A stretch of DNA of 32,000 nt from positions 2,700,001 to 2,732,000 of the forward strand of contig FP565575.1 in the NCBI GenBank assembly GCA_000091165.1, written 5' to 3'. The position numbers were made by a program, and so were the translations under genes. This document shows, in pieces, positions 1 to 32,000 of the stretch (the stretch's first letter is position 1; every line of letters begins with the position of its first letter). Source of the stretch: Candidatus Methylomirabilis oxygeniifera (lineage in GTDB: Bacteria > Methylomirabilota > Methylomirabilia > Methylomirabilales > Methylomirabilaceae). The notes under the pieces are model-generated. The model had not been told where the DNA came from. It made no database searches and saw only the letters and a list, made by a program, of their open reading frames with translations.

Positions 1-561
1 GAGGTAGACCATGATGGAAAAAGATCGGGCGGCGAGCTGACGGTCCTGCCTTCCGGAAAGGTGGAGGTTACGCTTCAAGACCGCGAGGCGCAAGAGTGGG
101 TCGGGGGGATCCTGAAGTCGCTCGTTAACCATCGACTGAAAACGGACACACACAAGCACGAGGAGGCGCCGATTGCCTTCGGTTCTGAGGATCGGCATCC
201 GTTGGGACGCCTGGTGAAGAAAGGCGACCGCTTCTCATCGACGTACCGCATCAAGGATCGACAGATTCTCCAGGTCAACCAGAAAACCGAAAAAGGATGG
301 TTGAGCCTGAACGTCTTAGAGTACGTCCAGACGCTTCATGGCTTCTTGCCCAGGCAGGTGGCTGTCTTTCAGTTCGACGAAAAGGGTGCGCTCGAGAAAA
401 GCACCGTCTTTACTGATGAGTATATCGAGGTAGAAAAGTTCTGGCTTCCTAAGTCCCGCGTGATCTTCGTCGCCCACGGGGCGAAGATCGAGGTCTCGAA
501 GATTTACTTCCAAAAGCACCGCCCGCTTCCGAAAGAAGCGGCTAAGGTCCCCGCTTCCTGA
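1..561 (+). CDS. hypothetical protein, 5'-truncated by window edge
   Basis: The frame of track ORF 61..561 stays open back to base 1 (EVDHDGKRSGGELTVLPSGK precedes the GTG at 61). Stop TGA is at 559-561. I recognise no family motif. Confidence 0.5.
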   Translation, partial: EVDHDGKRSGGELTVLPSGKVEVTLQDREAQEWVGGILKSLVNHRLKTDTHKHEEAPIAFGSEDRHPLGRLVKKGDRFSSTYRIKDRQILQVNQKTEKGWLSLNVLEYVQTLHGFLPRQVAVFQFDEKGALEKSTVFTDEYIEVEKFWLPKSRVIFVAHGAKIEVSKIYFQKHRPLPKEAAKVPAS

Positions 562-573
562 TCCCGGGCGTCG

Positions 574-1380
574 TTAATGCCCCTTTTCAGCGACGAGCAT
601 GAGCGCCGCAAGGTTCCGGTCGTACTGACGGAATACGCGCCGCATTGCGTGTATCCGCTGGCGCGCCGCCGGATTTCGCAGAACATTCCAGGCGATTCGC
701 GCCATCCCCGCCAGCCCTTCATTCCGGATCATCTGAGACGGTTCGAGCAGGTGCATCGGAGTAGTGGCCTGCGCCTTGATCATGAACCCTTCGCCTTGCA
801 GCAGCGCCTTCCATTCCGACACGGTCATCGGACGCACCCCCACATGAATGGACTGCGAGAGTGCGCGGTTGATGGCGTCTCTGGTCGCGCTGTCGATATC
901 GTCGGGAGCTAAAGCCAGTTCATGAATGCCGCAACGGCCGCCTGACGCCAGTACACGCTTGGCCTCCTGAATAATCCTGGCCTTGTTCTCCGGTGTCTTC
1001 ATACTCAACATCGCTTCGCAGTACACCACCGTGGCGCTACTGTCCGGTAAACCTGAGTGTTCCGCCTGGCCGACAACACACCGCTGATTATCGCCTTTCA
1101 GATAGCCCTGTACTCGTTTTGCGGCGGCATCGTCAGCTTCTACCGCGGTGTAGACGGACGGGGATTTCGCCAGCACCAGTTGCGCCGTCACACCCAGCCC
1201 TGGCGCAAATTCGACCACCCTGTCCGTTGGGCCGATCGTGAGTGCGTCCAGCATCCGGCGGGTTAATTCAAGGCCGCCGGGACGCAACACCCGTTTTCCC
1301 ATCTGTGCCAGCAGCCAGTGCCCCGGCATCTTCTCAACGTGCAGTCCGTGTCCCGGCAGGATCTCCTCGTGTTCACTCAT
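574..1380 (-). CDS. class I SAM-dependent methyltransferase
   Basis: Track ORF is 574..1434. I prefer ATG 1380 (MSEHEEILPG...). Motif I-like VVEFAPGLG and a later VLASGGRCGIHEL segment are typical of Rossmann-fold methyltransferases. Stop TAA is at 574-576. Confidence 0.75.
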   Translation of the reverse strand: MSEHEEILPGHGLHVEKMPGHWLLAQMGKRVLRPGGLELTRRMLDALTIGPTDRVVEFAPGLGVTAQLVLAKSPSVYTAVEADDAAAKRVQGYLKGDNQRCVVGQAEHSGLPDSSATVVYCEAMLSMKTPENKARIIQEAKRVLASGGRCGIHELALAPDDIDSATRDAINRALSQSIHVGVRPMTVSEWKALLQGEGFMIKAQATTPMHLLEPSQMIRNEGLAGMARIAWNVLRNPAARQRIHAMRRVFRQYDRNLAALMLVAEKGH

Positions 1381-1595
1381 GAGCTTTTCCGCTTTTCCTC
1401 TCGAATGGTTAGCCAGCAACCAGGAGTCACACACCCACAGTGGCTCATCGATGATCGGTTGCCTGGTTCATCTTTGTGAACAAGTCACAACTACTATTGT
1501 AGATCGTAGTCTCATAGTAGGGCAATCATATGCAAAGCGCAAGATACCTGGGAAGCGGTTGCGGCGTACGTACTCTGAGATCGCGCGGGGACCGC

Positions 1596-2504
1596 TCAAC
1601 TCGTGAACTGAAGCCGCGACAGGAGGGCATAGAGGGCAAAGTTGTAAGGCGCGTGAAGACCGTATTCGGCTGCTTTTTTTATGATAACGCCATTCAAGGC
1701 GTCATGCTCCAACGGTTTCCCCGCCTCATGGTCCTGACGCATTGATGTCTTCACGCCGTAGTGCCGGGAGAACTTGACGTTTCGTTCCCACACCTCTTCA
1801 CAAGCAAGGCTGACCCCTGACGCGTTCGCCACAGCGACAACCTCCGCCGTCACCAGCTTCGCCAGCTCAAGGGTGTGGGGATTCTCGAGAATGACCTTGA
1901 CGGGACCGCCGACCAGTGTATTGATCGCGTTAAAAGGGGCGTTCCAGGCGAGCTTCGTCCAGAGGACCGCCTGTATATTGGACGATATTTCAGCCGGAAG
2001 GCTGTAACGGTCGAAGAAGGCTTTAAGCCTGACAACCCGCTCGCTGATGCCGCCGTCGAACTCTCCGAATACGATCTTCCCGCTCTCCTGGTGAAGGACC
2101 ACCCCAGGCTCCGGCGCGCTCGCCCCGATGTAGGCCACCCCCGCCAAGACCTTCTCCTGTCCGATGAGAGACGCGATCTTTTCCTCATTGTCGATCCCAT
2201 TCTGAAGCGACAGAACGAGGGTGTCCTGCCCGACCATTGGGAGCGCCTGGCGAATAGCCGACTCGGTGTCGTACGATTTCACGCAGAAGAGAACTAAGTT
2301 GACGAGGCCAACTTCTGCAGGATCATCGGTAGCGTTGACCTGGACGGAGAAGTCCCCCTTCCAACTCTTGACCGTGAGGCCCTTCGCTCTGAGCGCCTCC
2401 AGGCGCTGCCCGCGGGCGATGAATGTGACATCGGCGCCGCCCTTGGCCAGCAGACCGCCGAAGTAGCCCCCCACCGCTCCCACCCCCACCATCGCTACCT
2501 TCAT
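1596..2504 (-). CDS. panE: 2-dehydropantoate 2-reductase (ketopantoate reductase, ApbA/PanE family)
   Basis: N-terminal dinucleotide fold MKVAMVGVGAVGGYFGGLLAKGGADVTFIARG, about 300 aa, with a PanE-like C-terminal helical domain. ATG 2504 is preceded by AGAGGT with a 6 nt spacer. The track start at 2540 lacks such support. Confidence 0.8.
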   Translation of the reverse strand: MKVAMVGVGAVGGYFGGLLAKGGADVTFIARGQRLEALRAKGLTVKSWKGDFSVQVNATDDPAEVGLVNLVLFCVKSYDTESAIRQALPMVGQDTLVLSLQNGIDNEEKIASLIGQEKVLAGVAYIGASAPEPGVVLHQESGKIVFGEFDGGISERVVRLKAFFDRYSLPAEISSNIQAVLWTKLAWNAPFNAINTLVGGPVKVILENPHTLELAKLVTAEVVAVANASGVSLACEEVWERNVKFSRHYGVKTSMRQDHEAGKPLEHDALNGVIIKKAAEYGLHAPYNFALYALLSRLQFTS

Positions 2505-2553
2505 GGTTTTACCTCTGGCCAGCGGGGCACTTGTGTGCATCCAAGATACACAA

Positions 2554-2844
2554 TTAAATGCGCCCCACCCAGTAGCGGGGCTCGCGATGCAGGTGTGCCA
2601 CGGCGACTACGACGATCGTTTCCCGATCAACACCGTAGATCAGCCCGTACGGAAAGCGGGCCAACAGGCAGCGATGCACCCCCGGCTCGATCTCAGGGCA
2701 CGACATCGGGAAAGTTACGGCCCGCCGAACTACCCGGTCCAATTCATCAAGAAACTCCTGCCCCAACCCTGTTGTCTGCTCGTTGTACCAGGCAACCGCG
2801 TCGTCGAGTTCCTGCTGGGCTAAGGTAAGAAAACGTACCTTCAC
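2554..2844 (-). CDS. type II toxin, RelE/ParE family
   Basis: 96 aa with family-typical layout (MKVRFLTLAQQELDDAVAWY ... RFPYGLIYGVDRETIVVVAVAH). The GTG start overlaps the upstream antitoxin stop in a GTGA 4-nt overlap at 2841-2844. Confidence 0.8.
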   Translation of the reverse strand: MKVRFLTLAQQELDDAVAWYNEQTTGLGQEFLDELDRVVRRAVTFPMSCPEIEPGVHRCLLARFPYGLIYGVDRETIVVVAVAHLHREPRYWVGRI

Positions 2845-3062
2845 GAGCGGCGATGCTTGGCCATGACGGTCTCATAGGATACCGTCGCGGCCCGTCCGGC
2901 CTTGTAAGCCGCCCAGCGCTTGCGCGCTTCATCCGCCCACACCCGGTCAATCTGCGGGTCCGGTTTGTCCAAGTCTGCCAGGATGGCATCCACCAGCCGC
3001 AATTTCTCTACGTCAGGCAGACCATGAATCTCCGCCGCGAGCTTGTCCACTGTCTTGGCCAT
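2841..3062 (-). CDS. antitoxin, putative addiction-module component (small helical, TIGR02574-like)
   Basis: 73 aa (MAKTVDKLAAEIHGLPDVEKLRLVDAILADLD...WADEARKRWAAYKAG), a typical partner of ParE/RelE toxins. SD GGAGAG lies 7 nt upstream of ATG 3062, and the gene is coupled to the toxin. Confidence 0.75.
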   Translation of the reverse strand: MAKTVDKLAAEIHGLPDVEKLRLVDAILADLDKPDPQIDRVWADEARKRWAAYKAGRAATVSYETVMAKHRRS

Positions 3063-3257
3063 GTCAGTCTCTCCGTTCGCATTCAGTCACAAACCGTCTT
3101 TCTCGCACCACCAGTACGACCATTCTACCCCAAACTACGCCTCTCCCCAAATCTCCCGCAGTTTCGACTGACTCTTCTTCTCCATCCCCACAATCAGTTC
3201 CCGATTTGCCTCCACCAAGGCCCGCTCTATGCGGTCGGTTCCAGTGTTGGCTAACCC

Positions 3258-3389
3258 TCAATTCTTCGCGCCAAGAAAATAGTGTCTGTCCCTATTTCTC
3301 CACTCAAGTGCCAGGAGATGGGGCGGCCGGTCTGTTTCGTCCCGCGTGACAGGGACCAGCTTGGCCACCGGCTTCCCCCTGTCAGTCAC
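3258..3389 (-). pseudogene. remnant of a Phd/YefM-type antitoxin (N-terminus missing)
   Basis: Minus-strand translation gives (EEVI)VTDRGKPVAKLVPVTRDETDRPP..., the hallmark xxGKPVAxLVP strand of Phd/YefM antitoxins. A stop lies just upstream of EEVI and only 43 codons remain from a GTG. No cognate toxin ORF follows. Confidence 0.4.
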
Positions 3390-3473
3390 GATGACCTCCT
3401 CTATAAGGTGTCAAATTACCTCATCTCGCCGTCTTGACCGCCGGCCCCTTCAACTCGGCAAAGAGTCGGCACT

Positions 3474-4832
3474 TCACAGGGGGATGTTGTAGCGCTTGAT
3501 TTTGCTGTTGAGGGTTTTCAGGTCTATGCCGAGAAGTCTGGCTGCCTGCATCTTTTTGCCGCCCGTATGATCGAGAACCCGGATGAGGTGCAGCCGCTCC
3601 ATCTCGACCAGCGAGACGGGGCCACCCGTAGAGCCGCTCGGAAACCGGATGTTGGGCGGCAGATCCTCCAGGCCGATGACGTCGCCGGAGGAGAGGATCT
3701 GAAGGCGCTCGATCGTATTCGCAAGCTCTCGCACATTGCCAGGCCACGGGTGGTCCGCCAGTGATTGTATCGCCTCCAGGGAGATGGTCTTGGCCGTGTG
3801 ACCGGTTACTTGGAATTGCGTCAAGAAATGCTCAATGAGGAGCGGGATGTCCTCCTTCCGCTCGCGTAAGGACGGCAGCGTCAAGCTGACGACGTTCAGT
3901 CGATAATAGAGGTCGTCGCGGAATCGGCCCGTCCGCACCTCTTGGGCCAGGTCTTTATTGGTCGCGGCGATGATGCGCACATCCACCCGGTGCACGCGGG
4001 TGCCGCCAACCCGTCGCAACTCCTTGGTATCGAGCACTTGAAGGAGCTTGGCCTGCATAGCCTGGCTCATCTCCCCCACCTCATCCAGCAGCAGGGTCCC
4101 ACCCCCCGCTACCTCAAAGAGACCCATCTTGACACTGGTCGCGCCGGTGAACGCCCCCTTCTCATGCCCGAACAGCTCGCTCTCCAGCAGCGGATCCTGA
4201 AAGCCGCTGCAATTGATGATCAGAAACGGTCCGCCGGCTCGAGGGCTCGCCATATGAATCGCCTTGGCCGCCACACTCTTGCCGGTCCCGCTCTCTCCCT
4301 GGATCAGGACGCTTGCCTCGCTTGGCGCAATCCGCCGTACGGTGGCCAACACGGAGGCCATGGCGGGACTGTGACCGACCATGATCGGTGCAGGCTCGCG
4401 TTGGGCGACCATGCGGCGTAGGGCCGTATTCTCCGTGCGCAGGCGCTTCCGCTCTGCGGCGCGCCGCAGCACCTCCTCTAATTCAACGAGCTTGAACGGT
4501 TTAGTCAGATAGTCGTAAGCGCCCAGCTTCATCGCCTGGATGGCGCTATCCACATCGGGGTGGCCGGTCAGGATGACCACCTCCGCCGAGGTGCCGGAAT
4601 CGCGAATCCGGCGGAGCGCCTCCATCCCCCCGATTCCAGGCATTTTGAGGTCGAGGAGGATAACGTCGAACTCCCGCGTTCGCAACTGCTCCAGCGCCTC
4701 TTCGCCGCTTCCGGCGCAGGTGACCATATAACCCGCGCGTGGCAGCTCATTTTCCATAAGCAGTCGGATGGGTCGCTCGTCATCGACCACAAGCGCGCGG
4801 GTCGCATCGCTTCGTTCAGCCGCGTGAACCAT
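3474..4832 (-). CDS. sigma54-dependent response regulator (NtrC/Fis family enhancer-binding protein)
   Basis: Receiver domain ([13 protein letters not shown]..., ILLDLKMPG). AAA+ sigma54-interaction domain (GESGTGKS Walker A, GAFTGA loop, LLLDEVGE Walker B). C-terminal Fis-type HTH ([19 protein letters not shown]). ATG 4832 has GGAGGG 5 nt upstream and overlaps the kinase 3' end by 17 nt. Confidence 0.9.
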
Positions 4833-6162
4833 CTTTACCCTCCGTCCCCTGGAGATCGGGCCGCTTTCCATCTATCTCGCTGCGGTCGGCCAGCGGCAGA
4901 CTGACGATGACCGTCGTGCCCTTTCCAATCCCTCTGCTTCGCACCTCGATGCTGCCTTTATGTTGCTCGACAATGCTCTGACTAATCGCGAGGCCAAGGC
5001 CTGTCCCCTTGCCCACCTCCTTGGTAGTAAAGAACGGATCAAAGACCCTCGAAAGGTTGTCCGGCGAGATCCCGCTGCCCGTGTCGGACACGAACACATC
5101 GAGCCATCTTTGTTCACCCGCCGGATCGACGGCCTCTTGACGGTGATAGGCGTTGATGCGAATCTCCCCGCCGCTCTCGATGGCATCGAGCGCATTTGTC
5201 AGAAGGTTCAGAAAGACCTGCTGAAGCATCTGGGCATCAGCCTGAACCACACTCCTGTCCGGGAATGGAGCAACGACAATCCGCTGATTTTCGAGGCTGG
5301 CCTGCCGCTCCACAAACGAGACCGCGTGTAACGCCACATCATACAGATCCACCAAACTGAAGGTCGGCTCGCGTTGGCGCGCGAAATCGAGCAGACGACG
5401 GACAATAGTTGCTGCACGAGCCACTTCATCTTGGATCATCGTGACATATTGTCTCCACTCTGCGAGGGCGGCAAGGTCACCGATCTCCGCTGTCTCGATA
5501 CGCCGCTGAAGGGCCTCGGCGAAACCGGCTACGGAGGAGAGGGGGTTGTTCAGTTCATGGGCCAAGCCGGCGGCCAATCGACCAAGCGAGGCGAGCTTCT
5601 CCTGTCGGACCAGCAACTGCTGCGATTGTTTCAACTCGTCATACGAGCGCCGCAGTTCCTCATACAGGCTGGCGTTCTCGAGGGCAATGGCGGCCTGAGT
5701 GGCCAACGTGATGGCCAGGGTCTCATCCTCTTCACTGAACTCGGCGGCGCCCTGCTTCTCCGTCACGTAGAGGTTGCCACGGACCTTCCCTTTTGATACG
5801 ACGGGTACGCCCAGGAAGGAGTGCATCACAGGATGATGAGAAGGGAACCCGTGCGCGCGCGGGTCTGTCATCAGGTTCTTCAGGCGGAGGGGCTTTCCCT
5901 CGCGCACCAGCACACCGAGAATCCCCTTTCCGACCGGCGGCGGGCCGATAGCCTGTCTGGCAGTCTCGTCAATGCCCGCCGTGATGAACCGGCTGAGGCC
6001 GCCCTTGCCATCCAGGACGCCAAGAGCGGCATATTTGGCGCTCATCAACTTACAGGCCATGTTGACGATACGCTGCAAGACCTCTTCAAGAGAGAGCTTC
6101 GCGGTGAGGATCATGCCTGCCTTCACAAGCATCCGAAGCTGGCTCATCTCTCTCCTGTCCAT
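4816..6162 (-). CDS. soluble sensor histidine kinase with GAF domain
   Basis: GAF-like segment ([17 protein letters not shown]...GVLDGKGG...), H-box [17 protein letters not shown]-box LLTNALDA, G1 DTGSGI, G2 GTGLGLAIS, and no TM segment. The start is uncertain. The track ORF extends to GTG 6282, which would overlap the divergent Nudix start. ATG 6162 has GGGGAGGAAGAGG immediately upstream. Confidence 0.8.
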
Positions 6163-6190
6163 CCTCTTCCTCCCCTCGTAAAAGTCGGCG

Positions 6191-6219
6191 TTGACAGCAG
6201 CCTGCAGCGCCTCTATCCT
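6191..6219 (+). promoter_or_regulatory. candidate sigma70 promoter for the Nudix gene (TTGACA-17 nt-TATCCT)
   Basis: TTGACA at 6191-6196, a 17-nt spacer, TATCCT at 6214-6219, about 35 nt upstream of ATG 6254. Sequence match only. Confidence 0.35.
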
Positions 6220-6253
6220 CTCCTCGGCAGGCTCAATCGTTGCGGGAGGAGAC

Positions 6254-6835
6254 ATGAAACTCATCGAACAAGTCATCAGCACGCAGGTCGTCTACGCTGG
6301 GGCGTATCTTTCAACCGAGCAACAGACGGTCATCCTGCCGAATGGCCGACAGGCGGTCCGCGACATCGTTCGTCCTCCGGACGCCGTTGCGATTGTGCCG
6401 ATCGACGACGATGGTCGAATCTACCTGGTTCGGCAGTATCGACCGGCCATCCGGCGAGCCATCTACGAGATTCCGGCCGGCATCATCGATCCAGGCGAAC
6501 GCCCGACTGCCACGGCTCGCCGGGAGTGCGAAGAAGAGATTGGACTTCGCCCGCGCCGGCTGCTCACGTTGTGTACCTTCTATTCCGCGGTCGGCTTCTC
6601 CACCGGGTCTATCCGGCTTTTTCTGGCTCAAGGACTCATCGCCGGCCGGGACCGTCGCCACGACGCCACCGAGTTCCTGCAGGTCCATGCGGTTCCGTTC
6701 GAACAGGCCTACCAGTGGGTCTTATCACACAAGATCGTGGACGCCAAGAGCATCGTTGGTATTCTCTGGGCCAGGCAACGGCTTGATCTCCCACCGCTCC
6801 GCGATCGGCGACAGCCGACTCGACGGCAGTCTTAG
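6254..6835 (+). CDS. Nudix hydrolase, ADP-ribose pyrophosphatase-like
   Basis: Nudix box GIIDPGERPTATARRECEEEIGL (GX5EX7REUXEEXGU). The N-terminus MKLIEQVISTQVVYAGAYL resembles NudF/ADPRase. ATG 6254 is preceded by GGGAGGAG. The track start at 6191 is unsupported. Confidence 0.8.
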   Translation: MKLIEQVISTQVVYAGAYLSTEQQTVILPNGRQAVRDIVRPPDAVAIVPIDDDGRIYLVRQYRPAIRRAIYEIPAGIIDPGERPTATARRECEEEIGLRPRRLLTLCTFYSAVGFSTGSIRLFLAQGLIAGRDRRHDATEFLQVHAVPFEQAYQWVLSHKIVDAKSIVGILWARQRLDLPPLRDRRQPTRRQS

Positions 6836-6859
6836 CAACACCCAACAGTGTACTGTTCG

Positions 6860-7762
6860 TCACTCCCGGCCGAGGAACTCCAGGATCGCCTGGTTGGTCT
6901 CGTCGGGCGTCTCCCACATCGGCATATGACCGCTGTCTTTGATCACGACCAGTTCGGAATCCCGGATTGAGGCGTGGAGCTGCCTTCCAACCTCCACAGA
7001 AAACAGCTCATCCTGTTCGCCCCAGATGATCAGCGTCGGTTGGCGCAAGGTCTCCAGCGCTCCGGCATATCGAGCCACCTCATCAGCGTAGCGCACCGTA
7101 GAGGCGATGGCCCTGGCGGTTCCTGCAATGCGGCCGATCCGGTATTGTCGCTCCACCACCGCGTCGGTGATCAGTCGATCGTGATGCACGGCCTCCGTGA
7201 GGCCCAGTCGTACCATGCGGCGAGTCCGTAACGCAACGATCAGGTAAGTCAAGAGAGGGATATGCCGCATCGCAAGGAACCAACGCAAAGGGCGATTGTG
7301 AACCGCGGGAACCACCTGCGGGGGGATGCCGTCAATCAAGACAAGCTTGTCAACTCGCTCGGGATGGGTGAGAGCGAACGCCCAGGCGATCCCCGCACCC
7401 ATCGAGTTGCCGATCAGGCCGGCACGGCTCACGCCGAGTCGATCCATGAACTGCTTGATCATCTCGACAAAGAATGACGGCGTGTAGTCAACCTTCGGCC
7501 GATCAGAATAGCCGTACCCGAGGAGATCGGGGATGTACAGGCGATACCTCTTTGACAGCGCCGCCACCTGTTTCTCCCACATCCAGATCTCTCCTCCAAA
7601 GCCGTGAAGCAATAGAAGCGGGGGGCCCTCGCCGGTTACGACATACGCGATCGTTCCCTCATCAATCTTCGCCAGCTTCAGTTCGAGGGCGGGGTTCCAG
7701 TCAAAGACGGTCGGACGGACGAGCGGCCGAGCACCGGCCATCGCTATCGCGTTCGCACCCAC
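6860..7762 (-). CDS. alpha/beta-fold hydrolase
   Basis: HGFGG oxyanion motif, nucleophile elbow GNSMG, C-terminal catalytic His context DSGHMPMWE. The start may be 7762 or ATG 7741. Confidence 0.8.
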   Translation of the reverse strand: MGANAIAMAGARPLVRPTVFDWNPALELKLAKIDEGTIAYVVTGEGPPLLLLHGFGGEIWMWEKQVAALSKRYRLYIPDLLGYGYSDRPKVDYTPSFFVEMIKQFMDRLGVSRAGLIGNSMGAGIAWAFALTHPERVDKLVLIDGIPPQVVPAVHNRPLRWFLAMRHIPLLTYLIVALRTRRMVRLGLTEAVHHDRLITDAVVERQYRIGRIAGTARAIASTVRYADEVARYAGALETLRQPTLIIWGEQDELFSVEVGRQLHASIRDSELVVIKDSGHMPMWETPDETNQAILEFLGRE

Positions 7763-7888
7763 ACAGACACCTCATCCGAATGGGATCCCGGGACTACGTC
7801 GCTATCGGTGTGCTGCCAGGATCGTTCTGTGCCGGACCAAGATGGAAGAAAAAACCTTGTACGGTATACGGAAATCTAGTAGCATGGT

Positions 7889-9148
7889 TTGAATTGCTTG
7901 TCCACACTCTCCTGTGTGAACGTCCATCAGAGGATACCCCTGTTCTTGCGATTTATACTGCTCCGGTCGATCATCTTTGGGATTCTCATCGCATCTCAGC
8001 TCTATCTCTTCGTGAGAGGGGATCGGGCATTGCGGCTATCCCCGTGGAGTCCCAGGCGTAAGACACTGCTCCGTCTCGTCCTGAGCGGGTTTTTTGTTTC
8101 AACGCTGATTATCTATGTCGCCTTCCTCTCCCAATGGGCTCCTCTCGAGCACCCATCTCCACTGATCCTGTATACGCTGATTTATCCGACCGCCATCTGG
8201 AGTTTCGGATCGCTGTTCTCATCGCTGCTGCTGCTTCTGGCCAATCTGAGCGGCTATGGCGTCAGATGGTTCCGCTCCAGGGTTGGCTCGCAGGCTAACG
8301 CCTCCGCGCCACCACTCGATCCCTCGCGCAGGATATTTATGCAAACCTCGCTGGGTGCGCTGGCCGCGGCGCCTATCCTGATCTCGGGCTATGGAGCGTC
8401 CTACGCAAGCAGTGGAGGAGAGATTGAGGAGGTGCATCTGTCGCTCGGCTCGACCCATCCTTTTGATCGCCCGCTGAAGGTGGTTCAGATTTCCGACATC
8501 CACTCCGGCCTCTTTATGACTCCGGCCCGGATGCGTCAGTCTGTCGAGGCGATTCGGCAGCTTGAGCCTGATCTGTTTCTGATGACAGGGGATTTCATCT
8601 CCAACTCGCCGGCCGATCTCCCACCCTGCATCAAGGAACTCGCGCGGGTTAAGAGCCGGTATGGAAGTTTCGCCGTCCTTGGCAACCATGAACATTGGTA
8701 TGGAGAGATCGAACAGATAATTGCGGCGTTCGAAGGCGCGGGGATCTCGATGCTGCACAATGCCCATCGGGTCGTGGAGACCGATCGCGGCTCGATTGCC
8801 GTTGCCGGCATCGATGATCTGCGCGTCGGACGGCCTGATCTTGGCCGAGCACTGAACGGCCTGAATCCGACGCTTCCAACCCTACTGCTGTCTCATCGTC
8901 CTGAGATCTTTCCGCAGGCCGCCGCGCGTAACATTGGTCTCACCCTGTCCGGCCATTACCATGGGGGGCAGGTCAAGGTGAGTGCGCTCGGGCTGAGTGT
9001 CAGCCTTGCTCATCTGCTCAGCTCATACCCGGAGGGTCTCTACCGTCTCGGGAAGTCCCACCTGTATGTCAACCGCGGTCTTGGGACCACCGGAACCCCC
9101 GTCCGCGTCAATGCCAGTCCGGAGATTACGCTGTTCCATCTCACCTAG
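7889..9148 (+). CDS. membrane-anchored metallophosphoesterase (calcineurin-like)
   Basis: N-terminal about 130 aa with several hydrophobic helices. Phosphoesterase motifs follow: ISDIHSG, MTGDFISN, LGNHEHW, SGHYHGGQ. The TTG start at 7889 is uncertain. Confidence 0.8.
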   Translation: MNCLSTLSCVNVHQRIPLFLRFILLRSIIFGILIASQLYLFVRGDRALRLSPWSPRRKTLLRLVLSGFFVSTLIIYVAFLSQWAPLEHPSPLILYTLIYPTAIWSFGSLFSSLLLLLANLSGYGVRWFRSRVGSQANASAPPLDPSRRIFMQTSLGALAAAPILISGYGASYASSGGEIEEVHLSLGSTHPFDRPLKVVQISDIHSGLFMTPARMRQSVEAIRQLEPDLFLMTGDFISNSPADLPPCIKELARVKSRYGSFAVLGNHEHWYGEIEQIIAAFEGAGISMLHNAHRVVETDRGSIAVAGIDDLRVGRPDLGRALNGLNPTLPTLLLSHRPEIFPQAAARNIGLTLSGHYHGGQVKVSALGLSVSLAHLLSSYPEGLYRLGKSHLYVNRGLGTTGTPVRVNASPEITLFHLT

Positions 9149-9265
9149 AGGTGACGAATCGACTGGGTGGGTGGATGCGTGTGGCCGGGGATCCTTCAGT
9201 TGAGGAAGAAAGGCTGCCAGGCGAGCCGAGGGGTCAGGGCTCACTTCAAAGGTGCCACTGCCTTG

Positions 9266-9628
9266 CTATCTGGCAAAGATCATTTTGAGGGAGATCAGGA
9301 ACAGCGCAATCCCGAACAGTTTCTCCAGTACCGAGCCTGATAATCCAACCGCCAGTTTGGCGCCCAGTAAACCTCCAGCGAAGAAACCGATACAGATAAG
9401 GGTGGCTATTCTCAGATCGACATACCCTTTACTGTAGTAGGTCCAGGCTGCCAACAGACCGATGGGCGGTACTAAGAGGGCCAGCGTCGTTCCCTGGGCC
9501 TGATGTTGCGACAACCCGAACACCAATACCAGCGCGGGAATAATGATAATCCCCCCGCCGATTCCGATCAATCCGCTGAAGATTCCCGCAACCACACCCA
9601 ACAGAACGTAGAGCAGTATCTCCGTCAT
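9266..9628 (-). CDS. TSUP/TauE-SafE family membrane protein, half-size (about 120 aa, 4 predicted TM)
   Basis: MTEILLYVLLGVVAGIFSGLIGIGGGIIIIPALV... carries the glycine-rich TSUP signature. ATG 9628 is preferred over the track start 9673. Confidence 0.7.
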   Translation of the reverse strand: MTEILLYVLLGVVAGIFSGLIGIGGGIIIIPALVLVFGLSQHQAQGTTLALLVPPIGLLAAWTYYSKGYVDLRIATLICIGFFAGGLLGAKLAVGLSGSVLEKLFGIALFLISLKMIFAR

Positions 9629-9887
9629 GGGTACCATCCTTGGATGACTCGACACCGGAAGCGTACGAACCACCCACCCTTATACGCGCTCACGCCACCA
9701 CTCTAACCGGGTGAAAGTTTACAGTTTCCTACCCGCAGAAGGCAAGCGCTTTCCATCCGCACGTCGTCTCCTGCGTCGAATGTGACCGGCAACGCCCAAG
9801 GATCGTAGTATAATTCAGACCGTACGGGTATGACAGACGAAGTCGTGCAGCCAGGGCGATGGATGATCCCGAAGAGGAGAAGAGATC

Positions 9888-10427
9888 ATGAAAAGGTGGT
9901 CGAAGATCGGCACGGTAATGACGGCGCTGCTGCTTTGCTCTCTGTTGGCGCCAGGACCCGTTTGGGCCGGGTCAGCTCCGGTCGGCGGCGCGCGACCGGC
10001 AGCGATCGGTAAGGCGACCGGGTCGGATCGGATTGTGGCAACTCATGAGATCCCCACCTCCTTTGCGGAGGTCACCGCTGCCTTCACCGCGAGTCCTACG
10101 ACCGAAGGGTTGGGAGAGGCGCTGGAGGCATCGCGCGCCACCTTCTCGAGCACAGAGACGATCGAGTTTAACGGCGTACTATTTGTATCCGGCCTGGCAG
10201 GGACTTCAGCAGACTTGGCGCTCTATCTGTTTGACCTGAGAGGACGGCTGGCAGCGGGCCCTTTTCTTGTCAATGACGTCTCAGTTCCTGATAATCGAAC
10301 GGACTTCTTCATCCAAATGGAGGCCGCAAATCTGTTCGTGACGGGGCGATTCAACTGGGTTATGACGATCAGCGATGCCTTTGGAGGATTTTTCGAGACC
10401 GGATTGCACGGTGTTGAGATCCAGTGA
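9888..10427 (+). CDS. secreted hypothetical protein
   Basis: Signal-peptide-like N-terminus MKRWSKIGTVMTALLLCSLLAPGPVWA. GAGGAG lies upstream of ATG 9888. No recognisable domain. Confidence 0.5.
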   Translation: MKRWSKIGTVMTALLLCSLLAPGPVWAGSAPVGGARPAAIGKATGSDRIVATHEIPTSFAEVTAAFTASPTTEGLGEALEASRATFSSTETIEFNGVLFVSGLAGTSADLALYLFDLRGRLAAGPFLVNDVSVPDNRTDFFIQMEAANLFVTGRFNWVMTISDAFGGFFETGLHGVEIQ

Positions 10428-10450
10428 GCGGTGACTACGCCCCGCGTACG

Positions 10451-10580
10451 GTCGTCATTGTGAGCGACCAGCGGGAGCGTGGCAATCACACGTAGTGTCG
10501 TTGCGAGGCGGAGCCGAAGCAGTCTCGTAGTGAGCCAGGCAAGAACGACAGGATTGCTTCGGTCGCTGCGCTCCCTCGCC
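10451..10580. repeat. composite of three about 30-nt related units (two direct, one inverted) forming an imperfect long hairpin
   Basis: Unit A is cattgtgagcgaccagcgggagcgtggcaatc and unit B is gttgcgaggcggagccgaagcagtctcg. Inverted unit C is gattgcttcggtcgctgcgctccctcgc. GCGAGG (10503-10508) pairs with CCTCGC (10574-10579), and CCGAAGCA (10514-10521) pairs with TGCTTCGG (10555-10562). The element lies between convergent genes. Confidence 0.5.
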
Positions 10581-10600
10581 TTTCTAACAAAAGACCGCGT

Positions 10601-11614
10601 TTACAGGTTGGCCGTTTCGATCTTGACCTTGGCTCGTGCCCGCACCTGGCGAATCCAGTCGGCAAACACCTGCTCCCGCTTTCTTTGCAAAAGCCCGCGG
10701 CTGAATTGGGCCTTCTCGCGTTCGAATTCTGCGGCATCCGGGTCTTTTCGATCGATGACTCGCAGGAGGTAGCTCGCCTTCTCGCCCTGGATGATCGGGC
10801 TGACCGCCCCTCGCTCCATTACTAAGGCAGCCTCCTTGAACCGTTCTTGATCCGGTATGTGCGGGAGGCTTCGATCCCATGAGAAGAAATCGCTGGTGAC
10901 CGGTTTGAGCCCGGATGCCCTGACGATCTCCTCCCAGGGTTTGTTGCTCTTCGCCAGTCCGGCAACGTTCTGGACGGCGGCCTGTTGCGTCTTCAGATCC
11001 GAGAACATCACGTACTCCGCCTTGACGGAAGCCCGATTAAAGCGAAAGGCCTCCCACGTCTCATCCGGGATGAGATGAACCCCGCCCTTTACCCACTCTT
11101 CCACCTTGCGAAGCAACAGATCCTCACGCAGGCTTTCTTCGAACCGCTCAGGCGTCAGGCGCGCCGATTGAAGAGTCCGGAGATACTTATCCCGCTTAAA
11201 GCCTGTCGCATCGCTGAAAGCCGGTATGGCGGTGATCTCCGCGACAAGTTCATCCGGACTGATTACGAGGCCTAATCGGTTTGCCTCATGAAGCAGCAGG
11301 TGGCGTCCGATCAACCCCTCCACAACCTGCCCTTTCAGGTTCAGTTGTTCGAGGATCTTTTCATCAAACTTATCTCCCAATTTCTCCTGATACTGCTGAT
11401 ACTGACGTTGATAGGCCTGCTGATACTCCGCGTAGGGGATCTGCTCGCCTTCGACGGCACCAATCGGGTTCACCACCCCCCCGCCGGTGCCCGACGTGGA
11501 GCGGAATCCCCAGACAAGGAAGGTCGTTCCAATAAAGGCAAAGATCACCAGCCATAACGTCACACTTAACGCCTTGGTATATCCTCGAATTCGCTTTAGC
11601 ACAGTGCCCTCCAT
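10601..11614 (-). CDS. PpiD/SurA-like periplasmic chaperone (N-terminal TM anchor, SurA N-domain, degenerate parvulin-like C-terminal region)
   Basis: TM anchor ALSVTLWLVIFAFIGTTFLVWGF followed by a SurA-N-like region (IPYAEYQQAYQRQYQQYQEKLG..., LLLHEANRLGL). The C-terminus resembles a parvulin fold (GAVSPIIQGEKASYLLRVIDRKDP). ATG 11614 is chosen but its RBS is weak. Confidence 0.7.
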   Translation of the reverse strand: MEGTVLKRIRGYTKALSVTLWLVIFAFIGTTFLVWGFRSTSGTGGGVVNPIGAVEGEQIPYAEYQQAYQRQYQQYQEKLGDKFDEKILEQLNLKGQVVEGLIGRHLLLHEANRLGLVISPDELVAEITAIPAFSDATGFKRDKYLRTLQSARLTPERFEESLREDLLLRKVEEWVKGGVHLIPDETWEAFRFNRASVKAEYVMFSDLKTQQAAVQNVAGLAKSNKPWEEIVRASGLKPVTSDFFSWDRSLPHIPDQERFKEAALVMERGAVSPIIQGEKASYLLRVIDRKDPDAAEFEREKAQFSRGLLQRKREQVFADWIRQVRARAKVKIETANL

Positions 11615-11727
11615 CGCGTTCCACACACCAACACGTCCACGTAATACATTGTTTTTTATGCTATCGCATTGTCGCAATCGGCGCAACCCAATTTATGCCT
11701 CTGGCTGGTGTGTACTCCGAATACTAC

Positions 11728-11768
11728 TTGTATTTCGCATGGTTGTATGCTAGATAAAATCGTATAAT
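11728..11768 (+). promoter_or_regulatory. candidate mreB promoter region
   Basis: TTGTAT (11728-11733), a 17-nt spacer, then TAGATA (11751-11756). A perfect TATAAT also lies at 11763-11768. The region is AT-rich and sits 55-95 nt upstream of mreB. Sequence match only. Confidence 0.35.
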
Positions 11769-11820
11769 CCGGTCCGTATTCTCCCGCGCTGGGGGCGTCG
11801 CAAGTCAGCATGAGGAGTGA

Positions 11821-12852
<1,032 letters not shown>

Positions 12853-12942
12853 ATGCGATCGGCTCGGAGGCTCATACGCCGCGTCGCCTGAGTAGCGCGG
12901 ACCTCGCTTTTCCCCACAGCCTCATAGGCAGCACAGACAGGC

Positions 12943-13806
12943 ATGACTCGACTGCTGTTTCGATATCGACGGACACTCGTCCTTTCGACCGCTCTGCTGT
13001 TGGCCTTCGTGTTGATGACGCTGCAAGTTCGCAGCGGCAGCTCCGTCGCACTATTTACGAAGCAGATTCTCCTCACCTCCATCTCCCCGTTTCTGCGAGT
13101 TGTCACGAAGAGCTTCGATATCACCGCGACGGTCTGGAATGAGTACGTTGATCTTCGCCGGGTTCGCCGCGACAATCAGCTTCTGAAGGAGGAGGTCAGA
13201 CAACTCCGAGCTGAGGTGGGAGAACTGCGCGAAACAGCCCTGGAACATGCTCGTCTTGGCCATCTCCTTCAATTGGGCAACCGAATGGGTACGGAGGCGG
13301 TTGTCGCCAGGGTCATCGGCAAAGACACGACAAACTGGTTCAGAACGATCCTGATTGATACGGGGGCGAACCAGGGAATCCGGCGCCACATGACGGTCGT
13401 GACTCGTGAAGGGCTGGTAGGTCGGGTGGTAGATGTTACAGCATTGGCGTCTCGGGTACAGCTCATTACCGATCCGGAAAGCGCGGTCGGCGTACTGATC
13501 CAACGAAGCCGTACCATCGGAGTTGCGGCGGGGAGCCAAGGCGGCGCGATTCAGATCAAGTATCTTCCGTTGATGGCCGACGTGGCCGTCGACGACCGGA
13601 TTATCACCTCGGGGATGGGCGGGATCTTTCCAAAAGGCATTCCGGTGGGTAAGATTGTACGTTCGAGCCGACCGACGAACGGTACGTTATTTCAATTAAT
13701 TGAGGCGCAGCCTCACGCCGATTTCTCGCGCCTGGAGGAGGTGATGGTTCTGAAACGACCGCCTTCGAGCGGCCCGTCATGGGCAGGCGAGGAGCCTCCG
13801 CCATGA
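12943..13806 (+). CDS. mreC: rod shape-determining protein MreC
   Basis: N-terminal TM, a coiled-coil (LLKEEVRQLRAEVGELRE), then beta-rich domains with the GLVGRV motif and GMGGIFPKGIPVG. Its position is directly after mreB. Confidence 0.85.
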   Translation: MTRLLFRYRRTLVLSTALLLAFVLMTLQVRSGSSVALFTKQILLTSISPFLRVVTKSFDITATVWNEYVDLRRVRRDNQLLKEEVRQLRAEVGELRETALEHARLGHLLQLGNRMGTEAVVARVIGKDTTNWFRTILIDTGANQGIRRHMTVVTREGLVGRVVDVTALASRVQLITDPESAVGVLIQRSRTIGVAAGSQGGAIQIKYLPLMADVAVDDRIITSGMGGIFPKGIPVGKIVRSSRPTNGTLFQLIEAQPHADFSRLEEVMVLKRPPSSGPSWAGEEPPP

Positions 13807-14282
13807 TAACGTTTCTGCTCGCGCTTATTGGCGCCTGCCTTCTCCAGACCGCCATCGTCCCTCGACTGGCTATCGGCGGTATTCAGCCGGACCTATTCCT
13901 GATCCTCCTCTTCGGACTCAGTCTTTCAATAGGGCCGGAGCTGGCCGCCGCAGCCGGCTTCCTCATCGGCCTGTACCAGGACGCGCTTTCGGGCGCTCCT
14001 CTTGGCCTCAACGCATTCGCGTTGAGTGTGATCGGCTTCCTGCTGAGCGGATTGAGTCAGCAGGTGAAGACGACCCAGCCGGTCTGGCGATTTACTCTGC
14101 TCTGTGTGGCCGGTCTACTGTCCGGGCTCATCACCCTGCTGCTTCTTCGTTTCTTTCATGCGCCCCGCCCCCTGACGTCCGCCCTCCTGTGGACCGCACT
14201 GCCGAGCGCGCTCTATACCGGGATGTTGGGGACCGCGCTGCTCGGCGCGCTGAGGCCGAACACCAACAAAGGCCTGACCTGA
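13803..14282 (+). CDS. mreD: rod shape-determining protein MreD
   Basis: A polytopic protein of about 160 aa (MITFLLALIGACLLQTAIVPRL...). ATG 13803 overlaps the mreC stop as ATGA. Synteny is mreC-mreD-mrdA. Confidence 0.8.
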   Translation: MITFLLALIGACLLQTAIVPRLAIGGIQPDLFLILLFGLSLSIGPELAAAAGFLIGLYQDALSGAPLGLNAFALSVIGFLLSGLSQQVKTTQPVWRFTLLCVAGLLSGLITLLLLRFFHAPRPLTSALLWTALPSALYTGMLGTALLGALRPNTNKGLT

Positions 14283-16129
14283 TGAGCAGGGAACGTGAGA
14301 TCTCGAACCGCTACGCCCCCTTCCAGAAACGGATCAGGGTGGCCGCCATCCTGGTCTCAGCAGCCGTCCTGATCCTGGTGCTCCGTCTCTGGGCGCTGCA
14401 GATCCTGGAAGGCGATCATCTACTCCAACTCTCCCTCAATAATCGCCTCCGCCTCCGCCCGGTCGAGGCGCCCAGAGGGCTCATCCTCGATCGAAACGGA
14501 GAGCTCCTGGTAGAGAATCTGGCCTCCTTTGACCTGTATGCGACACCGGAGGATATGCCTGATGTTGAGGATGCCACGCGGCGACTTGCGGAGATCCTCC
14601 AGTCCTCACCGGATGAGTTGCGGCAGCGGGTCTCGCAAGGACAGGGCTCACAACTGGAGCCGGTGCTGTTACGGAAAGGAGTGGATGAGCGAATCGTTGC
14701 GGCCATCGAGGAGCACAAGATCGATTTGCCGGGCGTGAGCCTTCGAGTCAGGCCGGTGCGCACGTATCCGAATGGCGGGTCCGCCGCTACCCTGCTGGGC
14801 TATGTTGCCGAGGTGAGTCAGACGCAACTCAAGTCGAAAGAGTTTCGAGACTTTCGTCCGGGTGAGACGATGGGGCAGGCCGGAATCGAGCGGCGATATG
14901 ATGCGTTCATACGGGGCGTCGACGGCGGGGAACAGGTGGAGGTGGACGCGCTCGGAAAAGTCAACCGGCTGATCCGGCAGGTTGAACCGCAGTCCGGATT
15001 CAGTCTGCATCTCACGCTCGATAACCGGTTGCAGCGGGTCGCGGAAGAGGCCTTGCAGGGCAGAAGCGGCGCGCTCATCGCGGTTCACCCATCTACCGGT
15101 GAAATCCTGGCGATGGTCAGCCAGCCGTCGTACGATCCAAACCAGTTCTCTCAGCGCATGACCCCTGACCAGTGGCGGAAGCTCACTGGTGACCCGCGCC
15201 ATCCCATGCAAAACAAAGGGCTCCAGGGCCAGTACGCGCCTGGCTCCATCTTCAAGCTGGTGACCGCGCTTGCCGCTCTCGAGAAGGGGTCCATCACGCC
15301 TGAAACCAAGTTCTCCTGCGACGGCGTCTTCAGTCTCGGCTCCCATCTCTTCCACGACTGGAAGAAAGGCGGTCATGGGACGTTAGATCTCCGGCAGGCC
15401 ATCGCCAACTCCTGCAACATCTACTTCTATCATACCGCCCTCAAAGCCGGAATTGGAGAGATCGCCCGCGTTGCCCGCGAGCTGGGGCTTGGCGCCCCAT
15501 CCGGGCTCGGGCTGAGCGGTGAAGCGCGGGGCATCATCCCCCCCAAGCCAACCGTTCCACCGGAGGCAGGCGGATGGTATCCCGGCAACACCGTGATGGC
15601 CGGAATCGGACAAGGGATGGTCACTGTCACGCCGATGCAGGCCGTGATGATGGTCTCCGCCATTGCCAACGGGGGGTCCCTCTACCGCCCATGGGTCGTG
15701 CGGAAGGTCGAGACACTGGACCGTGACATGATCGAGGAGTACGGCCCAGAACTCGTCCGGAAGGTCAATATCGATCCTGATAATCTGGCTATCGTCAGAG
15801 AAGGGATGCAGGCGGTCGTCAGCGAGGGGACGGGGGGTCGCGCCAAGATTCCCGGACTCCGGGTGGGCGGTAAGACGGGGACCGCACAGGTGGTAGAGAA
15901 TAAGAAGAGCGGTTCGCAGCGGGGCGATCAACGGGACAACGCCTGGTTCGTGGCCTTTGCACCCGCAGATCATCCCCAGATCGCCATTGCCGTGGTGGTC
16001 GAGCACGGCGGGTTCGGCGGTCAAGTGGCTGCGCCGATTGCGAAGAGCCTTCTGGAGGCGTGGTTCAAGTTGCCCAAAGAATCGAGGCCGGCTCAGGTTG
16101 CTGAGGCGGAACCGACCGAAGGCGACTGA
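14282..16129 (+). CDS. mrdA: penicillin-binding protein 2 (elongasome transpeptidase)
   Basis: TM anchor, PBP dimerisation domain, and transpeptidase motifs SxxK (GSIFK), SxN (SCN) and KTG (GKTGTAQ). ATG 14282 overlaps the mreD stop (TGATG). The track start at 14189 lies inside mreD. Confidence 0.92.
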   Translation: MSREREISNRYAPFQKRIRVAAILVSAAVLILVLRLWALQILEGDHLLQLSLNNRLRLRPVEAPRGLILDRNGELLVENLASFDLYATPEDMPDVEDATRRLAEILQSSPDELRQRVSQGQGSQLEPVLLRKGVDERIVAAIEEHKIDLPGVSLRVRPVRTYPNGGSAATLLGYVAEVSQTQLKSKEFRDFRPGETMGQAGIERRYDAFIRGVDGGEQVEVDALGKVNRLIRQVEPQSGFSLHLTLDNRLQRVAEEALQGRSGALIAVHPSTGEILAMVSQPSYDPNQFSQRMTPDQWRKLTGDPRHPMQNKGLQGQYAPGSIFKLVTALAALEKGSITPETKFSCDGVFSLGSHLFHDWKKGGHGTLDLRQAIANSCNIYFYHTALKAGIGEIARVARELGLGAPSGLGLSGEARGIIPPKPTVPPEAGGWYPGNTVMAGIGQGMVTVTPMQAVMMVSAIANGGSLYRPWVVRKVETLDRDMIEEYGPELVRKVNIDPDNLAIVREGMQAVVSEGTGGRAKIPGLRVGGKTGTAQVVENKKSGSQRGDQRDNAWFVAFAPADHPQIAIAVVVEHGGFGGQVAAPIAKSLLEAWFKLPKESRPAQVAEAEPTEGD

Positions 16130-17244
16130 TGGAAGCGTATCCTATGTCGGTATCTCGCCGCGTTCTACCCGCCTTCGACTGGCGGCTTGTCGCCGCGGCC
16201 GTCGGGCTAGCGGCCCTAAGCGTCCTGATCATCTACAGTACGAGCGGGATGCACGCCTCGCTCTTCCGAAGATCGCTGTACCTGAAGCAGGCGACCTGGA
16301 TGGTGATGGGAGTCTTCGCCATGGTCCTGCTCTGTGTCGTCCCGTACCGGACAACCTGGAGCCTGGCCTATCCGCTGTATGCCTTTCTGCTTGTTGCGCT
16401 GTTGCTTGTCGCCCTGATCGGCCGGACCGGCATGGGCGCCCAGCGATGGCTCAGCATCGGATCGTTCGCGTTTCAGCCCTCGGAATTCATGAAGCTGTCA
16501 CTCATCATCCTGCTGGCTCGCTACTTTGAAGACCGCAAAGACGAGTTACATACGCCTCGGATCTTCATCCTGCCGATCATCCTGACCCTTGTGCCGATGG
16601 CCTTTGTCCTGCGGCAACCCGATCTTGGCACCGCCATTATGCTGCTCTTAATCTCCGCCAGCATCCTGGTAGTGATGGGGCTGAAGATTCGCTACCTCGT
16701 TCTGCTCGGCGCAGCCGGAGCTGCCGTCGCCCCGGTGCTCTGGCACTTTCTGCATGACTACCAGAAGAATCGAGTGCTCGTATTTATCTATCCCGACATG
16801 GATCCCATGGGGGCAGGTTATCATGTCGCCCAATCGAAGATCGCCGTCGGCTCGGGCGGATTGATCGGAAAGGGATGGATGGCGGCTACGCAGAGCCAGC
16901 TCAACTTCCTGCCGGAGAATCACACCGACTTCATCTTCGCCGGCCTTGCGGAGCAATGGGGCTTCATCGGCTCTCTGGGCTTGCTGCTGGTCTATGCCTA
17001 CCTTCTTTCACGGGGCCTGCGCCTCGCTAAGGATGCCCACGACCTGTTCACCATGGTCACGAGCTTCGGCATCGTGTGTATGATGGCGTGGCAGGTCGTC
17101 ATCAATGTCGGGATGGTGACCGGCATCATGCCGGTGGTCGGCATTCCGCTTCCGCTGCTGTCCTACGGGGGCTCGTCCATGCTGATGAATATGCTGGCCG
17201 TCGGCTGCCTGCTCAACATTCAGAAGCATCGCTATCTGTATTGA
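16129..17244 (+). CDS. rodA: SEDS-family peptidoglycan polymerase RodA
   Basis: FtsW/RodA/SpoVE family features: about 10 TM segments, the PSEFMK motif, DFIFAGLAEQWGF and LPLLSYGGSS. The start overlaps the mrdA stop (TGATG). Confidence 0.92.
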   Translation: MEAYPMSVSRRVLPAFDWRLVAAAVGLAALSVLIIYSTSGMHASLFRRSLYLKQATWMVMGVFAMVLLCVVPYRTTWSLAYPLYAFLLVALLLVALIGRTGMGAQRWLSIGSFAFQPSEFMKLSLIILLARYFEDRKDELHTPRIFILPIILTLVPMAFVLRQPDLGTAIMLLLISASILVVMGLKIRYLVLLGAAGAAVAPVLWHFLHDYQKNRVLVFIYPDMDPMGAGYHVAQSKIAVGSGGLIGKGWMAATQSQLNFLPENHTDFIFAGLAEQWGFIGSLGLLLVYAYLLSRGLRLAKDAHDLFTMVTSFGIVCMMAWQVVINVGMVTGIMPVVGIPLPLLSYGGSSMLMNMLAVGCLLNIQKHRYLY

Positions 17245-17296
17245 GCGGGTATGAAGCCTTGACAGGTCTCGCCGTCGCTGTTAAAAGTACAGGATA

Positions 17297-17366
17297 GAGG
17301 GTCTAGGGTATAGGGTGTAGTTTATCTTCTGCGTCCTGTACCCCAGACCCTAAACCCTTTACCCTG
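17297..17366. repeat. inverted arrays of AGGGTNN heptamers forming an imperfect hairpin upstream of ileS
   Basis: Plus-strand units are agggtct/agggtat/agggtgt (17298-17318). Minus-strand units are agggtaa/agggttt/agggtct/ggggtac (17338-17365). About 18 of 24 arm positions are complementary and the loop is 15 nt. Confidence 0.6.
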
Positions 17367-17376
17367 GAATTGCCGG

Positions 17377-20202
17377 ATGAACTATAAAGAGACACTGAAC
17401 CTGCCAAGTACCGCCTTTCCGATGAAGGCGGATCTCCCGGTACTCGAGCCGTCCATCCTGACGCGGTGGGACGCCTCAGGTCTCTACGATCGGCTCCGCG
17501 AGGTCCGGGCTGATCGACAGGTCTGGATCCTCCACGACGGTCCACCCTATGCGAATGGCCATATTCATATCGGTCATGCGCTCAATAAGATCCTGAAGGA
17601 CTTCGTGGTCAAGTCCAAATCGATGTTTGGCTATAACGCGACCTACGTCCCGGGATGGGATTGCCACGGGCTTCCGATCGAACACCAGGTCGATAAAAAC
17701 CTGGGCAGCAAAAAGACGGAGGTGTCGCTGGTCGAAAAGCGACAACTCTGCCGCGAGTACGCCGCCAGGTTCGTCGACATTCAGCGGGCGGAGTTCAGAC
17801 GCCTCGGAGTGCTCGGTAACTGGTCGGTCCCGTATCTCACCATGGATTACATGTACGAGGCGACGATTGTCCGTGAACTGGGAAAGTTATTCGGAACGGG
17901 GGCAGCGTACAAAGGCAAGAAGCCGGTCCACTGGTGCGCCTCGTGTCGGACGGCCCTGGCCGAGGCCGAGGTCGAGTATGCCGATCATGCATCGCCGTCC
18001 GTCTACGTCAAGTTTCCGCTTACCCAGGATGTCGAGGAGCGGTTGCCGATGCTCCAGGGAAGACGGGCGTATGTTGTGATCTGGACGACGACACCATGGA
18101 CGCTGCCGGCGAATCTGGCGATCGCCGTACATCCGGACGCATCGTACGCGATCGTCGAATCGGCCGATGAGTGCTTCATCATCGCCAAAGATCGGCTGGA
18201 AGCGACGCTTGCTGCGGCAGGGGTGAAGGCGAGCCGGGTTGTCGAAGAAGTGCCGGGCCGTACGCTGGAAGGGCTGACGGCCAGACACCCATGGATCGAA
18301 CGATCCTCGAAGGTGGTGTTGGCCGACTATGTCACGATGGACCAGGGGACAGGGTGCGTACATACGGCGCCGGGGCACGGCGTCGAAGATTATGAGACCG
18401 GTCTCCGATACGGCCTCGATATCTATAACCCTGTCGATGCCGCCGGACGGTTCGTCGCGGATCTGCCGCTTGTCGGCGGCCTGAGCGTCTGGAAGGCCAA
18501 CAGCGCGATCATTGCCGAGCTTCAGCGCCGAGGTCTGCTGCTGTCGGAGGTACAAATCGAACACTCCTATCCCCATTGCTGGCGGTGCAAACACCCGACG
18601 ATCTTCCGGGCGACGGAGCAGTGGTTCGTCTCTATGGACGCAGCCGTCCTCCCTGATGAAGGCGGCGGACAGACCGGACTGCGCGCCAAGGCCTTGGCGG
18701 AGATCAAGCAGGTCCGGTGGATTCCCTCCTGGGGCGAGGATAGGATCAGCAATATGATCGCGTATCGCTCCGACTGGTGCATTTCGCGGCAACGGGCCTG
18801 GGGGGTCCCGATCGTCGCCTTCTACTGCGCGCATTGCGGCCATATCCTGGCGGACCGGCGGATTGCCGAACATGTTGCAACCATGATCGAACGGACGGGG
18901 GCCGACCTCTGGTATACCGACACCGCAGCGGATCTGCTTCCGCCCGGGACCGCGTGTCCCAACTGCAAGGGGACCGACTTCGAAAAGGAACGCGATATCC
19001 TGGATGTCTGGTTCGATTCCGGCGTGAGCCACGCGGCCGTCCTCGAGGTCAGATCCGACCAGCAGTGGCCCGCCGACATGTACCTTGAAGGGAGCGATCA
19101 GCATCGGGGGTGGTTCCATAGCTCGCTGCTCACCGCAGTCGGGACCCGGGGACGCGCGCCCTATCGGGCGGTCCTGACCCACGGCTTCGTGGTGGACGGC
19201 GAAGGCAAGAAGATGTCCAAGTCGCTCGGCAACGTCGTCGCCCCCCAGGAGGTGATTGACCGGTACGGCGCCGAGATTCTTCGTCTCTGGGTGGCGGCTG
19301 AGGACTACCGCGACGACATCCGAATCTCCGAGGAGATCTTGAAGCGGCTGGCGGAAGGGTATCGGCGCATCCGGAACACCTGTCGCTATCTGCTCGGCTG
19401 CCTGTCCGACTTCCAGCCTGCTCGCGATGCGCTGCCGCTCAACGAACTCGATGAAATTGACCGGTTCATCCTGCACCGGCTGGGGCGGCTCGTCGAACGA
19501 TTGCGCCAGGCCTATGAGACGTACGAGTTTCACCTCCTCTACCATGGCCTGCATAACTTCTGCGCCGTAGACCTGTCGGCCATGTATCTGGATATCCTGA
19601 AGGACCGCGTCTACACCTCCGCCCCCCGCTCTCGCGCCCGGCGCGCGGCCCAAACCTCGATGTATCAGATCCTTGACGCGCTCGTCAGACTGATGGCGCC
19701 GGTCCTCTCCTTTACCGCCGATGAGGTGTGGCAGGTGATGCCTAAGCAGGGCGGCGAGGCGGAAAGCGTGCATCTCGCGGAATTCCCGACCGTCCGGTCC
19801 GATCTGCCGGACGAGGCCCTTGAAGCCCGCTGGGACGTCTTGCTGTCGGTTCGGGACGAGGTGCTGAAAGCCCTGGAGGCCGCTCGTAAAGCCAAGCTGA
19901 TCGGGACATCGCTGGAGGCCCACGTCGACCTCCTCGTCGAGCCTGCCTTGCTGCCGATCCTCACCCGGTACCAAGTCGATCTTCCGACGCTGTTCATCGT
20001 CTCGGCTGTCAGCGTAGGGAGTCTCGCCGAGACGGACGCCGCCGGAAAAAGGGTTGAGGTACGGGTCGAGCGAGCAGCAGGGCAGAAATGCGCCCGCTGT
20101 TGGACCTACGGTGAAAGCGTGGGCCGGTCCATCCCACATCCGGATGTCTGTGCCCGCTGTGCCGGCGTCCTTGAAGAGATAGGGTATGGGAACAGGGTAT
20201 AG
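17377..20202 (+). CDS. ileS: isoleucine--tRNA ligase (type 1, with C-terminal zinc-binding CxxC pairs)
   Basis: HIGH motif PPYANGHIHIGHALNK, KMSKS motif present, editing-domain size as expected, and C-terminal CARCW...CARCAGVL. Confidence 0.97.
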   Translation: MNYKETLNLPSTAFPMKADLPVLEPSILTRWDASGLYDRLREVRADRQVWILHDGPPYANGHIHIGHALNKILKDFVVKSKSMFGYNATYVPGWDCHGLPIEHQVDKNLGSKKTEVSLVEKRQLCREYAARFVDIQRAEFRRLGVLGNWSVPYLTMDYMYEATIVRELGKLFGTGAAYKGKKPVHWCASCRTALAEAEVEYADHASPSVYVKFPLTQDVEERLPMLQGRRAYVVIWTTTPWTLPANLAIAVHPDASYAIVESADECFIIAKDRLEATLAAAGVKASRVVEEVPGRTLEGLTARHPWIERSSKVVLADYVTMDQGTGCVHTAPGHGVEDYETGLRYGLDIYNPVDAAGRFVADLPLVGGLSVWKANSAIIAELQRRGLLLSEVQIEHSYPHCWRCKHPTIFRATEQWFVSMDAAVLPDEGGGQTGLRAKALAEIKQVRWIPSWGEDRISNMIAYRSDWCISRQRAWGVPIVAFYCAHCGHILADRRIAEHVATMIERTGADLWYTDTAADLLPPGTACPNCKGTDFEKERDILDVWFDSGVSHAAVLEVRSDQQWPADMYLEGSDQHRGWFHSSLLTAVGTRGRAPYRAVLTHGFVVDGEGKKMSKSLGNVVAPQEVIDRYGAEILRLWVAAEDYRDDIRISEEILKRLAEGYRRIRNTCRYLLGCLSDFQPARDALPLNELDEIDRFILHRLGRLVERLRQAYETYEFHLLYHGLHNFCAVDLSAMYLDILKDRVYTSAPRSRARRAAQTSMYQILDALVRLMAPVLSFTADEVWQVMPKQGGEAESVHLAEFPTVRSDLPDEALEARWDVLLSVRDEVLKALEAARKAKLIGTSLEAHVDLLVEPALLPILTRYQVDLPTLFIVSAVSVGSLAETDAAGKRVEVRVERAAGQKCARCWTYGESVGRSIPHPDVCARCAGVLEEIGYGNRV

Positions 20203-20214
20203 GGTTTAGGGTAA
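20181..20214 (+). repeat. AGGGTNN heptamer array overlapping the ileS 3' end
   Basis: Units are agggtat / gggaac (degenerate) / agggtat / agggttt / agggtaa. The ileS stop TAG (20200-20202) spans a unit junction. Confidence 0.55.
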
Positions 20215-20270
20215 ATGACCAAGAATTTATGCACCTCGCCCCCCCGGCTCCGCATCCTAAAGCCCCCCAT

Positions 20271-20291
20271 CCCCCCTTTGCAAAAGGGGGG
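20271..20291. repeat. CCCCCCTTT-gca-AAAGGGGGG hairpin (member of a hairpin family with copies at 26802-26848 and 27780-27798)
   Basis: Perfect 9-bp stem with a 3-nt loop, followed by cacGGGGGGATTT. It lies between the ileS stop and the lspA start. Confidence 0.5.
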
Positions 20292-20322
20292 CACGGGGGG
20301 ATTTCGTACCTCGCACTAATCC

Positions 20323-20811
20323 ATGCGCTTCTATGCTGTCGCGCTTACCGTGATCGTCCTCGATCAGGTCTCCAAGCTGTGGATCCAGGCTGCGATGCCT
20401 CTCGGCTACAGCATCACCCTTATCCCTGATTTTTTCGCGATCGTCCATGTCCTGAATCCCGGCGCGGCATTCGGCCTCCTAGCCGCCCAGGCTGCAGCGA
20501 TTCGTAACCCGTTTTTTATCGGTATCTCCCTTCTGGCTATCGGGTTCATCCTGTACTATCGACATCGCAGGCTTGACGACCATCCGCTTGCCTCGCTTGG
20601 GTTGAGCCTGATCCTTGGGGGTGCTGTCGGCAACCTGCTGGATCGATTGAGAATCGGCATGGTCGTGGACTTCATCGATGTCCACTACTATCAGTACCAC
20701 TGGCCCGCGTTCAACGTCGCCGACTCCGGTATCACTGTCGGCGTGTCGCTGATGATGCTCACCATGATCCTCGATGAGCGTCGAGGGCGTCATCGTGGGC
20801 CGGCCTCATGA
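20323..20811 (+). CDS. lspA: lipoprotein signal peptidase (signal peptidase II)
   Basis: Four-TM protein with LDQVSK, GAVGNLLDR and FNVADSGITVG motifs. The ileS-lspA synteny is conserved. Confidence 0.9.
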   Translation: MRFYAVALTVIVLDQVSKLWIQAAMPLGYSITLIPDFFAIVHVLNPGAAFGLLAAQAAAIRNPFFIGISLLAIGFILYYRHRRLDDHPLASLGLSLILGGAVGNLLDRLRIGMVVDFIDVHYYQYHWPAFNVADSGITVGVSLMMLTMILDERRGRHRGPAS

Positions 20812-21752
20812 GCGGCGATGAGATCCGCGAACTCATAGCTGACATCTCAGCCGGCGGCCTGCGCCTGGATCGCTACCTCTCCACCGCGACAGGGCTTCCA
20901 CGATCGCAGATCCAGCGCCTCATCAAAGCCGGCCGGGTGCTGGTCGATGGTCGCTGCCCGAAGGCGAGCGCCATAGCCCATCCCGGCCAGCAGATCAGCC
21001 TCTCGATCCCTCCGCCTCAGCCGTCCACCCTCACGCCCGAACCGATTCCCCTCGATATCCTGTACGAAGATACCGACATGCTGGTTCTGAATAAGCCGGC
21101 GGGGCTGGTCGTGCACCCCGCCCCGGGACATCATTCCGGGACGCTGGTCCACGCCATTCTGTATCACTGCCCGGATTTACCCGGAATCGGCGAGGAGCGA
21201 CGACCGGGGATCGTTCATCGGCTCGACAAAGAGACATCCGGGGTGATGGTCGTGGCCAAGACCGACACGGCCATGGCCTCGCTCGCTACACAATTCAAGG
21301 GGCGACGGGTGCAGAAGACCTACATCGCGCTGGTGCATGGCGAAGTCAAACAGCCTCAGGGCCAAATCGCGGCCGACATCGGCCGTCATGAACGTGACCG
21401 GAAACGAATGGCGGTGCGCACACGCAAAGGCCGGGAGGCGGTGACCAACTACCGGGTGATCAAGCGGCTGGGCGGCCTGACGCTGCTCGAGCTCCAGCCG
21501 CAGACCGGCCGGACCCACCAGATTAGGGTCCACCTGTCGGCCATCGGTCACCCAGTGGTTGGCGACAAGGTGTATGGGGGGCGAAGGGAAAAGAAGTGTC
21601 GAGTGTTGAGTGTTGAGTGTCGAGTGAAGACGGAGCGGCACCTGCTGCATGCCTGGAAACTCGGCCTGTTCCATCCGAGGACCGATGTGTGGATGGAGTT
21701 CGAAGCCCCACTGCCGCCGGACTTCACAAGCCGGCTTCACGTAGAATCCTAG
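20808..21752 (+). CDS. rluD: 23S rRNA pseudouridine synthase, RluD subfamily of RluA family
   Basis: S4 domain (RLDRYLS...), catalytic HRLDKETSGVMVVAK, GRTHQIRVH, and a C-terminal LHA motif. It overlaps lspA as ATGA. Confidence 0.9.
   Translation: MSGDEIRELIADISAGGLRLDRYLSTATGLPRSQIQRLIKAGRVLVDGRCPKASAIAHPGQQISLSIPPPQPSTLTPEPIPLDILYEDTDMLVLNKPAGLVVHPAPGHHSGTLVHAILYHCPDLPGIGEERRPGIVHRLDKETSGVMVVAKTDTAMASLATQFKGRRVQKTYIALVHGEVKQPQGQIAADIGRHERDRKRMAVRTRKGREAVTNYRVIKRLGGLTLLELQPQTGRTHQIRVHLSAIGHPVVGDKVYGGRREKKCRVLSVECRVKTERHLLHAWKLGLFHPRTDVWMEFEAPLPPDFTSRLHVES
21596..21626 (+). repeat. tandem heptamers GTGTCGA-GTGTTGA-GTGTTGA-GTGTCGA-GTG inside the rluD coding sequence
   Basis: Four exact-period units read directly from the sequence. 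They encode KCRVLSVECRV in the variable linker between YGG and LLHA. Confidence 0.65.
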
Positions 21753-22036
21753 GTAGACACCAGCCTGTTCAGAGCCTCTCCCGGTTCACCATGTATCGAA
21801 AAAGCATGCGAGCAGCTCGAATACACGCAGTATCTGGCAGTAGTCTGTAATACCAACGCCAATAGTAATCAGTATACTATCCGATCGATTTCCATGCGCG
21901 ATTGTGTCGCTATTACCGGCATCTCTGACTACTTTCTCATAAAATGTACTATATTATAGTCATATGGCATGGCCATAATTGCTGTCACATTGCGAGTACC
22001 ACGTATCCGAACCGAATCGGCCAATAGTTCGGGATC

Positions 22037-24715
22037 ATGAAGAAGGAACATCCGTCACCTTTACCTGTCGATCGGGACGTCCACCGTCCCCAATCGGCCC
22101 CGGCGACCTCTTTGCGCGCTCTGCTCGTTGAAAACGACCAGGTCGACGCCGAACTGCTGGTGCGTGCGCTCACGCATGGCGGCTTTCACGTCACGTCCGT
22201 GCGTGTCGACACTGCGGAGCAGATGCGCGCGGAGCTGGCGCGCGCCGACTGGGATGTCATTGTCTCCGACGACGCGCTGCCGACCTTCGACGGCATGACG
22301 GCATTGAAGCTCCTGCGATCAACCGGGAAAACGATTCCGTTCATCCTCATGTCCGGCACCGTGTCCGACGAGACCGCGATTGAGGCTGTCAGAGCGGGCG
22401 CGCGTGATTATATTCGCAAAGATCAGCCGGCACGCCTGGTTGCGGCGGTCCGGCGCGAACTTGACGCTGCCCGCATTCAGCGCGCTCAGCCCCAGTCCGG
22501 CGCGCCGCCTATGTGGCGCCGCATCGGGATTGCGCCTCGCCTGGTGTCCGGTTTTCTTGTGGCAACGCTCTTGTTCGCCGTGTTAGGTATCTGGTCCGCA
22601 GTCGTGTATACGCGGGCGGTTGAGCAGATCGTGATAGCCGGCGCGGAGCAGAGCGCGCGCTACTTGATCGTGAGCGTTGCCGAACTGGATGAAAAGAGCG
22701 GTACGCCTGACCTGTTTTCCAACCGGTCGGCCTACCTGCAAGAGTTGGTGGAGAAACTGGCGCGGGTGCAGAAGCGGGACATTGGGGTCGTAGACTCACG
22801 CAAGCGAGTTGTTGCGGATGTGATCACAAAAGATATCGGGGTGACGTATACGCACGATGAGGGCAATGAAGTGGCGCTGACCATCCAGGATGGTCGGGCG
22901 CGCACGTTCGTTGAGAGAAGCGCGGACTATCCTGCCGGCATCCGCCGGATGGTCGTTCCGATCCAGGCCGGTGATGGGAAGATCGTGGGCGCGCTGCTGT
23001 TGGATTACACCGTGTCCTACGAAAACGCAATATGGCATGCTGCAGTGCAGGCGCGCCGGATCTTCATTACCGGTCTCCTGGTGTTGGCTGTCGCAGTAGG
23101 CATCGGTTGGATAACATCGTGGTCGATCACGAGGCCGCTCCATCAACTGCGCGCTGCCGCACACAGACTGGGACGACAGGAGTTGGACACGCCAATCTCG
23201 ATGGAATGCCCCGGTGAAATCGGCGACCTGGCCGCCGCGTTCGAACAGATGCGCGTTAATCTGGTCGCCGCGCTGGACGCGCGGGCCAATCTGGAACAGA
23301 CGCTTGCCGGAAGCAATCGATCCCTGCGTAGGCTGGTCAACAGAGCGCCTATCGCGGGTATGGTGCTCGACTTCGACGGCGTCGTGCGGATGTGGAGTCT
23401 CGACGCCGAACGGTTATATGGTTGGGCTGATCGGGAAGTGTTGAACCGTCCCGCGCCAGGGATTCCACCCGACAAGCGCGATGAATTTGCTGTGTTGTGC
23501 AAGCGGCTTGCCGCCGGCGAGGTCGTCACCGGGCATGAGACCACGCGACTGACTAAAGACGGCGCGCTGCTGGACGTTGCGCTGTCGCTTGCACCCTGGA
23601 GCGATTCGCGAGGCAATGTGACGGGCTTTATCTCGATTGCCATCGACAATACCGACCGCAAGCGCGCGGAGATTGCGCTCCGCGACGCACACGCTGAAAT
23701 CACCGCCTCGGTACGCGAACTGGAACGTCGTACGGCGGAACTGCATCTGCTGCGCGAAATGACCGACCTGATCCAAGGCAGCGTCAGCATCGAGGCGGCG
23801 CATGAGATCACGCAATGCTATCTGCCGCGACTGTTCCCTTACGGCACGGGCGCGCTCTATGTGCGTTCGCCCTCGCGTGACCTCCTGGAACAGACGTCGG
23901 CATGGGGCGATCGGGCGGCTCACCTGGGCCCCACCTTCACGTCTGGAGACTGTTGGGCGCTGCGGCGCGGGCAACCCCATTACGTGCACGCCAGTCGCGA
24001 GCCGTTGTGCCGTCATACGTTTGCCGCCGATGGGGGAGAGTGGATATGCTGCCCCCTACTGGCATACGGCGAGGTGCTGGGCATCCTACACGTCTACCGC
24101 CCGGAGCGCGATACCACGAGCAGCTCGGAGCAGGCCTTCCTGACTTTGGCCGAGACCGTTACCAGCAGCCTCAGCCTCTCCCTCGGAAACCTGCGCCTGC
24201 GTGAGACCCTGCGCCAGCAATCGATCCGCGATTCGTTAACCGGTCTGTTCAATCGCCGCTATCTGGACGAGACCCTGCCGCGCGAAATCCTGCGCGCCGC
24301 ACGCACCGGTTCGACGCTGGGCGTGATGATGTTGGATATCGACCATTTCAAGCGGCTCAACGATACCCACGGGCACGACGCCGGCGACGCAGTCCTCTCT
24401 GCGCTTGGCAGATTCCTGCAGCATCACGTACGCGGCGACGATATTGCGTGTCGATATGGCGGCGAAGAGTTCACGCTGATTCTGCCCGGCGCGTCCCTGG
24501 ACGCCGTATGCGATCGTGCGGAGCAGTTACGTATCGGCGTGCAATCGCTCGTAGTCCGCTTTAACAATACACAACTGGACACGATCACGCTCTCGCTTGG
24601 CGTCGCCATGTGGCCGCAGCATGGCGAGACGGAAGACCTGTTGCTACCAGCGGCGGACGCGGCCCTGTATCGCGCGAAACAGGGAGGCAGAAATCGCGTT
24701 GAGATCGCCGTATGA
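22037..24715 (+). CDS. response-regulator receiver / transmembrane sensor / HAMP-PAS-GAF-GGDEF diguanylate cyclase
   Basis: REC domain (VIVSDD phospho-Asp context, YIRKD Lys). TM segments at about aa 167-191 and 341-362 bracket an extracytoplasmic region of about 150 aa. HAMP (SITRPLHQLRAAAHRLG), PAS (NRAPIAGMVLDFDGVVRMWSLDAERLYGW) and a GAF-like segment follow. The GGDEF domain has RYGGEEF and RGDD (RxxD I-site) five residues upstream. Confidence 0.9.
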   Translation: MKKEHPSPLPVDRDVHRPQSAPATSLRALLVENDQVDAELLVRALTHGGFHVTSVRVDTAEQMRAELARADWDVIVSDDALPTFDGMTALKLLRSTGKTIPFILMSGTVSDETAIEAVRAGARDYIRKDQPARLVAAVRRELDAARIQRAQPQSGAPPMWRRIGIAPRLVSGFLVATLLFAVLGIWSAVVYTRAVEQIVIAGAEQSARYLIVSVAELDEKSGTPDLFSNRSAYLQELVEKLARVQKRDIGVVDSRKRVVADVITKDIGVTYTHDEGNEVALTIQDGRARTFVERSADYPAGIRRMVVPIQAGDGKIVGALLLDYTVSYENAIWHAAVQARRIFITGLLVLAVAVGIGWITSWSITRPLHQLRAAAHRLGRQELDTPISMECPGEIGDLAAAFEQMRVNLVAALDARANLEQTLAGSNRSLRRLVNRAPIAGMVLDFDGVVRMWSLDAERLYGWADREVLNRPAPGIPPDKRDEFAVLCKRLAAGEVVTGHETTRLTKDGALLDVALSLAPWSDSRGNVTGFISIAIDNTDRKRAEIALRDAHAEITASVRELERRTAELHLLREMTDLIQGSVSIEAAHEITQCYLPRLFPYGTGALYVRSPSRDLLEQTSAWGDRAAHLGPTFTSGDCWALRRGQPHYVHASREPLCRHTFAADGGEWICCPLLAYGEVLGILHVYRPERDTTSSSEQAFLTLAETVTSSLSLSLGNLRLRETLRQQSIRDSLTGLFNRRYLDETLPREILRAARTGSTLGVMMLDIDHFKRLNDTHGHDAGDAVLSALGRFLQHHVRGDDIACRYGGEEFTLILPGASLDAVCDRAEQLRIGVQSLVVRFNNTQLDTITLSLGVAMWPQHGETEDLLLPAADAALYRAKQGGRNRVEIAV

Positions 24716-24760
24716 CGGCGGGACGACAGCCCAGGCCCGTACCCGCACACCCCGCACCGT

Positions 24761-25567
24761 TTACAATTTCTCCACCGTCACGATCCTGGTAGAGCCGCAC
24801 CGCAGGAACCTCCCCAAGGCCAAGTCGAGCGCCATCACGCGGCGGAAGAGGGCATCGAAATGAGGGGCTTCCTGCCTTCGGCGAAAGAGCAGCGACGGGG
24901 GGAACAACATGGTCAGGATGTTCATACTCCGGACCTCCACCAGCCTGAGGCCGTGTGCCTGCAGGAGACGTGTCAACTCCGGCCAGGTGAAGGTCTTAAA
25001 CTGCATCTCTTTCCACTCCCGCAGGTGTCCGCCCCGAGTTGTCATGGCTCGCCACAGCTCCTTCGGCAGGTAGAGCAGGTCGGGACACCACTTTGAATCG
25101 ATCTCGAACGAAATGAGCCCACGCGGGGCGCAGACCCGCACCATCTCTCGCAGTACCACATCAACCGCCGTGAAGTTGTGACCGATGACGTCGCCATAGG
25201 CTACCATGGCCTGGACGCATCCATCTTCGAACGGCAGTCTCGTGATATCGCCGGTCACAAGACTGACGTTCGGCCGTCCATTGCACCGTTGCCGCGCCGC
25301 CTCGATCATCTGATCTGAGATGTCGATTCCGACCACCCGTCCGGCCCGCCGCGCCAGCAGGACCGTCTGTTTCCCCGTCCCGCACCCCAGGTCCAGCGCT
25401 ATCCCGTCCGGCTTCTCGCAGATGATCCGTTCGACCGTTTCTCTGTAGACCTGATAACATTCGGCGAAATAAAACTGGTCCTCAATCTGGTCGTACTCCG
25501 CCAGCATGGCGTTATAGACAGCCGCCACATGGGAGCCCACATCGGACCGGTTCGTCTGAGGGGTCAT
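24761..25567 (-). CDS. class I SAM-dependent methyltransferase
   Basis: Motif I IALDLGCGTGKQT, acidic motif II VVGIDISDQM, motif III-like AMVAYGDV. ATG 25567 lies 23 nt after the ald stop. The upstream 154 codons of track ORF 24761..26029 overlap ald out of frame and are rejected. Confidence 0.8.
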   Translation of the reverse strand: MTPQTNRSDVGSHVAAVYNAMLAEYDQIEDQFYFAECYQVYRETVERIICEKPDGIALDLGCGTGKQTVLLARRAGRVVGIDISDQMIEAARQRCNGRPNVSLVTGDITRLPFEDGCVQAMVAYGDVIGHNFTAVDVVLREMVRVCAPRGLISFEIDSKWCPDLLYLPKELWRAMTTRGGHLREWKEMQFKTFTWPELTRLLQAHGLRLVEVRSMNILTMLFPPSLLFRRRQEAPHFDALFRRVMALDLALGRFLRCGSTRIVTVEKL

Positions 25568-25590
25568 AGATGGATGGCGATCGCCGCGCG

Positions 25591-26709
25591 TTAAGCCTTT
25601 GCCGCTTCCAGGGGCGGCAGGTAGGCAAGGCCATGCGCGTCGGCCACAGCGGGATGGGTAACGTGGTCGAGGGCAATATTCACACCCAACGACAGCTCCG
25701 GACACTCCAGGATGGCCCGGCGCCACCCGCTGTCGGCAAGCCGGAGGGCGTACGGAAGGGTAACGTTGGTGAGGGCAAAGGTCGAGGTTCTGGCGAAGGC
25801 GCCAGGCATGTTGGCGACACAGTAGTGCAGGATACCGTCCACGACATAGACGGGATCGCTGTGAGAGGTGGAGTGGCTGGTCTCGATGCAGCCGCCTTGG
25901 TCGATGGCCACATCGACGATAATCGATCCCGGCTTCATGAGCGTAACCATCTCTCTGGTCACCAGCTTGGGGGCTCTGGCCCCGGAGACGTAGACGGCTC
26001 CGATCACAATATCGGCCCGCCTCACGCACTCTTCGATGCTCATCTGATTGGAAATGAGGGTCGTCACATTCTCGGGAAGGATCTCGTCAAGGTAACGCAT
26101 GCGGCCCTGGTCCACGTCCAGCAGATAGACCCAGGCGCCCATCCCGGCCGCCACCTTCGCGGCGTTGGCCCCGACGGTTCCGCCTCCAAGGATCACTACA
26201 GTGGCGGGAGGCACTCCGGGCACTCCGCCGATCAGCACGCCACGGCCGCCATGCGGGGTCGCCAGATAGTGCGCCCCGATGTGGATCGCCATCCGACCGG
26301 CAATCTCGCTCATCGGTTCGAGCAGCGGTTTTCGACCGTCCGGCGTCTGCACGGTCTCATAGGCCACGGCCACCACCCGCCGCGCAAGGAGCCGTTTGGT
26401 GAGTTCGGGCGTGGGGGCCAGATGCAGGAAGGTAAACAGTATCTGTCCTTCCCGAAGCATCTCGCACTCGGCAGGCAGCGGCTCTTTCACCTTGTAGATC
26501 AGATCGGCTTGGGCGTAGATCGCTGTCGGATCGCCGATCAGCTCGGCGCCGGCCCTGGCGTAGGCCTCGTCCGGCAATCCCGAGCCGACTCCGGCCCCTT
26601 GCTGGATCAGCACCCGGTGCCCATGCGCCCGTAACGCCTGCACGCCGGCGGGTATGATCGCGACCCGACTCTCAGCCTCTTTGATCTCTTTTGGAACCCC
26701 GATGATCAT
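25591..26709 (-). CDS. ald: alanine dehydrogenase
   Basis: MIIGVPKEIKEAESRVAIIPAGV is the canonical Ald N-terminus. The NAD fold is VVILGGGTVGANAAKVAAGMGA, and the length is about 372 aa. Confidence 0.93.
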   Translation of the reverse strand: MIIGVPKEIKEAESRVAIIPAGVQALRAHGHRVLIQQGAGVGSGLPDEAYARAGAELIGDPTAIYAQADLIYKVKEPLPAECEMLREGQILFTFLHLAPTPELTKRLLARRVVAVAYETVQTPDGRKPLLEPMSEIAGRMAIHIGAHYLATPHGGRGVLIGGVPGVPPATVVILGGGTVGANAAKVAAGMGAWVYLLDVDQGRMRYLDEILPENVTTLISNQMSIEECVRRADIVIGAVYVSGARAPKLVTREMVTLMKPGSIIVDVAIDQGGCIETSHSTSHSDPVYVVDGILHYCVANMPGAFARTSTFALTNVTLPYALRLADSGWRRAILECPELSLGVNIALDHVTHPAVADAHGLAYLPPLEAAKA

Positions 26710-26744
26710 CGTTACCCCATTAACAGTCAGTGATGTGCTATGTA

Positions 26745-26761
26745 GACAGTTACTAACTGTC
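26745..26761. promoter_or_regulatory. perfect 17-bp palindrome GACAGTTA-C-TAACTGTC upstream of ald
   Basis: 8-bp arms, read directly. It lies 36-52 nt upstream of ald ATG 26709 on the minus strand. It could be an operator or a 5'-UTR hairpin. Confidence 0.3.
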
Positions 26762-26801
26762 CACAAATAATCACTTTACGGTATCGAAAAATCCCTCCTC
26801 A

Positions 26802-26848
26802 CCTCCCTTTGCCAAAGGGAGGATGTACCCCTCTTTGGAAAAGAGGGG
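26802..26848. repeat. two tandem hairpins of the CCCYTTTG/CAAARGGG family; possible terminator between the HAD gene and ald
   Basis: CCTCCCTTT-gcc-AAAGGGAGG (26802-26822) and CCCCTCTTT-gga-AAAGAGGGG (26828-26848). An ATTTT run follows on either strand, but not directly adjacent to a stem. Confidence 0.45.
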
Positions 26849-26958
26849 CGAGGGGAGATTTTCTTCATCGATGTCAATCCAGTTTTAATACGGTAAATAC
26901 ATCTCGCCCTTGACGATGTCAAGGATCGATCTCCCATACGCGATTGCGCCCTTTGTGG

Positions 26959-27645
26959 TCAGCTCAGGCACAGCTTTTCCAGAAGGTCCAGGTCAAGATG
27001 CTCCAGGCTCCGAACCACGAGTTCAGCGCCGGCGAAGTCCTGGCCGCGTGTATACTCATTATAGACCACAACGCAAGGTAACCCGGCTGCATTGGCTGCC
27101 TTGAACCCCCTCTCGGAATCCTCGATGACCAGGATCTCCGATGCATCGTATCCGAGCATTGCAGCACACCGGGCATAGAGGGCCGCGTTCTTGTCACCGG
27201 CCTGTTGGCCGAAAATCGGGTCGAAGGCATCGAGCGCCTCAGGAATCTGCGCTCTCAGGAGCGCGAGGATCTGATCTTCGTGGGTCACCGATACGATCGC
27301 CAGTCGAATACCGCGATCAGTCGCCTCGCGGATGATCCGGGCCACACCGGGAAGAAGTGGCAGCGCCTCAACCCGCTTCAAGTACAGCTCCTTCTTCAGC
27401 GCAAACAGCTCCGGCACAATCCGGTCGATATCGGCCTCGGAGAGCGAGGTCCGGGTCGAAAGCGCCAACCGCATCCGGCGGGCATTGCCGGGGATCTTCA
27501 GCAACTCTTTGAACTCCTCCCAGCTCCAGCGGACATCGAACCCCATCTGCGCGAACGCCTCGTTACAGGCTACCAGATGCCCGTTCCTCTCCGTCTCCGC
27601 CAGTGTCCCATCCACGTCAAAAATAATCGCCTTCAGTTTCCCCAT
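26959..27645 (-). CDS. HAD-IA hydrolase, CbbY-like phosphatase
   Basis: MGKLKAIIFDVDGTLAETERNGHLVACNEAF closely resembles CbbY-type HAD N-termini (DxDGT motif I). Motif III/IV is VIEDSERGFKAANAAG. Confidence 0.8.
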   Translation of the reverse strand: MGKLKAIIFDVDGTLAETERNGHLVACNEAFAQMGFDVRWSWEEFKELLKIPGNARRMRLALSTRTSLSEADIDRIVPELFALKKELYLKRVEALPLLPGVARIIREATDRGIRLAIVSVTHEDQILALLRAQIPEALDAFDPIFGQQAGDKNAALYARCAAMLGYDASEILVIEDSERGFKAANAAGLPCVVVYNEYTRGQDFAGAELVVRSLEHLDLDLLEKLCLS

Positions 27646-27729
27646 CTCTCATACCTAAGCGTTCGTTGCGCGCGGCGTTCATTACGTCGATAGCGTTCAT
27701 TTATGTGGCATTCATGGATACAGCCGTAG

Positions 27730-27755
27730 GTCGGGTTAGCGCAGCACAACCCGAC
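27730..27755. repeat. REP-like hairpin GTCGGGTT-10 nt-AACCCGAC
   Basis: Perfect 8-bp stem. A partial second copy (cgtcgggttcgcacc) occurs near 28730-28745. Confidence 0.4.
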
Positions 27756-27779
27756 AACTTCGGCCGAATCCTTCGTGCT

Positions 27780-27798
27780 CCCCCTTTGATAAAGGGGG
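27780..27798. repeat. CCCCCTTT-gat-AAAGGGGG hairpin (third locus of the family)
   Basis: Perfect 8-bp stem followed by attgaaGGGGGTTTTT. Confidence 0.5.
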
Positions 27799-28154
27799 AT
27801 TGAAGGGGGTTTTTGTACGCTGTGGTGCGGTCATGCTGCATGAGGTGTTGCTCAGAAAATGTCTATCCAATCTGTTGCGTCCAGAGACCCGGAGGGCCAT
27901 GACCTGTCGGCGATAATACCTTGACACCCCACTTCTATCAAATAGAATGTTCCCATGCGTAGAAGAAGTCGGAAGGATTCAGCCACTGTGCCGTACCAGC
28001 GGTCCCCATCGGCGTATGAAGCGTCGCTTGTGTCGAAGACCAATATCATCGTTCCTGTGGAGCCTAACGACCCTACGCTGCTCCACCGGGATTTGTTCCA
28101 GCGCTCACCAATTATGCGCCCGACCTGAAAAATTGTCAGCAAGAGGGAGATTCC

Positions 28155-28619
28155 ATGGCAGATGAGCGCGAGACTCATCAGAGATTCATTCGGGCAGCCT
28201 TTGAGCAGGCTCGGAAATCATACAATGAGGGTGGACTTCCGATTGGCGCCGTCATGGTAGAGAACAGCACAGTTATCGCTGTTGGTCATAACCGTCGCGT
28301 TCAAGACGGCGATCCAACCGCGCACGGGGAGATGGACTGCCTTCGGCAGGCTGGTCGGCGCCCTCGCTATGACGGCATTACGCTTTATACGACGCTGAGT
28401 CCTTGCATGATGTGCTCAGGCACCGTGCTCCAGTTTGGGATCAAGCGAGTGGTCATTGGCGAAAAGCAAAACTTCCCAGGCAATGTCGAATTGTTGCGCA
28501 ATCACGGTGTTGATGTGATTGTTCTTGATGATCCTGAGTGTATTTCGCTGATGCAGCGATTCATGCGCGAACGTCCGGATCTGTGGGACGAGGATATTGC
28601 GGGGCGAACAAACGTTTGA
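28155..28619 (+). CDS. cytosine deaminase of the CDA-fold, yeast FCY1 type (zinc deaminase)
   Basis: EGGLPIGAV, GHNRRVQDGDPTAHGEMDCL (HxE zinc site) and TLYTTLSPCMMCSGTV (PCxxC). The C-terminal FMRERPDLWDEDI parallels the FCY1 tail FIDERPQDWFEDI. GAGGGAG RBS. Confidence 0.85.
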   Translation: MADERETHQRFIRAAFEQARKSYNEGGLPIGAVMVENSTVIAVGHNRRVQDGDPTAHGEMDCLRQAGRRPRYDGITLYTTLSPCMMCSGTVLQFGIKRVVIGEKQNFPGNVELLRNHGVDVIVLDDPECISLMQRFMRERPDLWDEDIAGRTNV

Positions 28620-28856
28620 GGTATACTCAGCAAGAGGCGGAACGAATCAAGGCGGCCAGTTTTGGGGTTGTCCGAATTATCCGCGCTGTCGCGGACTCGT
28701 GAACTACGACGCCCATGGTGCAAAGTAGGCATACGTCGGGTTCGCACCACAAGGACCTTCCACTCGACGCACCAAATACGTGCGCGGATGAAGCAGAGGA
28801 CATTGGCAAGTCGACTCGAAGAGGGGTTTGTGATACGCTTTTTTCGGGAGGTTGAG

Positions 28857-28904
28857 ATGACGAAGTTGCTTCAACGAGCATTCGAGAAGGTAGTAACTTC
28901 CTAA
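28857..28904 (+). pseudogene. 15-codon stub resembling the N-terminus of an addiction-module antitoxin
   Basis: GGGAGG lies 5 nt upstream of ATG. The translation is MTKLLQRAFEKVVTS*. MxKLLxxAFExxxxLP is a common antitoxin start, and here it is cut short just before the intact TA pair. Confidence 0.3.
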
Positions 28905-28920
28905 GTCTGAGGAGGATGCC

Positions 28921-29121
28921 ATGACAACTGTCGAGTCGATTGAGCGCGCTATCGAGCAGCTTTCCCCCGACGAACTCGTCAAGTTGCGACGCTGGTTCTT
29001 GGAGTACGATGCCACCGCTTGGGATGCTCAGATCGAGGCAGATGCTGCTGCCGGAAAATTCGATGCGTTAGCTAAAGAGGCTTTAGCTGAGTATCACAGC
29101 GGTAAGGCGCGCGAGATTTGA
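28921..29121 (+). CDS. antitoxin-like small helical protein (partner of downstream ParE/RelE-like toxin)
   Basis: 66 aa, MTTVESIERAIEQLSPDELVKLRRWFLEYDATAWDAQIEADAAAGKFDAL. GAGGAGG lies 5 nt upstream. Its stop overlaps the next start. Confidence 0.65.
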   Translation: MTTVESIERAIEQLSPDELVKLRRWFLEYDATAWDAQIEADAAAGKFDALAKEALAEYHSGKAREI

Positions 29122-29378
29122 GGCATTTCACGGCGAGTCAATTCTGGCGCTGTTTCGATGCTCTGCCAACCGCCATCCAGGATCTCGCCCGACGCAACTA
29201 CGCTCTTCTCAAGCAGAATCCGACGCATCCATCCCTACAATTCAAATCCGTGTGCGGCGGACGCTTCCGTAGCGTTCGAATCGGTAATCATTACCGTGCC
29301 CTTGGGCTGCCAGTCCCAGAGGGAGTGCAGTGGTTCTGGGTCGGCCCGCACGCCGAGTACGACAAGTTCTTTAGCTAA
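29118..29378 (+). CDS. RelE/ParE-superfamily-like toxin (putative)
   Basis: 86 aa, with NPTHPSLQFKSV...RSVRIGNHYRALG...WFWVGPHAEYDKF, a pattern I associate with small ParE/RelE-like toxins. The TTG start overlaps the antitoxin stop (TTGA). Confidence 0.6.
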   Translation: MRHFTASQFWRCFDALPTAIQDLARRNYALLKQNPTHPSLQFKSVCGGRFRSVRIGNHYRALGLPVPEGVQWFWVGPHAEYDKFFS

Positions 29379-29536
29379 CACTCGGCTGGATCGGTGGAAT
29401 GGCGCGACAGCCGAGCGACAAGGACAAGCCATAAGGCCGTCTTTGGTGCGCCGGGACGAAGGATCGGAAAAATCGGAAGGGTTGGTTCTTGCGCGTATCG
29501 GTCTGCTGCGGGGGTGTTGGAATCTGAAACGACAGT

Positions 29537-29653
29537 TTATCCCAGCCAGATGAGCAGCTTGACAATGTACTTCATTGCGATCATGGACGCTAGAAACATG
29601 ACCGCCCCTAAAACTAAATTCACATTGATGTTTCGGTGCTTTTCCGGCTCCAT
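29537..29653 (-). CDS. 38-aa single-TM small protein (candidate)
   Basis: Minus-strand ATG 29653 is preceded by GAGGAAGAGG. The translation is MEPEKHRNINVNLVLGAVMFLASMIAMKYIVKLLIWLG*. It lies 46 nt downstream of the glutaredoxin-like ORF and is too short for the ORF track. Confidence 0.35.
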   Translation of the reverse strand: MEPEKHRNINVNLVLGAVMFLASMIAMKYIVKLLIWLG

Positions 29654-29699
29654 ACCTCTTCCTCACTGAGACCGACGACCGTCGGCGCCTCTAGACTGC

Positions 29700-29915
29700 T
29701 CAGGTTCCGCCAAATCCGACGGTGACTTTGCCCTTCTCGACAATAACCGGGACATCACGTGAGCCTTTCGATAACTCCAACATCTGTGCGAGCGCCTTCG
29801 GGTCCTGCTTGACATTGAGGTAGGTGAACGGGACCTTCCGCCTGGCATAGTCCTCACGGGCTGCCGAGGTATAGGGTCAGGTATCCTTCCCGTAGATGAC
29901 GACCGGTTCGTCCAT
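29700..29915 (-). CDS. glutaredoxin-like small thioredoxin-fold protein with in-frame TGA at the redox-Cys position (selenocysteine candidate)
   Basis: ATG 29915 has GGAGG 6 nt upstream. The translation is MDEPVVIYGKDT[TGA 29877-29879]PYTSAAREDYARRKVPFTYLNVKQDPKALAQMLELSKGSRDVPVIVEKGKVTVGFGGT*. It shows the Grx/NrdH/YruB-like pattern: beta1, CPYC-position motif, cis-Pro VPV, GKV.VGFGG. Confidence 0.65.
29841..29869 (-). promoter_or_regulatory. candidate bacterial SECIS hairpin downstream of the TGA
   Basis: The mRNA is CCU-C-GGCA-GCC-CGUGA-GG-A-C-UA-UGCC-AGG. About 10 bp are hand-folded, starting 8 nt after the UGA, with an apical loop CGUGA containing GU. This is hand-folded only. Confidence 0.3.
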
Positions 29916-29956
29916 CTGCCTCCTCCAATCTTTCGGGTCCGTCTGATTCCAGCGCG

Positions 29957-30301
29957 TCAGACCCGCGTCGTAAATCGTTCGGCCTCTGTGGTCAACCGCT
30001 CGTAGGCAAGCTTGATGTCGCGGATCTGCGGGTACAGCTCCTGGATCTTCTCGTGGGGGAGCGGGATGATCCGGCTCAGTTCAGTCAGCCGCTCCCCAAC
30101 CAGCTTGGCCCGTCGAAGGATATCGAGCTTTTTATCGGCCGGCGGGCTCAGCGCTGCCCCCTCCAGGAGTACAAGCATCCCGTCCTCATCTTGAGCCCGG
30201 CACAGCTCGTCCAACTGCTGCGCCTGGGTCTCATTGAGACCGCTTTCCCGCAGGGCATTCAACGCCTTCATCCGGTCGATTCGATAGCGGATGTCGAGCA
30301 T
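29957..30301 (-). CDS. hypothetical helical protein (114 aa), first gene of the module
   Basis: AAGGAG lies 6 nt upstream of ATG 30301. The sequence is coding-like (MLDIRYRIDRMKALNALRESGLNETQAQQLDELCRAQDEDG...). I recognise no domain. Confidence 0.55.
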   Translation of the reverse strand: MLDIRYRIDRMKALNALRESGLNETQAQQLDELCRAQDEDGMLVLLEGAALSPPADKKLDILRRAKLVGERLTELSRIIPLPHEKIQELYPQIRDIKLAYERLTTEAERFTTRV

Positions 30302-30425
30302 TCTCTCTCCTTACGCGCGCGCCGTGGATGTATCAGGCGCAATCCGGCACTATCTCACACCTCTGCGCCAAAGCCGAATGCAGGGGGTCGGGTGTGAGTC
30401 TATCATCTGACTCTATGGCCACTCT

Positions 30426-30454
30426 ATATCAGCAGAATTTCGACGTCTTGTCAA
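30426..30454 (-). promoter_or_regulatory. candidate sigma70 promoter (TTGACA-17 nt-TGATAT) for the minus-strand module
   Basis: On the minus strand TTGACA is at 30454-30449 and TGATAT at 30431-30426, with exactly 17 nt between them. It is about 120 nt upstream of ATG 30301. Confidence 0.4.
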
Positions 30455-30555
30455 CGGTCATGTGGTCTTTTCATCCCGCGTGGTCGCTATCCGGCCATGA
30501 TATGATGTGTTATCATAATGTACTACGGGATAGCGAAGGAGGAATCGGACCCGAC

Positions 30556-31221
30556 ATGAAATTCCCATTTGCCCTTGACCGCCTGGCTGCGCAAGATATT
30601 CGAATGATTTTTCGCGTCGTCGCAGAGTTCGTCGACGGGTTGGAGGCGCTCGCCGCGATTCCGCCGGCTGTCTCTGTCTTCGGATCGACGCATATCGGAC
30701 GAGATGATCCCGCCTACATGATGGCCGAACAGATCGGCCGCTTGTTGGCCAAGCACGGGTATGCCGTCATCACGGGCGGGGGTCCTGGAGCCATGGAGGC
30801 GGCGAATAAAGGCGCCTACGAGGCGGGTGGTGTATCGGTCGGCCTCAACATTGAGCTTCCTCAGCAGCAGGCACCGAACCCATACCTGACCAACCTTGTA
30901 AATTTCCAGCACTTCTTCGTCCGGAAGGTCATGTTCGTGAAGCACTCCATCGCGTTCGTCATCCTGCCGGGCGGCTTTGGCACCCTGGATGAGCTGTTTG
31001 AGTCGATTACACTGATCCAGACCAGGAAGATCAAGCCGTTTCCGGTCATCCTGACAGACGACGATTACTGGCGCGGTTTACAGGAGTGGCTCCGTGATAC
31101 TGTTATGAGCGAGGGGAAGATCTCGCCGGACGACCTCGCGCTACTCAAGGTGGCTCATAGCCCTGAAGAGGTCATCCAGGTCATCAAGAACTCCTCAACC
31201 TCCAATTCTCTGACCCTCTGA
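30556..31221 (+). CDS. LOG-family protein (TIGR00730; cytokinin riboside 5'-monophosphate phosphoribohydrolase-like)
   Basis: VSVFGSTHIG, GGGPGAMEAANKGA and the PGGFGTLDELFE motif. ATG 30556 (MKFPFALDRL) is preferred. The 76 upstream codons of the track ORF lie in the promoter region. Confidence 0.85.
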   Translation: MKFPFALDRLAAQDIRMIFRVVAEFVDGLEALAAIPPAVSVFGSTHIGRDDPAYMMAEQIGRLLAKHGYAVITGGGPGAMEAANKGAYEAGGVSVGLNIELPQQQAPNPYLTNLVNFQHFFVRKVMFVKHSIAFVILPGGFGTLDELFESITLIQTRKIKPFPVILTDDDYWRGLQEWLRDTVMSEGKISPDDLALLKVAHSPEEVIQVIKNSSTSNSLTL

Positions 31222-31248
31222 AATCTTCCGTCCAGTACGGTCAGCCCA

Positions 31249-31908
31249 TTGGCCACCAACCGGCAGATCACTGAAGTCCTGCAGCAGGTCCGACATGCGA
31301 TCAGCGTGTGGGAGCCCGCCGTCGTGGGCAAGATCGCCGAGGACTCCCGCGATCCGTTTCGGGTCCTGATCTCTTGTATCCTGAGCCAGCAGACCAAGGA
31401 TCAGATTACGGGTGAAGCCTCGGAGCGGCTGTATCGACTTGCCGATCGACCCGACACGATACTCGCGCTGAGTGAGCTACAGATCGCCAGAGCCATCTAC
31501 CCGGTCAGTTTCTATAAGACGAAGGCTCGAACCATCCGCAAGGTCTGCCAGGATCTGCTCACTCGTTTCGATGGGCGCGTCCCCGATACAATCGAGGCCC
31601 TTCTTAGCCTCACCGGCGTCGGCCGGAAGACCGCCAACCTTGTCGTAACAGTCGGTTACAGAAAGCCGGGGATCTGCGTTGATACGCATGTCCATCGGAT
31701 CTCGAATCGCTGGGGTTACGTCAGCACCAGGACCCCCGAGCAGACCGAGATGGCCCTCCGATTGAAGCTGCCGAAGCGGCATTGGATCTATTACAATGAC
31801 CTGTTGGTCCCGTTCGGTCAGAACCTCTGCCGACCGATCTCTCCCTTTTGTAGTCGCTGCCCCATCGAGCGCTGGTGCGCCAAGGTCGGCGTGGCGATGC
31901 ATCGCTGA
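31249..31908 (+). CDS. nth: endonuclease III (DNA glycosylase/AP lyase)
   Basis: HhH-GPD features (ILSQQTKD, LTGVGRKTANLVV, catalytic DTHV context). The C-terminal 4Fe-4S cluster loop is CRPISPFCSRCPIERWC. The TTG start is assumed. Confidence 0.88.
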   Translation: MATNRQITEVLQQVRHAISVWEPAVVGKIAEDSRDPFRVLISCILSQQTKDQITGEASERLYRLADRPDTILALSELQIARAIYPVSFYKTKARTIRKVCQDLLTRFDGRVPDTIEALLSLTGVGRKTANLVVTVGYRKPGICVDTHVHRISNRWGYVSTRTPEQTEMALRLKLPKRHWIYYNDLLVPFGQNLCRPISPFCSRCPIERWCAKVGVAMHR

Positions 31909-31910
31909 GG

Positions 31911-32000
31911 TTACACATCAAAGACGACTCGCGCGTGCCAGCGATCGTCGACTTTGTGACATTCGAGCAGATGGTAGGTGGCGGCCTTCACCACGCCCTT
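31911..32000 (-). CDS. 3' end of an unidentified gene (29 codons plus stop), continues beyond window
   Basis: The minus-strand frame is open to the window edge: ...KGVVKAATYHLLECHKVDDRWHARVVFDV*. It is convergent with nth. Confidence 0.4.
   Translation of the reverse strand, partial: KGVVKAATYHLLECHKVDDRWHARVVFDV

Follow-up and report, generated by a model that had tools for sequence, protein, structure and literature searches.

Classical glutaredoxins contain a Gly-Gly motif which forms a wall of the glutathione site, next to the cysteine of the active site. In mammalian thioredoxin reductase a redox-active selenocysteine (Sec) is carried on a flexible C-terminal GCUG tail, and in SelL a diselenide is formed within a UxxU motif. 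Small single-pass membrane peptides such as CydX, KdpF, and AcrZ are encoded at operon ends. The curated family NF041114, called "UXX-star selenoprotein family 1" in NCBIfam, appears in a review of 2026 under the name 'Distant Grx-like protein 1' and with two Sec residues; Sec residues of the UXX-star family, according to this review, may serve as metal-binding ligands (PMC13188914). The same review reported a Methylomirabilota MAG with 63 selenoprotein genes, from which Sec machinery would be expected in this phylum (PMC13188914). Neither a function nor a partner for UXX-star proteins is given in the available literature. Literature searches for a glutaredoxin, a selenoprotein, or selenocysteine in Methylomirabilis yielded nothing on the locus described below, whose context may have been mentioned before.

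The locus belongs to the methane-oxidising bacterium Ca. Methylomirabilis oxyfera and was analyzed within a window of 32,000 nucleotides, the whole stretch of DNA to which all coordinates refer. Based on sequence comparison, and with confidence that is evenly balanced, we propose that it is a core chromosomal operon of this bacterium and its relatives, encoding a UXX-star double selenoprotein together with lineage-specific partners. Three open reading frames (ORFs) lie on the minus strand, with starts at 30301 (gene 1, 29957..30301), 29915 (gene 2, 29691..29915), and 29653 (gene 3, 29537..29653). Each is preceded by a purine-rich SD sequence, namely AAGGAGAG at 30312-30305 for gene 1, GGAGGAGG ahead of 29915 for gene 2, and GAGG/AGAGG at 29664-29655 for gene 3. 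A first-pass annotation of this DNA had described three co-linear, tightly spaced minus-strand ORFs, each with its own SD, and this was borne out at all three starts. None of the three is a chance ORF, as judged from the homologues of gene 1, the family match of gene 2, and the conserved open frame of gene 3. Its gap of 41 nt between genes 1 and 2 also stands; the 46 nt that it gave between genes 2 and 3 is really 37 nt, owing to a longer gene 2.

Gene 2 almost certainly encodes a UXX-star double selenoprotein of 74 aa, as judged from its translation and from profile searches in which U was entered as C. It matched NF041114 with 124.7 bits (cutoff 72, E = 1.3e-36) over the whole model (1-70/70), and PF00462 (Glutaredoxin) with 44.5 bits (cutoff 22.9). 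What looks like a stop at 29702-29700 is another in-frame TGA, with GCA GTC TAG after it, and the true stop is the TAG at 29693-29691. The first predicted Sec, Sec13 (UGA at 29879-29877), is found in a T-U-P-Y-T context (codons 12-16), which corresponds to a (U/C)xxT glutaredoxin active site and has CPYT Cys forms among its homologues. The second, Sec72 (UGA at 29702-29700), is found in the context GG-T-U-A-V-stop, so that a C-terminal Sec, exactly two residues, and a stop (TGA GCA GTC TAG) produce the U-x-x-star layout. The first-pass annotation had proposed a Sec-glutaredoxin-like protein within a module that it did not recognize as any described system. Its Sec reading is supported, whereas its single Sec and its end at 29700 do not, given the second in-frame UGA at that position; moreover, gene 2 is a full-length member of a curated family whose hallmark, the second Sec, had been missed. 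Assignment to the classical dithiol glutaredoxins (GRX_bact, TIGR02181, 42.5 against a cutoff of 90, with only positions 1-55 of the 80 in the model aligned) or to NrdH (TIGR02194, 27.5 against 85.75) was rejected; Thr occupies the second Cys position, and the chain ends five residues past the GG motif. In the M. oxyfera record this gene is either absent or cut short.

Upstream of gene 1 two promoter-like elements were found. The distal element P1 (30426..30454, minus strand) was read directly as TTGACA, 17 nt, and TGATAT. Its -35 hexamer (30454-30449) is perfect, and its -10 hexamer (30431-30426) agrees with TATAAT at 3/6 positions, with a TG one base upstream. Of the near-consensus promoter claimed initially, the -35 hexamer, the 17-nt spacing, and the coordinates are therefore correct and the near-consensus -10 is not. 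P1 is kept in eight related loci (the window, L001-L004, L012, L017, and L018) and is missing in other clades. The proximal element P2 (30342..30371, minus strand; TTGGCG, 18 nt, CCGGAT) came from the alignment of 36 upstream regions and is the element common to all clades, with the form (T/C)TGGC(A/G)-N18-TAnnAT. In relatives its -10 reads TATAAT, TACAAT, TATGAT, or TAAGAT, and in the window genome it is degenerate. By eye, the conserved TGGCA...GC element was also considered as a sigma-54 promoter; this was rejected, as no clade shows a GG-to-GC spacing of 10 nt. A strict consensus promoter and terminator scan of 29300-30600 called nothing, P1 being passed over because of its partial -10 agreement, and predicted no terminators between the three genes.

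Downstream of gene 3, a C-rich and G-poor region of ~100 nt (29440..29536, minus strand) is conserved in the closer clade regardless of the next gene. Its C/G ratio is 2.18, while in the module itself G exceeds C. No intrinsic terminator was found in this region, and it may be a site of Rho-dependent (rut-like) termination. In the whole window Rfam gave no match at the gathering threshold, and a tRNA scan found no tRNA gene; tRNA-Sec is therefore not encoded there. Taken from the layout, co-transcription of genes 1-3 is probable. Transcription would start upstream of gene 1, at P2 and/or the clade-specific P1, and a single transcript would run through three closely spaced cistrons, each with its SD.

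Gene 1 (CBE70222.1) encodes a 114-aa acidic protein, predicted to be cytoplasmic and all-helical from its ORF, homologues, and AF2 model. The model (pLDDT 88.7) contains six helices and is all-alpha. The protein has 283 homologues. Alignments of the family revealed a motif, IPLPH, and four invariant residues (R10, P80, H83, and Y90), and no conserved Cys. Its pN/pS of 0.28 indicates purifying selection. The protein gave no match to Pfam, NCBIfam, PHROG, or PADLOC, and its model no fold match in PDB or BFVD. The family profile searched against PDB sequences returned only a coiled-coil repeat artefact, which was discarded. Gene 1 thus represents an orphan family, with no match to any named family, in agreement with the initial description of an all-helical 114-aa protein without a recognized domain.

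Comparison of related loci was informative in 37 cases, all from Methylomirabilota. Gene 1 was followed directly by gene 2 in 37/37 of these, down to 64% protein identity, and genes 1, 2, and 3 were found together in 16/16 loci of the closer clade. The three-gene module of the first-pass annotation therefore survives in part: synteny across genomes was found, with the gene 1-2 pair throughout the Methylomirabilota loci and gene 3 confined to the closer clade. The module was also suggested to sit in an accessory patch next to toxin-antitoxin (TA) genes. It is instead a core locus flanked by conserved Nth-LOG and HAD genes, and the ParE-like TA pair and the deaminase nearby are insertions in some relatives only. 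The TA pair adjoins the module in just three loci, and in others HAD directly follows. A TA or anti-phage defence module was considered and rejected, since none of the three proteins matched a PADLOC or PHROG family and the module does not travel with the TA genes.

Does this adjacency reflect a functional couple? The main alternative is that the genes are neighbours by descent, gene 2 being a stand-alone UXX-star gene with which gene 1 and the small ORF share transcript and position only. We consider this somewhat unlikely. The loci all come from one lineage, and as their flanking synteny is also largely conserved within each clade, shared ancestry could account in part for the adjacency of genes 1 and 2. 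The divergent clade does without the small ORF, and the other two families occur independently elsewhere. In other phyla UXX-star family 1 genes adjoin 4HBT thioesterase and ThyX rather than a gene 1 homologue, and distant gene 1 homologues are preceded by RtcB, LutBC, or Peptidase_M24 and have no Grx gene next to them. Outside this lineage the two families were never adjacent in the loci examined, and no hidden TGA-interrupted Grx gene was found adjacent to distant gene 1 homologues in the unannotated gaps beside them. One U-form Grx start was seen in L049, 2.9 kb from the gene 1 homologue and at the end of the locus. Against mere descent, however, adjacency, order, and a gene 1-2 spacing of ~41-44 nt persist to 64% protein identity. 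The pairing also survives differing flanks (GGDEF or MEMO-like in L007 compared with LOG and HAD in the window), and it survives the insertion of a 210-230-nt repeat element between the two genes in the divergent clade. The inserted element of L033 gave no Rfam match at E <= 1. Moreover, neither gene occurs among these loci without the other, with the exception of L039, a contig on which an insertion interrupts gene 1.

That genes 1 and 2 are functional partners falls a little short of an even chance on this comparative evidence. In such a couple the gene 1 protein would be a lineage-specific, non-thiol partner of gene 2, acting as an adaptor, scaffold, or regulator; lacking a conserved Cys, it would not be a disulfide-exchange substrate.

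For the selenoprotein itself, a redox mechanism can be proposed from established knowledge of glutaredoxin structure. As U-P-Y-T replaces C-P-Y-C, the gene 2 protein is without a resolving Cys. Its tail ends five residues past the GG adjacent to the active site, which would place Sec72 within reach of Sec13. The two residues could then form an intramolecular Sec13-Sec72 diselenide, or a selenenylsulfide in forms with Cys13, and the Sec72 tail would take the role of glutathione or of the second Cys of ordinary glutaredoxins. Such a diselenide would be a very low-potential two-electron redox centre. We treat a diselenide centre in gene 2 as a tentative idea, with slightly more against it than for it.

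A different role was considered for the same residues, in which Sec13 and Sec72 would chelate a soft metal or metalloid (Hg, As, Cu, or Se), and the helical protein and the membrane peptide would pass it on or export it. This is unlikely, although the literature suggests metal-ligand roles for UXX-star Sec rather than redox cycling (PMC13188914). Thr in place of the second active-site Cys would suit chelation, as would a gene 1 partner with the invariant His83 (and also Tyr90 and Arg10). On the other hand, the conserved neighbourhood (LOG, Nth, HAD) lacks genes for metal transport or resistance and for a MerR/ArsR regulator, and both the fold and the position of the active site are those of thiol-disulfide oxidoreductases.

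Gene 3 (CBE70220.1) encodes a predicted 38-aa single-pass membrane peptide, as suggested by its ORF and homologues. Its N-terminus is charged and its core hydrophobic, its C-terminus (KLLIWLG) is conserved, and its GRAVY is 0.82. It had been counted among genes invisible to standard ORF callers; however, the M. oxyfera record already lists it, as an 'exported protein of unknown function'. In the divergent Methylomirabilota clade (64-72%) gene 3 is absent, and no diverged small membrane ORF was found conserved either after gene 2 or in the gene 1-2 insert. A reading in which the 38-aa ORF is non-functional, or has nothing to do with the selenoprotein and is only translated as a spacer or acts like a type I toxin, would draw on this absence, on the lack of any family match, and on a pN/pS of 0.49, which makes gene 3 the least constrained of the three genes. 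This value still reflects purifying selection. We regard that reading as very unlikely, as conservation is of the coding type. The frame is open in 16/16 loci having a tblastn homologue, with ATG, SD, and stop position conserved. Among the 14 unique sequences analyzed, one of the alternative frames is closed in 11 and the other in all 14. Homologues are 36-38 aa long and differ by an in-frame 2-codon indel, with hydrophobicity and KLLIWLG conserved. Within the operon favoured here, the 36-38-aa peptide would be a later, genus-level addition which may tether the gene 1-2 pair at the membrane or modulate it there.

Translation of gene 2 would require SelB/tRNA-Sec recoding at two UGAs, each with its own hairpin, and Sec insertion at both is predicted. 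Codon 13 is UGA in 36/37 loci. The exception is L056, a close relative with Cys (TGT) at codon 13 and the second UGA kept, which gives a Sec/Cys pair. The C-terminal UGA is kept in all 35 of the 37 Methylomirabilota loci (30 unique sequences) that reach it, where the tail reads U-A-V, U-S-V, or U-E-V. UXX-star members of other phyla have Cys at position 13 and end in GGT-UGA-GGx-GTx-stop (U-G-V). Across the 37 loci the protein sequence is conserved on both sides of each UGA, and the pN/pS of gene 2 is 0.15 (purifying selection).

The first putative SECIS element (29844..29865, minus strand; GGCA..CC-GUGA-GG..UGCC) was obtained as a local RNAalifold consensus from 27 unique sequences. This hairpin begins 11 nt past the first UGA, within the coding sequence, and A-U to G-C covariation was seen at two synonymous third positions. 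Its support is moderate, since a single sequence does not fold better than its shuffles (z = 0.3 and -0.1). The second putative SECIS (29671..29686, minus strand; GCCGAC-GGUC-GUCGGU) is suggested by its fold and has good support from its loop and from compensatory changes in its stem. It lies 13 nt past the second UGA, beyond the stop codon and in the spacer before the SD of gene 3. Its GGUC loop is invariant in the 30 unique sequences, while the stem changes to GCCAAC/GUUGGC in 4/30 unique sequences and in L056, and to GCUAAC/GUUAGC in L040. In L009, from an unrelated phylum, a comparable hairpin with a GGUC loop is also found after the UGA. That the UGAs are true stops in a decayed pseudogene is hardly credible: a standard ORF caller does show only a 27-aa fragment, but this reading is effectively refuted by the comparative data, namely protein conservation across both UGAs under purifying selection, the curated-family match, the Sec/Cys pairs, and the covarying SECIS hairpin.

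The family of gene 2 is thus already catalogued, and what is new is its pairing with a helical protein and a membrane peptide, which is specific to this lineage. The adjacency of gene 1 in 37/37 loci provides a testable hypothesis on what double-Sec mini-glutaredoxins act on. The second hairpin, if it acts as a SECIS, would be a clean natural example of a bacterial SECIS that lies past the true stop, within the region where translation of the following cistron is initiated. As regards annotation, a gene that is missed or cut short is recovered, and its description with one Sec and then a stop is corrected. A more far-reaching possibility is that genes 1 and 2 form an undescribed NC10-specific selenium redox or metalloid-handling couple, joined by the peptide in Methylomirabilis, which we think distinctly improbable. 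If true, the couple might be tied to the nitrite- and NO-dependent intra-aerobic lifestyle of NC10, and UXX-star proteins would have, in the gene 1 protein, their first identified physiological partner. The reach of these results is otherwise modest: this is a known selenoprotein family, and its partnership does not extend beyond one lineage.

Several known systems resemble parts of this locus. Like CydX, KdpF, and AcrZ, gene 3 would be a peptide of ~30-40 aa with a single transmembrane helix and an SD of its own, encoded in line with the genes of the proteins that it may accompany; however, it shares no sequence relationship with them, and the operon encodes no membrane complex. By analogy with thioredoxin reductase and SelL, gene 2 would have a C-terminal Sec able to shuttle electrons to or from a buried active site, and two Sec residues in one small redox domain. 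Their folds and domain contexts are unrelated, gene 2 being a 74-aa stand-alone Grx in which the diselenide is inferred. Closer are the small NrdH/YruB-type and classical CPYC glutaredoxins, among which the nearest solved structures are PDB 7c10 and 7c12 (an 84-aa 'Glutaredoxin'). With these gene 2 shares the thioredoxin/glutaredoxin fold, an active site where helix 1 begins (its N-terminus), the conserved cis-Pro region (VPVI), and the GG motif. It differs in having Thr for the second Cys and a Sec tail that ends right past GG, and it scores far under the curated cutoffs for GRX_bact, NrdH, and YruB. The closest system is UXX-star family 1 (NF041114, within the Uxx_star subfamily NF041212), with which gene 2 shares a Grx fold of ~70 aa, the (U/C)PYT active site, the GFGG(T/S)-U-x-x-stop tail, and two Sec residues. 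The protein itself is no different from this family; the neighbours are, with 4HBT thioesterase and ThyX beside the members examined in other phyla and, here, the 114-aa protein upstream and the membrane peptide downstream.

All three minus-strand ORFs of the first-pass annotation were found on translation, each preceded by its own purine-rich SD. Gene 1 (30301-29957) and gene 3 (29653-29537), recovered by ORF search, encode a 114-aa helical protein and a 38-aa membrane peptide. Gene 2, translated through two TGAs, starts at 29915 and ends at a TAG (29693-29691), giving a 74-residue double-Sec product. Its end had been placed at 29700; 29702-29700 is a second in-frame TGA, followed by GCA GTC TAG, and the supposed stop is actually the hallmark of UXX-star family 1. 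The described tight spacing holds, with gaps of 41 nt between genes 1 and 2 and, once gene 2 runs to 29691, 37 nt between genes 2 and 3. The trio is operon-like. The 2.75 Mb Candidatus Methylomirabilis oxyfera (oxygeniifera) genome contains both the 114-aa and the 38-aa sequence unchanged, the former annotated as "hypothetical" (CBE70222.1) and the latter as an "exported protein of unknown function" (CBE70220.1). The small ORF, believed to have been overlooked by gene callers, had therefore been called previously.

Read past the earlier end point, the gene 2 product is MDEPVVIYGKDT-U-PYTSAAR...VTVGFGGT-U-AV-stop, with the first in-frame TGA at codon 13. In profile searches with U entered as C, it matched the full 70-position NCBIfam model NF041114 ("UXX-star selenoprotein family 1"), scoring 124.7 bits where the curated cutoff is 72. 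Gene 2 is therefore assigned, by sequence, to a described selenoprotein family. Matches were also found to the parent subfamily NF041212 and to Pfam Glutaredoxin; among solved structures, the nearest in sequence is an 84-aa glutaredoxin (PDB 7c10/7c12). Classical glutaredoxin, NrdH and YruB were rejected as identities; those models score well under their cutoffs. In one Methylomirabilota MAG, 63 selenoprotein genes have been predicted (PMC13188914).

Seven genome loci, 32 metagenome loci and one further locus were compared. In every locus reaching far enough, both UGAs are flanked by conserved frame on either side, within the motifs (T/S)-U-PYT and GG(T/S)-U-(A/S/E)-V-stop. In a close relative (L056), codon 13 is TGT (Cys) and the second UGA is kept. 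Homologues from other phyla have the CPYT form and database entries that stop at ...GFGGT; in all three such loci fetched (L008-L010), the DNA past this point reads TGA GGx GTx stop. A 73-aa JGI homologue (P0096) shows Trp at both UGA positions (TWPYT...GGTW), evidently an annotation artefact in which a UGA=Trp code was applied to its contig, hiding a double selenoprotein.

Each UGA is followed by a hairpin. The second, GCCGAC-GGUC-GUCGG(U/C), begins 13 nt downstream of its UGA on the minus strand, past the true stop codon and directly ahead of the gene 3 SD. Its GGUC loop is identical in 30 of 30 unique sequences, and its stem shows compensatory changes to GCCAAC/GUUGGC (four unique sequences and L056) and GCUAAC/GUUAGC (L040). 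The other-phylum locus L009 retains the loop after the UGA on a different stem. The hairpin after the first UGA has the alifold consensus GGCR..CC-GNGA-GG..YGCC with pairs that covary from A-U to G-C at synonymous sites; folded singly, the sequence does not outperform its shuffles, so its support for Sec insertion is moderate. Rfam gave no match to these putative Sec-insertion hairpins. From these patterns, gene 2 is predicted to require Sec insertion at two codons, with a separate hairpin for each.

Further analysis revealed 77 close homologues of gene 1 (64-96% identity), nearly all of 114-115 aa. Those with an informative organism name all belong to Methylomirabilis or Methylomirabilota; one locus labelled Patescibacteria (L001) is taken to be a binning error because of its 93% identity. 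Gene 1 is followed by a UXX-star gene in 37 of 37 informative loci, usually at 40-44 nt, the remaining contigs ending within gene 1 or having it broken by an insertion. Gene 3 was found in all 16 loci of the closer clade (gene 1 identity to the window of about 75% or more), where it encodes a peptide of 36-38 aa that varies by an in-frame 2-codon indel and has the C-terminus KLLIWLG. It is absent from every locus of the clade with 64-72% gene 1 identity, where no conserved ORF lies downstream of gene 2 and a convergent MEMO-like gene is found beyond that region. The expected synteny thus extends to the gene 1-gene 2 pair but not to the whole trio: the pair is the robust unit, and the peptide a genus-level addition.

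In six loci of one subclade, genes 1 and 2 are separated by an insert of 210-230 nt, with both genes retained (L028:3343-3558, L029:615-845, L033:1824-2054, L034:565-776, L035:1257-1487, L036:3229-3444). The insert has terminal inverted repeats (GTGCCGGTCCAA...TTGGACCGGCAG), has no Rfam match and looks MITE- or REP-like; that of L033 folds as a long hairpin (roughly 145 nt, -110.6 kcal/mol, z = -2.7). In L039 (58-1114), foreign sequence carrying an excisionase/AlpA-like helix-turn-helix ORF breaks gene 1 after about residue 69, the break being due to insertion of a mobile element or to chimeric assembly.

The module had been placed in an accessory patch. On the upstream side, the closer clade keeps Nth and a gene of the LOG family, and in L004, L006 and L013 a HAD hydrolase lies directly downstream. 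A ParE-like toxin (29118-29378, +) and its 66-aa antitoxin partner (28921-29121, +), part of a variable insertion (28155-29378), adjoin the module in only three loci (the window, L002 and L012). Between module and HAD gene there is also a dCMP/cytidine-type deaminase (28155-28619, +), beside the module in the window and L012 only; L017 has a short match to it at 72% identity. Since the toxin-antitoxin genes are patchy and the HAD gene elsewhere follows directly, they are a variable insertion next to a core locus, and the module itself is not accessory. PADLOC and PHROG gave no match tying it to defence or phage functions. A 43-aa ORF (28597-28728, +) has a weak Topoisomerase-type zinc-ribbon match under the Pfam cutoff; at the equivalent position L056 (1489-2265, -) carries a 258-aa restriction-endonuclease-like gene (Mrr_cat + Zn_ribbon_Top1), of which the ORF may be a remnant.

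A consensus scan of 29300-30600 called neither promoter nor intrinsic terminator. Alignment of 36 upstream regions gave an element common to all clades, (T/C)TGGC(A/G)-N18-TAnnAT, about 45 nt before the gene 1 ATG. Its -10 is TATAAT, TACAAT or TATGAT in many relatives and degenerate (CCGGAT) in the window (30371-30342). The TTGACA-17-TGATAT element proposed earlier as near-consensus does lie at its reported position, with a -10 agreeing at only 3/6 positions; it is additional, further upstream, and shared with seven relatives. The operon may be driven from one of these elements or from both. About 60 nt 5' of gene 1 in L025 and L026, the all-clade element contains a perfect palindrome (TGGCAT-CCC-ATGCCA) that overlaps the -35 and may be an operator for some regulator; related partial palindromes occur in other clades (e.g. 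TTGGCGCCAA). The stretch of about 100 nt that follows gene 3 (29440-29536, -) is rich in C and poor in G (C/G ratio 2.18). It is kept across the closer clade whichever gene comes next, and may be a rut-like site of Rho-dependent termination or a 3'-UTR element.

The gene 1 protein was modelled confidently by AlphaFold2 as six helices (32-sequence alignment; pLDDT 88.7, pTM 0.79). Foldseek returned nothing at E < 1 in PDB or BFVD, and a profile search of PDB sequences gave no meaningful match. The protein is computed to be acidic (pI 5.9) and soluble. Its alignments contain no conserved Cys, so it is ruled out as a classical substrate for disulfide exchange by the selenoprotein. Ten of its eleven N-terminal residues are invariant and I8 nearly so (33 sequences); together with an IPLPH motif and invariant Arg, His and Tyr, this suggests a specific binding surface.

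Distant gene 1 relatives (X), of 105-118 aa and 28-42% identity, came out of a profile search against 1.84 billion representative proteins. R10, P80, H83 and Y90 are invariant in the family, and E39, G41, A65, I86 and R94 nearly so. X follows RtcB(-archease) and precedes a Zn-dependent alcohol dehydrogenase, or follows LutB/LutC or Peptidase_M24. The first order is tight in NC10-labelled genomes, with X of 109 aa (L044:1528-4443, L045, L049:1523-4361). No Grx-like frame, TGA allowed, adjoins X in the loci examined; at the end of L049, 2.9 kb downstream of X, lies a U-form Grx-like start, MADAVLIFGKDT*PFTTAAREDY. Conversely, on three independent other-phylum contigs the UXX-star gene adjoins a 4HBT thioesterase and a long ThyX, with no gene 1 homologue nearby. 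Here the family has another conserved neighbourhood (L008:2585-3210, L009:3001-5329, L010:951-3207); the ThyX is unusually long (about 530-546 aa), and a NUDIX gene and peptide deformylase are nearby in two of the three. Given these separate contexts, the two families are independent, and their coupling is specific to the Methylomirabilis-related clade.

In glutaredoxin structures, the GG motif borders the active site. The UPYT site of gene 2 has no resolving Cys and the chain ends right after the GG motif, so that, by analogy, Sec72 on the tail could form an internal diselenide with Sec13, or a selenenylsulfide in Cys13 forms. The diselenide would make the product a low-potential redox shuttle. 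In the proposed reading the gene 1 protein would be its lineage-specific, non-thiol partner and the gene 3 peptide a later membrane-associated accessory. Co-location of the three genes without functional coupling, to be set beside the unbroken order of genes 1 and 2, is a lesser but real possibility. Binding of a metal or metalloid by a bis-selenolate site in gene 2, hinted at in a review (PMC13188914), is unlikely. It is quite improbable that gene 3 is a non-functional small ORF; its ATG, SD and stop position are conserved, the other frames are closed and pN/pS = 0.49. That gene 2 is a pseudogene, at pN/pS = 0.15, can practically be dismissed.

The locus is of use to selenoprotein specialists and to annotators of Methylomirabilis genomes. 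A literature search, with Haft & Tolstoy 2025 outside its scope, gave no account of the gene 1 family or the peptide with a UXX-star gene. Gene 2 is an added member of a curated family, and the gene 1 family and the gene 3 peptide are uncharacterised. On present evidence the module does not amount to a new type of system; in the loci compared, the gene 1-gene 2 association is strictly conserved yet confined to one lineage.

Follow-up and report, generated by a model that had tools for sequence, protein, structure and literature searches.

The 32-kb window (the whole stretch of 32,000 nt analysed here) carries on its minus strand a genuine member of a curated and published family, NCBIfam NF041114 ('UXX-star selenoprotein family 1'), in an organism that is on record as using selenocysteine (Sec). 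We consider it highly likely that this gene encodes a 74-residue glutaredoxin-fold selenoprotein with two Sec residues; each of its two in-frame UGA codons is probably served by a hairpin of its own, and in the mechanism proposed here Sec72, near the C-terminus, would partner the active-site residue 13. The gene model that is most likely correct has 74 amino acids and two Sec and ends in U-A-V followed by a stop. Its elements are as follows.

Positions 29919-29926, minus strand: Shine-Dalgarno-like GGAGGAGG, 3 nt 5' of the ATG, read from the sequence.
Positions 29913-29915, minus strand: start codon ATG, read from the sequence.
Positions 29691-29915, minus strand: full coding sequence, 74 codons plus TAG, based on the sequence and its translation, NF041114 and Pfam PF00462.
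Positions 29877-29879, minus strand: putative first Sec codon, TGA, residue 13, at the position of the N-terminal active-site Cys (UPYT here, CPYT in most homologues).
Positions 29700-29702, minus strand: putative second Sec codon, TGA, residue 72, the family-defining U of U-x-x-stop.
Positions 29691-29699, minus strand: tail GCA (Ala73), GTC (Val74) and stop TAG, the TAG itself at 29691-29693.

Translation of the minus strand with both TGAs taken as Sec gives MDEPVVIYGKDT-U-PYTSAAREDYARRKVPFTYLNVKQDPKALAQMLELSKGSRDVPVIVEKGKVTVGFGGT-U-AV, while the conceptual translation with TGAs taken as stops falls into MDEPVVIYGKDT and PYTSAAREDYARRKVPFTYLNVKQDPKALAQMLELSKGSRDVPVIVEKGKVTVGFGGT, each followed by a stop, that is, into 12 and 58 codons. 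As the program-made list of open reading frames contains none of at least 40 aa in this frame, standard gene callers would miss the gene. The first-pass annotation of this DNA had found it by reading through the first TGA, and its coordinates and read-through translation match the minus strand exactly. It was also right that a TGA splits the frame into 12 and 58 codons, but it missed the second Sec codon, taking the TGA at 29700-29702 as the stop of a 71-residue protein, whereas the frame continues GCA GTC TAG and the family profile covers this tail.

The gene is found, identical and with both TGAs, in three independent assemblies (our loci L163, L164 and L165), the same sequence being present in NCBI GCA_009026205.1, ENA ERZ24907703 and Logan contigs. 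The ENA and Logan gene calls omit it. In GCA_009026205.1 (L163 10387-10602, equivalent to window positions 29700-29915) a 71-aa protein is called that runs through the first TGA and ends at the second, a call that is only possible if UGA 13 is read through; the product as deposited is probably three residues short, without the final U-A-V. Standard gene callers thus skip or shorten this gene, and where a 71-aa protein is public, the three residues left off include the family-defining Sec.

Membership in NF041114 was assessed with U replaced by C. The 71-aa form scores 116.8 bits (cutoff 72) and the 74-aa form 124.7 bits, a gain of 7.9 bits, and the profile is covered from end to end (positions 1-70 of 70) only when the U-A-V tail is included. 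The same U-to-C product matches the Pfam Glutaredoxin model PF00462 at 44.5 bits (cutoff 22.9). The locus thus combines what distinguishes the family, namely a full-length score above cutoff, a C-terminal U-x-x-stop and a glutaredoxin fold with a U/C-x-x-T motif, and it further shares with NF041114 the two Sec and the hairpin after the terminal UGA. It differs from most retrieved members in having Sec13 instead of Cys13 and in its U-A-V tail, present in 5 of 148 loci, versus the typical U-G-V. These two profile matches bear out the first-pass proposal of a glutaredoxin-fold selenoprotein whose N-terminal active-site Cys is replaced by Sec (U-P-Y-T), and the Uxx-star profile that it had suggested searching is the one matched above the cutoff of 72. 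Its assignment to the Uxx-star family therefore stands (NF041114, 124.7 bits), but its account of the name does not, since this denotes a C-terminal U-x-x-stop and not an active-site motif of the type U-x-x-S/T/A/R. The 'star' is the stop codon, from which it follows that the 'stop' TGA at 29700-29702 is to be read as the second Sec codon.

Several other redoxin families resemble the window protein. Of the two redoxin types to which the first-pass annotation had likened it, the YruB-like profile TIGR02196 scores 44.4 bits against a cutoff of 88.55, and the NrdH profile TIGR02194 scores 27.6 bits against 85.75; as both values are far under their cutoffs, the window protein is a member of neither family. 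NrdH and YruB-like proteins have in common with it a thioredoxin-fold redoxin of roughly 70-80 aa with a VP(V/I) cis-Pro and a GFGG-type turn, but they carry CxxC and no Sec. Assignment as a classical dithiol glutaredoxin (CPYC) was likewise rejected, there being no resolving Cys at +3, where the window protein has Thr16, a Thr that the family alignments show without exception. UXX-star families 2 and 3 and the HUGP/GUXX-star fusion (NF041211, NF047338 and NF045501; Haft & Tolstoy 2025 as cited in PMC13188914) share the glutaredoxin-like domain and a C-terminal U-x-x-stop, and the fusion has an additional N-terminal domain that the window protein lacks. Their matches are weaker, at 57-69 bits against cutoffs of 100, 97 and 325, and membership in these three families is excluded by these scores. 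The selenoprotein glutaredoxin of Clostridium oremlandii (Kim et al. 2011, cited in PMC13188914) likewise has Sec as the N-terminal nucleophile of a glutaredoxin fold, but it keeps the resolving Cys within its motif (UxxC) and has no C-terminal Sec, whereas the window protein has UxxT and its presumed partner residue on the tail.

NF041114 corresponds to 'Distant Grx-like protein 1' in Table 1 of Zhang et al. 2026 (PMC13188914), which cites Zhang & Gladyshev 2008, and this review gives the family as 'UxxT, 2 Sec'; the main text of Zhang & Gladyshev 2008 does not explicitly name the UXX-star family 1 subfamily. In the literature on UXX-star family 1 we found no experimental proof of Sec insertion. 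For the host, the survey of Peng et al. 2016 places Ca. M. oxyfera among the Sec-utilizing organisms (SelD/SelA/SelB), with six known selenoproteins. A tRNA scan and family profiles detected no SelA, SelB or SelD gene and no tRNA-Sec within the 32-kb window, and Rfam returned no SECIS or other relevant family, either for the whole window at gathering thresholds or for positions 29600-29950 under permissive settings. With the family, its two-Sec form and the Sec trait of the host all on record, this type of locus is already known, and the current understanding of selenoproteins is unchanged by it.

The AlphaFold model of a homologue with both TGAs (P0165) has a mean pLDDT of 81.5. It shows a glutaredoxin core of the order beta-alpha-beta-alpha-beta-beta, lacks a helix past the GFGG turn and ends in a four-residue tail of low confidence. 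Its top structural matches in Foldseek are glutaredoxins, cGrx1 and NrdH (1h75), and the best PDB sequence match is cGrx1, the Cys paralogue of the C. oremlandii glutaredoxin (7c10/7c12; E = 2e-6). In the mechanism that we propose, both in-frame UGAs would be decoded as Sec by SelB and tRNA-Sec, each by way of its own hairpin about 20 nt downstream. Residue 13 would lie at the N-terminus of helix 1, the glutaredoxin nucleophile site, with the second Cys of CPYC replaced by Thr, and the fold would end directly past the conserved GFGG turn to leave a short flexible tail, T-U-A-V. In yeast Grx5 and E. coli Grx3, for example, the active-site Cys can bond with a semi-conserved Cys located just past the GG turn. 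By extension we infer that Sec72 would be the partner of residue 13, either resolving it or serving as its shuttle, the proximity of the two residues being assumed from general glutaredoxin knowledge. Where residue 13 is Cys, as it commonly is, the bond between residues 13 and 72 would then be a selenenylsulfide; where it is Sec, as in the window gene, the bond would be a diselenide. The mobile tail may pass reducing equivalents on to an external substrate. The tail of mammalian thioredoxin reductase, to which the shuttling of electrons out of a buried redox centre is attributed, provides an analogy only, with no homology. There too the chain is extended by a flexible C-terminus (-G-C-U-G) with Sec in the penultimate region, and gene finders take the UGA of this Sec for a stop, but the enzyme is a eukaryotic flavoenzyme with a eukaryotic-type 3'-UTR SECIS and adjacent Cys and Sec residues.

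The main functional rival to a redox shuttle accepts the same gene with the same two Sec but has them bind a soft metal or metalloid (Hg, As, Cu, Se) as a bis-selenolate ligand instead of serving as a catalytic redox couple. The review of Zhang et al. 2026 (PMC13188914) raises metal binding, or interaction with substrates not yet known, as possible roles of Sec in the UXX-star family, and ties many recently described bacterial selenoproteins to metal(loid) handling; a CxxT motif without the classical resolving Cys would be consistent with such a role. Against it, both the fold and the place that residue 13 takes in it are typical of thiol-disulfide oxidoreductases, the 139 neighbouring genes at some 70 loci bear no metal-resistance or transporter signature, and the neighbours within the window are housekeeping genes and an apparent toxin-antitoxin pair. 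We consequently regard a metal-binding function as rather unlikely and prefer the redox shuttle.

A second alternative concerns the terminal UGA. If residue 13 were the only Sec, the TGA at 29700-29702 would be a true stop, the product would be 71 aa long and the hairpin downstream would be unrelated to recoding. The 71-aa call in GCA_009026205.1, which ends at this very TGA, is in keeping with such a product, as are nearly all database entries of the family, which end in GFGGT. Sec insertion in bacteria is generally inefficient, which makes some termination at UGA 72 likely, and two UGAs in one short mRNA imply a low yield; a 71-aa product of termination at this codon may therefore also be present. 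A plain stop, however, would leave the next 9 nt free to vary. To follow these positions we used 160 related loci from genomes and metagenomes, retrieved with a search pattern that contained Cys, so that all 160 are Cys13 by construction and say nothing about the frequency of Sec13. The TGA directly follows GG[T/S] in 150 of the 151 loci that could be parsed, and in all 148 evaluable loci it is followed by exactly two sense codons and then the true stop, the two residues being GV in 103 loci, EV in 35 and AV in 5. Codon 74 specifies Val or Ile in 139 of 139 unique sequences: Val in 136 (GTC in 74, GTG in 33, GTT in 23 and GTA in 6) and Ile in 3. Retention of Val74 through four synonymous codons indicates selection at the amino-acid level past the UGA.

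A hairpin follows this tail, predicted from the fold of the RNA.

Positions 29668-29691, minus strand: SECIS 2, a predicted hairpin GCCGAC-GGUC-GUCGGU with its core at 29671-29686, a 6-bp stem and outer pairs GAG/CUC.

The element spans the true stop and the 3' untranslated region, and its GGUC loop, at 29677-29680, occupies nt 23-26 after UGA 72; the SECIS of E. coli fdhF likewise has a GGUC loop, with G23 and U24 when numbering begins at the U of UGA. Of the 139 unique family sequences, 137 (98.6%) have a hairpin with 5 or more base pairs and a loop that begins 19-26 nt past the terminal UGA, versus 25% of shuffles. These 137 hairpins comprise 47 distinct upper-stem arms, yet 135 have a G in the loop, GGUC being the commonest loop as well as that of the window. 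Between the window and its syntenic relative L002 a G-C pair of the SECIS 2 stem has changed to A-U by compensatory substitution. A T-run after the hairpin occurs in just 3 of 137 cases, which argues that these structures are not intrinsic terminators. Taken together with the 7.9 bits gained as the NF041114 profile spans the last three positions, and with the two Sec that the review counts for the family (PMC13188914), this conservation makes a true stop at codon 72 very unlikely, and the 74-residue protein with a second Sec is the model that we retain.

The true stop after U-x-V is itself TGA in 60 of the 139 unique family sequences (for example L166 2708-2719, L167, L170 and L172). In these genes one UGA would code for Sec while another, 9 nt away, would be the stop, which would constitute a natural test of the SECIS distance rule.

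At the internal UGA, the family alternates between Sec and Cys. Among 218 homologues the active site is CPYT in 178 and 'W'PYT or 'W'PHT in 32, and in all 32 a second 'W' comes after GGT. In JGI protein entries W stands in for TGA, and the sequence breaks off at the second one (…GFGGTW; P0011, P0019, P0026, P0049, P0121-P0135 and others), and the DNA of eight 'W' homologues has TGA at both positions. It was by means of this artefact of the JGI gene calls that the Sec13 genes were recovered, and it offers a handy route to double-Sec members in protein databases. Both TGA columns are present in at least 32 homologue clusters. Cys homologues have TGC or TGT at column 13 in 149 loci, L002 (88% identical and syntenic) among them, so that the question raised in the first-pass annotation, whether Cys or TGA occupies this column in orthologs, is answered by both. 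Nine independent Sec13 genes, that of the window included, have 58-86% mutual identity and are interspersed with Cys13 genes, the nearest relatives of three of them being Cys13 (88% identity between the window and L002, 92% between L169 and L006, and 82-83% between L168 and Cys13 genes), a distribution that points to several independent Sec/Cys switches. Two protein entries, P0136 and P0137, have Val or Leu at the catalytic column (VPYT, LPYT), which may be a real substitution or a gene-call artefact.

A candidate element for the internal UGA lies inside the coding sequence.

Positions 29844-29865, minus strand: candidate SECIS 1, from the minimum free energy (MFE) fold, with outer pairs extending to 29832-29878.

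With the U of UGA as nt 1, the predicted fold has a stem of nt 15-18 with nt 33-36 (GGCA/UGCC), a mini-helix C21C22/G27G28 and an apical loop G23 U24 G25 A26, all within the codons for A-A-R-E-D-Y. Single-sequence folding gave no signal, the MFE of both post-UGA regions being no better than that of shuffles (z = -0.7 for SECIS 1), after which comparative tests were used. The string GCCCGUG at nt 19-25 after the UGA is invariant in 9 of 9 independent Sec13 genes. Ala19 is encoded by GCC in all nine, versus 46 of 129 Cys13 genes (36%; p = 1.7e-4), and Arg20 by CGT in all nine, versus 19 of 118 Cys13 genes (16%; p = 3.9e-7); in the Cys13 gene of L002 the GCC-CGU string has decayed to GCT-CGG. Within the proposed stem 79.6% of cells are paired, versus 17-54% when the stem is slid along the alignment, and its covariation score is reached by 35 of 500 shuffles. 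Given this modest pair support, we grade SECIS 1 as likely, not proven. The Cys13 loci L006, L011 and L015, which are closest to the Sec13 gene L169, retain the exact SECIS-like GCCCGTGAGGAT/A at nt 19-30 after codon 13. The retained string suggests a very recent switch, from Sec to Cys or from Cys to Sec, with the RNA element still present.

This pattern also bears on whether the first TGA is simply a nonsense mutation (TGC/TGT to TGA) or a sequencing error in a Cys-type gene, for which it can be said that the nearest relative, L002, has TGT, one base change apart. The explanation is essentially refuted: the identical TGA recurs in three independent assemblies, one contig of which is reported in 9 samples, TGA stands in the same column of at least 32 homologue clusters from several sublineages, and the Sec13-specific constraint on synonymous sites lies directly 3' of it. 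The gene has no further disruptions, and its 12 N-terminal codons and ribosome-binding site are intact and conserved. Of the three warning signs named in the first-pass annotation, a genome without selABCD is countered by the survey of Peng et al. 2016, and the other two are absent, the codons upstream of the TGA encoding a conserved beta-1 strand (V-x-I-[YF]-G-[KQ]-D) and the window copy, beside an intact Cys relative with TGT in L002, bearing no disruption of another kind. Nor do we give appreciable weight to a non-Sec reading of UGA, by near-cognate insertion of Trp or Cys or by a reassigned code, since the W that JGI calls show at both positions of double-TGA homologues stems from the gene call (the fetched DNA is TGA, and the locus does not translate to the JGI protein), ordinary window genes such as the deaminase at 28155-28619 end in TGA and UGA is thus normally a stop there, homologues have Cys in the TGA columns (the classic Sec/Cys signature), and the host has the Sec trait (Peng et al. 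2016).

The 139 flanking genes include no universal partner, synteny being lineage-specific only; among them are genes for 4HBT thioesterases (17), LolA-like proteins (10), APH proteins (10) and metallo-beta-lactamases (9). In the Sec13 loci L001 and L166 a CarboxypepD_reg-like gene and a Ser/Thr kinase gene lie upstream and an OPT oligopeptide transporter gene downstream, and a third Sec13 locus, L172, has the CarboxypepD_reg-like gene in common with them. L168 and L170 have ThyX (Thy1) and peptide deformylase genes upstream, and in the window a cytidine/dCMP-type deaminase gene is found about 1 kb from the selenoprotein gene; a link to nucleotide metabolism is conceivable but unsupported.

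Closer to the gene, a 114-aa ORF (29957-30301, minus strand) lies 41 nt upstream on the same strand and is conserved and syntenic in L002. It is without a Pfam or NCBIfam match, is present on 19 public contigs, including GCA_009026205.1, the ENA contig 'Methylomirabilis_oxyfera_contig_6' and a Logan contig reported in 9 samples, and probably belongs to the transcription unit of the selenoprotein. On the other side, a hydrophobic ORF of 38 aa (MEPEKHRNINVNLVLGAVMFLASMIAMKYIVKLLIWLG; 29537-29653, minus strand) begins 37 nt past the selenoprotein TAG, with GAGGAAGAGG upstream, and again has no match in Pfam or NCBIfam. We rejected it as a partner of the family, since a similar peptide follows the gene in L002 alone and is thus confined to the Methylomirabilis lineage; it may share a transcript with the redoxin gene and encode a small membrane protein particular to this lineage. 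Farther downstream, on the plus strand, a ParE-like toxin ORF (29118-29378) overlaps a 66-aa upstream ORF (28921-29121) by 4 nt, and the interval 28921-29378 looks like a toxin-antitoxin pair. The corresponding interval of L002 is taken up by two other genes, one DUF433 and one Mrr_cat restriction-like, which marks it as a variable islet between the redoxin and deaminase genes.

Elsewhere in the window, mechanical read-through yielded 194 candidates, which were rejected, those located in gaps or extending real genes being R/S/P-rich off-frame sequences; a methyltransferase at 574-1434 is not a member of a selenoprotein family. Long ORFs run antisense to mreB, ileS and a histidine-kinase gene (11656-12747, minus strand; 17887-20139, minus strand; and 5821-6786, plus strand). 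Those tested match no family, and these ORFs are typical antisense artefacts of GC-rich DNA, not genes.

For the family, these comparisons yield a rule: Sec13 members have an invariant GCC-CGU-G at nt 19-25 after the UGA, and all members have a hairpin about 20 nt past the terminal UGA. M. oxyfera makes its own O2 from NO. A Sec13-Sec72 intramolecular diselenide or bis-selenolate, as a natural couple in a free-living bacterium that is toggled repeatedly via a SECIS set within the A-A-R-E-D codons, might serve a redox role of very low potential or high resistance to oxidation in this organism, a suggestion that we make tentatively and hold to be somewhat doubtful. In either state of residue 13, Cys or Sec joined with Sec72 on a shortened glutaredoxin fold would be a tractable system in which to ask what a selenenylsulfide or diselenide couple offers a bacterium.
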